Part shown: one piece after another, positions 1-23,248 of the stretch
Position numbering within the stretch: position 1 is the stretch's first letter
How the letters are laid out: each line of letters begins with the position of its first letter
IMG/VR virus record: IMGVR_UViG_2537562015_000009
From: a virus
Taxonomy: Duplodnaviria; Heunggongvirae; Uroviricota; Caudoviricetes
Reading direction: 5' to 3' (one strand)
DNA length: 23,248 nucleotides
Made by a program: the position numbers and the translations under genes
The notes under the pieces: generated by a model
Told to the model about the DNA's origin: nothing
The model's database searches: none
The model's input: only the letters and a program-made list of their open reading frames with translations

Positions 1-1131
1 TCAAATGACCAGTTTTTTCCACTCCTTACCACGTGCATCGTTGTAAATATCGGTCATTTTTTGATTCGAATGGCCAAGCAAAATTTGGGTGTCGATCCCT
101 TGCTCCCTGAACAAACGCTCCGACAATGATCGCTGTTCATGGAAAGAGGGTGGGGTACCATTAGCGCACCAGTTGTAATCTACAGAGTCCCGCGCTTTTT
201 TAAATGCAACTGTTAACGTTGCTGGCTTAACCATCCCGCCGCGCTTGGCTGTCCCTTTCGCATGATGGTGGTGCAATAGCCACGGACTAAGAACGCAATC
301 GCGACAGGATGACGCCACATCATCCAGGGTGAGATTTAATTTATTGCAACGCAGAGCAAGAGGGATGGCAATCCGGGTTCCTGTTTTTTGCTGTTCGACA
401 TGAAGATAACCATCCCGGATATCCGAAAATTGCATTTTGCAAATATCTGAAAGGCGCTGGCCTGTCATCAGTGCCAGCAGCATGCCGCGCTGTAAAAAGT
501 AACCATCCTTTTCCGCTGCGTTATAAATCATCATCCACTCATCAAAAGTCAGTCGCTGCCTTGATATCCGCACCTGCGGTTTTTTTGCCGATTCTGCAGG
601 GTTAAAGCCTGGCGGAACATCGCCTGTTTGCTGGGCTTCCCGGAAAACATCGATCAGTACCTTCCTGAAAATTTGTCCCATTCTGTTATGTCCTCTGGCC
701 TTGTACTCTTCCAGCACCGATACCACATCTTTTACGGTTATGGCATCTAACGGTCTGGTGCCAAAACGTTCATCAAATACCCTGAGAGGGGCCGCTTTTT
801 GTTTCAGCGTGTTGAGTTTGATCTCTCCGTTTTCATATCTTTCCTGTTGAATTTTTCTGTAATTATTCAGAAAAATGGAAACGGTTGATGAACCGCCGGT
901 ATCATTAATAATTTTCTCCTGCAGACTGAGCATTTGTTTCATTTGCTGCCTGGCAAGACGGCTGTTCGCTTCTGCTGCAATAGTTTCTGCCAGTTTCTGG
1001 TCAATACTGCCGAGACCGTGATTTTTGCCTGTTATGGGATGCCTGTAACGCCAGTAAACTTTGTTATTTCTTTTGTCAAAATACGGAGATAATCCCGGAA
1101 CATCAGTTTTATATTTTCGCGGGCGCGCCAT
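1..1131 (-). CDS. int: Lambda-family tyrosine integrase
   Basis: 376 aa ORF, ATG at 1129-1131 with GGAAG/AGAGGA upstream; N-terminal arm-binding region resembling lambda Int (..YFDKRNNKVYWRYRHPITGKNHGLG..); C-terminus ..FHEQRSLSERLF..LLGHSNQKMTDIYNDARGKEW matches the catalytic R/H/Y region of lambda Int. Confidence 0.85.
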   Translation of the reverse strand: MARPRKYKTDVPGLSPYFDKRNNKVYWRYRHPITGKNHGLGSIDQKLAETIAAEANSRLARQQMKQMLSLQEKIINDTGGSSTVSIFLNNYRKIQQERYENGEIKLNTLKQKAAPLRVFDERFGTRPLDAITVKDVVSVLEEYKARGHNRMGQIFRKVLIDVFREAQQTGDVPPGFNPAESAKKPQVRISRQRLTFDEWMMIYNAAEKDGYFLQRGMLLALMTGQRLSDICKMQFSDIRDGYLHVEQQKTGTRIAIPLALRCNKLNLTLDDVASSCRDCVLSPWLLHHHHAKGTAKRGGMVKPATLTVAFKKARDSVDYNWCANGTPPSFHEQRSLSERLFREQGIDTQILLGHSNQKMTDIYNDARGKEWKKLVI

Positions 1132-1357
1132 CTTCCAGTATCCTCTTCAAGGCTGGGTGATCTGTAGCGATCACCTCCGGCTTGTTTACCATTCCGACAA
1201 AGCGAGCTCGCGGATCCACTCGCCAGTGTCTCCCAACTTTTTTGGGAAGAGGAAATATCATTCCGGCTTTAGCGTATTTACTTAACGTGCCCGGAGTAGG
1301 GACCGGATCGCTGAATTCCTCTTTTGCCCACTCAGTGAGCAGAATAAGTCTTGCCAT
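1109..1357 (-). CDS. xis: Excisionase-like small DNA-binding protein
   Basis: 82 aa ORF immediately upstream of and overlapping int by 23 nt; basic small protein in the canonical xis position; weak RBS. Confidence 0.55.
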   Translation of the reverse strand: MARLILLTEWAKEEFSDPVPTPGTLSKYAKAGMIFPLPKKVGRHWRVDPRARFVGMVNKPEVIATDHPALKRILEDGAPAKI

Positions 1358-1421
1358 GAGCGTCGTTCGCTAATCATGGTCGTCGCCACTATAGCTGGTG
1401 GGCGACGACCGGGGTTGAACA

Positions 1422-3893
1422 TTAAAAATCAGCCTGACTCGGGATCAGTTTTTGCCAGATAGCTGAAACGTATTTTGCCTGGTAACGGGCGTCATCAAGT
1501 GCATTATGGCGCTCACCTTCGAATGGAATAGCCGTTCTGGCATCGAAGCCTATGGCTTTCCCCAGCTCAACGATTGTGCGTACATCGCGATCGTTGTAGT
1601 AACGCCACGGGCAGGGGATCCCCTGCCGCTCGTATGAACGGCGCAAAATCGTGTTGTCGAAGTTGGCTCCATTTCCCCAGACCTGAACAAAAAACTCACC
1701 GGAGTTTTCGTCGATAAATTCTCGCAATTGTAACAGAGCATCATCTAACGGGATTTCATCAGTCATAATGGCAGATTGCGCTTCGCGTGATTGCTTCAGC
1801 CACCATTTAATGGTGTCCCGATCAATGACTCCGCCAGCAGTTTCCAGATCGATAGTCTTACTAAATTCCGGTCCCATATCTCCGGTTTGCGGATCGAAAA
1901 ATATTGCACCTATTGAGATAATCGGGGCATCAGGATTTTTTCCCATGGTTTCGAGGTCGATCATTAGATGGCCACACGTCCTGCTGGTGGATGTGATTTC
2001 GTGATGACCGTTCACCTTAATTGAGTGATCTGCCGCCTCGCCAGTTGCATTATCGCTGGCGTGGTCCTGAGCGCTGCCAGCATTCTCCTTGTGTGGATGT
2101 TCAGCGCCTTCCATTTCCTCCGGATCGTTTTCCTGAACTTCAACCTGATTCTCTTCATCGAATGTTTCCTGGTATGTTGCGTCCCCCATCACCGCGCCAC
2201 AATCAGGGCAGTTGCCGCCACCGCTCTGACCACAGGCGGTGCAGGCTTTTTCCGGTTCCTGTTGCGCTACTGGTTCAGGTTGTTTCGTTTCTGGCTCGTT
2301 TTGTTGCGTATTTGGGCTGTTTTGTTCCGCTTTCTGGTCGTTCTGTTCCGTTTCTTGCTGGTTCTGGTTCACAGAATCGCGGGTTTCAATCCCCTTCACC
2401 CATTTCGGATCATTCGGGTCGCTAATCCCTTCAATAAATTCACCACGTGATGCAGCAAGCAACTTATCGGCGTCAGGCTGGCTGATATTGGCTGCCTGCA
2501 TAATTTTGTTTACTTCGTCAGCGGTAACTTTTACCGGTTCTGGCTGTGCGGTCGTGTCAGATGCACCAGTATTTTGTTGTGAACCTGAGCATGTACTGTT
2601 TTTGCGGGCGAAATATTCTTCTTTCGTGATTTCAGTAGCCCCGGCAGCCAGCGCCTTATCCAGACCAGAAAGTTTGTTTGCGCGACCGTATTTTTCGCCA
2701 TCCTTGTCGGTGAAGAGGAAGTAGAACGGCCCCTCACGCTCTACAGATGGTTCGACTTCCACTTTGCATTCGGTTTTTTCGTTGTCCGGAATTGCCGTTT
2801 CCACTGCATCAGTTTCTGGTACTGGCGACGAGAGAGTATCAGTTGCGCTCTGATTTGTTCCTTCATCTTCAAACACGCCCTTTGTAGTCAGGTATTCAGT
2901 AATGTATTTGTTCAGTGCCACAGGGTCTTTGTGAATGTCGATCGGACGTTCACGAACAAGGCCAAAAATAGTCTGGCGGTCGTAGCGAAGGGTATCAGGC
3001 TGTTTGCGCATTGATGCCGAGATACGCTTCCAGTCTTCGCGGTCGTTGTTGATAACTTCATTTTTTGCCCAGCGATGGATGCTGCCGTCAATGTTTCCGG
3101 CATCAATGTCACCAGGCCACAGAGCGTAGGCCAGTTCATCATCCAGTGTTTTCCATGTCTGCTTGTATTCGCGATGAGTGGCAGCAATGGCCGGGTTGAT
3201 TTTTCCTGTTGAATTTTCAGTGTTCTGTTGATTGGCTCTGGCGCGGGCGAGATCAACAACAGACGTGTATTTTCCGGTTTCCTTGCGTTCACCTTCGCGA
3301 CGTTTTTTCCAGATGCGCATCTCTGCCTGAATTTCGGGCCATTTGGCACCAGGCTTACATTTATGCTTAACCCACCCGATGGCATGCAGCTTAAGCTCCG
3401 GATACATGGCGTTAACTTCTGGCATTTTCATCAACGCTTCAACGATATGTCCGTCGAATGTTGCCATGTCTTCCTGCAACAATTCCTGCGCGCTAATCAC
3501 CATATCAACGGTGATATTTTCACATGTGTCGAACTTAACCATGACAGCGTTCTGTACTTCAGGGGCCAGCTTGTCAAAAGTGACGTTCATCGGATCTGAT
3601 TCAGTCTCAACCGGGACAAAGGAAGCAGACTCCTCATCCCAGCGGTTTTCCTGCATATATTCGGTATCCCAGGAGTCGATAGCAGGGCGGGGTATACCGG
3701 GTTTATCCTCGCAAACAAGAAATTTATAAGCACAGTCCTGAGCAGCCGGATAATGTTCCAGGAATTGCCAGTGAAATTTTGCGCGGGCGCGACGTTCATC
3801 ACCAGCTTCAATGGCAGTGGCTACAGCGACTGCACCTTCTTCCTTTATTGCCTGTTCGTCCGGAATGGCGGCGCAAATAAAGACTTTACTCAT
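1422..3893 (-). CDS. RecE-like exonuclease (exodeoxyribonuclease VIII-like) with C-terminal DEDDh (DnaQ-like) 3'-5' exonuclease domain
   Basis: 823 aa ORF, ATG 3891-3893, TAA 1422-1424; C-terminal motifs LMIDLETMG (Exo I), GNGANFDNTIL (Exo II), HNALDDARYQAKY (Exo III); central Q/E/N/P-rich low-complexity linker and CxxC..CxxC (CTACGQSGGGNCPDCG) motif. Confidence 0.7.
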   Translation of the reverse strand: MSKVFICAAIPDEQAIKEEGAVAVATAIEAGDERRARAKFHWQFLEHYPAAQDCAYKFLVCEDKPGIPRPAIDSWDTEYMQENRWDEESASFVPVETESDPMNVTFDKLAPEVQNAVMVKFDTCENITVDMVISAQELLQEDMATFDGHIVEALMKMPEVNAMYPELKLHAIGWVKHKCKPGAKWPEIQAEMRIWKKRREGERKETGKYTSVVDLARARANQQNTENSTGKINPAIAATHREYKQTWKTLDDELAYALWPGDIDAGNIDGSIHRWAKNEVINNDREDWKRISASMRKQPDTLRYDRQTIFGLVRERPIDIHKDPVALNKYITEYLTTKGVFEDEGTNQSATDTLSSPVPETDAVETAIPDNEKTECKVEVEPSVEREGPFYFLFTDKDGEKYGRANKLSGLDKALAAGATEITKEEYFARKNSTCSGSQQNTGASDTTAQPEPVKVTADEVNKIMQAANISQPDADKLLAASRGEFIEGISDPNDPKWVKGIETRDSVNQNQQETEQNDQKAEQNSPNTQQNEPETKQPEPVAQQEPEKACTACGQSGGGNCPDCGAVMGDATYQETFDEENQVEVQENDPEEMEGAEHPHKENAGSAQDHASDNATGEAADHSIKVNGHHEITSTSRTCGHLMIDLETMGKNPDAPIISIGAIFFDPQTGDMGPEFSKTIDLETAGGVIDRDTIKWWLKQSREAQSAIMTDEIPLDDALLQLREFIDENSGEFFVQVWGNGANFDNTILRRSYERQGIPCPWRYYNDRDVRTIVELGKAIGFDARTAIPFEGERHNALDDARYQAKYVSAIWQKLIPSQADF

Positions 3894-3973
3894 TTTGTTT
3901 TAACCTCATTACAGATTTAAGGATGAACAAATCCCTGCCATTGCTGGCATATAAAAATGAAACCGGATATTAA

Positions 3974-4177
3974 TTACGGTGCTGTTTTAAGTCCTGCCGG
4001 GATTTCGTTATTATCCTGGTGAATAACTTTATCGACCGGATAACAGTTACCGGGAATTTTCTGCTCCACTGCGGCAACCATGCATTCTTTCATTGAGCCG
4101 TATACGCCAGTAACCATGTCAACCGGTTCACCGGAAACAAGAAAAACCGTCAGAACAAGTGCAAATGTTGTATTCAT
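3974..4177 (-). CDS. Small hypothetical protein with N-terminal hydrophobic segment (signal/TM-like)
   Basis: ATG at 4175-4177 overlaps the stop of the upstream gene (ATGA coupling); AAGGA 9 nt upstream; MNTTFALVLTVFLVSGEP.. hydrophobic N-terminus; the track ORF extends to 4231. Confidence 0.45.
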   Translation of the reverse strand: MNTTFALVLTVFLVSGEPVDMVTGVYGSMKECMVAAVEQKIPGNCYPVDKVIHQDNNEIPAGLKTAP

Positions 4178-4362
4178 TGCCAGCATCCTTTTTGCATCAG
4201 GCGTAAACGGGCCAGCATTGAAACAATGCATATTTTATCCAATAGCTCCCGTTCTTGTTTCCTCTTGTTAATGGCATCTTCAGTAAATACTGGGTTACTG
4301 ATAGTGACACCAATTTCAAAACAACCTTCAGACGTATTAACGTTTGGTAATAACGTTTTCAT
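4174..4362 (-). CDS. Small hypothetical protein (62 aa)
   Basis: Internal ATG at 4360-4362 is preceded by strong RBS GAGGGTG (7 nt spacing); the track ORF start at 4461 has no RBS. Confidence 0.5.
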   Translation of the reverse strand: MKTLLPNVNTSEGCFEIGVTISNPVFTEDAINKRKQERELLDKICIVSMLARLRLMQKGCWQ

Positions 4363-4915
4363 TATCGCACCCTCAACAATGAATTTTGTGATGCGGTGCC
4401 TGGTGCCTCCAGGTGACGTTAACCAGTTAACAATTAACGCCGGATACAGAACCCCACCCATAACTTGGTTTTAACTGTTCCGCGTGCGCTTAGCCGCATT
4501 CACCGCATCACAAAATTCACTTTAAAAAGGACGGCAGAGCAGTCACGGAGTAAAACTGATACCGCCAAACGCCACCAGAAAATTGATAACAGAGGGCGTT
4601 GCAGCGGGGTTGTCACTTAAGCGCATGGTCAACCTGACAACCCGGTGTCTCAATGGGGGAGGAATAACCCCGCCATACTTACCGCCGCGCCATTTCGCGG
4701 AGTGCCACAACCGGAAGCGCACGGTCGACGAAAATTTAACGACAGGCTATCTATGAACCAACTACCTCGCCGTGCGCTTTCGCGTTATGCCCTGACTTTT
4801 CAGGAAAATGCCCTTTCAGTAAACTGTCAGTGCCGGATGCTCACCCGTGTCCGGCGCACGCACTCCACCTCACCCGTGGAGAACCCCTTAATTACCAACC
4901 CTCAGGAGGGTGAAA

Positions 4916-5136
4916 TGACTAGTAAAAATGTAAATATCCAGTTTAACCACGATGTTTCTCCTGCTGGACTTGCGGATGATCTCACCGCTATAAAAACGGC
5001 AATTATGCTACTTGCTGCTAAGTTGCCTGCGTCATCAAAGCCAGCGGAAATTTGTGACTCATTGCGTAAGATGAATTCAACAAAATGCAATGAGATGGCA
5101 TCACTTATTGAAAGTGCAATTGATTTTAATGATTAA
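4916..5136 (+). CDS. Small hypothetical protein (73 aa), convergent with neighbouring minus-strand gene
   Basis: ATG at 4916 preceded by GGAGGG (4903-4908); the upstream part of the 4645..5136 track ORF has no start/RBS; 3' end overlaps minus-strand gene 5126..5500 by 11 nt. Confidence 0.45.
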
Positions 5137-5500
5137 TCGAAATTTCATGGCTAACTGTAACCCTCCCATCTGTGGCGGGATGGTTTAAATCGCTGGGATT
5201 AATGCCGCACTCAGTAAAATGGTTCTTAAGGGGTTCTATCCGAATCCCTTTCTTTTTCATTAACAAGCCAAACCCCTTATCAATGATATCCATTAATTCC
5301 AGGAAGTATTTTTCATGTAAATCCTGGCTATCAGAGAGCCGCTTCTCTTCGTACAGACCGATAAAGGCACGACGCACGTTACCGGATATAGTATCGATGG
5401 TTTCTTTTTCTACGGTACTCAGGTCAAGAGTCGCCAGTTGGAAACGAACTATATTCGCTGCCATTTCCTGGAATTGCATTGGTAAATCTTTAAATTCCAT
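5126..5500 (-). CDS. Hypothetical protein (124 aa), early-left operon
   Basis: ATG 5498-5500 with GAGG 7 nt upstream; AT-rich; no motif recognised. Confidence 0.6.
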   Translation of the reverse strand: MEFKDLPMQFQEMAANIVRFQLATLDLSTVEKETIDTISGNVRRAFIGLYEEKRLSDSQDLHEKYFLELMDIIDKGFGLLMKKKGIRIEPLKNHFTECGINPSDLNHPATDGRVTVSHEISINH

Positions 5501-5522
5501 TATTAGCCTCGTTGGTTAGCTA

Positions 5523-5741
5523 TTAACGTGGGTATGTAATCATTCTGGCAATGCTTAATGCCGCTGCTTTTTCCAGCCTGGTGATATCCTGCTCCAGAGC
5601 GGACAGATTTTCAGCCTGCTTAGCCCTGGCTTCATTGGCCCATTTCAGATCCTGCGCTGCATTAATTTTCTGGCGCATCCACTCATAAAGTTCATCATCG
5701 GTATAGTCTGGCGCGATGATGACGGGTTCTCGTTTCTGCAT
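5523..5741 (-). CDS. Hypothetical protein (72 aa), first gene of early-left operon
   Basis: ATG 5739-5741 with GAGGA RBS (6 nt spacing); roughly 200 nt leader back to the pL-like promoter; no Arg-rich N-like motif. Confidence 0.6.
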   Translation of the reverse strand: MQKREPVIIAPDYTDDELYEWMRQKINAAQDLKWANEARAKQAENLSALEQDITRLEKAAALSIARMITYPR

Positions 5742-5932
5742 ACTGATTCCTCGCGGTGCTGTTTCCCCTTAACGCCGGGGTGGCGGAACAAAAACCTGCT
5801 GCATAGTTATTAAAGTTGAACCCTGCCGTCATGTTCTTACGCCTCGGGCTGGCTACTTACCCCCTGACCACTGCCTGGTAACTCGAAGTATTGCCCTGCA
5901 TTCTGTGGGGCGGGGTGGGTTGGTATGTTGTT

Positions 5933-5961
5933 AAGGTAACAAGTGTTACCTTTCGAGTCAA
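5933..5961 (-). promoter_or_regulatory. pL-like leftward promoter overlapping operator palindrome GGTAACAAGTGTTACC (5935-5950)
   Basis: Minus strand -35 TTGACT (5956-5961), 17 nt spacer, -10 TACCTT (5933-5938); perfect 16 bp palindrome GGTAAC-N4-GTTACC in the spacer; same half-sites as the two sites at the cI/cro junction. Confidence 0.45.
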
Positions 5962-5995
5962 TGCAATGTTGCAAAAAGTACATTTGAGGGCGTGA

Positions 5996-6019
5996 AAAAC
6001 CCGCAATGAATGCGGGTTA
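5996..6019 (-). terminator. Intrinsic terminator after repressor gene
   Basis: Minus strand reads CCCGCA-TTCATT-GCGGG followed by TTTTT, 5 nt downstream of the cI-like stop. Confidence 0.5.
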
Positions 6020-6023
6020 TGAC

Positions 6024-6698
6024 TCAGTCTAAGTATTGATGTATTTGTGAAACTTTACCTTTAATGGTGTAACCACCATTCAGTTCGATGGGTTTGTAAA
6101 GCGGATTCAGTGACAACAGATAGATGTTTGGTCCGTCAATCGCAACTTTTTTTAGTGTTACGTTTGGCGTTCCTTCCAATTGGATTAAGATTATTTTTCC
6201 CACCAGTTCTCTAATGTTACTTGAGCATGGTGTGATCAGCACGGTAGATCCGTCGGGGATGGTTGGGAGGCCGTTAGAGTTTGTCATCGCATCTCCCTCA
6301 ACATGCAATAAAAAAGAGTTTTCAGCGGTTTTTGTCATGACATCAACCCAATTCTTAATACCAGGAATCTCGGTTACTGGACAACTCATATCCCAATAAC
6401 CAGCCTGTTCCCACGTTAAAACGGGCAACCGGGCGATGTTGTCACTAATGTAAAGGTACTGATTCAGACGCAGATCATCGGTTTTATCGTGACCGTCCTT
6501 TCCATAAAGAATCCATTCAGGAGATTTGGAAAGCAATTTTGACAGTAGATGCAAATTCTCACCGTCAGGTTTTGAAGAGCCATTTTCCCATTTTGTTACG
6601 GATACACGAGATATGCCGATTGCTTTCGCAACCTGCTGTTGGGTTAATCCAACGTCTTTTCGACGATTCCGAATACGTTCGCTGATAGTGTTTTTCAT
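6024..6698 (-). CDS. P22 C2/lambda CI-like repressor (N-terminal HTH, C-terminal S24 LexA-like peptidase domain); catalytic Ser replaced by Ala
   Basis: N-terminus from ATG 6696-6698 (MKNTISERIRNRRK..) parallels P22 C2 (MNTQLMGERIRARRK..); Ala-Gly cleavage site present (..WEQAGYWDM..); S24 motif reads GDAM (Ala codon GCG at 6288-6290) instead of GDSM; Lys of the dyad present (TLKKV); the track ORF extends to a TTG at 6797. Confidence 0.8.
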   Translation of the reverse strand: MKNTISERIRNRRKDVGLTQQQVAKAIGISRVSVTKWENGSSKPDGENLHLLSKLLSKSPEWILYGKDGHDKTDDLRLNQYLYISDNIARLPVLTWEQAGYWDMSCPVTEIPGIKNWVDVMTKTAENSFLLHVEGDAMTNSNGLPTIPDGSTVLITPCSSNIRELVGKIILIQLEGTPNVTLKKVAIDGPNIYLLSLNPLYKPIELNGGYTIKGKVSQIHQYLD

Positions 6699-6760
6699 GT
6701 AACCAATGTTACTACCAAGTGATGTTGCTATGGTTGACATTGTAATGTAACTATTGTTAC
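6699..6760. promoter_or_regulatory. Immunity switch region: two operator palindromes GTAAC-N4-GTTAC (6699-6712, 6747-6760) with divergent promoter elements
   Basis: GTAACCAATGTTAC abuts the cI start codon; GTAACTATTGTTAC lies between plus-strand TTGACA (6734-6739) and the cro RBS; candidate leaderless PRM -10 TAACAT inside the first operator. Confidence 0.45.
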
Positions 6761-6789
6761 CCTCCTGCTCGAAATAACAGGAGAGTTTT

Positions 6790-7005
6790 ATGTTCAAAGA
6801 TGATGTTCTGCGCTATTTCAAAAAAAAGCGACTAGTAGCTGAGGCTCTTGGAATTTCACATGTGGCTGTTGTGCGGTGGAAAGCAGTTATTCCCAAACTT
6901 CGCGCAATGGAACTGGATGAAATTACTAACGGTGAATTGAAATACAACCCAGAACTTTACAAGAAGCAGGATAGCACCTCGAACGAAGGAAAGAATGATT
7001 CATGA
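6790..7005 (+). CDS. Cro-like HTH regulator (YdaS-like)
   Basis: 71 aa, ATG 6790 with GGAGAG RBS; divergent from repressor; HTH-like ..AEALGISHVAVVRWK.. Confidence 0.7.
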   Translation: MFKDDVLRYFKKKRLVAEALGISHVAVVRWKAVIPKLRAMELDEITNGELKYNPELYKKQDSTSNEGKNDS

Positions 7006-7427
7006 AAATCAAGCATGAACACATCCGCATGGCGATGAATGCCTGGGCGCGTCCTGATGGCGAAAAAGTTCCAGCAGCTGGAATAACCCAGGCTTATTTT
7101 GAGTTGGGTATGACGTTCCCAGAACTGTATGACGACAGCCATCCGGAAGCCCTGGCTCGTAATACCCAGAAAATTTTCCGCTGGGTAGAGAAAGACACCC
7201 CTGATGCAGTTGAAAAAATTCAGGCGTTGTTACCAGCGATCGAAAAGGCAATGCCACCTTTGCTGGTGGCCAGAATGCGCAGCCACAGTTCAGCTTATTT
7301 TCGGGAGCTGGTGGAGACGCGGGAACGACTGGTGAGAGACGCTGATGATTTTGTCGCAGTGGCGATCGCTGGTTTCAATCAGATGAATCGTGGTGGCCCG
7401 GCAGGAAATGCCTTGGTGATGCACTAA
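7002..7427 (+). CDS. YdaT-like / CII-position regulatory protein
   Basis: 141 aa, ATG overlaps cro stop, AAGGAAAG RBS; N-terminus MKIKHEHI.. and position after the Cro-like gene resemble Rac YdaT (from memory, not verified). Confidence 0.5.
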   Translation: MKIKHEHIRMAMNAWARPDGEKVPAAGITQAYFELGMTFPELYDDSHPEALARNTQKIFRWVEKDTPDAVEKIQALLPAIEKAMPPLLVARMRSHSSAYFRELVETRERLVRDADDFVAVAIAGFNQMNRGGPAGNALVMH

Positions 7428-7450
7428 AAGCACGGTGTTCGGAGTTTTTT

Positions 7451-15300: not shown

Positions 15301-16065
15301 ATGGAAGAACAGCACGGTAATTACTTTATAAAACGAATTCAGTTGATTGGAAGGGGTGCATTTGGCTTTGTTGAACACGTTAAGGTTTACAACCTCAACA
15401 AGGGTGAATGTGGGGATTATGCTAGAAAGGTTTTAGCCCCCGAAAAACCAGAGCTTTTGGCGCAAATAGAGCAGTTTAGAAGGCGTTTTAAAAGGGAGGT
15501 CGTGTATCAATCACATTGCGTACATAGCAATATTGTTCCTATTTATTTGTGCGATTTGTTTGCCGAGAATCCATGGTTCATTATGGATAAAGCAGAATGT
15601 GATCTTGAGCACGAAATAACGAACAACCTTCTTACAACAGATCAAAAAATTTCAATAGTGAAAATGGTATTAGATGGTGTAGCTCACATCCATGCGAAAG
15701 GCTATTTACACAGAGATATAAAACCATTTAATGTCTTGCGATTTAGCGACGGAACATACAAGGTGTCTGATTTTGGTCTGGTAAAAGATACAAATCCCGA
15801 AGGGGATACCACTAAATTGACCGAGATCGGTACCCGTATGGGAAGTACAAGATATATGGCTCCCGAGATTTTATATAATGCCGAGTATTCAGTTAAGACT
15901 GATGTTTATGCGGTGGGGCGGTTAATTGAGGACTTAAATTTAGATGATAAAAAAATAAAGCCTATCATAGCGAAGTGTACCAGGATGGATAAAGATGATA
16001 GATATCAGACAATAGATGATGTGGCGTTTGATTTTGTGCATTCTTTTTTAAGGAGTGAGTCATGA
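15301..16065 (+). CDS. Eukaryotic-like (Hanks-type) Ser/Thr protein kinase, single-domain
   Basis: G-loop IGRGAFGFV, Lys in YARKVL, catalytic loop HRDIKPFN, DFG in VSDFGLV, APE in YMAPE; 254 aa from ATG 15301 (GGTGAG RBS); AT-rich relative to flanks. Confidence 0.85.
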   Translation: MEEQHGNYFIKRIQLIGRGAFGFVEHVKVYNLNKGECGDYARKVLAPEKPELLAQIEQFRRRFKREVVYQSHCVHSNIVPIYLCDLFAENPWFIMDKAECDLEHEITNNLLTTDQKISIVKMVLDGVAHIHAKGYLHRDIKPFNVLRFSDGTYKVSDFGLVKDTNPEGDTTKLTEIGTRMGSTRYMAPEILYNAEYSVKTDVYAVGRLIEDLNLDDKKIKPIIAKCTRMDKDDRYQTIDDVAFDFVHSFLRSES

Positions 16066-16805
16066 TTCAGCTGATAGCGACTTCATCATTCTCGTATCCA
16101 AAAGAACCAGGTAGGGTCAACGAAGATTCATTGCTTCCTCCCAAAATTGTAGGGGATGGCATCTTATTTGCCGTAGCTGATGGTGTAGGTTCATACACTG
16201 GTGCCAGTCAGGCTTCATCAATGGCAATTGCTGAACTTTCAGCATTGACAAGCTTATCTTTTGACACAGTTCCGGATGTATTTGATGAAGTTAAGCGAAA
16301 GGTTATGTCGTTAGCTGATGTTAATGATGAGTTCGATAAAGCTGCTACTACACTTACGTTTTGTTATGTTTGTGATAGCGGAATTATTATTGGTCATATT
16401 GGTGATTGTCGTTTGTATTGCATTGGAGAGAAGAAAGCATACCAATTGACGAAGGACGATACCAGGCATCAGATGCTAATTGATCAGAATATTTTTAAAC
16501 CCAGAGATTTGAAGGATAAACCGGGCAAAAATATCTTAACGACGGCTATAGCCTCAAATGTTGATATGGAATACGACTGTGATTTTATCACATGGAAAGA
16601 TTTACCTAGTATTAACGGGGTATATCATCTGTGTATCATGTCTGATGGGGTTCATAACGTTTGGGAAAAACGCCCCAGATTTACATCAAATACGATGAGT
16701 AATAGTCAGAAGTTTTCTAATGGCATTTTGCGTCGTATAGAGAGAGCCGGACCTGATGATGACTTTTCTTTAGTAAGTATAATGGTGCGTGTGACGTCAG
16801 ATTAG
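16062..16805 (+). CDS. PP2C-family (PPM) Ser/Thr protein phosphatase
   Basis: Motifs RVNEDS, FAVADGVGS, GHIGDCRLY, IMSDGV, GPDDDFS; ATG overlaps the kinase stop (ATGA), so probably translationally coupled. Confidence 0.8.
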   Translation: MIQLIATSSFSYPKEPGRVNEDSLLPPKIVGDGILFAVADGVGSYTGASQASSMAIAELSALTSLSFDTVPDVFDEVKRKVMSLADVNDEFDKAATTLTFCYVCDSGIIIGHIGDCRLYCIGEKKAYQLTKDDTRHQMLIDQNIFKPRDLKDKPGKNILTTAIASNVDMEYDCDFITWKDLPSINGVYHLCIMSDGVHNVWEKRPRFTSNTMSNSQKFSNGILRRIERAGPDDDFSLVSIMVRVTSD

Positions 16806-16878
16806 TTGTATAAACTCAGTAGGGAATGCTAATTTCACATACAACATAGTTAAAGAAAACTTAATTTTAATGTAAAAA

Positions 16879-16901
16879 GGCTGCCCTCAGGCGGTCTTTT
16901 T
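16879..16901 (+). terminator. Intrinsic terminator after kinase/phosphatase operon
   Basis: GGCTGCC-CTCA-GGCGGTC followed by TTTTT. Confidence 0.5.
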
Positions 16902-17026
16902 ATGCTCGAAAATTGATGCAGTACGTTAAACGCGCTGGTGGTTGCGAATACCGGTCTTTCAGCTTGCTGGCTTTTTAGACAAGAGTTATTGGTATGTCAC
17001 GTTAACCAGAAAAGGGAAAAAGACAT

Positions 17027-17222
17027 GCTAAAACAGCAGGATATGACCGAAACCGCCAGAGTGGTGTTTAATGAATTAAGCGTCACCGAACCGGCGACCG
17101 TCGGGGAAATTGCGCAGAATACTTACCTTTCACGCGAACGCTGCCAGTTAATCCTGACCCAGCTTGTTATGGCGGGTCTGGCAGATTATCAGTTCGGTTG
17201 TTACAGACGCCTTCTGCAGTGA
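17027..17222 (+). CDS. Small hypothetical protein, possible winged-helix DNA-binding protein (65 aa)
   Basis: First ATG in the track ORF 16938..17222; purine-rich upstream; ..TVGEIAQNTYLSRERCQLILTQLVMAGL.. HTH-like. Confidence 0.4.
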
Positions 17223-17372
17223 AGGCTTTTTAATTTGTGGTAATGGGCGGCTGGTGGGTGTTAGCGGCACCTGCCAGCCATCTGCTCATGCGTTGGGGTC
17301 ACAAGCAAACCTCAGGCCCATCTGCTTTGCGCAAAAGCAGTATGAGCCTATCAGAGAAGTGCTTATTGATCT

Positions 17373-18422
17373 ATGACTAATACTGTAAAAATATCCAGTT
17401 GTGAGTTGATCAACGCTGATTGCCTGAAATTTATCCAGACCTTACCGGAAAACTCTGTCGATCTGATAGTCACAGACCCGCCATACTTTAAAGTGAAGCC
17501 CGAGGGCTGGGATAACCAGTGGGAGGGCGACGATGATTACCTGAAATGGCTGGACCAGTGTCTGGCGCAGTTCTGGCGGGTACTGAAGCCTGCCGGAAGT
17601 CTTTACCTGTTCTGTGGTCATCGCCTGGCATCTGACACCGAAATCATGATGCGTGAGCGCTTTAATGTGCTGAACCACATTATCTGGGCGAAGCCGTCCG
17701 GACGCTGGAACGGGTGCAATAAGGAAAGTCTGCGGGCGTATTTTCCGGCAACAGAGCGCATTCTGTTTGCAGAACATTATCAGGGACCGTATCGCCCGAA
17801 AGATGATGGCTATGTGGCACAGGGGCGCGAGCTAAAACAGCACGTCATGGCCCCGCTGATTTCTTACTTTCGTGATGCGCGTAAATCACTGGGAATAACG
17901 TCAAAACAGATAGCGGAAGCCACCGGAAAGAAAAACATGGCTTCGCACTGGTTTGGTACCAGTCAGTGGCAGTTACCGAACGAGGGTGATTACAACAAAT
18001 TGCAGGCGTTGTTTGCGCGTGTTGCGGCAGAAAAACATCAGCGCGGGGAACTGGAAAAACCACACCACCAGCTGGTCAGCACATACAGTGAGCTGAACCG
18101 GCAGTATACGGAATTGCTGAGTGAATATAAAAATTTGCGGCGGTATTTCGGTGTGACGGCGCAGGTTCCGTACACCGATGTCTGGACGCATAAACCGGTG
18201 CAGTACTATCCAGGGAAACATCCGTGCGAAAAACCGGCAGAAATGCTGCAGCAGATAATCAACGCGAGCAGTCGTCCGGGAGACCTGGTTGCAGATTTTT
18301 TTATGGGTTCAGGTTCAACGGTAAAAGCGGCGATGGCACTGGGGCGTTGTGCGATTGGTGTTGAGCTGGAGACAGGACGTTTTGAACAGACAGTCAGGGA
18401 AGTTCAGGATTTAATCGTTTGA
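17373..18422 (+). CDS. Orphan DNA methyltransferase (beta-class N6-adenine or N4-cytosine)
   Basis: Motif IV DLIVTDPPYF near the N-terminus and motif I FFMGSGST near the C-terminus; no adjacent restriction endonuclease. Confidence 0.85.
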   Translation: MTNTVKISSCELINADCLKFIQTLPENSVDLIVTDPPYFKVKPEGWDNQWEGDDDYLKWLDQCLAQFWRVLKPAGSLYLFCGHRLASDTEIMMRERFNVLNHIIWAKPSGRWNGCNKESLRAYFPATERILFAEHYQGPYRPKDDGYVAQGRELKQHVMAPLISYFRDARKSLGITSKQIAEATGKKNMASHWFGTSQWQLPNEGDYNKLQALFARVAAEKHQRGELEKPHHQLVSTYSELNRQYTELLSEYKNLRRYFGVTAQVPYTDVWTHKPVQYYPGKHPCEKPAEMLQQIINASSRPGDLVADFFMGSGSTVKAAMALGRCAIGVELETGRFEQTVREVQDLIV

Positions 18423-18471
18423 AACGGATGAGATTGCAGAATTAATTACGCACCATTATTATTCTGCTCCC

Positions 18472-18547
18472 GGCCCTTTAGCTCAGTGGTGAGAGCGAGC
18501 GACTCATAATCGCCAGGTCGCTGGTTCAAATCCAGCAAGGGCCACCA
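18472..18547 (+). tRNA. tRNA with CAT anticodon, IleX-like (tRNA-Ile2; formally Met/Ile CAU)
   Basis: Cloverleaf with acceptor GGCCCTT/AAGGGCC, anticodon loop CTCATAA (CAT at 18505-18507), 3' CCA; near-identical to E. coli ileX from memory. Confidence 0.8.
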
Positions 18548-18548
18548 A

Positions 18549-18625
18549 CCGTCACCAGTTCATCAGGAAAGAGCGTCAACCCTTTAAGTTGAGTGTGCGA
18601 GGTTCGAGTCCTCGGTGGCGGGCCA
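18549..18625 (+). tRNA. tRNA-like gene with atypical anticodon loop (CCTTTAA; C at position 33), identity uncertain, possibly pseudo-tRNA
   Basis: Acceptor CCGTCAC/GTGGCGG (one G-U), T-arm CGAGG-TTCGAGT-CCTCG, 3' CCA; anticodon stem TCAAC/GTTGA; loop lacks the conserved U33. Confidence 0.5.
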
Positions 18626-18627
18626 GT

Positions 18628-18703
<76 letters not shown>

Positions 18704-18706
18704 TAT

Positions 18707-18781
<75 letters not shown>

Positions 18782-19159
18782 GCATTTGAAATAAGCCTTA
18801 TTGTATTGCAGCACTGGCGTATTTTTTATTACGTGGGAGCAGGTTGTTTTAAGAGACATTCTGTTCTCTGGCTATGATTTGAGGCCAGGTTAGCCTCAGT
18901 GCTGATTTTTTTTACGACAGCAGAATGGTGCATTATCGGTGGAGATTTTGTATTTCCTGGCAGGGTCGGTAATGCATCATTCTGATGTTGTAAGCATCGC
19001 TCAGAATAACGTTGAGATTAATCGCGTACTAAGCAAAACTTGGAAATACATCCTTAACCGCCGCACCAGGCGGTTTTTTTTATTCATTTTTTTCATGGCT
19101 CGCTACGGCGGGCCTTTTTCATATCCTCGCCACACCCGGCGCATATCACATCAAATATG

Positions 19160-19402
19160 GCTTACAGCCGTGTGTCGACTTTCTCCGGGGATTATCTCCG
19201 CGTAACTGACAACAAGGGGAAAACGCACGACGTGCTGACCGGAAGTGATGACGGTCGCCACAGCAATACCTCTCTGGCGTGGGGAGCTGGCGTGCAGTTT
19301 AACCCGACCGAATCCGTGGCCGTTGATGTCGCTTATGAAGGCTCCGGCAGCGGTGACTGGCGTACCAACAGTTTCATCGTGGGTGTCGGCTATAAATTCT
19401 GA
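19160..19402 (+). pseudogene. lom: lom (Lom/Ail/OmpX-family outer membrane protein), 5'-truncated remnant
   Basis: Encodes only the C-terminal part, ..AYSRVSTFSGDYLRVTDNKGKTHDVLTGSDDGRHSNTSLAWGAGVQFNPTESVAVDVAYEGSGSGDWRTNSFIVGVGYKF, matching lambda Lom residues from about 127 to the end; no N-terminal coding sequence upstream. Confidence 0.7.
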
Positions 19403-19428
19403 TTAGCCAGGTAACACAGTGTTATGAC

Positions 19429-19455
19429 AGCCCGCCGGTTCAGGCGGGCTTTTTT
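19429..19455 (+). terminator. Intrinsic terminator after lom remnant
   Basis: AGCCCGCC-GGTTCA-GGCGGGCT followed by TTTTTT. Confidence 0.6.
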
Positions 19456-19468
19456 GTGGGGGGGGAAT

Positions 19469-22438
19469 ATGGCAGTACTGATTTCAGGTGTACTGAAAGA
19501 CGGTGCAGGTAAGCCGATACAAAACTGCACCATTCAGCTAAAGGCCAGGCGCAACAGCACCACGGTGGTGGTGAACACAGTGGCCTCAGAAAATCCGGAT
19601 GAAGCCGGGCGTTATACAATGGACGTCGAGTATGGTCAGTACAGCGTCAGTCTGTTGGTGGAGGGGTTCCCGCCGTCACACGCCGGGATTATCACCGTAT
19701 ATGAGGACTCAAAGCCTGGCACACTGAATGATTTCCTCGGTGCAATGACGGAGGATGATGCCCGTCCGGAGGCACTGCGCCGTTTTGAGCTGATGGTGGA
19801 AGAGGTGGCGCGTAACGCCTCCGCGGTGGCACAGAACACGGCAGCCGCGAAGAAGTCAGCCAGCGATGCCAGCACATCAGCCCGTGAGGCGGCAACCCGT
19901 GCGACTGATGCTGCAGGCTTAGCACGTGCCGCCAGCACGTCAGCCGGACAGGCCGCATCGTCGGCTCAGTCAGCGTCTTCCAGCGCAGGAACGGCATCGA
20001 CAAAGGCCAGTGAAGCAGCGAAAAGTGCTGCTGCTGCAGAGTCATCAAAAAGCGCGGCAGCTACCAGCGCCAGTGCCGCGAAAACGTCAGAAACGAATGC
20101 CGCAGCATCACAAAAATCGGCAGCCACTTCTGCATCCACAGCGACCACGAAGGCGTCAGAAGCTGCCACCTCGGCACGGGGTGCGGCGGCCTCAAAAGAG
20201 GCAGCGAAATCATCAGAAACGAATGCATCATCAAGTGCCAGTAGTGCAGCTTCCTCGGCAACGGCGGCAGGAAATTCCGCGAAGGCGGCAAAAACGTCCG
20301 AGACGAACGCTAAGTCTTCTGAAACAGCAGCGGGACAGAGCGCCTCAGCTGCGGCAGGTTCAAAAACAGCGGCTGCGTCGTCTGCCAGTGCCGCGTCAAC
20401 AAGTGCCGGGCAGGCCTCAGCCAGTGCCACCGCCGCCGGAAAATCGGCAGAAAGCGCCGCATCATCCGCTTCAACAGCCACAACGAAGGCTGGCGAAGCC
20501 ACTGAGCAAGCCACTGCAGCAGCGAGGTCTGCTTCTGCAGCAAAAACCTCTGAAACAAATGCAAAGACTTCAGCAGACAATGCTGCTTCCTCTAAGGCGG
20601 CAGCCGCATCGTCCGCTGGTTCAGCGGCGTCATCGGCATCATCTGCGTCTGCTTCAAAAGATGAGGCGACCAGACAAGCGTCAGCAGCGAAAGGTAGTGC
20701 CACGACAGCAACAACGAAAGCATCAGAGGCGGCAGGCAGTGCGACGGCTGCATCTCAGAGCAAAGTTGCTGCTGAATCCGCGGCAACGCGTGCCGAAACA
20801 GCAGCAAAACGGGCAGAGGATATTGCTGATGCCGTATCTCTGGAAGATGCGAGCACGACGAAAAAAGGTGTGGTTCAGCTTAGTAGTGCAACCAATAGCG
20901 CATCTGAAACGCAGGCTGCAACGCCGAAAGCAGTAAAGGCCGCGTATGACCTTGCTGGCGCAAAATATACCGCTCAGGACGCCACGACGGCACAAAAAGG
21001 GATAGTCCAGCTCAGTAGTGCCACCAACAGCACGTCTGAAACACTGGCTGCGACACCGAAAGCGGTTAAGGCGGTAATGGATGAAACAAATAAGAAAGCC
21101 CCATTAAACAGCCCGGCGCTGACCGGAACGCCAACAACGCCAACTGCGCCAAAAGGGACTAATAATACTCAGATCGCAAGCACGGCTTATGTGATGGCCG
21201 CGATTGCCGCACTTGTAGATTCGTCACCTGATGCACTGAACACGCTGAACGAGCTGGCGGCGGCGCTGGGCAACGACCCGAATTTTGCGACCACCATGAC
21301 TAACGCGCTTGCGGGTAAGCAACCGAAAGATGCCACCCTGACGGCGCTGGCCGGGCTTGCTACTGCGGCAGACAGGTTTCCGTATTTTACGGGGAATGAT
21401 GTCGCCAGCCTGGCAACCCTGACAAAAGTCGGGCGGGATATTCTTGCGAAATCGACCGTTGCCGCCGTTATCGAATACCTCGGTTTACAGGAAACGGTAA
21501 ATCAGGCTTCTGGCGCATTACAGAAAAAACAGAACGGCGCAGATATTCCGGGAAAAGATACCTTCACCAAAAACATTGGGGCCTGCCGCGCATATAGCGC
21601 ATGGCTGAATATTGGTGGCGATAGTCAGGTCTGGACAACCGCGCAATTTATTTCGTGGCTGGAGAGTCAGGGAGCATTTAACCATCCTTACTGGATGTGC
21701 AAAGGCTCATGGGCTTATGCACATAATAAGGTCATTACAGATACAGGTTGCGGAAATATTTGTCTTGCAGGTGCTGTGGTGGAAGTTATTGGCACTCGCG
21801 GCGCAATGACCATACGCGTTACTACGCCGAGCACGTCCAGCGGTGGCGGAATTACTAACGCTCAATTCACTTATATTAATCATGGTGATGCTTACGCTCC
21901 TGGCTGGCGACGAGACTACAACACGAAAAACCAGCAGCCTGCATTTGCTTTAGGGCAAACAGGACGCAGGGTCGCAAATGATAAAGCTGTTGGCTGGAAC
22001 TGGAATAGCGGTGTTTATGATGCAGATATCAGTGGTGCATCGACATTAATCCTCCACTTCAATATGAATGCGGGGAGTTGCCCTGCTGTACAGTTCCGCG
22101 TGAATTACAGGAACGGCGGTATTTTTTATCGTTCAGCGCGTGATGGTTATGGCTTTGAAGCTAACTGGTCAGAGTTTTACACCACAACACGCAAACCCTC
22201 TGCGGGGGATGTTGGTGCATATACGCAGGCAGAATGTAACTCAAGGTTTATTACAGGTATTCGCCTTGGCGGTCTGTCATCTGTTCAGACATGGAAAGGC
22301 CCCGGCTGGTCTGACAGGTCAGGTTATGTCGTTACGGGTTCAGTTAACGGAAACCGTGATGAATTAATTGATACAACTCAGGCAAGGCCAATTCAGTATT
22401 GCATTAATGGGACGTGGTATAACGCGGGGAGTATTTAA
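19469..22438 (+). CDS. stf: Side tail fibre protein (lambda Stf / StfR-like)
   Basis: From ATG 19469 the N-terminus MAVLISGVLKDGAGKPIQNCTIQLKARRNSTTVVVNT.. closely matches lambda Stf; long Ala/Ser-rich repeat region; duplicated KGxVQLSSATNSxSETxAATPKAVK motifs. Confidence 0.85.
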   Translation: MAVLISGVLKDGAGKPIQNCTIQLKARRNSTTVVVNTVASENPDEAGRYTMDVEYGQYSVSLLVEGFPPSHAGIITVYEDSKPGTLNDFLGAMTEDDARPEALRRFELMVEEVARNASAVAQNTAAAKKSASDASTSAREAATRATDAAGLARAASTSAGQAASSAQSASSSAGTASTKASEAAKSAAAAESSKSAAATSASAAKTSETNAAASQKSAATSASTATTKASEAATSARGAAASKEAAKSSETNASSSASSAASSATAAGNSAKAAKTSETNAKSSETAAGQSASAAAGSKTAAASSASAASTSAGQASASATAAGKSAESAASSASTATTKAGEATEQATAAARSASAAKTSETNAKTSADNAASSKAAAASSAGSAASSASSASASKDEATRQASAAKGSATTATTKASEAAGSATAASQSKVAAESAATRAETAAKRAEDIADAVSLEDASTTKKGVVQLSSATNSASETQAATPKAVKAAYDLAGAKYTAQDATTAQKGIVQLSSATNSTSETLAATPKAVKAVMDETNKKAPLNSPALTGTPTTPTAPKGTNNTQIASTAYVMAAIAALVDSSPDALNTLNELAAALGNDPNFATTMTNALAGKQPKDATLTALAGLATAADRFPYFTGNDVASLATLTKVGRDILAKSTVAAVIEYLGLQETVNQASGALQKKQNGADIPGKDTFTKNIGACRAYSAWLNIGGDSQVWTTAQFISWLESQGAFNHPYWMCKGSWAYAHNKVITDTGCGNICLAGAVVEVIGTRGAMTIRVTTPSTSSGGGITNAQFTYINHGDAYAPGWRRDYNTKNQQPAFALGQTGRRVANDKAVGWNWNSGVYDADISGASTLILHFNMNAGSCPAVQFRVNYRNGGIFYRSARDGYGFEANWSEFYTTTRKPSAGDVGAYTQAECNSRFITGIRLGGLSSVQTWKGPGWSDRSGYVVTGSVNGNRDELIDTTQARPIQYCINGTWYNAGSI
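19800..20830. repeat. Ala/Ser/Thr-rich low-complexity coding repeats within stf
   Basis: Recurrent GCx/TCx-rich units encoding ..KTSETNA(K/A)SS../..ASSASxA..; explains the long out-of-frame and antisense ORFs in the track. Confidence 0.7.
21468..21493. other. Putative Gin/Pin/Hin-family invertase crossover site (gix/pix-like) inside stf
   Basis: TTATCGAATACCTCGGTTTACAGGAA closely resembles the Mu gix / Salmonella hix 26 bp sites as recalled (TTATCCAAAACCTCGGTTTACAGGAA); lies at the constant/variable junction of stf, encoding ..IEYLGLQE.. Confidence 0.5.
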
Positions 22439-22440
22439 CG

Positions 22441-22974
22441 ATGATGCACTTAAAAAACATTACTGCTGGCAACCCTAAAACAAAAGAGCAATACCAGCTA
22501 ACAAAGCAATTTAACATCAAATGGCTTTATTCAGATGATGGAAAAAACTGGTATGAGGAACAAAAGAATTTCCAGCCAGACACTTTGAAAATGGTCTATG
22601 ACCATAACGGCGTTATTATTTGTATTGAAAAGGATGTTTCAGCAATTAATCCAGAGGGTGCAAGCGTCGTTGAATTACCTGATATTACAGCAAATCGCCG
22701 GGCTGATATTTCGGGGAAATGGATGTTCAAAGATGGCGTAGTGATAAAGCGAACTTATACCGAGGAAGAGCAGAGGCAACAAGCGGAAAATGAAAAGCAA
22801 AGCCTGTTGCAACTTGTCAGGGATAAAACCCAGCTATGGGACTCACAGCTACGGCTGGGCATCATTTCCGACGAGAATAAACAAAAATTAACCGAGTGGA
22901 TGCTCTATGCGCAGAAAGTCGAATCTACAGACACCTCCAGCCTGCCAGTAACATTTCCAGAACAACCAGCATGA
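22441..22974 (+). CDS. tfa: Tail fibre assembly protein
   Basis: 177 aa immediately after stf; C-terminal region ..MFKDGVVIKRTYTEEEQRQQAENEKQSLL.. is the conserved Tfa domain. Confidence 0.8.
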   Translation: MMHLKNITAGNPKTKEQYQLTKQFNIKWLYSDDGKNWYEEQKNFQPDTLKMVYDHNGVIICIEKDVSAINPEGASVVELPDITANRRADISGKWMFKDGVVIKRTYTEEEQRQQAENEKQSLLQLVRDKTQLWDSQLRLGIISDENKQKLTEWMLYAQKVESTDTSSLPVTFPEQPA

Positions 22975-22977
22975 AAC

Positions 22978-22997
22978 AAGGCCCGATAGCGGGCCTT
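22978..22997. terminator. Hairpin between convergent tfa genes (bidirectional terminator-like)
   Basis: AAGGCCCG-ATAG-CGGGCCTT, followed by A/T-rich sequence. Confidence 0.4.
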
Positions 22998-23002
22998 AAT
23001 TT

Positions 23003-23248
23003 TTATTCAGGCTTTTGTGGCCATTCAGGATTTGCCGTATCCACACGGCTGACCAGAACACTGTAGCGTCCCCATGCTTCCAGTCGTGTGCGTTCCTCGT
23101 CTGTTGCCATATTCAGCCTGACAGCGCGTTCCAGCGGCCGAATAACGCTTTCTGCTTCGGAAAGTAACGCGGCCTTTTGTGATTCGGCCTGTTGTTGCTG
23201 TTCGTCAGCCGTATAAATCCGTTTAACGACTGCGTCGTCCTTAAACAT
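23003..23248 (-). CDS. Tail fibre assembly protein, alternative inverted copy (partial; 5' end beyond window)
   Basis: Minus-strand C-terminal Tfa domain [29 protein letters not shown].. parallels the plus-strand tfa C-terminus; the Met at the window edge is probably internal. Confidence 0.7.

Follow-up and report, generated by a model that had tools for sequence, protein, structure and literature searches.

Three small genes in the dicBF operon

The window, i.e., the whole stretch of 23,248 nucleotides that was analyzed, is a lambdoid prophage at ompW in an ETEC-like E. coli. Three small genes, of 72, 124, and 73 aa, lie next to its repressor gene (Table 1). Read along the minus strand, the genes are those for a CI-like repressor, ydfC, the 124-aa gene, DicF, dicB, ydfD, exonuclease, xis, and int; of all the genes in this interval, only the 73-aa gene is on the other strand. 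Our analysis shows that the three small genes and their neighbors make up the part of the prophage's early-left dicBF operon that is nearest to the repressor. DicF, DicB, and YdfD sit just downstream of the small genes. The DicF match covers the full length of the RF00039 covariance model (positions 1 to 52), DUF1482 was also detected in the window with Pfam, and the RefSeq annotation of an identical E. coli locus agrees with the assignment.

Table 1. Features of the locus, with positions in the window and the basis of each assignment
Feature	Positions	Strand	Basis or remark
dicB, cell-division inhibitor, 62 aa	4174..4362	-	Pfam DicB, 2.1e-38; named dicB in RefSeq
DicF sRNA	4529..4580	-	Rfam RF00039, 70.8 bits (gathering score 48), E = 7.3e-15
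Candidate leader promoter	4797..4825	+	Inferred; TTTTCA 4797-4802, 17-nt spacer, TAAACT 4820-4825
Conserved structured leader, ~85 nt	4830..4914	+	RNAalifold, covariation, model R1
Leader hairpin 1	4832-4855	+	
Leader hairpin 2	4863-4881	+	
Leader anti-SD (CUCCU-type)	4884-4888	+	Pairs with SD AGGAG 4904-4908
602-bp insertion relative to K-12 Qin (SD, 73-aa ORF, 124-aa gene and its RBS)	4901..5502		BLAST against K-12
73-aa gene, cargo ORF of the leader	4915..5136	+	phrog_7249, 7.8e-46, full length
124-aa gene, MEFKDLP family	5126..5500	-	phrog_6937, 4.4e-79, full length
ydfC, 72 aa, conserved dicBF early-left gene	5523..5741	-	71/72 residues identical to K-12 YdfC; named ydfC in RefSeq

The dicBF locus has been under study for more than 30 years, and the operon as such is already known from the Qin prophage of K-12. 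It includes a long untranslated region that is processed ahead of dicF, and the locus is widely kept in the resident prophages of E. coli (PMC5069750). The operon of K-12 Qin (Kim), ydfA-ydfB-ydfC-dicF-dicB-ydfD, resembles that of the window in the order of ydfC, the long untranslated region, dicF, dicB, and ydfD, and both flanks are 95 to 97% identical in DNA sequence. The window differs by the lack of ydfA and ydfB, by a LexA-family CI-like repressor in the place of DicA, and by a 602-bp segment with the 124-aa and 73-aa genes, where K-12 Qin has an unannotated leader remnant without an ORF.

A first-pass annotation of this DNA had described the three genes as unrecognized. This fails for the 72-aa gene, which already has a name, ydfC, as part of the dicBF operon: besides its identity to K-12 YdfC and the presence of DicF downstream on the same strand, it matches phrog_1744 over its full length (1.9e-39 in the PHROG search). 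We found no functional information on YdfC in the literature. The annotation had also seen no likeness to N, Gam, Kil, CIII, or SieB. This part stands, in that none of the three proteins matches a Pfam or NCBIfam family at the curated cut-off and no profile match places them among the lambda-type early-left proteins (N, Gam, Kil, CIII, SieB, Ral). However, it had overlooked the dicBF operon itself, including the Kil-like DicB and the DicF sRNA directly downstream, which Pfam and Rfam identify.

The 602-bp insertion and its two genes

Positions 4524-4900 of the window align by BLAST with positions 2063-2440 of the K-12 locus, and positions 5503-5765 with 1800-2062. The segment between them begins 20 nt past ydfC and has a GC content of 0.407 (0.378 for the 73-aa ORF and 0.411 for the 124-aa ORF), versus 0.486 for the whole window. 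The earlier description of the block as AT-rich applies to the inserted segment and to both of its ORFs, but not to ydfC (0.484). The complete cassette was found in 88 of the 5426 E. coli genomes, and 1450 of them match at least a part of the 646-bp query. Such a 602-bp indel of deviant base composition has the presence/absence pattern and the composition of a moron. The idea that the slot beside the immunity region is a hotspot of gene turnover was borne out by the insertion relative to K-12, by the variable C termini of the 124-aa family, and by the exchange of at least six small ORFs (see below). We show that the segment holds two independent accessory modules, the 124-aa gene and the 73-aa gene.

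The three ORFs are real: all match PHROG families over their full length and all are annotated by RefSeq in an identical E. coli genome. The ribosome-binding sites proposed for the minus-strand genes can be read from the sequence, with GAGGA ahead of the ATG of ydfC and GAGG 7 nt ahead of that of the 124-aa gene. The frame and the GGAGGG motif (4905-4910) proposed for the plus-strand gene are also correct, but its start had been placed one base off, at 4916, the ATG being at 4915-4917. Its convergent 3' overlap with the 124-aa gene is confirmed and spans the 11 nt from 5126 to 5136.

The family of the 124-aa protein is tiny and found in Escherichia and Salmonella. A word-indexed search gave 238 homologs, of which the named ones are nearly all from Escherichia and one is from Salmonella, and a deep profile search among 1.84 billion representative proteins gave only 44 clusters. 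The family has a conserved N-terminal part of about 55 aa, a helical hairpin, followed by unrelated and variable C-terminal modules that bring the total lengths in the 44 clusters to 106 to 208 aa. Residues 1 to 63 of the 124-aa protein also match phrog_1363, phrog_2151, and phrog_9419. AF2 models the protein as three helices with a disordered tail (pLDDT 62), and dN/dS within a subtype is 0.15 to 0.3.

The 73-aa protein is soluble, with a pI of 5.1, three predicted helices, and two invariant cysteines (AF2 model with pLDDT 65). Its maximal KD19 hydropathy is 1.27, from which we conclude that it has no membrane segment. The family is limited to E. coli and Salmonella and counts 6 and 12 database clusters. 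So few matching proteins could be expected if the frame were open by chance, antisense to noncoding or otherwise-coding DNA, the more so as the opposite frame is also open in the close relatives, with a dN/dS (0.15) even lower than that of the 73-aa ORF (about 0.2). Because the antisense frame scored equally well, dN/dS alone could not settle the coding strand. It is settled by the homologs that are 65 to 73% identical, in which the ATG, the SD, and the whole open plus frame are retained, whereas the antisense frame has three stop codons in each of them. Furthermore, the ORF was found in three unrelated genomic contexts, and six unrelated cargo ORFs of 63 to 96 codons start at one conserved SD-ATG spacing (see below). 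A chance frame is thus extremely improbable and effectively refuted; judged by this pattern of conservation, the 73-aa ORF is truly protein coding.

A structured leader upstream of the 73-aa gene

The 73-aa gene is preceded by a conserved leader in which RNAalifold finds three helices. In the pair counts, 97.2% of the cells are paired and four pairs show compensatory changes, versus 33 to 50% of paired cells in the slid controls. The covariance model R1 gives 106.5 bits at the leader site and finds no second copy in the window, and no Rfam family matches the leader. Its core is present in 3119 of 5426 complete E. coli genomes (57%), and its conservation starts at hairpin 1 across at least four unrelated upstream contexts. 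We found nothing in the literature on the leader, the 124-aa family, or the 73-aa family. A 16-nt hairpin pattern compared with the genome contigs gave, among the matches listed, only chance matches in GC-rich genomes, which are not informative on the taxonomic range of the element.

Several details of the pairing are worth recording. The anti-SD helix of the window itself has a C.A mismatch, and its single-sequence fold favors a local SD hairpin. The compensatory changes come from few lineages (a Salmonella clade, L086, and L194) and may correspond to only two to four independent events; L213 has a further compensatory variant of hairpin 2.

Around half of the leader copies lack an ORF and an SD, and the Stx Oslovirus phages retain hairpin 1 only. 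The frequency of copies without ORF suggests that the hairpins may have a role that is independent of the cargo. One could imagine that they serve the leftward dicBF transcript, in its processing, its stability, or antitermination ahead of the DicF terminator, and that the plus-strand ORFs landed at a recombination-prone site. This would be in line with the retention of the hairpins at loci without ORF or SD, including K-12 Qin, with the position of the solitary hairpin 1 of the Stx phages, 29 nt past the MQFKDLP stop codon, with the existence of variants that would form G.U pairs on the minus strand, and with the published processing of a long untranslated region before dicF (PMC5069750). Yet, only the plus strand is more stably folded than shuffled sequences (z = -3.36, versus 0.04 for the minus strand). 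Helix 1 includes U.G and G.U pairs that are possible on the plus strand only: these two wobbles are A.C mismatches on the minus strand, and the C-to-U variants pair on the plus strand only. The helix between the anti-SD and the SD, with its compensatory change from U-A to A-U, is also meaningful on the plus strand only. Finally, the element also accompanies the 73-aa family in Salmonella prophages that have no DicB among their called genes. We consider a role in the dicBF transcript distinctly unlikely and favor a leader that acts in the rightward RNA.

Two other roles were considered for the leader. An antiterminator of the HK022 put type, which would be a two-stem RNA in the sense of the early operon and downstream of its promoter, or another role of hairpins on the sense strand, is disfavored by the lack of minus-strand folding and by the wobbles and the anti-SD helix that can form on the plus strand only. 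The put-type reading was judged from this strand-specific folding; model R1 has no match between 22 and 28 kb of HK022, a stretch that may not include putL. Pairing between DicF and the leader was rejected, the energy of the duplex being no better than with shuffled leaders. As for individual variants, a few of the hairpins, e.g., ACCGGA...TCCGGC and GTAGAG, would pair better on the minus strand.

One leader, many cargoes

At least six unrelated families of small ORFs, of 63 to 96 codons, are found behind the leader in different prophages, all with the same conserved spacing between SD and ATG. They are always antisense to the early operon and encode soluble proteins, with maximal KD19 hydropathies of 0.59 to 1.43 that are below the range of membrane helices. 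With so many unrelated small soluble ORFs behind it, the leader thus acts as a fixed entry point for swappable cargo. A convergent 3' overlap, of 11 to 122 nt, is present in every type of E. coli cassette. The distance from the stop codon of the 124-aa gene to dicF is 544 to 549 nt with the 73-aa ORF versus 306 to 307 nt without it. In the latter form, the deletion ends inside the 3' arm of hairpin 2, and about 37 leader sites are of this form, with the 124-aa gene but not the 73-aa ORF.

These arrangements bear on the question of whether the 124-aa and 73-aa genes are a cognate module, such as a toxin and its antitoxin, a polymorphic toxin and its immunity protein, or an effector and its regulator, in which the variable C terminus would be matched by the convergent protein. 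Each type of cargo in E. coli does go with one type of MEFKDLP C terminus, with overlapping 3' ends: cargoes of 73, 77, and 92 aa are paired with proteins of 124, 135, and 133 aa, respectively, and the 73-aa cargo MDQNE with one of 187 aa. A conserved N terminus with variable C-terminal modules, as revealed by the alignments and the 44 clusters, is also a trait of polymorphic toxins. However, such co-variation is expected from linkage anyway, because a single variable segment lies between two conserved recombination anchors. Moreover, the 124-aa gene remains intact and under purifying selection where the small ORF is deleted, the 73-aa family lies opposite unrelated partners of 111 or 57 aa in Salmonella prophages with a Cox/integrase switch, and one 124-like C-terminal module occurs with the MTSKN cargo, with the unrelated MSTEN cargo, or without any cargo. 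A cognate toxin-antidote pair can be rejected, since each gene occurs without the other, and we regard a cognate module of any of these kinds as very unlikely.

The two genes do not co-occur obligately and are convergent, unlike the co-directional bicistronic operons of type II toxin-antitoxin systems. Type I toxins are small, hydrophobic, usually shorter than 60 aa, and have a membrane helix, unlike the cargo proteins described above. The geometry of the leader, with convergent overlap and sequestration of the SD, would be compatible with type I antisense control. As for polymorphic toxins, no toxin domain was detected and PADLOC gave no match. In ten diverse members of the 124-aa family, including longer ones, no Pfam family was found at the curated cut-off, nor any domain of a toxin or for secretion. 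The adjacent small gene, instead of lying directly downstream as an immunity gene would, is convergent and may be absent.

Transcription of the leader and its cargo

Since all the other genes from int to the repressor are on the minus strand, the 73-aa gene would need a promoter of its own. No promoter above the threshold of the scanner was found upstream of the leader. The candidate given in Table 1 agrees with the consensus at 8 of 12 positions and is under this threshold; both of its hexamers are constant in the alignment of the locus and its spacer is variable. In several unrelated upstream contexts, a TAARCTG motif lies 6 to 7 nt ahead of hairpin 1. Terminator scans after the cargo ORFs of four loci gave candidates no more often than expected by chance, and there is no convincing terminator between the 73-aa and 124-aa genes. 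Given the lack of a promoter above threshold and of a terminator, we infer, rather than show, that there is an independent transcription unit.

We propose that the leader and the 73-aa ORF would form their own transcription unit, starting at a weak promoter immediately ahead of hairpin 1, and that the anti-SD/SD helix would gate the translation of the cargo. Such a promoter would be independent of the repressed early-left promoter, and the unit could thus be expressed in the lysogen. The 124-aa gene has the orientation of the operon and would therefore be expressed along with the early-left genes. With no terminator between the convergent pair, transcripts that start at the leader would extend as antisense RNA into the 124-aa gene and ydfC. 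The antisense interaction between the convergent genes that the first-pass annotation had envisaged is physically possible, given the recurrence of the overlap and the lack of a convincing terminator between them. Rightward antisense transcription could also reduce the leftward read-through that reaches the toxic dicF and dicB.

Possible functions of the inserted genes

What could these proteins do? Their position had suggested a link to superinfection exclusion or defense, for which we found no indication in any of the three proteins. No PADLOC-DB 2.0 family matches them at E <= 1, none has a membrane segment like that of SieB, the PHROG families that they match all lack an assigned function, and searches of PDB sequences gave nothing above the cut-offs. 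When the two AF2 models, both of modest confidence, were compared with the PDB by Foldseek, the top matches had meaningless E-values of 3 (124-aa protein) and 6.3 (73-aa protein). The homology and structure searches proposed by the first-pass annotation thus give no functional match for either protein.

One or both of the inserted genes could nevertheless be a superinfection-exclusion or anti-phage defense gene. The slot adjoins the immunity region, the AT-rich block varies by presence or absence, and the opposite orientation of the 73-aa gene permits an expression that is independent of the repressor. In the same operon, DicB reportedly protects against phage, according to Ragunathan and Vanderpool in 2019. 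On the other hand, neither PADLOC, Pfam, and NCBIfam nor the fold searches returned a significant match, the proteins lack the membrane segment of exclusion proteins of the SieB or Imm type, and the 124-aa gene runs with the lytic early operon, an orientation that would fit host takeover or counter-defense at least equally well. We see such an exclusion or defense gene as unlikely. Most likely, the two inserted proteins are small binding proteins involved in phage-host or phage-phage conflict, and roles in exclusion, defense, or counter-defense are possible.

An integrated interpretation and its implications

Taken together, the location in the early-left dicBF operon, the two independent modules, the leader with swappable cargo, the autonomous SD-gated unit, and the conflict proteins make up a joint interpretation toward which we lean with moderate confidence. 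A bolder version, which we put forward as tentative and on the whole unlikely, would regard the leader as an undescribed expression socket in which a weak constitutive promoter is combined with two stem-loops and a helix that sequesters the SD. The cargo would be swapped by recombination between two conserved anchors, the leader and the N-terminal coding part of MEFKDLP, and would encode conflict effectors that are expressed in the lysogen and gated by the leader, with antisense restraint of leaky dicF and dicB.

The stretch between ydfC and dicF, which has been treated as a plain untranslated region, carries on the opposite strand a structured RNA that is absent from Rfam and from the RefSeq annotation, and in many prophages this conserved leader leads into interchangeable small genes. 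If the leader is autonomous and translationally gated, it marks a defined site where new small prophage effectors could be sought, be they for exclusion, defense, or counter-defense. An autonomous unit might also hold back the toxic dicF and dicB by antisense transcription, and its compact natural 5' leader would lend itself to study. Should the leader be no more than a remnant, what is left of the finding is a pair of additional hypothetical genes in a prophage operon that is already known.

Similarities to known systems

Like the morons bor and lom of lambda and gp15 of HK97, the cassette consists of small accessory genes, present or absent, that lie between operon genes and differ from them in base composition. 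Lambda bor is expressed from the prophage and is, as the 73-aa gene, on the strand opposite to its neighbors. A promoter and a terminator of its own are what define a moron, whereas the cassette has a sub-threshold promoter candidate and terminator sites at chance level. To our knowledge, morons have not been described as sharing a structured leader whose cargo is exchanged.

In its geometry, the 73-aa unit also resembles lambda OOP, which is opposite to cII, and the type I system RalR/RalA of the Rac early-left region, in that a convergent transcript would run over the 3' end of an early gene. The mRNAs of type I toxins also have SD-sequestering leaders. OOP is a pure sRNA and type I toxins are short and hydrophobic, whereas units of the 73-aa type encode soluble proteins of 63 to 96 aa. 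The MEFKDLP family recalls the CdiA-CT/CdiI, Rhs, and colicin-type cassettes in its conserved N-terminal part, its unrelated C-terminal modules, and its small variable neighbor gene. It differs from them by the small size of its proteins (106 to 208 aa), which have no secretion or toxin domain, and by a small gene that is convergent and dispensable.

Finally, P2-like phages and P4-like satellites have antiviral hot spots, i.e., fixed positions with conserved bounds where unrelated genes replace one another (PMC9122126). The leader slot lies in another group of phages and at another position, and holds single tiny ORFs without match to known systems. It is similar to these hot spots in being a fixed site of temperate phages where unrelated genes are exchanged between conserved bounds, with the difference that the boundary here is an RNA leader.

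Operon context and comparison with K-12

The region is a dicBF operon of the type described for the K-12 Qin prophage (PMC5069750). On the minus strand, the LexA-family CI-like repressor is followed by ydfC, the 124-aa gene, the DicF sRNA, dicB, a DUF1482/YdfD gene, an 823-aa exonuclease, the excisionase and the integrase (see the table). This order agrees with the first-pass annotation, which had put the three small genes between the immunity region and the recombination genes. Its view that all genes here were unrecognised does not hold: the 72-aa protein is YdfC (71/72 residues identical to K-12), which is named in the literature but for which we found no function there, and the neighboring DicF and Kil-like DicB had been overlooked. 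All three ORFs have full-length matches to PHROG families of unknown function, and RefSeq annotates them in an identical E. coli genome, that of ETEC O6:H16 strain 2014EL-1346-6, whose ompW-adjacent prophage is 100% identical to the window over the 646 bp tested. YdfC, DicF and DicB fall into known families; those of the two inserted genes are catalogued only as of unknown function.

Features of the region and of the late-regulatory block
Feature	Position	Strand	Basis or remark
823-aa exonuclease	1422-3893	-	RefSeq, as are excisionase and integrase
DUF1482/YdfD protein		-	Pfam
dicB		-	Pfam 2.1e-38
STnc100 sRNA match	4346-4531	-	Rfam 38.3 bits vs gathering 47, E = 4.7e-06
DicF sRNA	4529-4580	-	Rfam 70.8 bits vs gathering 48
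Leader	4830-4914	+	about 85 nt
Hairpin 1	4832-4855	+	RNAalifold; 9 bp including U.G and G.U pairs
Hairpin 2	4863-4881	+	RNAalifold
Helix 3	4884-4888 with 4904-4908	+	RNAalifold; CUCCU/CUCCA with SD AGGAG/UGGAG
Inverted-repeat halves	4893-4899; 5511-5516		flank the cassette
GGAGGG	4905-4910	+	raw sequence
73-aa ORF	4915-5136	+	ATG 4915-4917, 73 codons and stop; ORF list, raw sequence
124-aa ORF	5126-5500	-	ORF list, raw sequence
72-aa ORF (ydfC)	5523-5741	-	ORF list, raw sequence
Terminator-like hairpin, T-run	5546-5563	+	inside ydfC, antisense
ydfA upstream match	5762-5789		28 nt
LexA-family CI-like repressor	6024-6797	-	
YdaT family gene	7002-7427	+	Pfam YdaT_toxin 7.4e-10
Q antiterminator	14461-15156		Pfam Phage_antiter_Q 5.2e-84
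Ser/Thr protein kinase	15226-16065		PADLOC mad6 (best, 3.4e-40), PD-T4-6 (1.5e-34), Stk2
PP2C-type phosphatase	16062-16805		follows kinase

BLAST comparison with K-12 delimits an insertion. Positions 4524-4900 are 95% identical to the K-12 ydfC-dicF spacer and 5503-5765 are 97% identical to ydfC and its surroundings, while the 602 bp between them (4901-5502), which hold the 124-aa and 73-aa genes, are not present in K-12. The three ORFs and the convergent 11-nt overlap (5126-5136) were described correctly, except that the 73-aa gene begins at 4915 and not at 4916. The block had also been called AT-rich, which is right for the insertion (GC 0.407 vs 0.486 for the window) but not for ydfC (0.484). 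The complete cassette occurs in 88 of 5426 complete E. coli genomes, and at least part of the 646-bp query was matched in 1450. Phage Tritos is without it, and PPompW/Stx2a phages carry another convergent pair (77 aa and 135 aa) at the same position.

The cassette lies exactly between the halves of an inverted repeat. In K-12-type loci (L337, the K-12 locus, around 2045-2075), the leader end ACCAAC and the post-ydfC GTTGGT form a 6-bp inverted repeat with a 9-nt loop, which may mark a site of recombination or insertion or be coincidental. A 28-nt stretch directly before ydfC matches the sequence just upstream of K-12 ydfA, so ydfA and ydfB have apparently been deleted and the 5' leader of the operon kept. 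Downstream, a sub-threshold STnc100 match spans the DicF-dicB spacer and the start of dicB. In the 823-aa "exonuclease" the only Pfam match is a C-terminal Rv2179c-like 3'-5' exoribonuclease domain (residues 642-813, 9.4e-68), with none in the first ~640 residues; relatives elsewhere have Exonuc_VIII joined to this domain.

The 73-aa gene and its structured leader

The sequence evidence establishes the 73-aa ORF as a real coding gene. Its dN/dS among close relatives (~0.2) cannot decide the coding strand, because the antisense frame is open there too, with a dN/dS of 0.15. More distant homologues (65-73% identity), from Salmonella prophages and one metagenomic contig, all retain the ATG and GGAGGG along with a complete plus-strand frame, and each has three stops in the antisense frame, which identifies the plus strand as coding. 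The family is very small (12 clusters in a profile search). Its proteins have two invariant cysteines, and the one studied here is soluble (maximum KD19 1.27) and mildly acidic; its AF2 model has three helices (pLDDT 65), for which a fold search gave no match.

Wherever this family occurs, the ~85 nt before the ATG are conserved, and sequence farther upstream is unrelated between contexts. This leader is a conserved structured RNA on the plus strand. Among 16 diverse leaders, RNAalifold found three helices, the third pairing the Shine-Dalgarno (SD) sequence with an anti-SD stretch. Pairing was kept in 97.2% of cells vs 33-50% in slid controls, and four pairs have compensatory changes, which stem from few lineages, against essentially none in the controls. 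Hairpin 2 occurs as CUCCAC/GUGGAG, CCCAAC/GUUGGG and CCAAU/AUUGG, with one further variant in locus L213, and 5 of 16 sequences have A-U in place of U-A in the anti-SD helix, in which the window itself carries one C.A mismatch. Relative to shuffled sequence, folding gave z = -3.36 on the plus strand and 0.04 on the minus strand. Helix 1's wobble pairs would turn into A.C mismatches if the minus strand were the RNA, although a few singleton variants favor that strand. No Rfam family matched the leader, even with lax filters.

Interchangeable cargo behind the leader

A covariance model found a single leader in the window (106.5 bits) and, in K-12 Qin, a remnant that lacks annotation and lies antisense in the ydfC-dicF interval (63 bits). 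Of 5426 complete E. coli genomes, 3119 have the leader core, in up to 5 copies per genome. Scanning IMG/VR with the core of hairpin 1 gave ~100 distinct sites with enough flank for analysis. The small ORFs behind the leader, here called cargo and named by their first residues, all have the same SD-ATG spacing and lie on the strand opposite the early-left operon. By all-against-all BLASTP they form at least six unrelated families: MTSKN (73 aa, with the distant relative NTIKT), MLKST (77 aa), MTQEE (63 or 69 aa), the weakly related MSTEN (91 aa) and MDKKQ (92 aa), MDQNE (73 aa, phage phi367) and MDKKL (96 aa). By our own rough estimate, made without a tool, a frame stays open for at least 63 codons from a fixed ATG with a chance of ~0.05; hence six unrelated open frames are not due to chance.

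Roughly half of the sites lack an ORF, in three forms. K-12/Tritos-type loci keep both hairpins, adjoining the ydfC end; 37 sites have lost the ORF in a deletion that begins in the 3' arm of hairpin 2, with the 124-aa gene intact; and Stx Oslovirus phages have hairpin 1 only, 29 nt past the stop of an MQFKDLP-family gene.

A partner family with exchangeable C termini

The 124-aa protein had no match in Pfam, NCBIfam, PADLOC or PDB sequence searches. A word-indexed search gave 238 homologues, those with a named source almost all from Escherichia and one from Salmonella, and an exhaustive HMMER search against 1.84 billion representative proteins yielded no more than 44 clusters. Alignments revealed an N-terminal part of ~55 residues with the invariant motifs MxFKDLP and NVRxxFxGLY, under dN/dS of 0.15-0.3 within a subtype, followed by mutually unrelated C-terminal modules (total lengths 106-208 aa) in which no Pfam domain was recognised. 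One module, MNDTELKH..., also exists as a separate 57-aa protein. The AF2 model has three helices and a disordered tail (pLDDT 62), with a best Foldseek match to the PDB at E = 3. In a Salmonella prophage (L084, 3346-3735), a 129-aa partner gene ends in a degenerate copy of the N-terminal motif (KFKLKELPHEIQLEAARTY), which suggests that the conserved module can also sit C-terminally.

Are the two genes a cognate pair? Across E. coli loci, the kind of cargo and the C-terminal type of the MEFKDLP protein vary together, and the 3' ends of the two genes overlap by 11-122 nt. Yet linkage alone would produce this co-variation, because two conserved anchors, namely the leader and the N-terminal coding region, enclose the variable segment. 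Moreover, the 124-aa gene persists where the ORF is absent, a C-terminal module like its own is also paired with the unrelated MSTEN cargo, and in Salmonella prophages with a Cox/integrase switch the 73-aa family lies opposite unrelated 111-aa or 57-aa genes. We therefore regard both genes as independent modules.

Expression and possible function

The leader and cargo may have their own promoter, since all other genes from int to the repressor lie on the opposite strand, conservation across contexts starts at a TAARCTG motif that precedes hairpin 1 by 6-7 nt, and loci of the dicF context share the hexamers TTTTCA and TAAACT around a variable spacer of 17-18 nt. This candidate promoter is an 8/12 match and was not reported by the promoter scanner. 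We would expect the unit to be independent of the repressor, with the anti-SD helix gating cargo translation. Scans found no terminator after the cargo ORFs above chance expectation, so rightward transcription should read on, in antisense, into the 124-aa gene and ydfC and could impede leftward transcription of dicF and dicB. A weak terminator-like hairpin and T-run inside ydfC (TGGCAATGCTTAATGCCG CTGCTTTTTC), conserved in locus L002, would, speculatively, end a ~150-nt leader-started RNA in ORF-less K-12-type loci.

The position, turnover and size of the two proteins (73 and 124 aa) suit small binding proteins that act in conflicts between phage and host or between phages, with exclusion, defence, counter-defence and regulation as possible roles. 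Among known arrangements, phage morons and accessory-gene hot spots (PMC9122126) come closest to this architecture; we found no description in the literature of a shared riboregulator-like leader with interchangeable cargo, nor of a partner family with a conserved N terminus and swappable C termini.

Other loci in the window

Behind the Cro-like gene, the cII position is occupied by a gene of the YdaT family, whose product RefSeq names "toxin YdaT family protein". Directly past the Q antiterminator, the most AT-rich block of the window (GC 0.38-0.40) carries the kinase and phosphatase genes, which may form a kinase-based defence module within the late-regulatory region.

Follow-up and report, generated by a model that had tools for sequence, protein, structure and literature searches.

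Results and Discussion

Three palindromes of the form GTAAC-N4-GTTAC located around a repressor gene are very probably the repressor/Cro operators OR1, OR3, and OL1 of a P22-type switch in a defective lambdoid prophage, as judged from the sequence and its comparison with related loci. The window (the whole stretch of 23,248 bases that was analyzed) contains exactly three exact matches to this motif. The matches at 5936–5949, 6699–6712, and 6747–6760 have the sequences GTAACAAGTGTTAC, GTAACCAATGTTAC, and GTAACTATTGTTAC, respectively, and all three fall within 825 bp. The original prediction of three such palindromes around the repressor gene is thus borne out, and no exact match appears in 100 dinucleotide-preserving shuffles of the window. 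The sequence GGTAACAAGTGTTACC (5935–5950) had also been described as a perfect 16-bp palindrome; its 7-mer arms, GGTAACA and TGTTACC, are perfect, but the central AG is not self-complementary.

Chance palindromes without function were considered as an explanation, since short AT-rich palindromes are common. The base composition predicts 0.023 exact matches per window (about 5 per 5 Mb), against the three that are observed. When up to two mismatches are allowed, 15 matches are observed in the window relative to 6.9 expected, and thus only the three perfect sites stand out. The position and sequence of the sites are conserved across genera, and these conservation data already refute an origin by chance, which is hardly credible.

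Repressor and Cro Genes

The operator assignment involves two divergent genes. The CI-like repressor of 224 residues is encoded on the minus strand (6024–6698, start ATG at 6698) and contains HTH_3 and Peptidase_S24 domains, as identified using Pfam. It is 36% identical to P22 C2 (BLASTP E = 2e-43) and aligns with lambda CI with an E of 1e-13. The Cro-like lytic repressor of 71 residues is encoded on the plus strand (6790–7005) and belongs to the P22_Cro family (Pfam PF14549, E = 2.9e-16). It is 47% identical to P22 Cro (BLASTP E = 1e-18), and a GGAG appears 6 nt before its ATG. A YdaT-family protein was identified using Pfam at 7002–7427. As had been predicted, the palindrome at 6699–6712 adjoins the repressor start codon (ATG, 6696–6698, minus strand) and the palindrome at 6747–6760 is found between a rightward TTGACA (6734–6739) and the GGAG of cro (6780–6783).

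The RefSeq/PGAP annotation places the repressor start at ATG 6740, which provides a protein of 238 residues. In that case the site at 6699–6712 would be coding sequence for an N-terminal extension (...SNIGY) and not an operator. Database homologues at 66–89% identity are likewise called with an extension that contains N-I/L-G/N-Y. Most homologues, however, are 215–221 residues in length, with the invariant Met of MK(T/N) as their first residue. At −42, which corresponds to 6740, 13 of 24 relatives have an in-frame TAG and another 4 have a different non-start codon. The peptide NIGY is the translated palindrome AACATTGGTTAC, which is also present at OR1 and OL1, where it is non-coding. In addition, the −35 element of PR would enclose a start at 6740, and there would be no room for the promoter. 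The longer form is therefore highly improbable; the RefSeq start is probably wrong, and ATG 6698 is probably the start codon of the repressor gene.

Conservation of the Sites among Relatives

The operator assignment was examined in 24 related loci whose repressors are 42–89% identical to that of the window. Four of these are closer relatives (89, 88, 70, and 66%) and 20 are distant loci from other genera (42–53%), including Arsenophonus, Yersinia, Chania, Buttiauxella, Mangrovibacter, Erwinia, Kluyvera, Rahnella, Phytobacter, Kosakonia, Edwardsiella, Klebsiella, Celerinatantimonas, and others. The site adjoining the repressor ATG is found in all 24 relatives as GTAACATT(G/A)GTTAC, read in the repressor direction, with one mismatch in loci L002 and L106. 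This OR3-type site occupies −14 to −1 from the ATG in 22 of the 24 relatives; it is displaced by 6 nt in L002 and by 3 nt in L019. The second site is located 48 bp upstream, over the cro promoter, and appears in all 24 relatives as GTAACAAAAGGTAC or GTAACAATAGTTAC. This OR1-type site occupies −62 to −49 in 22 relatives, with the same displacements in the other two. A middle site, CAAACAACAGTTAC, is found at −39 to −26 in 13 of the 20 distant relatives. Past the repressor terminator, most relatives have two sites that are 31–35 bp apart on either side of a TTGAC hexamer. The DNA between the sites is poorly conserved.

A weight matrix was constructed from the sites of the relatives only, and its consensus is ATGTAAC-TATA-GTTACAT. 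The three sites of the window are the top three of 23,231 positions scored with this matrix, at 20–25 bits relative to 9.9 bits for the next position. The scores for OR1, OL1, and OR3 are 24.9, 22.1, and 20.4 bits (ranks 1, 2, and 3), respectively. The background for motif frequency was taken from related loci (171 kb), from chromosomal flank (18 kb), and from the expectation by composition. In the 171 kb, which represents 26 loci, 79 of the 81 exact sites are found inside OR or OL windows. The other two are a pair 33 bp apart in locus L007 that resembles a displaced OL. The proposed placement of OL/PL and OR/PR/PRM is supported by the positional conservation in 24 relatives, the relatives-only matrix, the confinement of the motif, and the near-exact match to the P22 record described below.

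Variation within the close E. coli copies was also counted. Variable positions amount to 3 of 30 in the half-sites, relative to 49 of 161 in the other non-coding positions (one-sided Fisher p = 0.014). OR3 does not vary in the close E. coli-type copies, and OL1 varies only in its central 4 bp, except in one mutated copy.

Predicted Operators, Promoters, and Terminator in the Window

The strongest predicted operator, OR1 (6747–6760), covers the spacer and the −10 element of the predicted rightward promoter PR (6734–6763, plus strand). The putative PR has a −35 element TTGACA (6734–6739), an 18-bp spacer, and a −10 element TACCCT (6758–6763); the TG-extended −10 reads TGTTACCCT. The sequence AAGGTAAC, or GTTACCTT on the cro strand, is conserved at this promoter in the relatives.

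The predicted strong operator OL1 (5936–5949) is situated similarly within the predicted leftward promoter PL (5933–5961, minus strand). As originally proposed for this promoter, the palindrome is found between TTGACT (5961–5956) and TACCTT (5938–5933), where it fills the 17-bp spacer together with part of the −10 element. The TG-extended −10 reads TGTTACCTT. In the relatives a homologous site is found downstream of the repressor terminator, and the TTGAC and a −10 element made from the operator half-site are conserved at PL. At both PR and PL, the outer part of the operator half-site would serve as the −10 element, with TGT just before it. The putative PL would thus be built in the same manner as PL/OL1 of P22.

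The predicted strong operator OR3 (6699–6712), directly before the repressor ATG, contains the −10 element TAACAT of the predicted maintenance promoter PRM (6711–6706, minus strand) at −13 to −8. This hexamer is conserved in 22 of the 24 relatives and is homologous in position to the TAAGAT of P22 OR3.

Two degenerate sites that the original prediction had overlooked were also located. The first (5968–5981; GTACTTTTTGCAAC on the minus strand) is 32 bp from OL1 and upstream of the −35 element of PL. It scores 6.2 bits with the relatives-only matrix (rank 6 of 23,231), is found in the same position as the second downstream site of the relatives, 31–35 bp from OL1, and reads GTACCTTTTGCAAC in most of the E. 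coli copies. It is a probable OL2 operator, although the range of OL1–OL2 spacings across the relatives sits uneasily with strict helical phasing. The second (6724–6737; TCAACCATAGCAAC on the minus strand) lies at distances of 23 and 25 bp from OR1 and OR3, respectively, and overlaps the −35 element of PR, which is also its left half. It is in register with the middle site of the 13 distant relatives and with OR2 of P22, and it is a possible OR2 operator. Its score with the relatives-only matrix is −4.3 bits (rank 45 in the window), and because this value is below zero the presence of three sites at OR is uncertain in this prophage.

The intrinsic terminator of the repressor gene was identified at 5993–6018 (minus strand) as AACCCGCA-UUCAU-UGCGGGUU followed by a U run. 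This 8-bp hairpin is found just before OL2 and has a folding energy of −14.1 kcal/mol (z = −3.78 relative to shuffles). Most relatives have an equivalent hairpin and T run after the stop codon and before the OL sites. A consensus scan of positions 5500–7100 returned no sigma-70 promoter and also missed the repressor terminator. PL and PR escape the scan because their −10 hexamers, TACCTT and TACCCT, match the consensus at just 3 of 6 positions. The promoters consequently rest on conservation and the parallel with P22, and the terminator on folding.

Proposed Mechanism

We infer the binding events, the order of occupancy, the cooperativity, the activation of PRM, and the transcription start points as follows. 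Dimers of the 224-residue repressor would recognize the 18-bp operator ATGTAAC-N4-GTTACAT through a helix-turn-helix like that of P22 C2, with SRVSVTKWE as the third helix. Occupancy of OR1 would cover the TG-extended −10 element of PR and turn off cro, ydaT, and the replication genes. Occupancy of OL1 would block PL and silence the leftward operon that consists of ydfC, the DicF RNA, dicB, the exonuclease, xis, and int. Occupancy of OR3 would cover the −10 element TAACAT and the start point of PRM, resulting in negative autoregulation. The degenerate OR2 and OL2 may be filled cooperatively, and in lytic growth the P22-type Cro would be expected to occupy the operators of the repressor. Transcripts of the repressor gene from PRM would have a leader of 0–2 nt. 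The center of OR2 would be approximately 32 bp before the repressor start, where the site overlaps the −35 element of PRM. In lambda, OR2 is found beside the −35 element of PRM; its placement over that element in the window makes the activation of PRM uncertain.

An alternative is that the principal ligand of the palindromes is not the S24-type repressor but some other protein (for example, Cro by itself, YdaT/CII, or a host factor). Cro is expected to share the sites, and YdaT proteins bind inverted repeats (PMC9986795). The YdaT site given there, TTGATT-N6-AATCAA, is nevertheless unrelated to the motif. The motif also follows the recognition helix of the repressor even where the C-terminal domain has been replaced (loci L135, L154, L170, and L159), and the sites are positioned as the operators of the C2 repressor are in the annotation of P22. 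A different principal ligand is thus improbable, and the S24-type repressor is the more probable ligand.

Leader of the Repressor mRNA

The maintenance mRNA of the repressor is likely to be effectively leaderless, as had been suggested originally. A properly placed Shine–Dalgarno sequence was found before the repressor ATG neither in the window nor in any of the relatives. A GGAG-type Shine–Dalgarno sequence is found 5–9 nt upstream in 24 of 25 cro genes, which represent every cro whose start was located by script. The center of OR3 is conserved (ATTG or ATTA) and the centers of the other sites vary freely, which is what the −10 hexamer TAACAT would require. In the P22 record the 5′ end of the PRM transcript is 4 nt before the c2 ATG, corresponding to a 4-nt leader. 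By register with P22, the transcript in the window would start at A6700 or A6698. The PaaR2 repressor mRNA of the cryptic prophage CP-933P, from a ydaS–ydaT context, is leaderless by 5′ RACE (PMC8630535), and the same source cites lambda cI mRNA as leaderless.

The sites could be genuine operators for a repressor whose mRNA has a leader, with transcription initiated far upstream (for instance, in OR1 or beyond it) or from a PRE-like promoter only, and with translation initiated without a Shine–Dalgarno sequence. The predicted PRM has a −10 element that matches at 4 of 6 positions and a poor −35 element, and in locus L019 the operator is separated from the ATG by 3 additional nt. These features are opposed by the retention of TAACAT within OR3 while the other centers vary, by the homologous layout and annotated 5′ end in the P22 record, and by PaaR2 of CP-933P. 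A leadered maintenance mRNA is thus unlikely, and an effectively leaderless transcript is preferred.

Operator Specificity and the Recognition Helix

The recognition helix RVSVTKWE is invariant in the family, though overall identity between the repressors drops to 42%, and the same operator core accompanies it at that level of identity. The same core and helix are also found with short repressors lacking an S24 domain (L135, L154, and L170) and with an S24 repressor of 26% identity (L159). A scan of viral contigs that used only the DNA pattern OR1-N34-OR3-ATG returned at least 120 matches, and all 53 distinct proteins downstream of these matches contain the third helix SR(V/A)(S/A)V(T/A)KWE. 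The isolated phages Escherichia phage vB_EcoS-733R5 and Pectobacterium phage ZF40 have the same sites. The distant relatives favor GGTAC in one half-site and differ in flanks and centers. The motif had been proposed to define the immunity specificity of the prophage. Its probable function as an operator is supported by these results, but it is not unique to this prophage because the same motif accompanies a very broad family of repressors in which the recognition helix is invariant.

Phage mEp390 was considered as a member of this family and rejected: its layout is the same, but a GTAGG-N4-CCTAC site abuts the ATG. By sequence, it is a sister specificity with an equal layout.

The residue that corresponds to Ser149 of lambda CI is Ala137 in the repressor (GDAMTN; codon GCG, 6288–6290).

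With regard to the Ser-Lys dyad and the Ala-Gly cleavage site, the Ala-Gly (QAG) and the Lys are retained and the catalytic Ser is absent. Of 87 close copies, 84 have alanine at the catalytic position, as do the relatives at 89% and 70% identity; serine is found in the 88% and 66% relatives and in all of the distant relatives. LexA and lambda CI undergo self-cleavage, on which basis a repressor without the Ser is expected to be non-inducible. The Ala137 repressor should therefore not be inducible through RecA, which is consistent with a prophage reduced to a remnant and with the absence of the module from isolated phages. A LexA-controlled antirepressor was considered to explain the replacement of Ser by Ala and was rejected; the single LexA-like box is weak and is located inside the methyltransferase gene. 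No antirepressor is annotated in the element.

A joint interpretation, in which the helix 3/operator specificity is widespread, the prophages are cross-immune, and the E. coli repressor is domesticated and blind to the SOS response, is offered as speculation of rather low probability. If it were true, the helix SRVSVTKWE and the operator ATGTAAC-N4-GTTACAT would be common to repressors that are less than 45% identical and have different C-terminal domains, and cross-immunity would extend to many prophages of Enterobacterales and other groups that are not otherwise related. In E. coli, the repressor would permanently silence dicF/dicB and would shield its host from superinfection by every phage that uses this type of operator.

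Prophage Context and Distribution

The window corresponds to a lambdoid prophage at ompW in E. coli, and the query is 100% identical to several genomes. The immunity module is found in 702 of 5,426 complete E. coli genomes (about 13%). The element in NZ_CP024232 is a remnant with no head or tail-shaft genes. The order of its genes is int, xis, exonuclease, dicB, ydfC, repressor, cro, ydaT, replication genes, hokD, doc, rusA, Q, a kinase/phosphatase pair, a methyltransferase, and three tRNAs, followed by a truncated holin, a truncated tail tip, tail-fiber genes, and a partial ompW. The DicF RNA (4529–4580, minus strand) and sok (11435–11610) were located in the window. At the DNA level the immunity region is absent from a collection of 50,697 phage genomes, where the megablast matches were confined to the flanks of the query; the best-matching phage repressor has 43.5% identity. 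The conserved leader of PL was considered as a put RNA of the HK022 type and rejected: there is no sequence similarity to the PL–nun region of HK022 and no Rfam match, and the leader appears as a single copy in the window.

Switches of this type are well known from textbooks, and the lambda/P22 paradigm receives no conceptual addition. The operators of this prophage were previously undescribed in the searchable literature, where searches with the operator motif, the exact 14-mers, and the operators of ZF40 returned nothing relevant. An operator consensus and a predicted promoter layout are now provided for a module that is distributed over many genera in addition to this sizable fraction of E. 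coli, together with a probable correction to the annotated start of the repressor. The regulation is open to direct test through the genes that may be silenced (DicF, DicB, and Hok/Sok neighbors) and through cross-immunity to isolated phages with the same operators, such as ZF40 and vB_EcoS-733R5.

Comparison with Known Switches

The closest parallel is provided by the immC region of Salmonella phage P22, for which the annotation was obtained from the GenBank record and the spacings, half-sites, and −10 elements were read from its sequence. The record annotates OR1–OR3 from the base next to the c2 ATG, with PR, PRM, and PL over operators. Among the features of a P22-type immunity region, the window has a divergent repressor/Cro pair, palindromes over the predicted divergent promoters, and an OL set beyond the repressor gene. 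The P22 operators are 18 bp in length (ATTTAAG-N4-CTTAAAT), and those of the window are likewise 18 bp with a 4-bp center. OR1 and OR3 are 48 bp apart in both; the center-to-center spacings within OR are 23 and 25 bp in P22 and would be the same in the window with the possible OR2. OR3 abuts the repressor ATG in both, with the array of the window 2 bp closer, and the −10 element of PRM is found inside OR3 as TAAGAT in P22 and as the predicted TAACAT in the window. The −10 elements of PR and PL, which are predicted ones in the window, are drawn from the outer half of OR1 and OL1 in both; that of P22 PL is TAAATT. OL1 and OL2 flank the −35 element and are 35 bp apart in P22, 32 bp in the window, and 34–35 bp in the distant relatives.

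The immunity specificity of P22, taken as identical half-site and helix residues, is not that of the window. The half-sites, ATGTAAC in the window and ATTTAAG in P22, differ at 2 of 7 positions. The recognition helices, SRVSVTKWE in the window and SNVAISQWE in P22, differ by N32R, A34S, I35V, S36T, and Q37K in P22 numbering. The window differs further from P22 in having degenerate OR2 and OL2 sites, no OL3, Ala in place of the catalytic Ser of the repressor, and ydaT-type genes instead of c1 downstream of cro.

The lambda OR/OL switch follows the same logic, with a divergent repressor/cro pair, palindromic operators over PR, PRM, and PL, and an S24-type repressor, but its operator sequence is unrelated to that of the window. 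The operators of lambda are 17 bp in length and its PR and PRM starts are approximately 82 bp apart, relative to about 72 bp predicted for the window.

The leftward operon of the window carries ydfC, the DicF RNA, and dicB. The cell-division inhibitors would be kept silent by the prophage repressor, as in Qin, where the dicF–dicB operon is under DicA/DicC control. The repressor of the window is an S24 CI homologue with operators unlike those of Qin; DicA is not known to have an S24 domain.

In the cryptic lambdoid prophage CP-933P of E. coli O157:H7, as in the window, ydaT comes after a cro-like gene, the intergenic region spans about 90–97 bp with repeated palindromes at PR and PRM, and OL/PL has a further copy (PMC8630535). 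The operator consensus of CP-933P is based on GTTTAGTAA, with four 18-bp repeats (PMC8630535). PaaR2 of CP-933P, however, is not of the S24 type, and the toxin–antitoxin cargo of CP-933P is absent from the window.

The OL sites of HK022, atGTACTATTGGTACtt and atGAACTTTAAGTACat, have GTAC-type half-sites with ATG/CAT flanks and resemble the GTAAC...GGTAC sites of the distant relatives. The HK022 core is 13 bp relative to 14 bp in the window, and its helix-turn-helix sequence, TPKAISKWF, is different.

Catalytic Residue of the Repressor

The CI-like repressor (minus strand, 6024–6698) was aligned with lambda CI. The Ala–Gly cleavage site and the Lys are retained in the repressor, and Ala137, found in the sequence GDAMTN and encoded by GCG at 6288–6290 on the minus strand, lines up with lambda CI Ser149, the catalytic residue. 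Of 87 close copies, 84 have alanine at this position, as do the relatives of 89% and 70% identity; serine is found in the relatives of 88% and 66% identity and in every one of the distant relatives. A repressor with Ala137 is predicted not to undergo self-cleavage, and the immunity module should therefore be unresponsive to the SOS response.

Start Codon of the Repressor

The RefSeq/PGAP model of the repressor contains 238 amino acids and begins at ATG 6740, adding the stretch from 6699 to 6740. This ATG falls within the −35 element of the predicted PR promoter, and the 238-residue reading frame runs across OR2 and OR3. By comparison with relatives, the real start is very probably ATG 6698, which gives a protein of 224 amino acids. 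The same over-extension of the repressor is present in database entries and in the cI annotation of phage ZF40 (L112, 1099).

Predicted Operators Associated with Other Repressors

An identical operator layout and a near-identical recognition helix are found in four IMG/VR contigs (L135, L154, L170, and L159) in which the C-terminal parts of the repressor are different. Three of these (L135, L154, and L170) encode short repressors of 128–146 amino acids without an S24 domain, and L159 encodes an S24 repressor that is just 26% identical. It seems that the DNA-binding domain travels jointly with its operators as a module.

Phage mEp390 (L111) has the same architecture as the window, with a palindrome that adjoins the repressor ATG at 1195, but the half-site is different (GTAGGATTGCCTAC, followed by the ATG). 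This looks like a sister specificity. The OL region of phage HK022, located between cI and nun (L234, approximately 745–790, minus strand), contains atGTACTATTGGTACtt and atGAACTTTAAGTACat. The HK022 half-sites are similar to those of the operator family in the window, but the core is shorter by one base.

Leader of the Predicted PL Transcript

The conserved block TAAGTAGCCAGCCYGAGGCRYAWGAACATGAMGGCA lies within approximately 5790–5925 on the minus strand, in the leader of the predicted PL transcript, and is present as a single copy within the window. In the distant relatives, the PL leader contains a structure of approximately 62 nt, composed of a closing stem and two hairpins, with three covarying pairs. 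The block could be a put-like antiterminator or another leader element. No N gene is found downstream of it, no match was obtained in Rfam, and no similarity to the PL–nun region of HK022 was detected.

State of the Prophage and Additional Elements

In the E. coli genome NZ_CP024232, the prophage is an approximately 25-kb remnant at ompW (4794721–4819567). The head and tail-shaft genes are absent from this prophage, and the holin and tail tip are both truncated. A Ser/Thr kinase and PP2C phosphatase pair is located downstream of Q.

The window also contains the DicF antisense RNA (4529–4580, minus strand) within the PL operon, the sok antitoxin RNA (11435–11610, plus strand) adjoining hokD, and three tRNA genes downstream of Q (18472–18778, plus strand; Ile, Lys, and Gly in RefSeq). 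Two LexA-box-like sequences were found versus 0.47 expected. One of these, TACTGTAAAAATATCCAGTT at 17381–17400, has two mismatches, starts 8 nt inside a DNA methyltransferase gene as annotated, and is probably due to chance.

Follow-up and report, generated by a model that had tools for sequence, protein, structure and literature searches.

The window, i.e. the entire stretch of 23,248 nucleotides analysed here, carries an E. coli prophage whose immunity region encodes a repressor with the following features (224-aa numbering):

6024-6698, minus strand: CI/C2-type immunity repressor, a 224-aa ORF starting MKNTISER
about 6510-6674, minus strand: N-terminal HTH_3 domain (Pfam, residues 9-63, E 2e-16)
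about 6051-6425, minus strand: C-terminal S24-like domain (Pfam Peptidase_S24, PF00717, residues 92-216)
6399-6404, minus strand: GCT GGT, Ala99-Gly100, the kept cleavage-site dipeptide (WEQAGYW), aligned with lambda Ala111-Gly112
6288-6290, minus strand: GCG, Ala137, by the alignments in the S24 nucleophile column (lambda CI Ser149, LexA Ser119)
6150-6152, minus strand: AAA, Lys183 (TLKKV), the kept general base of the Ser-Lys dyad, in the lambda CI TFKKL column

The ORF contains FLLHVEGDAMTNSNG, with the GCG codon at 6288-6290. RefSeq gives a longer form of 238 aa starting at 6740 (WP_001394126.1); we favour the start at 6698, because an operator abuts that ATG and the more distant homologs begin at the equivalent Met. 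The likeness to P22 C2 and lambda CI, i.e. an HTH domain followed by an S24 domain, which the initial annotation had drawn by eye, is borne out by Pfam, phmmer and Foldseek. The PF00717 profile matches the repressor with E 9.4e-17 and 61 bits (cutoff 23.3), phmmer against the PDB aligns the lambda repressor (3bdn) along the whole protein (E 1e-13), and the N-terminal part is matched by the P22 C2 N-terminal domain (E 3e-12, TM 0.96). Foldseek pairs the AlphaFold model (pLDDT 82.8) with the C-terminal domains of lambda CI (1kca, TM 0.78) and of LexA, the TM values for the two together spanning 0.6-0.78.

In the phmmer alignment 'hvEGDaMT' lies under lambda 'eVEGNSMT', i.e. GDAM pairs with GNSM, and Lys and Ala-Gly are in register as 'vtlKKv' pairs with 'fTFKKL' and 'ltweQAGyw' with 'FSHVQAGMF'. 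From this register with 3bdn it follows that Ala137 occupies the nucleophile column, as had been read from the sequence at the outset; phmmer and Pfam, the multiple alignments and the fold match all confirm this and rule out a misaligned motif. The accompanying statements hold as well: the GCG codon is one transversion away from TCG, the codon found in the nearest Ser relative, and the Ala-Gly site and the Lys of the dyad are retained, both in register with lambda CI. The first Lys of TLKKV is the one we take to be catalytic, by LexA K156 and lambda K192. The nucleophile column is Ser, encoded by TCN codons, in at least 70 homologs at 36-52% identity and also in 20 loci from other species, while Ala-Gly is kept in all Ala and Ser clusters and Lys183 is invariant in the alignments. 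Since 78 of 80 IMG/VR loci as well as independent complete genomes have the same codon, the Ala is not the error of a single assembly, and the identical codon in hundreds of independent genomes rules out a sequencing error or a one-off mutation. The repressor thus has the profile and fold, the Lys and the Ala-Gly of an S24 protein and lacks the nucleophile Ser of the G-[DEN]-S-M motif; judged by its nucleophile it would be a non-peptidase homologue, not an active S24 member. Dead S24 repressors made up about 1 in 5 of some 100 representatives looked at. LexA S119A and the lambda ind mutants have lost RecA-stimulated self-cleavage. A prophage of phage 933W carrying the catalytic-dyad mutant cI K178N is uninducible (PMC3610611). 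We regard loss of RecA-stimulated self-cleavage in the Ala repressor as a sound prediction.

The repressor gene is flanked by the following elements, the operators being predicted:

6698-6712: operator palindrome TGTAAC-CAAT-GTTAC, abutting the repressor ATG, kept in all five clusters with two base changes in Salmonella
6746-6760: operator palindrome TGTAAC-TATT-GTTAC between repressor and cro, identical in all five clusters
5935-5950: third, OL-like operator GGTAAC-AAGT-GTTACC, between the repressor terminator and the ydfC-dicF-dicB operon, which runs leftward from it
5994-6018, minus strand: intrinsic terminator following the repressor stop, with an 8-bp GC-rich stem and a U-run (-13.9 kcal/mol, z = -3.3)
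6790-7005, plus strand: cro-like gene of the YdaS/DicC type in divergent orientation, sharing 39% identity with DicC of Qin and nearly identical in a Ser-type Stx2 prophage
7002-7427, plus strand: ydaT, the CII-equivalent (phrog_163, CII-like)
4174-5741, minus strand: leftward early operon under the OL-like operator, composed of the next four entries
5523-5741, minus strand: ydfC
5126-5500, minus strand: ORF of 124 aa
4529-4580, minus strand: DicF sRNA
4174-4362, minus strand: dicB

Three palindromic operator sites are found in the window against 0.14 expected by chance, and both the operators and the recognition helix are kept across Ala and Ser clusters; a sigma-70 consensus scan of the repressor/cro region gave no matches and is uninformative. 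The function of the ydaT family is known (PMC9986795), and the homologous leftward operon of Qin, the regulation of which has been described, encodes cell-division inhibitors being toxic if derepressed (PMC10448788). The Cro/C1-type HTH, the divergent cro and the predicted operators between both genes and at the leftward promoter are those of a lambdoid CI/C2 repressor. The setting is lambdoid too, with int/xis, replication genes, Q and late genes, the latter absent in the window and present in the relative L003. A full-length relative, likewise at ompW, has about 30 kb between its tRNA genes and tail fibre gene that the window lacks, in agreement with the early statement that lysis and morphogenesis genes have been lost.

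Most repressors of this immunity type carry the Ala allele. The repressor gene is present in 702 of 5,426 complete E. coli genomes and the exact 81-mer with GCG in 642 of them, numbers being inflated through clonal sampling, e.g. of ST131 and O111; Ala-type carriers account for about one E. coli genome in eight (about 12%) in this collection. Ala is fixed in three clusters formed at 90% identity, i.e. c1 from E. coli and E. albertii, c2 from E. coli and c4 from Salmonella, every member read being Ala, encoded by GCG in the E. coli Ala clusters and by GCA in Salmonella. Among the prophage contexts inspected (five Ala and four Ser, two of the latter over 15 kb only), the allele resides in full-length prophages (strain 4/4, strain C8) and in decayed ones alike. 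It adjoins no fewer than three types of integrase. Identity within the c1 allele exceeds 99% even between remote E. coli lineages and E. albertii, irrespective of which of three integrase types and two tail types goes with it, implying recent horizontal spread. No isolated phage in INPHARED has a repressor more than 60% identical, which is weak evidence because the rarer Ser forms are absent from phage collections, too. In the literature searched we found no description of a natural Ser-to-Ala or dead S24 prophage repressor, which does not prove that none has been published, and the literature on ompW-site prophages and on ST131 prophage induction yielded no induction data for Ala-allele carriers.

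Comparison with orthologous repressors, as proposed in the initial annotation, shows that most carry Ala, that the O55:H7 and Stx2 types carry Ser and that Ala is not specific to the window's element. The Ser relatives are of two types, one from O55:H7 prophages (WP_000104592.1) and one from Stx2a/Stx2d-converting prophages (WP_024173670.1, WP_028985609.1); for the latter type all three genomes examined carry it in Stx2a/Stx2d prophages, O178:H19 and other STEC being the hosts. They are found in 8 + 8 complete E. coli genomes compared to about 686 of the Ala type. With 87% (Stx2 type) and 97% (O55:H7 type) identity to the Ala repressor, they share identical operators, the conserved recognition helix, a near-identical cro and the same flanking gene order. 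Unlike the window's prophage, the Ser-type prophages examined are full-length and carry toxins or effectors. The Ser codon is TCG in the O55:H7 type and in Enterobacter and TCA in the Stx2-phage type.

Purifying selection acts on the Ala background, with a dN/dS of about 0.1. For c1 against c2 repressors, the gene as a whole gives a dN/dS of 0.11 and its C-terminal part one of 0.10, dS being 0.53-0.62. The 83 c1 loci segregate for 32 synonymous and 11 nonsynonymous variants, the latter mostly in the linker and none at Ala137, Lys183 or Ala-Gly. In the gene tree the Ser-bearing forms are placed between Ala clades, from which it follows that codon 137 has changed its state at least three times. 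A scan limited to a single genome for each species yielded distant relatives with Ser only; it would fix Ser as the ancestral state and gave nothing further on the Ala clades. The Ser codon of the O55:H7 type has c1-like flanks and is TCG, not TCA; gene conversion from the Stx2-type allele as its source was rejected, as no donor-like tract flanks the codon.

From the observed sequence features, distribution, selection pattern and shared operators we infer loss of cleavage, operator occupancy, trans-dominance and a selective reason for the allele. We consider it likely that the Ala repressor is a natural, trans-dominant 'Ind-' repressor, SOS-proof, with a catalytically dead S24 domain and three operators, representing an old, recurrent and selected state and no decay lesion. 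According to this model the S24 domain would be catalytically dead and structurally intact, most likely being kept for dimerisation and cooperative operator binding, and the repressor would bind the three GTAAC-N4-GTTAC operators, silencing both early operons, cro-ydaT-replication genes-Q to the right and ydfC-dicF-dicB-exo-xis-int to the left. The Ala repressor would be unable to attack its own Ala-Gly bond; activated RecA would therefore fail to inactivate it, and the early operons would stay off during SOS. For the window's prophage this would result in an SOS-proof silencing of toxic early genes and in an SOS-proof, trans-dominant immunity against same-operator phages, including Stx2-converting ones with a Ser repressor.

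The Ala repressor would be the natural counterpart of laboratory ind- alleles. In lambda cI ind-, LexA S119A and 933W cI K178N a dyad residue is replaced in an otherwise intact protein as it is here, the substitution in LexA S119A (PDB 1jhh/1jhc) being identical, and the phenotype expected of such dyad mutants is uninducible and trans-dominant (PMC3610611). The laboratory alleles were engineered or selected, whereas the Ala allele is natural, frequent, old, recurrent and under purifying selection. With lambda CI and P22 C2 (MEROPS S24) it shares the HTH_3 and S24 domains, Ala-Gly, Lys, a divergently oriented cro and operator palindromes at each of the two early promoters. It differs by having Ala in place of the Ser nucleophile and ydaT in place of a lambda-type cII as the neighbouring lysogeny-establishment gene, and its identity to CI is only about 25-30%. 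DicA (Qin), RacR (Rac) and PaaR2 (CP-933P) are SOS-blind and have the same immunity architecture and the same leftward ydfABC-dicF-dicB operon; DicA is the SOS-blind repressor of a related YdaS/YdaT-type immunity region (PMC10448788), and PaaR2 does not respond to mitomycin C, its switch being bistable and SOS-independent (PMC8630535). These three lack an S24 domain and cleavage site, whereas the Ala repressor keeps the domain with one residue changed.

The retention of Ala-Gly and Lys, which are useless for a dead enzyme, counts against the Ind- model; each Ala lineage may be young, or reversion may occur. It is difficult to see how the c1 allele could have spread horizontally in recent times if its phage were never inducible; some induction route, such as stochastic switching, an antirepressor of a co-resident prophage or recombinational module exchange, probably exists.

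The need for such a route speaks for an alternative, which we judge unlikely, namely that Ala-type phages are SOS-inducible indirectly, by a LexA-controlled antirepressor of the same or a co-resident prophage as in Gifsy, Fels, 186 and N15, the S24 domain serving as a scaffold. Like immunity architectures use antirepressors, e.g. Rem acting on DicA (PMC10448788), and the N-terminal domain of the repressor is 54% identical to that of DicA; the strain C8 prophage ends beside ORF6N-domain genes, and, as a rule, an E. coli strain harbours several of the lambdoid prophages. However, the RefSeq annotation of the near-identical locus contains no antirepressor-domain gene, and no Rem homolog is present in the window or in the annotated full-length prophage of strain 4/4. 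Those of the window's unannotated small ORFs that were scanned against PHROGs gave no antirepressor match and no function, antirepressors being diverse and possibly acting from other prophages. Scanning the window with CTGT-N8-ACAG and with a position-weight matrix built from known SOS boxes identified no LexA box beside a small ORF; the sole strong LexA-box-like site lies within the coding start of a DNA methyltransferase. With this single site, no Rem homolog and no function from PHROGs, a LexA-controlled antirepressor in cis appears unlikely in the window as scanned. Moreover, the known antirepressor-controlled repressors (Gifsy GfoR/GftR, DicA with Rem) are short and lack the C-terminal S24 domain and Ala-Gly; the Ala repressor, keeping the full domain with Ala-Gly and Lys, differs from them in this respect.

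The Ser-to-Ala change was initially taken to fit a domesticated element, i.e. to be a degenerative lesion specific to the window's decayed prophage, fixed once this was no longer a phage. The window's prophage is indeed defective, two further carriers examined are decayed as well, and a host would gain if toxic early genes stay off. This reading is nevertheless improbable and already largely refuted: the same allele (0-7 differences per 675 nt) is found in full-length prophages, in hundreds of genomes and with three integrases, it is under purifying selection, and Ala is likewise found in the diverged clusters c2 and c4, encoded in c4 by a different codon. Because the majority allele is this widespread, reaching E. 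albertii and Salmonella, the substitution predates the deletion in the window and is independent of it.

That the Ala repressor is still cleaved, be it by another internal nucleophile or by an S24 partner in trans that has the Ser (homoimmune Ser repressor, LexA, UmuD), would explain the strict conservation of Ala-Gly and Lys across all Ala lineages and could draw on the intermolecular cleavage known for LexA/CI C-terminal fragments and within UmuD dimers and on possible mixed oligomers of the 87-97% identical Ser and Ala repressors, but is highly improbable. In all S24 proteins studied so far, cleavage is lost upon the Ser-to-Ala change, S-to-A forms trap uncleaved complexes (PDB titles 1jhh, 6a2s, 8s7g), Ser-type partners are rare (about 16 of roughly 700 carrier genomes) and the sole nearby hydroxyl, the Thr of GDAMT, has a non-catalytic counterpart in lambda GNSMT.

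Textbooks describe SOS induction via self-cleavage of the repressor as the route through which lambdoid prophages, Shiga-toxin phages included, are woken. Under the Ind- model, a very common E. coli immunity type would carry a natural, selected active-site knockout of this route. If the predictions hold, many resident prophages would be blind to DNA damage while keeping their S24 domain, which bears on antibiotic-triggered prophage induction and on the prediction of inducibility from annotation, because all such proteins are labelled 'LexA family protein' or 'S24 peptidase'. Ala carriers would then have immunity against one class of Stx2 phages and, when co-lysogenised, suppress the induction of these, and the repeated Ser/Ala change would offer a natural system for the single-residue resolution of the conflict between phage and host over induction.

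More tentatively, codon 137 might act as an evolutionary toggle, a single T/G transversion repeatedly converting an SOS-inducible Ser form into an SOS-blind Ala form and back, with the common Ala prophages being trans-dominant, damage-proof blockers of homoimmune Stx2 phages. The switch would be reversible because Ala-Gly and Lys remain intact, and because all forms share their operators, Ala prophages could block superinfection, induction and toxin production in trans. If this were true, Ala prophages would constitute a host-beneficial 'anti-induction' factor that could modulate the emergence of STEC and their Stx output.

A phmmer search against PDB sequences aligned the full-length repressor with the lambda repressor 3bdn (E 1e-13), pairing HVEGDAMT with VEGNSMT, TLKKV with TFKKL and WEQAGYW with HVQAGMF and thereby confirming the by-eye alignment of the initial annotation, i.e. 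Ala in the nucleophile column with the Lys and the Ala-Gly retained. In Pfam, the N-terminal part of the protein is assigned to HTH_3 (E 2e-16) and the C-terminal part to Peptidase_S24 (E 9.4e-17, far over the gathering score).

Repressor gene and active-site positions (the last three from the lambda alignment)
6024-6698, minus strand: repressor ORF, 224 aa
start at 6740, minus strand: RefSeq form of the repressor, 238 aa (WP_001394126.1, 'LexA family protein')
6288-6290, minus strand: Ala codon GCG in the nucleophile column
6150-6152, minus strand: general-base Lys, kept
6399-6404, minus strand: Ala-Gly scissile site, kept

The AlphaFold model (pLDDT 82.8) matches lambda CI over its entire length as well as in the C-terminal domain alone (TM 0.75-0.78). 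It further matches the DNA-binding domain of P22 C2 (TM 0.96) and LexA C-terminal domains; the repressor fold is intact.

Among 78 homologs obtained from 5.8 billion proteins, three clusters carry Ala: that of the repressor itself (499 members, 99% identity), another from E. coli (89%) and one from Salmonella enterica (70%). Ser is present in a third E. coli cluster (about 87-88%), an Enterobacter cluster (66%) and all of the approximately 70 more distant homologs. All cluster members read match their own representative, and those from E. albertii, which belong to the main Ala cluster, are no exception. The gene occurs in 702 and the exact GCG-centred 81-mer in 642 of 5,426 complete E. coli genomes, both counts being affected by clonal sampling, and the best 80 IMG/VR loci carry GCG in 78 and TCG in 2 cases. 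INPHARED holds no phage record with a repressor more than 60% identical, which is weak evidence as this is true of the rarer Ser forms too. Nine genomic contexts were inspected. The Ala allele accompanies at least three integrase types (ompW, rspB/ydfJ, yccA/serT). It is found in decayed prophages (the window, O111:H8 at serT/yccA, strain Z0117EC0133) and, with the codon checked, in full-length prophages of strain 4/4 (siphovirus-type late region) and strain C8 (contractile-tail late region).

The residue alternates along the gene tree, a simple neighbour-joining tree of few lineages, in which the lineages nest in exactly the order listed here.

Codon and residue in the nucleophile column
Enterobacter: TCG, Ser
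Salmonella: GCA, Ala
Stx2-phage type: TCA, Ser
E. coli cluster 2: GCG, Ala
O55:H7 type: TCG, Ser
main cluster: GCG, Ala

The O55:H7-type Ser allele differs from the main cluster at only 22-23 of 675 nt and the Salmonella cluster is a clear outgroup to the three E. coli clusters (dN 0.25 versus 0.06-0.07); a Fitch count therefore gives at least three changes of state at this codon under any resolution of the near-trichotomy. Among 222 sites, a single further one with two states requires three changes, a conservative exchange of Ser and Thr at residue 30 (224-aa numbering; approximately 6609-6611, minus strand). This residue belongs to the HTH sequence GI[S/T]RVS immediately ahead of the recognition helix, and its pattern over the six lineages is unlike that of the Ser/Ala site. 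Short recombination events are a possible source of the Ser/Ala changes; no conversion tract was found flanking the O55:H7-type Ser codon. In 20 of 20 distant relatives from other species the residue is Ser, encoded by TCN, so Ser is the ancestral state.

Comparison of the main cluster with E. coli cluster 2, both Ala, gives dS 0.53 and dN/dS 0.11, and for the linker and C-terminal domain dS 0.62 and dN/dS 0.10, the latter being no higher than the 0.08-0.10 of Ala-Ser cluster comparisons. The 23 alleles of the main Ala clade, read from 83 loci, segregate for 32 synonymous and 11 nonsynonymous variants, the nonsynonymous ones mostly in the linker and none at Ala137, Lys183 or the Ala-Gly. The predicted catalytically dead repressor is thus kept by purifying selection. 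This speaks against decay of the pseudogene kind and in favour of the C-terminal domain still having a function, which by analogy to lambda CI is most plausibly oligomerisation.

The initial annotation had interpreted the Ser-to-Ala exchange as rendering a domesticated element non-inducible. While the exchange itself stands, this interpretation holds only in part, as a lesion of a domesticated element is contradicted by the full-length carriers, the wide distribution and purifying selection. The window element is indeed defective: compared to the full-length relative in strain 4/4, also at the ompW site, it is missing the approximately 30 kb that separate the tRNA genes from the tail-fibre gene there and encode lysis, head and tail functions. 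Up to 19157 it is 99.88% identical to the prophage beside ompW in E. coli O6:H16 2014EL-1346-6 (NZ_CP024232.1); past this position it is without approximately 950 bp present there (window 19157-19663 versus 33658-35119 of the extracted locus) and identity falls to 97.7% in the tail-fibre region, so the window stems from a different, though closely related, genome. The 1004-aa tail-fibre ORF (19424-22438) is intact in the window, whereas RefSeq annotates fragments in the NZ_CP024232.1 strain.

Three GTAAC-N4-GTTAC palindromes were found in the window versus 0.14 expected by chance.

Putative operators and neighbouring features
6698-6712: putative operator palindrome between repressor and cro, abutting the ATG at 6698
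6746-6760: putative operator palindrome between repressor and divergent cro
5935-5950: putative third operator palindrome, just beyond the repressor terminator and upstream of the leftward operon
5994-6018: intrinsic terminator of the repressor
6790-7005: cro, divergent from the repressor
4529-4580, minus strand: DicF sRNA (Rfam, 70.8 bits), part of the leftward operon, as is also the case in Qin

Because a palindrome abuts the ATG at 6698 and the more distant homologs begin at the corresponding Met (MKT), 6698 is probably the true start and the RefSeq start wrong; the extra 14 codons of the latter (6699-6740, MSTIATS...) overlap the operator region. The leftward operon contains ydfC, DicF, dicB, exo, xis and int, and the rightward order is cro, ydaT, the CII equivalent (PMC9986795), replication genes and Q. 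DicA of the K-12 Qin prophage is 54% identical to the N-terminal domain of the repressor and DicC 39% identical to the cro protein; the switch is a relative, with a full-length repressor, of that formed by DicA and DicC.

The Ser type 84% identical in nucleotides (about 87-88% in amino acids) is present in eight complete genomes and is the repressor of a Stx2a- or Stx2d-converting prophage in all three inspected (O178:H19 2012C-4431, STEC434, JNE170426). The 97% Ser type, in eight genomes that are mostly O55:H7, belongs in CB9615, the one inspected, to a full-length prophage at rspB/ydfJ carrying NleG7. In Ser-type relatives the stx2 genes (L004, the O178:H19 prophage, 18556-19796; L117, 2168-3408; L118, 10250-11490) directly follow the same methyltransferase-tRNA block that the window has at 17373-18778; the window prophage is thus a toxin-less, late-gene-deleted counterpart of an Stx2-phage backbone. 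Operator sequences, with one Salmonella site differing at two bases, and the recognition helix [ST]RVSVTKWE are common to all five clusters and the cro proteins are near-identical, so Ala- and Ser-type elements should form one immunity group.

The S24 nucleophile is essential for RecA-stimulated cleavage and autodigestion, as known from LexA S119A and lambda ind mutants, and according to PDB titles Ser-to-Ala forms of LexA are stable enough for crystals and still dock on RecA filaments. In phage 933W, cI K178N results in an uninducible prophage (PMC3610611). By analogy, the Ala repressor would escape inactivation by RecA*, so that PR and PL would stay repressed under SOS, and the allele would be trans-dominant over Ser-type homoimmune phages. 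For the defective window element this would provide damage-proof immunity and damage-proof silencing of dicB/dicF and other early genes. Of the related YdaS/YdaT- or DicC-type switches, that of PaaR2 is SOS-blind and bistable (PMC8630535) and that of DicA-Rem antirepressor-controlled (PMC10448788); PaaR2 and DicA have lost the entire S24 domain, whereas here a single residue is changed instead.

The main-cluster allele keeps an identity of more than 99% between distant hosts (E. albertii among them), between integrases and between late regions. The repressor module has thus moved recently, and a route into lytic growth therefore probably exists for full-length Ala-type phages. As candidates for induction in cis, neither an antirepressor domain in the annotation or in a PHROGs scan of unannotated small ORFs, nor a Rem homolog, nor a LexA box adjoining a small ORF was found. 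Stochastic switching is possible, as is induction by antirepressors of co-resident prophages: candidates for trans-acting antirepressors are ORF6N-domain genes with which the C8 prophage, full-length and Ala-type, ends on the right (L093 49457-49901) and a 'phage antirepressor N-terminal domain' gene within the lysis cassette of the Ser-type CB9615 prophage (L094 28212-28781). Module exchange by recombination is a further possible way into lytic growth. Cleavage of the Ala repressor in trans by a Ser-bearing partner, an unlikely alternative, would account for the kept Ala-Gly and Lys.

Uncleavable CI-type repressors are already known as laboratory mutants and domain-less natural relatives. We found no paper on the Ala allele, its frequency or the Ser/Ala alternation in the literature; new are, as judged from sequences, a natural single-residue form, its high frequency, purifying selection and recurrence, and the predicted homoimmunity with Stx2 phages. 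Approximately 100 full-length representatives were compared, from those 50%-identity clusters that resemble the query most (30-46% identity). Ser+Lys is present in 80 of them, Ala+Lys in four besides the query, Thr+Lys in five and other combinations in about a dozen, most of these being without the Ala-Gly too. Predicted dead S24 repressors thus recur, which agrees with MEROPS listing non-peptidase homologues.

A strong LexA-box-like 20-mer, TACTGTAAAAATATCCAGTT, at 17381-17400 (plus strand) lies within codons 3-9 of the N6/N4 DNA methyltransferase gene of the prophage (17373-18422). It scores 23.6 with a matrix of approximately 21 E. coli SOS boxes, which themselves range from 12.8 to 27.2 in training (next best window site 12.1), and is conserved in Ala-type (the strain 4/4 relative, L003, and prophage L010) and Ser-type Stx2a (L004) prophages; it could mean that the methylase is SOS-regulated, or be a chance match within coding sequence. 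Directly downstream of Q, an overlapping pair at 15226-16805 (plus strand) encodes a Ser/Thr protein kinase of eukaryotic type (Pkinase, E 3e-33) together with a PP2C phosphatase, is absent from L003 as annotated, and may be a cargo or defence module. A sok antitoxin RNA (11435-11610, plus strand; Rfam, 121.6 bits) adjoins hokD, followed by a toxin gene of the Fic/Doc family (12165-12659), which has a small ORF upstream.

Follow-up and report, generated by a model that had tools for sequence, protein, structure and literature searches.

Crossover sites of Mu-type invertible segments are defined as two imperfect inverted half-sites of 12 bp around a 2-bp core (gix-like pattern: TTNTCNNNNACC-NN-GGTNNNNGANAA). 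Efficient inversion by Gin, Hin or Cin requires two sites and a Fis-bound enhancer on the same supercoiled DNA. In phage Mu (NC_000929), both gix sites read TTATCCAAAACCTCGGTTTACAGGAA, and the annotated boundary of the G segment lies within their central dinucleotide. The C segment of P1 (cixL/cixR sites, Cin invertase) and the P segment of e14 (pix site, PinE invertase) are complete systems, with the invertase encoded alongside. In both, as in the locus described here, a 26-bp site is found at the junction between the constant and the variable part of the fibre gene, and the Sv-U cassettes are convergent. The recombinational enhancer of P1 is annotated inside cin (nt 19-90). Invertases of the Pin family work in trans between cryptic prophages; the P segment of e14 is flipped in trans by PinQ, and the flipped e14 tail-fibre product blocks adsorption of T2 (PMC12529663).

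The locus described here is a decayed form of an already known system and is locked in one orientation. It lies at the right end of the window, i.e. the whole stretch of DNA that was analysed (23,248 nucleotides), which is 100% identical to positions 1364231-1387478 of Escherichia coli E1739 (NZ_CM180506.1). Very probably, it is what remains, on the left side, of an invertible G segment of the Mu type that had been grafted onto the side tail-fibre gene of a lambdoid prophage (integration site, ompW) and is now fixed. This prophage is defective and belongs to an E. coli lineage of the enterotoxigenic type; its fibre is locked in the S'/U' specificity (G(-) type). As a truncated near-copy of the textbook G segment of Mu, the locus matters little beyond its correct annotation.

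An orphan crossover site of the gix type is located at positions 21468-21493 (+ strand). This 26-mer, TTATCGAATACCTCGGTTTACAGGAA, is present once in the window, where no chance occurrence is expected even with 3 mismatches allowed. It comprises an outer half-site (21468-21479), a central TC dinucleotide (21480-21481) and an inner half-site (21482-21493), and is read in frame (IEYLGLQE) from codon 682 of the 1004-aa Stf ORF. A sequence-only reading of the window had noted a resemblance to Gin, Pin and Hin sites; this is borne out, as both gix sites of Mu share 24 of its 26 bases and differ at the other 2. The number of differences is 5 with P1 cixR (an AATACC variant is common to both), 9 with P1 cixL and 8-10 with e14 pix. 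The central dinucleotide of the P1 and e14 sites is TT, unlike the TC of the window site. The identical 26-mer borders naturally inverted segments in sibling prophages (see below). Judged by its sequence and by its in-frame position at the constant/variable junction of a fibre gene, which is that of the 26-bp sites of Gin/Cin/Pin/Min-type segments, the 26-mer is a genuine Mu-type (gix) inversion site of the Gin/Cin/Pin class.

The gene that carries the site, stf (19424-22438, + strand; RefSeq start, 19469; Pfam phage_tail_N and Phage_fiber_2), is a mosaic side tail-fibre gene. The N-terminus of its product resembles the Stf proteins of lambda and Rac (residues 16-509: 91.7% identity to StfR of the Rac prophage of K-12), the middle resembles P2 H (residues 475-1004: 52% identity) and residues 682-1004 correspond to the variable part of Mu S' (95.0% identity). 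The constant part of the fibre is of the lambda/Rac Stf and P2 H types, unlike the Sc part of Mu. At the DNA level, stf is 96% identical to P2 gene H upstream of the site and 94% identical to Mu S' downstream of it. The switch from P2 H-like to Mu S'-like sequence occurs at the site, which confirms its proposed location at the constant/variable junction.

Downstream of stf, the proposed succession of tfa, a hairpin and an oppositely oriented tfa C-terminal domain is found. The intact tail-fibre assembly gene tfa (22441-22974, + strand; Caudo_TAP, Pfam E = 8e-37) is the orthologue of Mu U' (97.7% amino-acid identity, 176 residues). A GC-rich hairpin (22978-22997; 8-bp stem with 6 GC pairs, dG -17.5 kcal/mol, z = -3.79) separates the convergent tfa genes; it is terminator-like on the + strand, with a T-rich run after the stem, and all its 20 bases match the U'/U intergenic hairpin of Mu. 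The 3' part of a truncated second tfa, orthologous to Mu U, is located at positions 23003-23248 (- strand; Caudo_TAP E = 1e-28, profile positions 36-131 only; 94.6% identity to Mu U residues 84-175). This pseudogene, labelled 'incomplete; missing N-terminus' in RefSeq, lacks ~83 codons at the N-terminal end and extends 36 bp beyond the window. Two cassettes are represented unequally in E1739: S'v-U' is complete, and the second one is merely a tfa remnant (last 282 bp, no Sv).

Comparison with Mu (NC_000929) by blastn gave an ungapped alignment of 1819 bp with 94.0% identity, which begins at the gin-proximal gix, covers S'v and U', stops inside U and extends 35 bp past the window end. Positions 21465-23248 (+ strand) correspond to the left ~60% of a Mu-type G segment in a fixed G(-) arrangement, i.e. 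variable part of S', U', hairpin, and, on the opposite strand, the 3' end of U. The collinear nucleotide homology starting at gix identifies the segment as a direct sequence descendant of a G/C segment of the Mu/P1 type. These four elements have the order and the orientation of G(-) in Mu; unlike Mu, the locus has one gix only and lacks gin with the enhancer region, the alternative Sv and the 5' part of U.

Complete segments are found in sibling prophages located at ompW (WS1933D, TW11681) or beside ybhB/bioA (13C1065T, ETEC6). All have the same stf as the window, a left site identical at 26 of 26 positions and the same S'v-U' cassette; the attachment site and flanks of WS1933D and TW11681 are also those of the window prophage. 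Unlike the window element, the siblings have a segment of 3.1-3.2 kb with a full U, Sv, an inverted right (partner) site and a gin stub of 64 aa; both orientations occur among them. WS1933D and the window prophage are collinear (97.3% identity up to the breakpoint, 99.3% beyond); the part of WS1933D in between contains the full U, Sv, the inverted site TTATCTAAAACCTCGGTTTACAGGAA and the 64-aa recombinase fragment. Relative to these present-day siblings, as distinct from a dated ancestor, the window element has the same structure except for 2,909 bp that are missing, and its deletion junction shows 11 bp of microhomology (direct repeats GCGGTTGGCTG).

The junction was found in only 4 of 5,426 complete genomes; these 4 display, by construction, a single arrangement. 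A truncation due to an assembly artefact was considered and rejected, given these 4 genomes and the presence of a 100% identical junction in CP024232, an independent complete genome, which argues against an assembly error.

WS1933D and TW11681, on the one hand, and 13C1065T and ETEC6, on the other hand, are related by clean inversions whose ends coincide with the two sites, with flanks 99.3-99.96% identical. Computed flipped junctions have 100% identity matches in other genomes. On the evidence of these natural inversions, sites of this class are functional. The siblings provide a clean natural example of flipping, with both orientations present and a cis invertase reduced to a 64-aa stub; this fits experimental reports that invertases of the Pin family act in trans from one cryptic prophage to another.

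The 26-mer could alternatively be conserved coding sequence carried along with the tail-fibre module, in a lineage that never had an invertible segment. The model for such a lineage is P2, in which H has a 25/26 match, TTATCGAATATCTCGGTTTACAGGAA, in frame and in the same reading context, followed in the P2 record by a single assembly gene, G. P2 is not known to have an inversion system; its fibre is fixed and functionally like that of the window. Since P2 H carries a near-identical site, the site sequence alone is no proof of inversion, and a gix-like 26-mer within a tail-fibre gene does not amount to an active switch: the sites of P2 H and of the window locus are both partnerless. P2 differs from the window, however, by having no convergent second tfa fragment, whereas in the window this fragment follows the hairpin exactly as in Mu G. 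As the whole segment, with partner site and gin stub, is present in a sibling integrated at the same place, and as the window differs from it by a simple 2.9-kb microhomology deletion, descent from a lineage devoid of inversion is highly improbable.

The G-segment remnant is followed at a short distance by the end of the prophage. Past the window, E1739 has the end of the tfa pseudogene, ~480 bp of non-coding DNA (short ORFs of at most 67 aa, none annotated), attR in ompW (3' fragment) and yciE; the DNA from the window edge to attR is only ~520 bp long. The sequence-only reading had predicted an inverted partner site and a pin-like invertase gene just beyond the right edge; both are absent. 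No second crossover site was detected on either strand (up to 7-8 mismatches allowed) in the window, the 8 kb downstream and the left flank; the sequence corresponding to the right site of the siblings falls in the deleted 2.9 kb. When Mu Gin, PinE and PinR served as tblastn queries on the 27 kb made up of the prophage and its flanks (E <= 10), no invertase homologue was revealed, only noise (E > 1); the same query matches the gin stub of a sibling at 8e-45 (positive control). No serine recombinase gene is annotated in the prophage or its flanks. The 5' region of Mu gin has no match in the prophage, which suggests that the cis enhancer is missing; the siblings keep a region homologous to this 5' end.

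As neither a partner site nor an invertase is found in the prophage or its flanks, tail-fibre switching is not retained in this defective prophage, contrary to an earlier suggestion. The proposed likeness to the host-range switches of Mu G, P1 C and e14 P is correct for the layout, which derives from such a segment (94% DNA identity to Mu G), and incorrect if an active switch is meant. That a partner and a pin-like invertase just past the edge would still flip the segment is scarcely credible. Such activity would be in line with the 24/26 identity of the site to Mu gix and with the two orientations of siblings that have the same left site, but the ~520 bp before attR contain neither site nor invertase, the second cassette is down to 282 bp of tfa, and the junction is shared, unchanged, with CP024232.

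The fixed remnant would be explained by the following steps. The ancestor, as reconstructed from the siblings, would have carried a left gix where the constant part of stf meets the variable part, two convergent cassettes (S'v-U' and U-Sv), an inverted right gix, and a gene encoding a serine invertase of the gin family with the enhancer in its 5' end. Inversion between the two sites would have exchanged the receptor-binding C-terminus of Stf together with its chaperone. With the deletion of 2,909 bp between the 11-bp direct repeats, the right gix and the invertase stub were lost, as were the alternative Sv and the 5' part of U; this would have left the locus permanently fixed in a G(-)-like state. 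With a single site and no partner, enhancer or invertase in cis, inversion would not be possible. The locus would now have two intact products, an Stf with the specificity of Mu S' and a Tfa that corresponds to Mu U'.

It is unlikely, at a probability that is low rather than negligible, that the fixed locus still has a role. An invertase encoded elsewhere in E1739 could join the orphan site with a remote gix-like site and lead to large rearrangements; or the fixed Stf(S')/Tfa(U') pair could be expressed and selected as a receptor-masking anti-phage factor, like StfE2 of e14 (PMC12529663), the deletion having locked the protective state. The flipping of the siblings despite their 64-aa stub, the trans-acting Pin invertases and the blocking of T2 by e14 would be compatible with these routes, as would the intact stf and tfa ORFs in an otherwise gutted prophage; these ORFs may, however, merely reflect a recent deletion, and the prophage and its flanks have neither a partner site nor an enhancer region. 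Their outcome may be large inversions or deletions, or a phage receptor blocked by the expressed Stf and Tfa. Rare recombination of the orphan site with a distant site may occur.

The prophage that carries the G-segment remnant has a lom fragment just upstream of stf (19157-19402, + strand; RefSeq pseudogene 'Ail/Lom family, missing N-terminus'). The annotation from the tRNA cluster up to this fragment shows no head or tail genes; the fragment marks a large deletion that took the lysis and virion genes. The Rac prophage of K-12 (stfR-tfaR-pinR) resembles it in being defective and in having kept lom', stf and tfa; the two Stf proteins share 92% identity over their N-terminal 500 residues. Unlike the window prophage, Rac keeps an invertase gene, pinR, and stfR has no recognisable site. 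When stfR was scanned for the 26-mer, the best match had 8 mismatches and was on the wrong strand; Rac is therefore a poor model for the site and was rejected as such, despite pinR. In E1739, a second place also matches the tail-fibre query.

At every base the window matches positions 1364231-1387478 of the chromosome of E. coli E1739 (NZ_CM180506.1), isolated from a human diarrhoeal stool in Bangladesh. According to the RefSeq annotation of the stretch and its flanks, ompW is the insertion point of a defective lambdoid prophage. The integrase gene (1-1131, minus strand) is followed by the genes of an excisionase and an exonuclease, dicB, repressor/cro, replication genes, hokD, a Doc-type toxin gene, rusA and the antiterminator gene Q. 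Then come the genes of a Ser/Thr protein kinase and a PP2C phosphatase (15226-16805, immediately 3' of Q), a DNA methyltransferase gene, a tRNA cluster, a lom fragment lacking its N-terminus (19157-19402), stf, tfa and a reverse tfa pseudogene. The kinase/phosphatase pair looks like moron-type cargo of a defective prophage. As the sequence-only reading had noticed, the prophage lacks virion genes: those for lysis, head and tail are all missing. Because of the virion-gene deletion, Q lies ~4 kb upstream of stf-tfa. ARAGORN predicts four tRNA genes in 18472-18781 (CAT, two Lys-TTT, Gly-TCC); RefSeq gives three, the CAT one as tRNA-Ile, the additional gene being the Lys-TTT at 18549-18625. The cluster directly precedes the lom fragment, at the expected place of lysis and virion genes. 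Left of attL (771-2186 of L002, the chromosome stretch left of the window), the 5' part of ompW is interrupted by IS1, so that ompW is in three fragments in E1739.

The elements of an invertible tail-fibre segment listed from the sequence are all present. A 26-mer (21468-21493), found once in the window and not expected by chance, lies in stf and keeps the reading frame (IEYLGLQE from codon 682 of the 1004-aa Stf ORF). It is followed by tfa (22441-22974), which encodes an intact Caudo_TAP protein (Pfam), a hairpin (22978-22997; 8-bp stem, T-tail, dG -17.5 kcal/mol, z = -3.8) and a reverse tfa ORF (23003-23248) matching positions 36-131 only of the same profile. The proposed likeness of the 26-mer to known inversion sites holds: both gix sites of Mu read TTATCCAAAACCTCGGTTTACAGGAA in NC_000929, so the window site has 2 differences from them (24/26 match). 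The annotated boundary of the Mu G segment sits within the central dinucleotide of the gix 26-mer. P1 cixR (TTATCCAATACCTTGGTTTAAGAGAA) has 5 differences and shares the AATACC variant; P1 cixL has 9, and the pix sites of e14 have 8-10. P2 gene H also has such a sequence (TTATCGAATATCTCGGTTTACAGGAA; 1589-1614 of the P2 sequence L010), in frame and with a 25/26 match to the window site. P2 is not known to have an inversion system, and the motif by itself is therefore no evidence of a switch.

Kinship with Mu G is stronger than had been claimed. Starting at 21465 and running 35 bp beyond the window, 1819 bp align ungapped with Mu at 94.0% identity, through the gin-proximal gix, S'v, U', the intergenic hairpin and, on the opposite strand, 281 bp of U. 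Protein identities are 95.0% for Stf residues 682-1004 and Mu S', 97.7% for Tfa and U', and 94.6% for the reverse tfa fragment and U residues 84-175. The resemblance therefore goes beyond shared architecture to direct homology, and the locus corresponds to the G(-) arrangement of Mu. With a 181-bp probe over the site, the left 122-127 bases match P2 gene H (96%) and the right ~96 bases match Mu S' (94%), the changeover being located at the site. Over residues 16-509, Stf shares 91.7% identity with StfR of the K-12 Rac prophage. Stf is thus a three-part mosaic: lambda/Rac Stf, P2 H-like and Mu S'. Mid-stf (about 19900-20800) is a long Ala/Ser/Thr-rich repetitive coding region, whose repeats give many spurious long ORFs on both strands, e.g. 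19926-20936 (+) and 19966-20703 (-).

Immediately to the right of the window, a partner site in inverted orientation and the gene of a pin-like invertase had been predicted; the E1739 sequence refutes this. The tfa pseudogene ends 36 bp beyond the window, at 10285 of L001 (chromosome stretch covering the right part and downstream DNA); about 480 bp with only short unannotated ORFs separate it from the ompW 3' fragment (attR), yciE, yciF, yciG and the trp operon. Even when up to 7-8 mismatches are allowed, the site has no second copy in the window and flanking DNA. Mu Gin, PinE and PinR, used as tblastn queries on 27 kb (whole prophage and flanks), gave only noise (E > 1), although they recover a gin fragment from a sibling locus with E = 8e-45. 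The 5' region of Mu gin, equivalent to that annotated as enhancer in P1 cin (nt 19-90 of the gene), has no DNA match in the prophage and flanks. A tail-fibre query matches a second place in NZ_CM180506.1; this may be another tail-fibre locus, one that could carry a gix-like site or an invertase.

Inversion by Gin, Hin or Cin requires two inverted sites and a Fis-bound enhancer on one supercoiled molecule. What remains here is one crossover site, one complete S'v-U' cassette and the stub of a second tfa; partner site, invertase and enhancer DNA are absent from the prophage and flanks. The locus would therefore be unable to switch and locked in a G(-)-type state. It belongs to the Mu G / P1 C family by descent, but lacks the defining second site, invertase, enhancer and second cassette, and so is best described as a relic of such a system rather than a switch; the view that switching is retained is wrong for the E1739 genome. 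P2 gene H provides a cautionary parallel. Nothing in this locus departs from known biology.

The missing DNA is found in WS1933D (L006), which carries a prophage at the same ompW site. It is collinear with the E1739 prophage up to L001 10284 (97.3%) and from L001 10271 onward (99.3%). Between these points, WS1933D has the remainder of U (528 bp when complete), an alternative Sv, a second site in inverted orientation (TTATCTAAAACCTCGGTTTACAGGAA) at a distance of 3.2 kb from the left one, the N-terminal 64 aa of a Gin-like recombinase (homology by tblastn reaching about residue 99, 75% identity to Mu Gin), further tfa fragments and a methyltransferase gene. An exact repeat of 11 bp, GCGGTTGGCTG, forms the overlap of the two alignments, so the window element equals a WS1933D-type structure minus 2,909 bp, lost by what the sequences show to be a microhomology deletion. 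Among 5,426 complete E. coli genomes, just 4 cover 80% or more of a 1-kb probe that spans tfa, tfa', the junction and ompW, including an independent assembly (O6:H16 strain 2014EL-1346-6, 100% identity), and elsewhere the match ends at or near the breakpoint. On this evidence the deletion is real, recent and lineage-specific. In WS1933D, the stretch from the gin stub to attR (L006 8986-10139) has two tfa 3' fragments and the gene of a class I SAM methyltransferase, which resemble relics, one nested in another, of past exchanges of tail-fibre modules; 44 bp beyond the second of these tfa fragments is the right-hand copy of the 11-bp repeat.

Inverted forms are found in sibling prophages. TW11681 (L008) carries the same ompW prophage as WS1933D, with 3,247 bp inverted exactly between the sites and flanks 99.96% identical (3 differences in ~8,800 bases). 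Next to ybhB/bioA, ETEC6 (L009) and 13C1065T (L007) show the same inverted relationship. Flipped junctions, computed by inversion between the centres of the two sites, are found at 100.0% in at least 13 records (L007 type) and 6 records (L006 type). This class of site is thus functional in the siblings. The recombinase gene is truncated in all four loci to a 64-aa N-terminal Gin-like stub (L006 8764-8958, L008 9683-9877, L007 8594-8788, L009 9521-9712) that spans the region annotated as enhancer in P1 cin. Flipping is either older than the truncation or done in trans. The presence of both orientations despite stub-only invertases suggests that an invertase from another locus flips the segment in trans; PinQ, which acts in trans on e14, is an experimental case of a Pin-family invertase flipping another cryptic prophage (PMC12529663). 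Between WS1933D and TW11681, the inverted segment has 60 differences in 3,247, nearly all of them clustered in the S'v-U' cassette (at L006 5600-6816), as if a different G-type segment had been its source, by replacement or conversion.
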